DNA from: an uncultured bacterium
GTDB taxonomy: Bacteria; Hydrogenedentota; Hydrogenedentia; Hydrogenedentales; JAEUWI01
DNA length: 12,087 nt
Direction: 5' to 3'
Assembly: GCA_963977445.1 (NCBI GenBank)
Contig: CAXBPH010000213.1
Span: forward strand, 1-12,087
The translations under genes were made by a program, and so were the position numbers. Numbering within the stretch: position 1 is the stretch's first letter; every line of letters begins with the position of its first letter. Below, piece after piece: positions 1 through 12,087 of the stretch. The notes below the pieces were generated by a model. The model was not told the DNA's origin. It saw only the letters and a program-made list of their open reading frames with translations, and did not search any database.

Positions 1-266
1 CTAGGAGTCTGACTCCGAATCCACGCGGATGCACGTTTGGCCCCAGTGCGCCGGATGCAAGGCGCAGAAACAACGCGACCTGACGGTCGTTGCGGTTCTG
101 CAACGCAGCAGACGGTGTGCTGGGGCCAAACCCTTCGGGCGAAACCATTTGCGGCGCATTGCTTTGTCGCTCCTCCTAACAATATCAATAGTGCGTCCTC
201 GTCGCTCCGCACACTGCTTGCAACTGATTTCGCGTGCGCCACGGGGATTCGGAGTCAGACTCCTAG
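1..266. mobile_element. MITE-like non-autonomous element (perfect TIRs, CTAG at both ends)
   Basis: 1-22 CTAGGAGTCTGACTCCGAATCC is the exact reverse complement of 245-266; imperfect pairing continues to about 35/233; no transposase ORF inside; the interior folds into two long hairpins. Confidence 0.75.
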
Positions 267-364
267 GCGACGGTGGGTCGGTAGAATTTGATCAGGAGAT
301 GTTGCGCCTGTTGATGGAGCTACGGTGAAGCCTACCTCACGTCAGACGTTCTCGAGGGTCAAGG

Positions 365-392
365 CACCCGATCGTGAGTACACGATCGGGTG
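365..392. repeat. Perfect 12-bp hairpin, REP-like unit / possible terminator of the - strand hydrolase gene
   Basis: CACCCGATCGTG-AGTA-CACGATCGGGTG, about 40 nt past the stop at 435; no clear U-tract; flanking motifs recur at 4695-4808. Confidence 0.55.
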
Positions 393-434
393 GCACCCTG
401 GTCGTTTTCTGGCTGACACGCGTCGTCCTCTAAG

Positions 435-1847
435 TTACACCACCGTTTCTTTCAGGAGGGCACTGAGTCCCTGGCTCAATTCCCGGCCCGCTTCGTGGGC
501 ATAGGGGGGGATATCAAGAATCATGGGCACGGTCATGGCCGCATACTGGCCACCATTGCCGGGCAGGAAGGACTTGGGGTCCGCCACGTAACCGATGAAA
601 CCATCGGTGTAGCCCGTCACCATGGTGTGGTCAAAGGGTGAATCATTGCGGGCCCGGATGCCGTAGTAGCTGAAAAGTTCGGCGGGGTGAAAGGCAATAC
701 CTACATTGCCCAATTGGAGCGCGCTGATGGTCGCGGGGTATTTGGGGGCCTCCCACTTCCGATTGACGTTCGCTTCATACCACTCCTTGGCAAAGCCCGC
801 GTCGACCCAGTTGCCACTGGCACAGGCGTCCGGGTCGGCGGCATAGGTAGCCAGCCAGTTCCGGTAATTATCGAGATCGAGGGACATCTGAAAGACTTGG
901 GTAGTGGCCCGTAGCACGTCCACGTCGATGGGCTGTAGGGCCGCCATAGCCCCCTTAATCCCGTCGAAGGTGGCATTTGCCGATTGCTCTGCTTCGCCAA
1001 TCCATTTCACGCCATTGCCGGGGTTTACGTCGCCCGCGTGTCCCTGGAGGTAAGAGGGCGTGACCTGGAAGGTTTCCTGAACCCGCTGGGTAACGAGGCC
1101 CGGCCAATCGGGGCCTGCGGCACCATCGTTGTAACAGACCGGGTGGGAGGCGAAGTTATACCAAAGGATGTTGTGCTTTCCGTTGCCCCGTTCGAAGTAG
1201 AGGACCTGAAGGAGCGTGTCCAGCCAGCGGTCGTCGTCGGTGGCCTCGGGGGTATACTCGGCGTCCGTTTTCCAGGTTTTCGACGTGCGGTTGAAGTTGC
1301 CGCCTTCGGCCCGGTGGGACCCGATGTGGGCGGTGGCTTCCGCGCAGTCGGCCTGGGCCTGGAGGACCGCGTCCACGGCCTTGGTCTCAACCGATTTCAT
1401 GTAGTCTTCGGGGATGGTGCCCCATTGGCGCCAAAAGGCGAAGGTGGGCATGGAATGGGTGTGGGTGGCGCAAAGACGCACGTTTGCCGCCGGGATGCCG
1501 GTTTTTGCTTCTACGGCATTCTGCACCCGGACTGCCATGGTGTCGGAGACCCCGGCGATATCGACGGAGATAATGGCCGCCTGGGTGTCGCCGTGCTGCA
1601 ACACCAGCGCCCGCACCGCCGTTGCCTGGCGGATGTCAGTGATGTATCGGGGCGTGCCGCCGGCTTTGTAGTGAAAACCCGCGAGTTCAATCTGGGTTGG
1701 CGGCGTCGAGTCGACGTGGGCCTCTCCGACACGGAAGGGCGTCGCCGCACGGGCCTTGAGGATAGTGGGGCCTACCAGTGCGGCAGCGGCACCGCCGAGG
1801 GTGCGTGCGATAAACGAGCGACGGGTGGGGGTGTCAGGGTGTTTCAT
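435..1847 (-). CDS. Tat-exported neutral/alkaline ceramidase-like metallohydrolase
   Basis: 470 aa; N-terminal TRRSFI twin-arginine motif, hydrophobic stretch and ARA cleavage site; family motifs LAGF, ATHTHS, NFASHP, GPDWPG, QGHAGDVNP, PAELF, GY..GY. Confidence 0.8.
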   Translation of the reverse strand: MKHPDTPTRRSFIARTLGGAAAALVGPTILKARAATPFRVGEAHVDSTPPTQIELAGFHYKAGGTPRYITDIRQATAVRALVLQHGDTQAAIISVDIAGVSDTMAVRVQNAVEAKTGIPAANVRLCATHTHSMPTFAFWRQWGTIPEDYMKSVETKAVDAVLQAQADCAEATAHIGSHRAEGGNFNRTSKTWKTDAEYTPEATDDDRWLDTLLQVLYFERGNGKHNILWYNFASHPVCYNDGAAGPDWPGLVTQRVQETFQVTPSYLQGHAGDVNPGNGVKWIGEAEQSANATFDGIKGAMAALQPIDVDVLRATTQVFQMSLDLDNYRNWLATYAADPDACASGNWVDAGFAKEWYEANVNRKWEAPKYPATISALQLGNVGIAFHPAELFSYYGIRARNDSPFDHTMVTGYTDGFIGYVADPKSFLPGNGGQYAAMTVPMILDIPPYAHEAGRELSQGLSALLKETVV

Positions 1848-2097
1848 AAGTAAATCCCGATGGTAGGTTTTGACGATAGGAATGCCTGGAGTCTGGTTGA
1901 AGCCAGTTTAGCAAGGGGGGGGCCGAGATACCAGCCGTATCAGGAACACGCGAAACCGATCTCCCATCCAATCGGAATGCCGCCCGAAATACTTGGGGGC
2001 TGGGTACCGCTACCGATTGATTCACAACCCGTTTCCAATCCACCATGACGCGCTGCAATCGGAAACGGTCCCCGGGAAAGGTTGCCGCGCCGGGGTA

Positions 2098-2103
2098 TAT
2101 AAT
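2098..2103 (+). promoter_or_regulatory. Candidate sigma70 -10 box for the TfoX_N gene
   Basis: Perfect TATAAT 50 nt upstream of ATG 2154; no good -35 at canonical spacing; AAGGA Shine-Dalgarno at 2141-2145. Confidence 0.4.
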
Positions 2104-2153
2104 CGAACCAAGAGCAGTGGGCGATTCCACGACGACACGGAAGGAATTCAATC

Positions 2154-2495
2154 ATGGCATACGACGAAGGACTGGCATCACGGTTGGAAGAAATAATCCT
2201 GCGCGACTTCGTACATGTGGGTGGGTTGACGGAGACCCGCATGTTTGGCGGCTTCGGCTATTTGCTCAATGGCAATATGTGTATGGGTATCCAGAAGGAC
2301 ACCCTGATTATCCGCGTGGGTGTTGATGTGGCTGAAAGGCTCCTGGCCGAGGCGGGGGTCCGTCCCATGGACCTGACGGGTCGGGTGATGAAGGGGTGGG
2401 CGACGGTGGAGCCGGAGGCCATGGAAGACGACGATGAGTTGCTCCGTTTTTGCGGACTTGCCATCAAATTTGCCGGTGAATTGCCCCCGAAATGA
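2154..2495 (+). CDS. TfoX/Sxy family N-terminal domain protein
   Basis: 113 aa; MAYDE.LA.R start, RMFGG.G.L.NGNM, L..RVG, PMD.TGR.MKGW, typical of stand-alone TfoX_N proteins; SD present. Confidence 0.85.
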   Translation: MAYDEGLASRLEEIILRDFVHVGGLTETRMFGGFGYLLNGNMCMGIQKDTLIIRVGVDVAERLLAEAGVRPMDLTGRVMKGWATVEPEAMEDDDELLRFCGLAIKFAGELPPK

Positions 2496-2585
2496 CGATG
2501 GTATAGGCGGTTGGGGGTGCCATCGCTGGGGCCAACCGCGGGGACGATTGGGGGCATGGATTATCACCCACGTCCGATGAGGGCG

Positions 2586-2591
2586 TATAAT
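2586..2591 (+). promoter_or_regulatory. Candidate -10 box for queE-queD-queF
   Basis: Perfect TATAAT 38 nt upstream of queE ATG 2630; -35 weak. Confidence 0.4.
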
Positions 2592-2629
2592 AGGGATAAA
2601 TCGGGTCTGCAACCCTTCTGGAACCCCCT

Positions 2630-3313
2630 ATGTCCTCCATCACAGCGCCATCACCTGCCGAGACCACGGTACGGATGAATGAAATCTACTGCAGCGTCCA
2701 GGGCGAAAGCACCTGGGCCGGGCTGCCGTGTGTATTCATTCGACTCGCCCGGTGCAATTTGCGCTGTCGCTGGTGCGATACGACCTACAGTTTCCACGGG
2801 GGCGAAAACCAGACCATCGCCGAGATTCTGACCCTGGTGGCTGCCTACGGCGTGCCCCTGGTCGAACTCACCGGCGGCGAGCCCCTGGCACAAAAATCCT
2901 GCATCCCCCTCGCTCAGGCGCTGCTGGACGAAGGCTACACCGTACTTATCGAGACGAGCGGCTCCCTGCCCATCAACACCCTGCCCGACCCCGTCATTCG
3001 CATCATGGACCTCAAGTGCCCCGATAGCGACATGAGCAAACACAACGACTGGTCCAATATTGACTATCTCCGGGCCGACCGGGACGAAGTTAAATTTGTG
3101 ATAGCCAGTCGTCGTGATTATGAATGGAGCCGGAATGTGGTCAGGCAGTATAATCTGACGGAACGCTGCCGGGCCGTCCTGTTTTCACCGGTCTTCGGCG
3201 AAGTGAAAGCGAAAGATATTGTCGATTGGATGCTGGAAGACGGCCTGAACGCGGTGCGTTTTCAATTGCAGATGCATAAGTTTATCTGGCCGCCCGACGA
3301 GCGGGGCGTATAG
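2630..3313 (+). CDS. queE: 7-carboxy-7-deazaguanine synthase (radical SAM)
   Basis: 227 aa; EIY.SVQGE, FIRL..CNLRCRWCDT (CxxxCxxC), LTGGEPL, IETSG, MDLKCPDS, QLQMHKFIW; adjacent to queD/queF. Confidence 0.95.
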   Translation: MSSITAPSPAETTVRMNEIYCSVQGESTWAGLPCVFIRLARCNLRCRWCDTTYSFHGGENQTIAEILTLVAAYGVPLVELTGGEPLAQKSCIPLAQALLDEGYTVLIETSGSLPINTLPDPVIRIMDLKCPDSDMSKHNDWSNIDYLRADRDEVKFVIASRRDYEWSRNVVRQYNLTERCRAVLFSPVFGEVKAKDIVDWMLEDGLNAVRFQLQMHKFIWPPDERGV

Positions 3314-3419
3314 CGCGTTTTCCTGCGCTCCTGCTGCATTGCCCAAGGTAGTGTAATCCAGGGTGCCGTCGTGGTGATGTCTTCAACAGCACCGGGCCAC
3401 AAACACGTACAAATTATTC

Positions 3420-4139
3420 ATGCGGAGTAAGAATTCCTTGATAGCCCACCTGACAAAAATTGCCTATGTGGAAGCGGCCCATCGTAACCCGGCGGGCAAC
3501 GAAAAACAGCAACGCCTCCACGGCCACAGTTACAAAGTCGAAATCCTCGCCAAGGGGGGACTGCTGCCCGGTGTGGGCTGGATTGTGGATTACACGGCCC
3601 TGAAGGACCTTTTTCGGGACCTGTATGACCAACTCGATCATGCGACGCTGAATGATGTGCCGGGGTTGGAAAGCGACACGACCGTGCCCGCCCTGGAGCG
3701 TTGGATTGACGCCCGTATAGTGCACAAGCCCACGTGGTATGACGGCGTGCGGGTGACCATCGACGGCGATTTGGATTTTGTGCCGGTCCGTTTACCTGCG
3801 CTGGCCGCAGAGAAGTTGCCGGAGCGCATTCGGTTCAGCTTTGAAGCAGCCCAGTCCCTGCCCCAGCTTCCGGCGGCCCACCCCTGCCATTGTGTCCACG
3901 GGCACAGCTACTGGTTTGAAGTGGGAACGGAAAACCTGGATGGCCTCGAAGTCCACCTGCGGGCTATGTATGACGAACTTGACCACACCTTTCTCAACGA
4001 GATTCCGGGACTGGAATGTGCCACCTGCGAGCGCATCTGTGCGTGGGTGTGGGATCGGCTGGTGGAGGCTGGCGAAACGCCAACGGCCGTGGTCGTTCAG
4101 GAAACCTATACCGCCCGCTGCATGTACTTCGGCGAGTAA
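3420..4139 (+). CDS. queD: 6-carboxy-5,6,7,8-tetrahydropterin synthase, tandem two-domain (duplicated PTPS T-fold) form
   Basis: 239 aa, about twice normal length; two repeats of EAA(H/Q)...HGHSY...LDH..LN..PGLE; lies between queE and queF. Confidence 0.85.
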   Translation: MRSKNSLIAHLTKIAYVEAAHRNPAGNEKQQRLHGHSYKVEILAKGGLLPGVGWIVDYTALKDLFRDLYDQLDHATLNDVPGLESDTTVPALERWIDARIVHKPTWYDGVRVTIDGDLDFVPVRLPALAAEKLPERIRFSFEAAQSLPQLPAAHPCHCVHGHSYWFEVGTENLDGLEVHLRAMYDELDHTFLNEIPGLECATCERICAWVWDRLVEAGETPTAVVVQETYTARCMYFGE

Positions 4140-4156
4140 GCAAGGAGTTTAAGATC

Positions 4157-4606
4157 ATGGATAACCCTACCCCGGCCAAAAAACAATTCAAGGCCGAAGA
4201 CAAAATGTTGCCCTTCAAGGGGCCGGAAGCGATCGAGTCTCACCTCCTGGAGTGCTTCGCCTACGAGTATGCCGACAAGCCTTACGGCCAGGCCATGGAA
4301 ATCGAGACCGAAACGGACGAATTTACGTCGGTGTGTCCCTTTTCCGGTTTACCCGATTTTGCCGTTGTGCGCATCGCCTATGTGCCCGATCGGGACTGCC
4401 TGGAACTTCGCTCGCTCAAATACTATCTCCTTTCCTATCGTGATGTGGGCATCTGGTATGAGCATCTGGTCAACCGCATGCTGGAAGACCTCGTGAAGGC
4501 CTGCAAGCCCCGGTCCATGACCATAGAAATCACCTGCAATCCCCGTGGCGGTCTTTCGAGCACCGTAACGGCGGCCTATGACAAGGCCCGGATGGGGTCG
4601 TTGTAG
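4157..4606 (+). CDS. queF: NADPH-dependent preQ0 (7-cyano-7-deazaguanine) reductase, unimodular type
   Basis: 149 aa from ATG 4157 (AAGGAG at 4142-4147; the ORF-track start 4016 overlaps queD); EFTSVCPFSGLPDFA with catalytic Cys/Asp, QueF motif ELRSLKYYLLSYR, PRGG. Confidence 0.92.
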   Translation: MDNPTPAKKQFKAEDKMLPFKGPEAIESHLLECFAYEYADKPYGQAMEIETETDEFTSVCPFSGLPDFAVVRIAYVPDRDCLELRSLKYYLLSYRDVGIWYEHLVNRMLEDLVKACKPRSMTIEITCNPRGGLSSTVTAAYDKARMGSL

Positions 4607-4616
4607 CGTACTGACG

Positions 4617-4891
4617 GAATCAGGCCGCCCTCCTTTCTCTCAACCTTAAAATCAGTATCCTACGGTGACGTGTTCCAAGTTCAACGGACTGTCGGGGTCA
4701 AGGCGCACCCGACCATTTACTGCAGGACGGGGAGCAAGTACCCCGGCTCATCGACAACCCGACAAATTAGGTTGTTCGCCCGATACACCAAATTCGATCG
4801 GGTGGCACGAAGCGGCGTCGCTTTGGTTTGAATCGGGCCGCCCTCCTTCCACTCAACCGTACAATCAATATCCCACGGTGCCACGTGCTCC
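4617..4891. repeat. Imperfect ~60-bp direct repeat pair (4617-4676, 4830-4891) enclosing four small hairpins
   Basis: 44 of the first 51 nt identical by manual alignment; TTCCAAGT also follows both copies (4673-4680, 4902-4909). Confidence 0.8.
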
Positions 4892-4970
4892 GGTCATGTG
4901 TTTCCAAGTCAGCTTCACGCAAGAGGGAAGCGTCGGCGAATTGGGCAAGGACTGCATATCGCGCGTGACC

Positions 4971-4979
4971 TGCTATACT
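4971..4979 (+). promoter_or_regulatory. Extended -10 promoter candidate for the histidine kinase
   Basis: TG-C-TATACT 54 nt upstream of ATG 5034. Confidence 0.45.
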
Positions 4980-5033
4980 GCTTTCTGGGGAGTTGGACCT
5001 CTCAGGATATAACCGGGCGGAGCGTATGGGACG

Positions 5034-8000
5034 ATGCAGTGGTTGGCTATAGTTTTTCTCAGTCTCTGGGCTTCACTTCTTGCAATGCCAGGGTGGAGTG
5101 CATCAGACTTCGAAGTTAACCCGTTTCCCACCCCCAATGGTGCTCCTGTAGCGGAGGTCAATGGTATCGTGGAGGATGGTGATGGCGCTGTCTGGGTGAT
5201 TACCTGGGGCGAAGGGGTGCACCAGATAAATGGTACGTCCTGGAGCACCTATAGGGAAGCGGATGGACTGCCCGACGACTGGGTTCGAAGTATTTCTACT
5301 TCGCCGCGCGGTGGTGTTTGGGTCGGCACCGGCGAGGGTATTGCACGCATCCGGGAGGGGCGCATCGAGCCGATCACACAAGGCAATTTCCCCTTATTTA
5401 CGGACCCCGACATATACTTTGTCAAAGAAACAAGTGATGGTCGGCTCTGGGTGTCCACCCGAAATGGCACCATCCTCGTTCGAGATCCTGATGGTCTTGG
5501 ACCCGACGAAATCAAAGCAGGCTGGCGTGTGTTGGCCCATCCAGACAAGACAGGTGGCGACACGGTCGATCAGCTTGTAGAGGTTGGGCCAGGGGAAGTA
5601 CTGCTATCGATGCGCACCGGGGCAGCGATTTGGATACGGGGCGATGAATGGGTTGTTGACTCAACACTGGTGGCGGAGCTGGACTTCGTCCTGTATTCGG
5701 AAAACATGAATGGGGAGACCATCACCGGGGCATTTGCCAGCGGTGGCGCAATGTCTTACCGGTGGGATGGGGCTGCCTGGATCGCTACGGGATCGGGTCC
5801 GGCGGTGGCGCTCGAGCTGGCCAGTGATAAGGAGGGCCGGTTGTACATGGCAACCTCCAATGGCCTGTATGAGCACAATGAAATCGGCTGGGAACGGTGC
5901 GATTTTCCCAAGGCCCTGGGTGTTCCCTATCTGCAGCACATCCTGGTTTCGCAGGACGGTGCGATTTGGATGGGGGGCACGGAGGGGCTCTATCGCGCTA
6001 CGGTGCCTCCGTGGTCGCAGGAAGCTACCGAAATGACGGTATTGCTTCCCCGGGCGGACGACAAGCAGCCTCTTTTAGGAATCAATTCCGTCGGTACGGT
6101 TTTTCACTACGATGGAGACGGATGGAGCGAGAGATTTACGGTGGCATCGTGGCAGGATACATGGTATCCCGAAGATTCCATCTGGCTGGGCGATGGCCAG
6201 GTATGGCGTAATTCGCGACGTGAATATCAATGGTTGATGGTGGCCCGAAATCAACTCCACTTCATATCCAACGACCAATATATCGTCTACGATCTCGAAG
6301 AGGGACATGTAATTCGAGAGTCAATCCTGCCGCCGATGAGGCCGGCGACGGGGCGTTTTTTTCTAACAAAAGACGAGTCCTTGCTGTGGATTGCTGAAAA
6401 TGAAGTGTTTCGGAACGCGGGCGATTCCTGGCAGTCGTGGCCCCCGGTTCCCGGCTATACGCCGCGGCACACTACGGCGATTTATGAAAGAGAACCGGGA
6501 AAATTTTGGGTCGGTCTGGAAGATGGGATAGAGCTTTGGGCCGATGGGCAGGTGACGTACTATGGGGACGCCGACGGCATTGACTCTGGGGATTCGATAC
6601 ACGGGATTTGTGAGGCGACGAATGGTGAGCTCTGGTTTGGAAGCATGGGGTCGGGAATCTATCGCTACGATGGAGAGACTTTTCGTCAGGTGACTACCGC
6701 TGAAGGTCTTTATCGCAATTCCGTCAGAAACATCATACAAGCTAAGGACGACACGATCTGGATATCGTATCGGGGTACGGGGATTTCCTCCTATCGAAAT
6801 GACCATTGGGTCCACTACACCTTTGAGCATGGTGTGCCCAATGCAACCGTTATGGGTATTGGAGACACCGCTCCGGGGGCCATGTGGATATTCGCGAGCG
6901 ACGAGCACGTCTATCGCTATTTCCCCGACGTGCTGTCACCCGATACCCGCATCCTAGTAGGACCATCCACCCTGGATTCATCGGCGGTCGGCGTATTCTC
7001 TTTTACCGGACGTGACGCGTGGAACCAGACCCAGCCTTCGGAACTTCGTTATTCCTGGCGTATCGTACCTTACGATGGGGAGGGGCACGGGACTTCTTCC
7101 TGGACCATATTTTCGACGGAAGATACGGTGGTGAGCAATACGTTGTCACCAGGGGGATACCAGTTTCAGGTGCGTAGCTCGGATGCGGGAGGTAACATCG
7201 ATCCCACGTCGGCCAATCTAACGTTTGTGGTGCAACCACCCTTCTGGCGAAAGCCCGTGTTCTATGTTCCCGTCGCTTTCTCGTTGTTTCTCGCTGCCCT
7301 CGCCATGGCGTTTCGCTTTCGAAGTCACCGGGCCCTGCAGGCGTCGGAGGCGGCATTGCGATGTTCGGAGCAGGAGCTGAAAGCCCACCGTGACAATCTG
7401 GAGACACTGGTGGCGGCGCGCACCGATGACCTCGAAAAGGCCCAGGCGGAACTGATTCGGAAAGATCGTCTGGCAACCCTGGGGCAACTTACCGCGACCG
7501 TGAGTCACGAATTGCGCAACCCTCTGGGTACGATTCAAAGTTCCCTCTATATGATTGAAAAACGCGTTCGTGGTTCGGATCTCAAACTTGATAAAACCCT
7601 GGATCGGGTCTATCGGAGCGTTCGCCGATGTGATCACATCGTGGAAGAGATGCTCGATTACGCGCGCGTACGTACAAACGATCCGGTGCAGGTGTCATTC
7701 GACCCCTGGTTGCGGGAAACGCTGGCAGAAATTGAAATCCCGGAAGCGGTGGAAATGGATTTGGCCCTGGATTGCGGTGTGTCGGTGGCGATTGACCAGG
7801 AATCCATGCGGCGGGTGCTCATCAATCTGGTCGACAATGCCGTGCAGGCCATGGGCGAAATAGAAGATTGTGAGTCGACAATCCGCGTGATTTCGAAGCG
7901 GCAGCCCGACGAGGTGGTCATTCGGCTGGAAGACACGGGGCCGGGAATCCCGGAGGATGTTCTGGAGCACATCTTTGAGCCGCTGTTTTCCACCAAGAAT

Positions 8001-8165
8001 TTTGGTGTGGGGCTCGGCACCAATATTGTGAAAAACATTGTGGAGAGTCACGGGGGTACTATTGCGTACGCCAACGGGGCAATGGGGGGGGCTTGTGTAA
8101 CCATGACGTTGCCCATCGCGCCGGACCAGACAGCGCACGCTGATCCGGCATATACAAACGGATAA
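5034..8165 (+). CDS. Sensor histidine kinase with periplasmic beta-propeller repeats and Y_Y_Y-like domain
   Basis: 1043 aa; signal peptide; repeated DGL....V.SI.....G.(V/L)W.GT blades; LSPGGYQFQVRS.D..GN.D; TM VFYVPVAFSLFLAALAMAF; coiled coil; H-box SHELRNPL; NLVDNA, DTGPGI, FEPLFSTK, GVGLG. No receiver domain. Confidence 0.92.
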   Translation: MQWLAIVFLSLWASLLAMPGWSASDFEVNPFPTPNGAPVAEVNGIVEDGDGAVWVITWGEGVHQINGTSWSTYREADGLPDDWVRSISTSPRGGVWVGTGEGIARIREGRIEPITQGNFPLFTDPDIYFVKETSDGRLWVSTRNGTILVRDPDGLGPDEIKAGWRVLAHPDKTGGDTVDQLVEVGPGEVLLSMRTGAAIWIRGDEWVVDSTLVAELDFVLYSENMNGETITGAFASGGAMSYRWDGAAWIATGSGPAVALELASDKEGRLYMATSNGLYEHNEIGWERCDFPKALGVPYLQHILVSQDGAIWMGGTEGLYRATVPPWSQEATEMTVLLPRADDKQPLLGINSVGTVFHYDGDGWSERFTVASWQDTWYPEDSIWLGDGQVWRNSRREYQWLMVARNQLHFISNDQYIVYDLEEGHVIRESILPPMRPATGRFFLTKDESLLWIAENEVFRNAGDSWQSWPPVPGYTPRHTTAIYEREPGKFWVGLEDGIELWADGQVTYYGDADGIDSGDSIHGICEATNGELWFGSMGSGIYRYDGETFRQVTTAEGLYRNSVRNIIQAKDDTIWISYRGTGISSYRNDHWVHYTFEHGVPNATVMGIGDTAPGAMWIFASDEHVYRYFPDVLSPDTRILVGPSTLDSSAVGVFSFTGRDAWNQTQPSELRYSWRIVPYDGEGHGTSSWTIFSTEDTVVSNTLSPGGYQFQVRSSDAGGNIDPTSANLTFVVQPPFWRKPVFYVPVAFSLFLAALAMAFRFRSHRALQASEAALRCSEQELKAHRDNLETLVAARTDDLEKAQAELIRKDRLATLGQLTATVSHELRNPLGTIQSSLYMIEKRVRGSDLKLDKTLDRVYRSVRRCDHIVEEMLDYARVRTNDPVQVSFDPWLRETLAEIEIPEAVEMDLALDCGVSVAIDQESMRRVLINLVDNAVQAMGEIEDCESTIRVISKRQPDEVVIRLEDTGPGIPEDVLEHIFEPLFSTKNFGVGLGTNIVKNIVESHGGTIAYANGAMGGACVTMTLPIAPDQTAHADPAYTNG

Positions 8166-8172
8166 TTCCGCG

Positions 8173-8862
8173 TCACATGGTGTAGGGAATGGGGTCTTTG
8201 GTGTGATTGGCGGCAAACGCATTTAACCGTTCCACGCAGGTCGGGCACGTACCACATGCTTCTTCTCTGCCACGATAGCAGCTCCAGGTCTGGGTGAAAT
8301 CCACCCCCAGGGCGATTCCTTTTTTGACGGTGTCGCCCTTCGAGAATGCAACAAAGGGTGCGTGAACCGTGACCGGGGCCTTCCGATTGAGCACCAGGAC
8401 GTTGTTAATGCGCTCAAGAAAGGTGCGGGTGCAATCCCAGTAGCCATACTCGTCCTGCGCCTGGGCACCATAGTACACGTCAGTTATGCCATGGGCTTCG
8501 GCGTAGGCCGCGGCCATGGAGAGCAACATCATATTGCGGTTGGGCACGTAGGTAGGAGGCTGGGTCAATTCTTCGGTCGTGAGGGCGTCCAGATCGGGCA
8601 CCTCCTCGCCCCCTTCAATGAGGGCCGATCCCGCCTGAATCAGGGCACCCATGAAGGTAATGTCCATCACACGGTGTGCGGCTACGCCGACGTCTCGGGC
8701 CTGGGCGTTTGCACACACCAATTCACGACTGTGTCGCTGTCCATAGTTGAAACTCAGGGCATGTATTTCCGGGCAGTTCAAATCTTTGGCAACATGATGG
8801 AGCAAGACGGAGGAATCCAAACCACCGCTCAATAAAACGACTGCGGGTCGAAGGGCAGACAT
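8173..8862 (-). CDS. queC: 7-cyano-7-deazaguanine (preQ0) synthase
   Basis: 229 aa; LSGGLDS PP-loop, YGQRH..E, TYVPNRN, Y(W)DC, TWSCY...CGTCPTC..R Zn site; GGAG SD. Confidence 0.96.
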   Translation of the reverse strand: MSALRPAVVLLSGGLDSSVLLHHVAKDLNCPEIHALSFNYGQRHSRELVCANAQARDVGVAAHRVMDITFMGALIQAGSALIEGGEEVPDLDALTTEELTQPPTYVPNRNMMLLSMAAAYAEAHGITDVYYGAQAQDEYGYWDCTRTFLERINNVLVLNRKAPVTVHAPFVAFSKGDTVKKGIALGVDFTQTWSCYRGREEACGTCPTCVERLNAFAANHTKDPIPYTM

Positions 8863-9105
8863 AGTAATCTCCAGAGTGAGGACTTCGGCAACGCGTAGCG
8901 GATCGGCCGGACGGATTTACCTGGCAGACCACCTAAAAGACATAGGGCCACCAATGGCTGGCAGGGCCCCCTGGTCAGGATGATACACTATAGGGAATTT
9001 TCGGTCTACCGGACTGGACGACATTCCTATGCAATCGTGACGTGGGGTCGTCATCCGGTGTTGCCCTGCCCTTATTGTTAAACGTGAAAGAGAAAGAGTT
9101 TTACC

Positions 9106-9360
9106 ATGCCAAAAATTACTATCGATGGACAATCAAGAGAGCTTGCGGCGGATGAAGCCATTCAGGCGAGCTGTGATGACTTGGGTGTGCCCTTTGGCTG
9201 CCAGGCGGGTAGCTGCGGCACCTGCGTCATCATCATCGAGCAGGGTATGGAAAACCTTCACCCTCGGAACGAGCTGGAAGAGGATATGGGCCTGAAAGAC
9301 AACGAGCGATTGGCCTGCCAGGCCCGTATCAAAGATGGCGAAGTCGTCGCCACGTGGTAG
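9106..9360 (+). CDS. 2Fe-2S ferredoxin
   Basis: 84 aa acidic protein; PFGCQAGSCGTC (Cx4Cx2C) and RLACQ. Confidence 0.9.
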   Translation: MPKITIDGQSRELAADEAIQASCDDLGVPFGCQAGSCGTCVIIIEQGMENLHPRNELEEDMGLKDNERLACQARIKDGEVVATW

Positions 9361-9383
9361 CGCGATAAATCGCGGAGAATAAC

Positions 9384-9401
9384 TCCCCTCTTGGGAGGGG
9401 A
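9384..9401. repeat. Short REP-like palindrome
   Basis: TCCCCTC-TTGG-GAGGGGA; another palindrome CGCGAT-AA-ATCGCG at 9361-9374. Confidence 0.35.
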
Positions 9402-9469
9402 ATCTATACCCGGTTCCTACTCAATTTCAGGGGATAATAAAGGCCTTCAACTATCACTCAATCCACTAG

Positions 9470-9508
9470 AAAAAAAACGAGCCCGGCGAAGTAAATCGCC
9501 GGGCCCGT
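9470..9508 (-). terminator. Intrinsic terminator of msrA
   Basis: On - strand ACGGGCCCGGCGA-TTTACT-TCGCCGGGCTCGT followed by a T run, just after the msrA stop. Confidence 0.85.
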
Positions 9509-9520
9509 CGATGGGAGTGC

Positions 9521-9994
9521 TTAGCCAATATGGCAATGGGCGAGACCTCGTTTTTCGAGATAACGCTGGTGATATTCTTCTCCACGATAGAAGGGCGCAG
9601 CCACAGTGATTTCGGTTACGATAGGTTTGCGAAATGCGCCGGTGTCCTCCATGGCGCTTTTTGAGTGCGTAGCAATCTTGCGCTGTTCGTCATTGTAATA
9701 ATAAATAGCACTTCGATACTGGGTTCCAATATCCGGACCCTGTCGATTCAAGGTCGTGGGATTGTGGCACCGCCAGAATGTGTCGAGGAGGGTTTCGTAT
9801 TTTACCTGGTCCGGGTCAAAGGTCACCTCGATTACTTCGGCATGTCCCGTCTTGCCTGAGCAGACATCTTCATAGGTGGGGTTGTCCAGGTGGCCACCCG
9901 CGTAGCCAACCGCCACATCGCTTACACCCGGCAATTGGCGGAAGGTCGCTTCGACGCCCCAGAAACACCCCGCTCCAAACATCGCTTTTTCCAT
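9521..9994 (-). CDS. msrA: Peptide-methionine (S)-S-oxide reductase
   Basis: 157 aa from ATG 9994 (AAGGAG SD at 10010-10005); GAGCFWG, YEDVC..TGHAE, NRQGPD.GTQYRS, EEYHQ.Y, C-terminal Cys. Confidence 0.96.
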   Translation of the reverse strand: MEKAMFGAGCFWGVEATFRQLPGVSDVAVGYAGGHLDNPTYEDVCSGKTGHAEVIEVTFDPDQVKYETLLDTFWRCHNPTTLNRQGPDIGTQYRSAIYYYNDEQRKIATHSKSAMEDTGAFRKPIVTEITVAAPFYRGEEYHQRYLEKRGLAHCHIG

Positions 9995-10058
9995 ATTAAG
10001 GTTGCTCCTTTCATCGGTGTCCATCGCAAGGCGAAAATGCCGAAACGACGTATCCCAC

Positions 10059-10115
10059 ATCCCTACCGGGATTGATCGTAGCGAATGGGGTATGCAGTAC
10101 AATCCCATCTGGGAT
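10059..10115 (-). promoter_or_regulatory. Predicted msrA promoter flanked by two ATCCC-N4-GGGAT palindromes
   Basis: - strand TTGTAC (10102-10097), 16-nt spacer, TACGAT (10080-10075); palindromes at 10059-10072 and 10102-10115. Confidence 0.5.
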
Positions 10116-10313
10116 TCCCAAGGACCTCTTCTGCGATACGATTTCAGTATACGTTAGATCGGGCGATTTGAACAGCCCGGTATGGGTACCTCAGTGTATA
10201 GAAGTAAACGATGGGCGGGGCGGTCTTATTCCACAAGGGTTCCAGAAGCATTTTTCCCCGATTTCATGCGATAATATCTATTGAAACTCGAATTTTAATA
10301 ATGGACACCTACT

Positions 10314-11258
10314 ATGCCAGAAAAAGCACCCAATGATGCGATCGTGGTCGCCGCACTCTACCAGTTCGCCCCCCTGACCGACTACAAATCCCTCCGTGAA
10401 CCTCTGACGCAAGTCGCTGAAGAGCAAGGGATTAAGGGCACCCTGCTGCTCGCCGCCGAGGGGATAAACGGAACGATTGCGGGCTCGCGCACGGGGATAG
10501 ACAACGTGTTGGCGTGGCTTCGTTCCGATCCGCGCCTTGCCAATCTGGAACACAAGGAATCTTTTTACGACGCCCAGCCCTTTTATCGCCTTAAGGTGCG
10601 GTTGAAGAAGGAAATAGTCACCCTGGGCGTGCCGGGCATTGACCCCAACGAACAGGTGGGCACCTATGTGAGTCCCCGGGAGTGGAACGAACTTCTTGCC
10701 GATCCCGACGTGATCGTGGTGGATACGCGCAATGACTATGAGGTTGGCGTGGGCACTTTTACGGGCGCGCTGGACCCCGACACGAAGACTTTCCGGGAAT
10801 TTCCCGAGTTTGTGCGCAACGAGATGGACCCGGCAAAACAAAAAAAAGTCGCTATGTTTTGCACCGGTGGTATTCGCTGTGAAAAGGCCTCGGCACTCAT
10901 GTTGGCCGAAGGCTTCGAAGAGGTCTTCCATCTCAAAGGGGGCATTCTGAAGTATCTCGAAGAGGTACCGGAATCGGAAAGTCTCTGGCAGGGGGAGTGT
11001 TTCGTTTTCGACGAACGAGTCGCCGTGGGCCATGGTCTGGAACCGGGTACCCATGAACTTTGCCGGGGTTGCCGTATGCCGGTGTCACCCGAAGACAAGG
11101 AATCCACCGCATACCGCGAAGGGATTTGTTGTCCCCGCTGTGTCGCTGAATTGACACCGGAGAAAGAGGCCCGGCTTATGGAGCGGCACCACCAATCCAA
11201 ATTGGCCGAGGCCCGCAACGAGCGCCATGTGGGCCGGGTGGATCAACGCAATCCCTGA
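10314..11258 (+). CDS. trhO: Oxygen-dependent tRNA uridine(34) hydroxylase (YceA/UPF0176 rhodanese family)
   Basis: 314 aa; [63 protein letters not shown]-terminal Cys cluster. Confidence 0.93.
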
Positions 11259-11283
11259 ACCCTGCCTGCCACCATCGATAATC

Positions 11284-11340
11284 AAAACAACGCGCCCTGG
11301 TCAGTGAAGGATTCGCCGACCAGGGCGCGTTTTATGTTGT
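11284..11340. terminator. Probable bidirectional intrinsic terminator between convergent genes
   Basis: 14-bp perfect stem AACGCGCCCTGGTC (11289-11302) / GACCAGGGCGCGTT (11318-11331), A-rich on the left and T-rich on the right. Confidence 0.85.
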
Positions 11341-11360
11341 TGTGTTGAGGGGTGAGTGCC

Positions 11361-12086
11361 TTATGTCGTGCGGCGCTTCCGTCCGGTGCTCATGAGGATC
11401 AGGCAGGTCAGCCCCAGGGCGACCAGGGTGCCGAGATGACTCGGTGCCATACCGGCACTGGTCGTGACGATGGCGGGCCGGACGCCCAGGCGGAAGGTAC
11501 CGCCATGATTCAGCCAGTATCCCAGGGACGAACCGTCGGCGCTGATTTCAACGTCGGGACGGGCGAGCCACCCCGTAACGTTTTCCGCAGGATACCAGGC
11601 ACCACCGAGGGGGCCGTCCCCATAGTAATAGAGGGCGAGGTTGGCCGGGTCTGTATTCTCGGGAATGGGAATCCATACCTGCTGGGCTTCCGCGTAAACC
11701 GCGCGGGGGCTCAGCGTGAGCACCGCACCCTTTCCTTCGAGGAACAGTCCATCCGAATCCTCGTCGAAGGCGTAGGGCATTAACTGTGCGTCTGACCCAC
11801 GTTTTGCGGCACCCACGTCGCCGCGATAGAAATCGGCGGCGACAGCGGCAATCGTTTGACCCGTTACATCTACACCACCCGCGACAGCGGAGAAGGCGTC
11901 ACCGGGCTCAATGGAGCCGGGCACGGTAATAACAACCCAGCCCACGGTGTTGTCTTCCGGGTCAGCGACCCAGGTGAGGGCATCGGGACCGACGGCTTCA
12001 CCAGCGATTTCCGCCCACAGGCTCTGGGGGTCGATGGCGACATCGCTGGTCAATCGGAATGCCACGGTGCGTTCCTCCTGGAGCAG
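11361..12086 (-). CDS. 3' part of a probable surface/extracytoplasmic protein with C-terminal membrane anchor (likely 5'-truncated by the window)
   Basis: Frame stays open to the window edge (LLQEERTVAFRL...); acidic beta-rich sequence ending in HLGTLVALGLTCLILM plus basic tail GRKRRTT; no signal peptide after GTG 12065. Confidence 0.65.
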   Translation of the reverse strand: MLQEERTVAFRLTSDVAIDPQSLWAEIAGEAVGPDALTWVADPEDNTVGWVVITVPGSIEPGDAFSAVAGGVDVTGQTIAAVAADFYRGDVGAAKRGSDAQLMPYAFDEDSDGLFLEGKGAVLTLSPRAVYAEAQQVWIPIPENTDPANLALYYYGDGPLGGAWYPAENVTGWLARPDVEISADGSSLGYWLNHGGTFRLGVRPAIVTTSAGMAPSHLGTLVALGLTCLILMSTGRKRRTT

Positions 12087-12087
12087 A

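What the first reader, a model, noticed from the sequence alone, without database searches (positions are those of the whole stretch)
3420..4139. Fused two-domain QueD with complementary loss of active-site motifs
Seen: domain 1 keeps all three Zn histidines (H21, H34, H36), the GWIVDY pocket segment and DH, but has Gln at the catalytic Cys position (KQQRLHGH vs canonical KCxxLHGH) and lacks the TxE and ET glutamates. Domain 2 keeps Cys (PCHCVHGH), DH, TCE and QET, but has Gln145 in place of the first Zn His (EAAQ) and has deleted the GWIxDF segment; it has extra potential ligands (H154, H157, C158, C200, C203, C207). Known: PTPS/QueD active sites form at subunit interfaces of T-fold oligomers, and tandem forms such as QueD2 exist. 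Inference: neither half is complete, so the protein may build one composite site per chain with altered metal ligation, leaving the His3 site of domain 1 as a non-catalytic metal site. Possibly an undescribed QueD subtype.
Basis: partly seen in the sequence, partly recalled or inferred. Interest (0 to 1): 0.7.

Follow-up and report, generated by a model that had tools for sequence, protein, structure and literature searches.

The report
Two-module QueD with split active site
This gene encodes a queuosine-pathway enzyme (QueD) made of two fused copies of its usual single domain, each keeping only part of the catalytic equipment, and the arrangement is conserved across a whole bacterial order and appears not to have been described for QueD.

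Summary
ORF 3420-4139 (+), whose real start is probably TTG 3438 (233 aa), encodes two tandem PTPS/QueD T-fold modules.

- **Module T1 (res 7-125):** keeps the three Zn histidines, the GWxxD hairpin and Asp-His. It lacks the catalytic Cys (Gln30) and both pterin/catalytic Glu.
- **Module T2 (res 136-239):** keeps Cx3HGH, TxE, ET and Asp-His. It has Gln145 at the first Zn-His position and an 11-residue deletion of the GW hairpin.

This is not decay. The pattern is invariant or nearly so in 121 homologues. The fused gene was found in 112 of 119 sampled genomes of the same order, Hydrogenedentota. It is the only PTPS-family gene in this genome and sits in a queE-queD-queF operon, with queC, tgt, queA, folE and folB also present.

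A separate three-module QueD family shows the same division of labour, apparently by convergence.

Best reading: a functional bimodular CPH4 synthase. T2 is the catalytic module and T1 supplies Asp-His and the GW hairpin in trans.

QueD2 is not a tandem form, and the "extra ligands" are not conserved. I rate it a new variant of a known kind, of moderate interest.

The parts
2630..3313 (+). [quoted passage not shown]
   Evidence: Pfam Radical_SAM. NCBIfam TIGR04349 QueE scores 268.7 bits, below its 300-bit cutoff. It lies next to the fused queD in 9 of 11 relatives' loci.
3420..4139 (+). Bimodular queD ORF, 239 aa from ATG 3420. The likely true start is TTG 3438, giving 233 aa.
   Evidence: The homologues' length mode is 233 aa and Met aligns with residue 7 in 100 of 121. 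The Atlas record starts at residue 7. GGAG at 3424-3427 could serve as a ribosome-binding site (read directly).
3438..3794 (+). Module T1 (res 7-125), the accessory T-fold. It has His21/His34/His36, Gln30 at the Cys position, GWxxD 53-57 and Asp73-His74, and lacks the Glu86 and Glu110 equivalents (Val89, Ile114).
   Evidence: Alignment to E. coli QueD; conservation; AF2 secondary structure E8-21, E34-47, H58-72, H89-99, E107-114, E123-125; VIA Z 10.6, rmsd 1.6 over 109 residues to 3qn0.
3795..3824 (+). Linker, res 126-135 (PALAAEKLPE), between T1 strand 4 and T2 strand 1
   Evidence: AF2 secondary structure. P134 is nearly invariant.
3825..4136 (+). Module T2 (res 136-239), the catalytic T-fold. 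It has Gln145 at the first Zn-ligand position, His154, Cys156-x3-His160-Gly-His162, Asp188-His189, Thr202-x-Glu204 and Glu228-Thr229. The GW hairpin is deleted.
   Evidence: AF2 secondary structure E136-145, E160-170, H173-187, H203-216, E221-229, E232-236.
4157..4606 (+). queF (unimodular preQ1 synthase, 149 aa), 17 nt downstream of queD and preceded by AAGGAG
   Evidence: Pfam QueF; TIGR03139 at 125.4 bits against a cutoff of 86.9; sequence read.
8173..8862 (-). [quoted passage not shown]
   Evidence: Pfam QueC E 2e-62; TIGR00364 at 187.9 bits against a cutoff of 150.3.

Best explanation
The gene encodes a functional, bimodular (two tandem T-fold) 6-carboxy-tetrahydropterin (CPH4) synthase. 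It is the only QueD of this Hydrogenedentota bacterium.

After an internal duplication the two modules specialised.
- **T2** is the catalytic module. It holds every element that acts from within one module: the HGH metal histidines, the Cx3HGH cysteine, and the TxE and ET glutamates.
- **T1** is an accessory module. It supplies the elements that in homo-oligomeric QueD come from other subunits: the Asp-His pair that reaches into the site from the opposite ring, and the GWxxD hairpin.

Each chain therefore builds one catalytic centre, completed by T1-type modules of the same or partner chains.

In the Hydrogenedentota clade the first metal ligand of T2 has become Gln145. The metal is then probably held by His160 and His162 plus either the trans His74 of T1, as seen for the equivalent His in the QueD2 crystal structure, or the Gln side chain. 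The fully conserved His3 triad of T1 probably still binds a metal without catalysing.

**Shown:** domain structure, motif pattern, conservation, genomic context, and the convergent parallel in three-module forms.

**Inferred:** enzymatic activity, which module gives what in trans, metal ligation, and oligomeric state. The most likely assembly has the modules side by side in one ring, for example two chains per ring and two rings stacked.
For: 1. **Family and context.** PF01242 hits twice and TIGR03367 QueD scores above its cutoff. Both halves match E. coli QueD structures. [quoted passage not shown]
2. **Sole family member in a complete pathway.** The two halves of this gene are the only PF01242 hits in the 94%-complete genome. 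queE lies upstream, queF downstream and queC 4 kb away. tgt, queA, folE and folB are present elsewhere.
3. **Synteny.** Next to the fused queD, queE was seen in 9 and the queF region in 10 of 11 relatives' loci, and both in 8.
4. **Purifying selection on both modules.** Mean pairwise identity is 57% for T1 and 60% for T2 over 1,500 pairs of 123 sequences. The catalytic pattern is invariant in 121 of 121.
5. **Phylogenetic spread.** 112 of 119 sampled genomes of the same order have a match. By my count of the table about 107 span both modules in one frame.
6. **Co-occurrence logic.**
   - In 45 two-module proteins, T2 has Cys in 44, HGH in 45, Glu86 in 44 and Glu110 in 45, and the GW hairpin is deleted in 42.
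   - T1 has GW..D in 42-43 and Asp-His in 43-44, with Cys in none of the 39 shown in the five-residue tally of that column (the remaining 6 not listed) and Glu110 in none.
   - In 56 three-module proteins, the middle module B has His1, Cys, HGH, Thr84, Glu86 and Glu110 in 56 of 56, but Asp70 in only 15 and His71 in only 18.
   - The last module C has Trp, the hairpin Asp and Asp-His in 56 of 56 and has lost His1 and Cys.
   - The same split arises in separate clades of the domain tree.
7. **Trans role of Asp-His.** Several deep two-module relatives have lost the Asp-His of T2 (LNY, LDR, VGH, LNN), while T1 keeps it in all of them.
8. **Literature.**
   - In E. coli QueD the His71 of the catalytic triad comes from the opposite protomer.
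   - In A. baumannii QueD2 that His ligates the Zn in place of the first His (PMC9894224, section 7).
   - Bimodular QueF likewise splits its active-site elements between two T-fold modules (PMC5372742, passages).
Against: - No activity, metal or oligomer data exist for this protein.
- Gln at a Zn-ligand position is unusual, and no new His, Cys, Asp or Glu appears alongside the His-to-Gln change. The ten positions that switch with it are 26, 44, 56, 106, 109, 111, 125, 133, 145 and 150. Metal binding in T2 could therefore be weakened.
- In the Hydrogenedentota clade the Asp-His of T2 is invariant (121 of 121) and so, nearly, is the His3 triad of T1. A purely dead T1 site does not predict that, so the T1 site may have a role I have not identified.
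- I could not inspect the interdomain geometry of the model. Neither Foldseek nor VIA-align matched both modules together to uricase, FolE2 or bimodular QueF.
- The assignment of Glu86 and Glu110 as acting within one module rests on co-occurrence and on my recollection of the PTPS literature, not on a structure examined here.
Confidence: 0.7

Rival explanations
1. The overall function is the same, but the architecture differs. T1 and T2 of one chain stack head to head, so three chains give a T1 ring on a T2 ring that mimics the QueD hexamer. Alternatively the protein forms a non-tunnel dimer like bimodular QueF.
For: - The canonical QueD ring is a trimer, which two-module chains cannot tile side by side.
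- Head-to-head stacking would place the Asp-His of T1 opposite the T2 site within one chain.
- V. cholerae bimodular QueF abandons the tunnel altogether.
- The model did not superpose as a pair on uricase or FolE2.
Against: - Both ends of a T-fold module lie at the end far from the ring-ring interface. I infer this because His1 ends strand 1 and Glu110 ends strand 3, both at the active-site end.
- The 10-residue linker from T1 strand 4 to T2 strand 1 therefore fits a hairpin between neighbours in one ring. It is too short to span two stacked barrels.
- In three-module forms the junctions are 4-5-residue hairpins.
- QueD2 shows that this fold can form four-membered rings.
Confidence: 0.15
2. 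The enzyme has a new function. The altered metal site (Gln145) and the missing hairpin change the chemistry, so the product is another pterin rather than CPH4: a PTPS-II, PTPS-III or novel activity.
For: The COG0720 family is catalytically promiscuous and small motif changes switch function (PMC5041015, passages). An invariant Gln at a ligand position is unique to this clade.
Against: - T2 has the PTPS-I spacing Cx3HGH, not Cx5HGH (PTPS-II) or ExxHGH (PTPS-III). The residue after the Cys is R, K or H.
- The gene lies between queE and queF.
- No other QueD exists in a genome that has queC, queE, queF, tgt and queA.
- folB is present, so no PTPS-III bypass is needed.
Confidence: 0.08
3. T1, with its intact His3 zinc site, is the real catalytic metal centre, and T2 contributes Cys and Glu across the interface. 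Alternatively both sites turn over.
For: T1 keeps all three Zn histidines in 43-44 of 45 proteins, whereas T2 of this clade lacks one. The Asp-His of T2 is invariant in this clade, as if it serves the T1 site.
Against: - In the three-module family, the module with Cys and both Glu also has all three His in 56 of 56. The accessory modules lose His1 (Arg in 48 of 56 A modules; not among the residues tallied for C, where the commonest are Val, a gap, Leu, Arg and Thr). These elements therefore work together within one module.
- Ten deep two-module relatives have a complete His3-plus-Cys set in T2.
- In E. coli QueD the Cys sits on a short helix right next to its own module's metal.
Confidence: 0.06
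4. The feature is an artefact or decay: an assembly or frameshift fusion of two genes, or a degenerating duplicate.
For: None beyond the unusual substitutions.
Against: - The same single open frame is found in 112 of 119 sampled genomes of the order and in more than 120 metagenomic clusters.
- The substitutions are invariant.
- Both modules are equally conserved.
Confidence: 0.01

Closest known systems
E. coli QueD (PTPS-I, CPH4 synthase; PDB 4ntk/4ntm/3qn0)
   Same: - T-fold with the Cx3HGH motif, the Asp-His pair, and the TxE and ET glutamates, all present in T2.
- His3, the GW hairpin and Asp-His, all present in T1.
- About 40% identity per module.
- The same pathway context.
   Different: E. 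coli QueD is unimodular and homohexameric, with six identical sites. Here two modules are fused, neither is complete, the first metal ligand of the catalytic module is Gln, and that module has lost the GW hairpin.
A. baumannii QueD2 (PDB 7v0f)
   Same: - A CPH4 synthase of PTPS-I.
- In its crystal structure the first His does not ligate Zn and the trans His of the Asp-His motif does. That is a precedent for a site working without the first His.
- It forms four-membered rings.
   Different: It has a single T-fold plus a C-terminal extension, a Cx4HGH motif, a second Zn site and an octameric assembly. Sequence similarity is weak (E 1e-7; VIA Z 6.2). It is not a tandem form.
Bimodular T-fold enzymes of the same pathway: bimodular QueF and FolE2 (also uricase)
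   Same: They have two tandem, weakly homologous T-fold modules. In bimodular QueF the catalytic Cys and Glu sit in one module and the QueF motif in the other.
   Different: They are different families with different chemistry. A whole-chain structural match was not obtained: alignments covered one module, apart from a poor two-module one to bimodular QueF 3bp1 (Z 3.5, rmsd 11.4, 135 residues).
Dual-domain bacterial PTPS-II of cyanobacteria (Kong et al. 2006, FEBS Lett 580:4900)
   Same: A two-domain PTPS-family protein. I saw only the title in a reference list; its content is recalled, not read.
   Different: PTPS-II carries Cx5HGH and makes 6-pyruvoyl-tetrahydropterin for biopterin. This protein has Cx3HGH and a queuosine context.
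Three-module PTPS-I proteins (e.g. Thiospirillum jenense WP_182583977; Planctomycetota MAGs), found here
   Same: - The same division of labour: one complete catalytic module without the GW hairpin, and an accessory module with the GW hairpin and Asp-His.
- They sit next to queC and a QueE-like radical SAM gene.
- Databases annotate them only as 6-carboxytetrahydropterin synthase.
   Different: They have three modules in the order degenerate, catalytic, accessory. The catalytic module keeps His1. Their modules form clades separate from T1 and T2 in the domain tree, so the fusion was probably independent.

Membership tests
PTPS / COG0720 superfamily (PF01242) | [quoted passage not shown] | tested here: met
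   PF01242 scores 119.4 bits against a cutoff of 22.4, in two stretches. [quoted passage not shown] VIA Z is 10.6 to 3qn0.
PTPS-I / QueD (CPH4 synthase) | Cx3HGH catalytic motif | tested here: met
   T2 has C156-H-C-V-H160-G-H162. Cys, His and His are each 121 of 121.
PTPS-I / QueD (CPH4 synthase) | Score above the curated equivalog cutoff (TIGR03367) | tested here: met
   115.3 bits against a cutoff of 89.25. The score is summed over two stretches.
PTPS-I / QueD (CPH4 synthase) | Three His metal ligands (N-terminal His plus HGH) in the same module as the catalytic Cys | tested here: not met
   T2 has Gln145 at the N-terminal His position in 121 of 121. The complete His3 triad lies in T1, which has no Cys.
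PTPS-I / QueD (CPH4 synthase) | Unimodular subunit forming a homohexamer | tested here: not met
   The chain holds two modules. The oligomeric state was not obtained.
PTPS-I / QueD (CPH4 synthase) | Genomic link to preQ0/queuosine genes | tested here: met
   queE-queD-queF with queC nearby, conserved in relatives. It is the only PTPS gene in the genome.
PTPS-I / QueD (CPH4 synthase) | CPH4 synthase activity | not testable with these tools
   Needs an enzyme assay or genetic complementation.
QueD2 | Cx4HGH motif, extra Cys or His between the first His and the catalytic Cys, and a C-terminal extension (190-200 aa) or an N-terminal domain of about 180 aa | tested here: not met
   The spacing is Cx3, there is no C-terminal extension, and the N-terminal part is itself a PTPS module. 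The match to 7v0f is weak.
PTPS-II | Cx5HGH motif | tested here: not met
   Cx3HGH in T2 and no Cys in T1.
PTPS-III or the PTPS-I/III hybrid | ExxHGH or CExxHGH motif | tested here: not met
   The residue after Cys156 is R in 55, K in 23 and H in 21, with no Glu listed. folB is present.
Bimodular T-fold class (FolE2, bimodular QueF, uricase) | Two tandem T-fold modules in one chain | tested here: met
Bimodular T-fold class (FolE2, bimodular QueF, uricase) | The same relative placement of the two modules (continuous eight-stranded sheet) | tested here: inconclusive
   Foldseek and VIA matches to 2r5r, uricases and 8tcc covered only one module, and 3bp1 aligned 135 residues across both modules only at rmsd 11.4 (Z 3.5). 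I could not inspect the model coordinates.

The most novel reading that the evidence does not exclude
QueD has uncharacterised bimodular and trimodular forms in which a homo-oligomeric T-fold ring has become a pseudo-oligomer with one catalytic module per chain. In the Hydrogenedentota form the catalytic metal is held by only two cis histidines plus a trans His (His74 of T1) or Gln145. That would give a different metal affinity or specificity from canonical Zn-QueD, while the intact His3 site of T1 acts as a separate structural or sensing metal site. The protein would then be a natural, order-wide test of which QueD active-site elements act in cis and which in trans.
Probability: 0.25. Interest if true: 0.65.

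Novelty: new variant of a known kind. Interest (0 to 1): 0.5.

Why it matters
QueD was the one T-fold enzyme of the preQ1 pathway known only as a unimodular homohexamer, whereas FolE/FolE2 and QueF each have uni- and bimodular forms. This finding gives three things.

- **A natural dissection of the site.** Conserved two- and three-module QueDs sort the active-site elements into those that act within a module (His, Cys, Glu) and those supplied by partners (Asp-His, GW hairpin). Mutagenesis of homo-oligomers cannot separate these cleanly.
- **A link to the QueD2 metal-site question.** The order-wide Gln at a Zn-ligand position bears on the open question raised by QueD2: is the first His really needed, and how do metal sites shift under zinc limitation?
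- **A practical annotation point.** These proteins are labelled simply as 6-carboxytetrahydropterin synthase, and motif-based PTPS classification could misjudge each half as defective.

The enzymology itself, CPH4 synthesis for queuosine, is expected to be ordinary.

Tried and rejected
- **Homotrimer prediction.** The three runs scored 0.02, 0.62 and 0.02 and the verdict was 'no answer'. It gives no information on the oligomer either way.
- **Whole-chain structural searches.** Neither Foldseek pdb nor VIA-align wide matched both modules together to a bimodular T-fold chain.
- **Homologue search with a 16-sequence alignment.** I then used single protein P0133. That returned 25 loci, of which only L015 is two-module and the rest are ordinary single-domain queD. 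The taxonomic range of the deep His-type two-module relatives therefore remains unknown. L015 has no queuosine genes within 5 kb.
- **Papers not held.** Miles et al. 2014 (JBC) and Phillips et al. 2012 (ACS Chem Biol) could not be read. Statements on E. coli QueD residue roles come from Jordan et al. 2022 or from recall.
- **Rfam scan of the window.** No match, so no preQ1 riboswitch was found.
- **Earlier findings of this scan.** Nothing returned.
- **Compensating ligand for Gln145.** None found.
- **QueD2 membership and decay or artefact.** Both considered and rejected, as set out in the membership test and rivals.
- **Mis-set coordinate.** My QueF query was one base out of frame. Its hits reflect DNA similarity in the wrong frame, so I use that call for synteny only. 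The coordinates were corrected.
Full report
**What is there.** The window holds a queuosine gene cluster. queE runs from 2630 to 3313 (+), the ORF in question from 3420 to 4139 (+), and queF from 4157 to 4606 (+). A large sensor kinase follows, then queC at 8173-8862 (-).

The ORF translates to 239 aa. Homologues are mostly 233 aa and start at the residue aligned with position 7, which is Met in 100 of 121. The ESM Atlas holds the sequence from residue 7. The real start is therefore probably TTG 3438, with GGAG at 3424-3427 as a possible ribosome-binding site.

**Checking the observation.**
- Pfam finds two PTPS domains (119 bits).
- NCBIfam's QueD equivalog model scores above its cutoff (115 against 89 bits).
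- Both halves align to E. coli QueD crystal structures at E 2e-28.

The N-terminal module (T1, res 7-125) has His21, His34, His36, GWIVDY and Asp73-His74. It has Gln30 where QueD has the catalytic Cys27, Val89 where QueD has Glu86, and Ile114 where QueD has Glu110.

The C-terminal module (T2, res 136-239) has Cys156-x3-His160-Gly-His162, Asp188-His189, Thr202-x-Glu204 and Glu228-Thr229. It has Gln145 at the position of the first metal His, and it lacks 11 residues that form the GWxxD hairpin in single-domain QueD.

An AlphaFold2 model built on 113 homologues is very confident (pLDDT 96.4, pTM 0.90). [quoted passage not shown] Each module superposes on QueD (VIA Z 10.6, rmsd 1.6 over 109 residues to 3qn0).

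**Not decay, not an artefact.**
- A homologue search returned 147 proteins, and the 120 listed are nearly all 232-237 aa.
- In the 121-sequence alignment the pattern is fixed. Q145, H154, C156, H160, H162, D188, H189, T202, E204, E228, T229, D73, H74 and I114 are each 121 of 121. H21 is 120 of 121, and H34 and H36 are 119 of 121. Position 30 is Gln in 102, Ala in 9 and Glu in 7.
- The two modules are about equally conserved, at 57% and 60% mean pairwise identity.
- Among 121 genomes sampled across the phylum, 112 of the 119 from the same order, this genome included, have a match. By my count about 107 span both modules in one frame. The seven without a match all belong to one family and are 78-97% complete. 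The two genomes from other orders gave only weak single-domain-sized hits.
- Named members are Hydrogenedentes/Hydrogenedentota MAGs.

**Function from context.**
- The two halves of this gene are the only PF01242 matches in the 94%-complete genome.
- The genome also encodes tgt, queA, type-I folE and folB, in addition to queE, queF and queC in the window.
- Next to the fused queD, queE was seen in 9 and the queF region in 10 of 11 relatives' loci, and both in 8. My QueF query in that call was one base out of frame, so I use it for synteny only.
- A complete de novo queuosine pathway with this protein as its only possible QueD argues that it is an active CPH4 synthase.
- The T2 motif is Cx3HGH, which defines PTPS-I. 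It is not Cx4HGH (QueD2), Cx5HGH (PTPS-II) or ExxHGH (PTPS-III). The motif definitions come, and the residue after the Cys is R, K or H.

**A second, larger family shows the same logic.** An exhaustive representative search found about 13 two-module clusters. Among the best 150 representatives it also found 67 proteins of 300-399 aa (length bins).

These longer proteins carry three PTPS modules. Examples come from Thiospirillum jenense and Planctomycetota and are annotated only as 6-carboxytetrahydropterin synthase.

I split 45 two-module proteins, 56 three-module proteins and 37 single-domain proteins into modules with a profile built from the single-domain set. The 45 two-module proteins were every fourth one plus all those, and include two likely fragments of three-module proteins (P0209, P0246) and two cluster members added. 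I then tabulated the E. coli QueD positions.

| Module | n | His1 | Cys27 | HGH | GW hairpin | Asp70-His71 | Glu86 | Glu110 |
|---|---|---|---|---|---|---|---|---|
| T1 (two-module, first) | 45 | 43 | none listed (39 of 45 shown) | 44-45 | 42-43 | 43-44 | 7 | 0 |
| T2 (two-module, second) | 45 | Gln 33, His 11 | 44 | 45 | deleted in 42 | 41 | 44 | 45 |
| B (three-module, middle) | 56 | 56 | 56 | 56 | mostly lost | Asp 15, His 18 | 56 | 56 |
| C (three-module, last) | 56 | lost | lost | His31 29, His33 49 | Trp 56, Asp 56 | 56 | 4 | 20 |
| A (three-module, first) | 56 | Arg 48 | lost | 51-52 | mostly lost | mostly Asp-Tyr | 13 | 0 |

In a FastTree of the modules, T1, T2, A, B and C each form their own clade, with supports of 0.96, 0.955, 0.93, 0.84 and 0.82. 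T1 is not sister to C and T2 is not sister to B. The two fusions therefore look independent and convergent, although the deep nodes are weak on 120 columns.

The three-module genes sit next to queC and a QueE-like radical SAM gene. Of the 12 three-module loci scanned (L015, scanned in the same call, is two-module), queC lies upstream in 3, and a radical SAM gene lies directly downstream at E below 1e-5 in 4. One locus (L056) carries two DndB-like genes and a TGT-like gene, which resembles a 7-deazaguanine DNA-modification island.

An AF2 model of the Thiospirillum protein is confident (pLDDT 96.2, pTM 0.92). It shows three full T-folds joined by 4-5-residue beta-hairpins, as expected for a single-chain three-module ring.

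**How it most likely works.** Elements that always travel together in one module must act together from within that module. These are the first His, Cys, HGH, Thr84/Glu86 and Glu110. Elements that the catalytic module can lose but the accessory module never loses must act in trans. These are Asp-His and the GW hairpin.

Structural work fits this. In E. coli QueD the His71 of the catalytic triad comes from the opposite protomer. In A. baumannii QueD2 the equivalent His bridges the two rings and even ligates the catalytic Zn in place of the first His (PMC9894224, section 7).

Ten deeper two-module relatives (35-42% identity) keep His at the first-ligand position of T2. Several of them have lost the Asp-His of T2 but never that of T1.

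I therefore read T2 as the catalytic module and T1 as the donor of Asp73-His74 and the hairpin, giving one catalytic centre per chain.

Gln145 is a derived, fixed feature of the Hydrogenedentota clade: 123 Gln-type against 10 His-type sequences. No new potential ligand appears together with it. The metal is thus probably held by His160 and His162 plus either trans His74, as in QueD2, or the Gln itself. This step is inferred.

The nearly invariant His3 triad of T1, and the invariant Asp-His of T2 in this clade, are not explained by a simply dead T1 site. A structural or sensing metal site is my guess.

**Architecture.** This section is inference. His1 ends strand 1 and Glu110 ends strand 3 at the active-site end. 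Both termini of a module therefore lie at the far end of the barrel.

A 10-residue linker from T1 strand 4 to T2 strand 1 then fits neighbours in one ring. It does not fit a head-to-head stack within one chain.

A ring of four modules (two chains), stacked in pairs like uricase or the QueD2 octamer, with T1 facing T2 across the interface, would satisfy the motif logic. A non-tunnel dimer like bimodular QueF is not excluded. The oligomer prediction gave no answer, as recorded under what was tried and rejected.

**Comparison with the literature.**
- A 2016 review describes QueD as a unimodular homohexamer, and FolE/FolE2 and QueF as having uni- and bimodular forms.
- Bimodular QueF splits its catalytic elements between modules, which is the closest conceptual precedent.
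- A dual-domain bacterial PTPS-II is cited in a reference list by title (Kong et al. 2006). I could not read it or compare sequences.
- The four full-text searches aimed at tandem, fused or bimodular PTPS/QueD forms found no description of a bi- or trimodular QueD. The library lacks many subscription papers, including Phillips 2012 and Miles 2014. I did not open the supplementary network figures of Jordan 2022.

**Verdict.** The composite-site interpretation is supported in its core and corrected in its details.

This is a new variant (bimodular, with an altered metal ligand) of a known enzyme kind. Its pathway role is almost certainly ordinary, but it offers an informative natural dissection of the QueD active site. 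Interest 0.5.

Noticed in passing
Proteins P0135-P0272; loci L040-L074: A widespread family of three-module PTPS-I/QueD proteins of about 330-385 aa. Only the middle module keeps the full catalytic set (56 of 56), the last module keeps the GW hairpin and Asp-His (56 of 56), and the first is degenerate. The AF2 model has pLDDT 96.2 and pTM 0.92 with tight hairpin junctions, consistent with a single-chain three-module ring.
   Followed up: partly
L056:797-6734 and L074:2127-9862: In two metagenome loci the three-module QueD lies with queC and a QueE-like gene. L056 also has two DndB-like genes and a TGT-like gene, and L074 has an integrase and an SNF2 helicase. This resembles a 7-deazaguanine DNA-modification (dpd-like) island rather than a tRNA pathway operon.
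   Followed up: no
window 5034-8165 (+): A 1043-aa hybrid sensor kinase with Reg_prop beta-propeller repeats, Y_Y_Y, HisKA and HATPase domains sits between queF and queC and splits the queuosine genes. In relatives L010 and L011, queC directly follows queF.
   Followed up: no
window 4665-5012 (+): A 115-aa ORF just downstream of queF has no Pfam or NCBIfam match.
   Followed up: no
window 3314-3419: A 106-nt spacer separates queE from the fused queD. No Rfam family, including preQ1 riboswitches, matches anywhere in the window at gathering threshold.
   Followed up: partly
window 435-1847 (-), 2154-2495 (+), 9106-9360 (+), 9521-10108 (-), 10314-11258 (+): Unrelated neighbours: a protein with a neutral ceramidase N-terminal domain, a TfoX-N protein, a 2Fe-2S ferredoxin, MsrA, and a UPF0176/rhodanese (TrhO-like) protein.
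   Followed up: no
P0124 (287 aa): One two-module relative carries an insertion of about 50 residues, rich in Pro, Ser and Ala, inside T2 between strand 2 and helix 1. That is exactly where the GW hairpin was deleted, so this position tolerates large changes.
   Followed up: no
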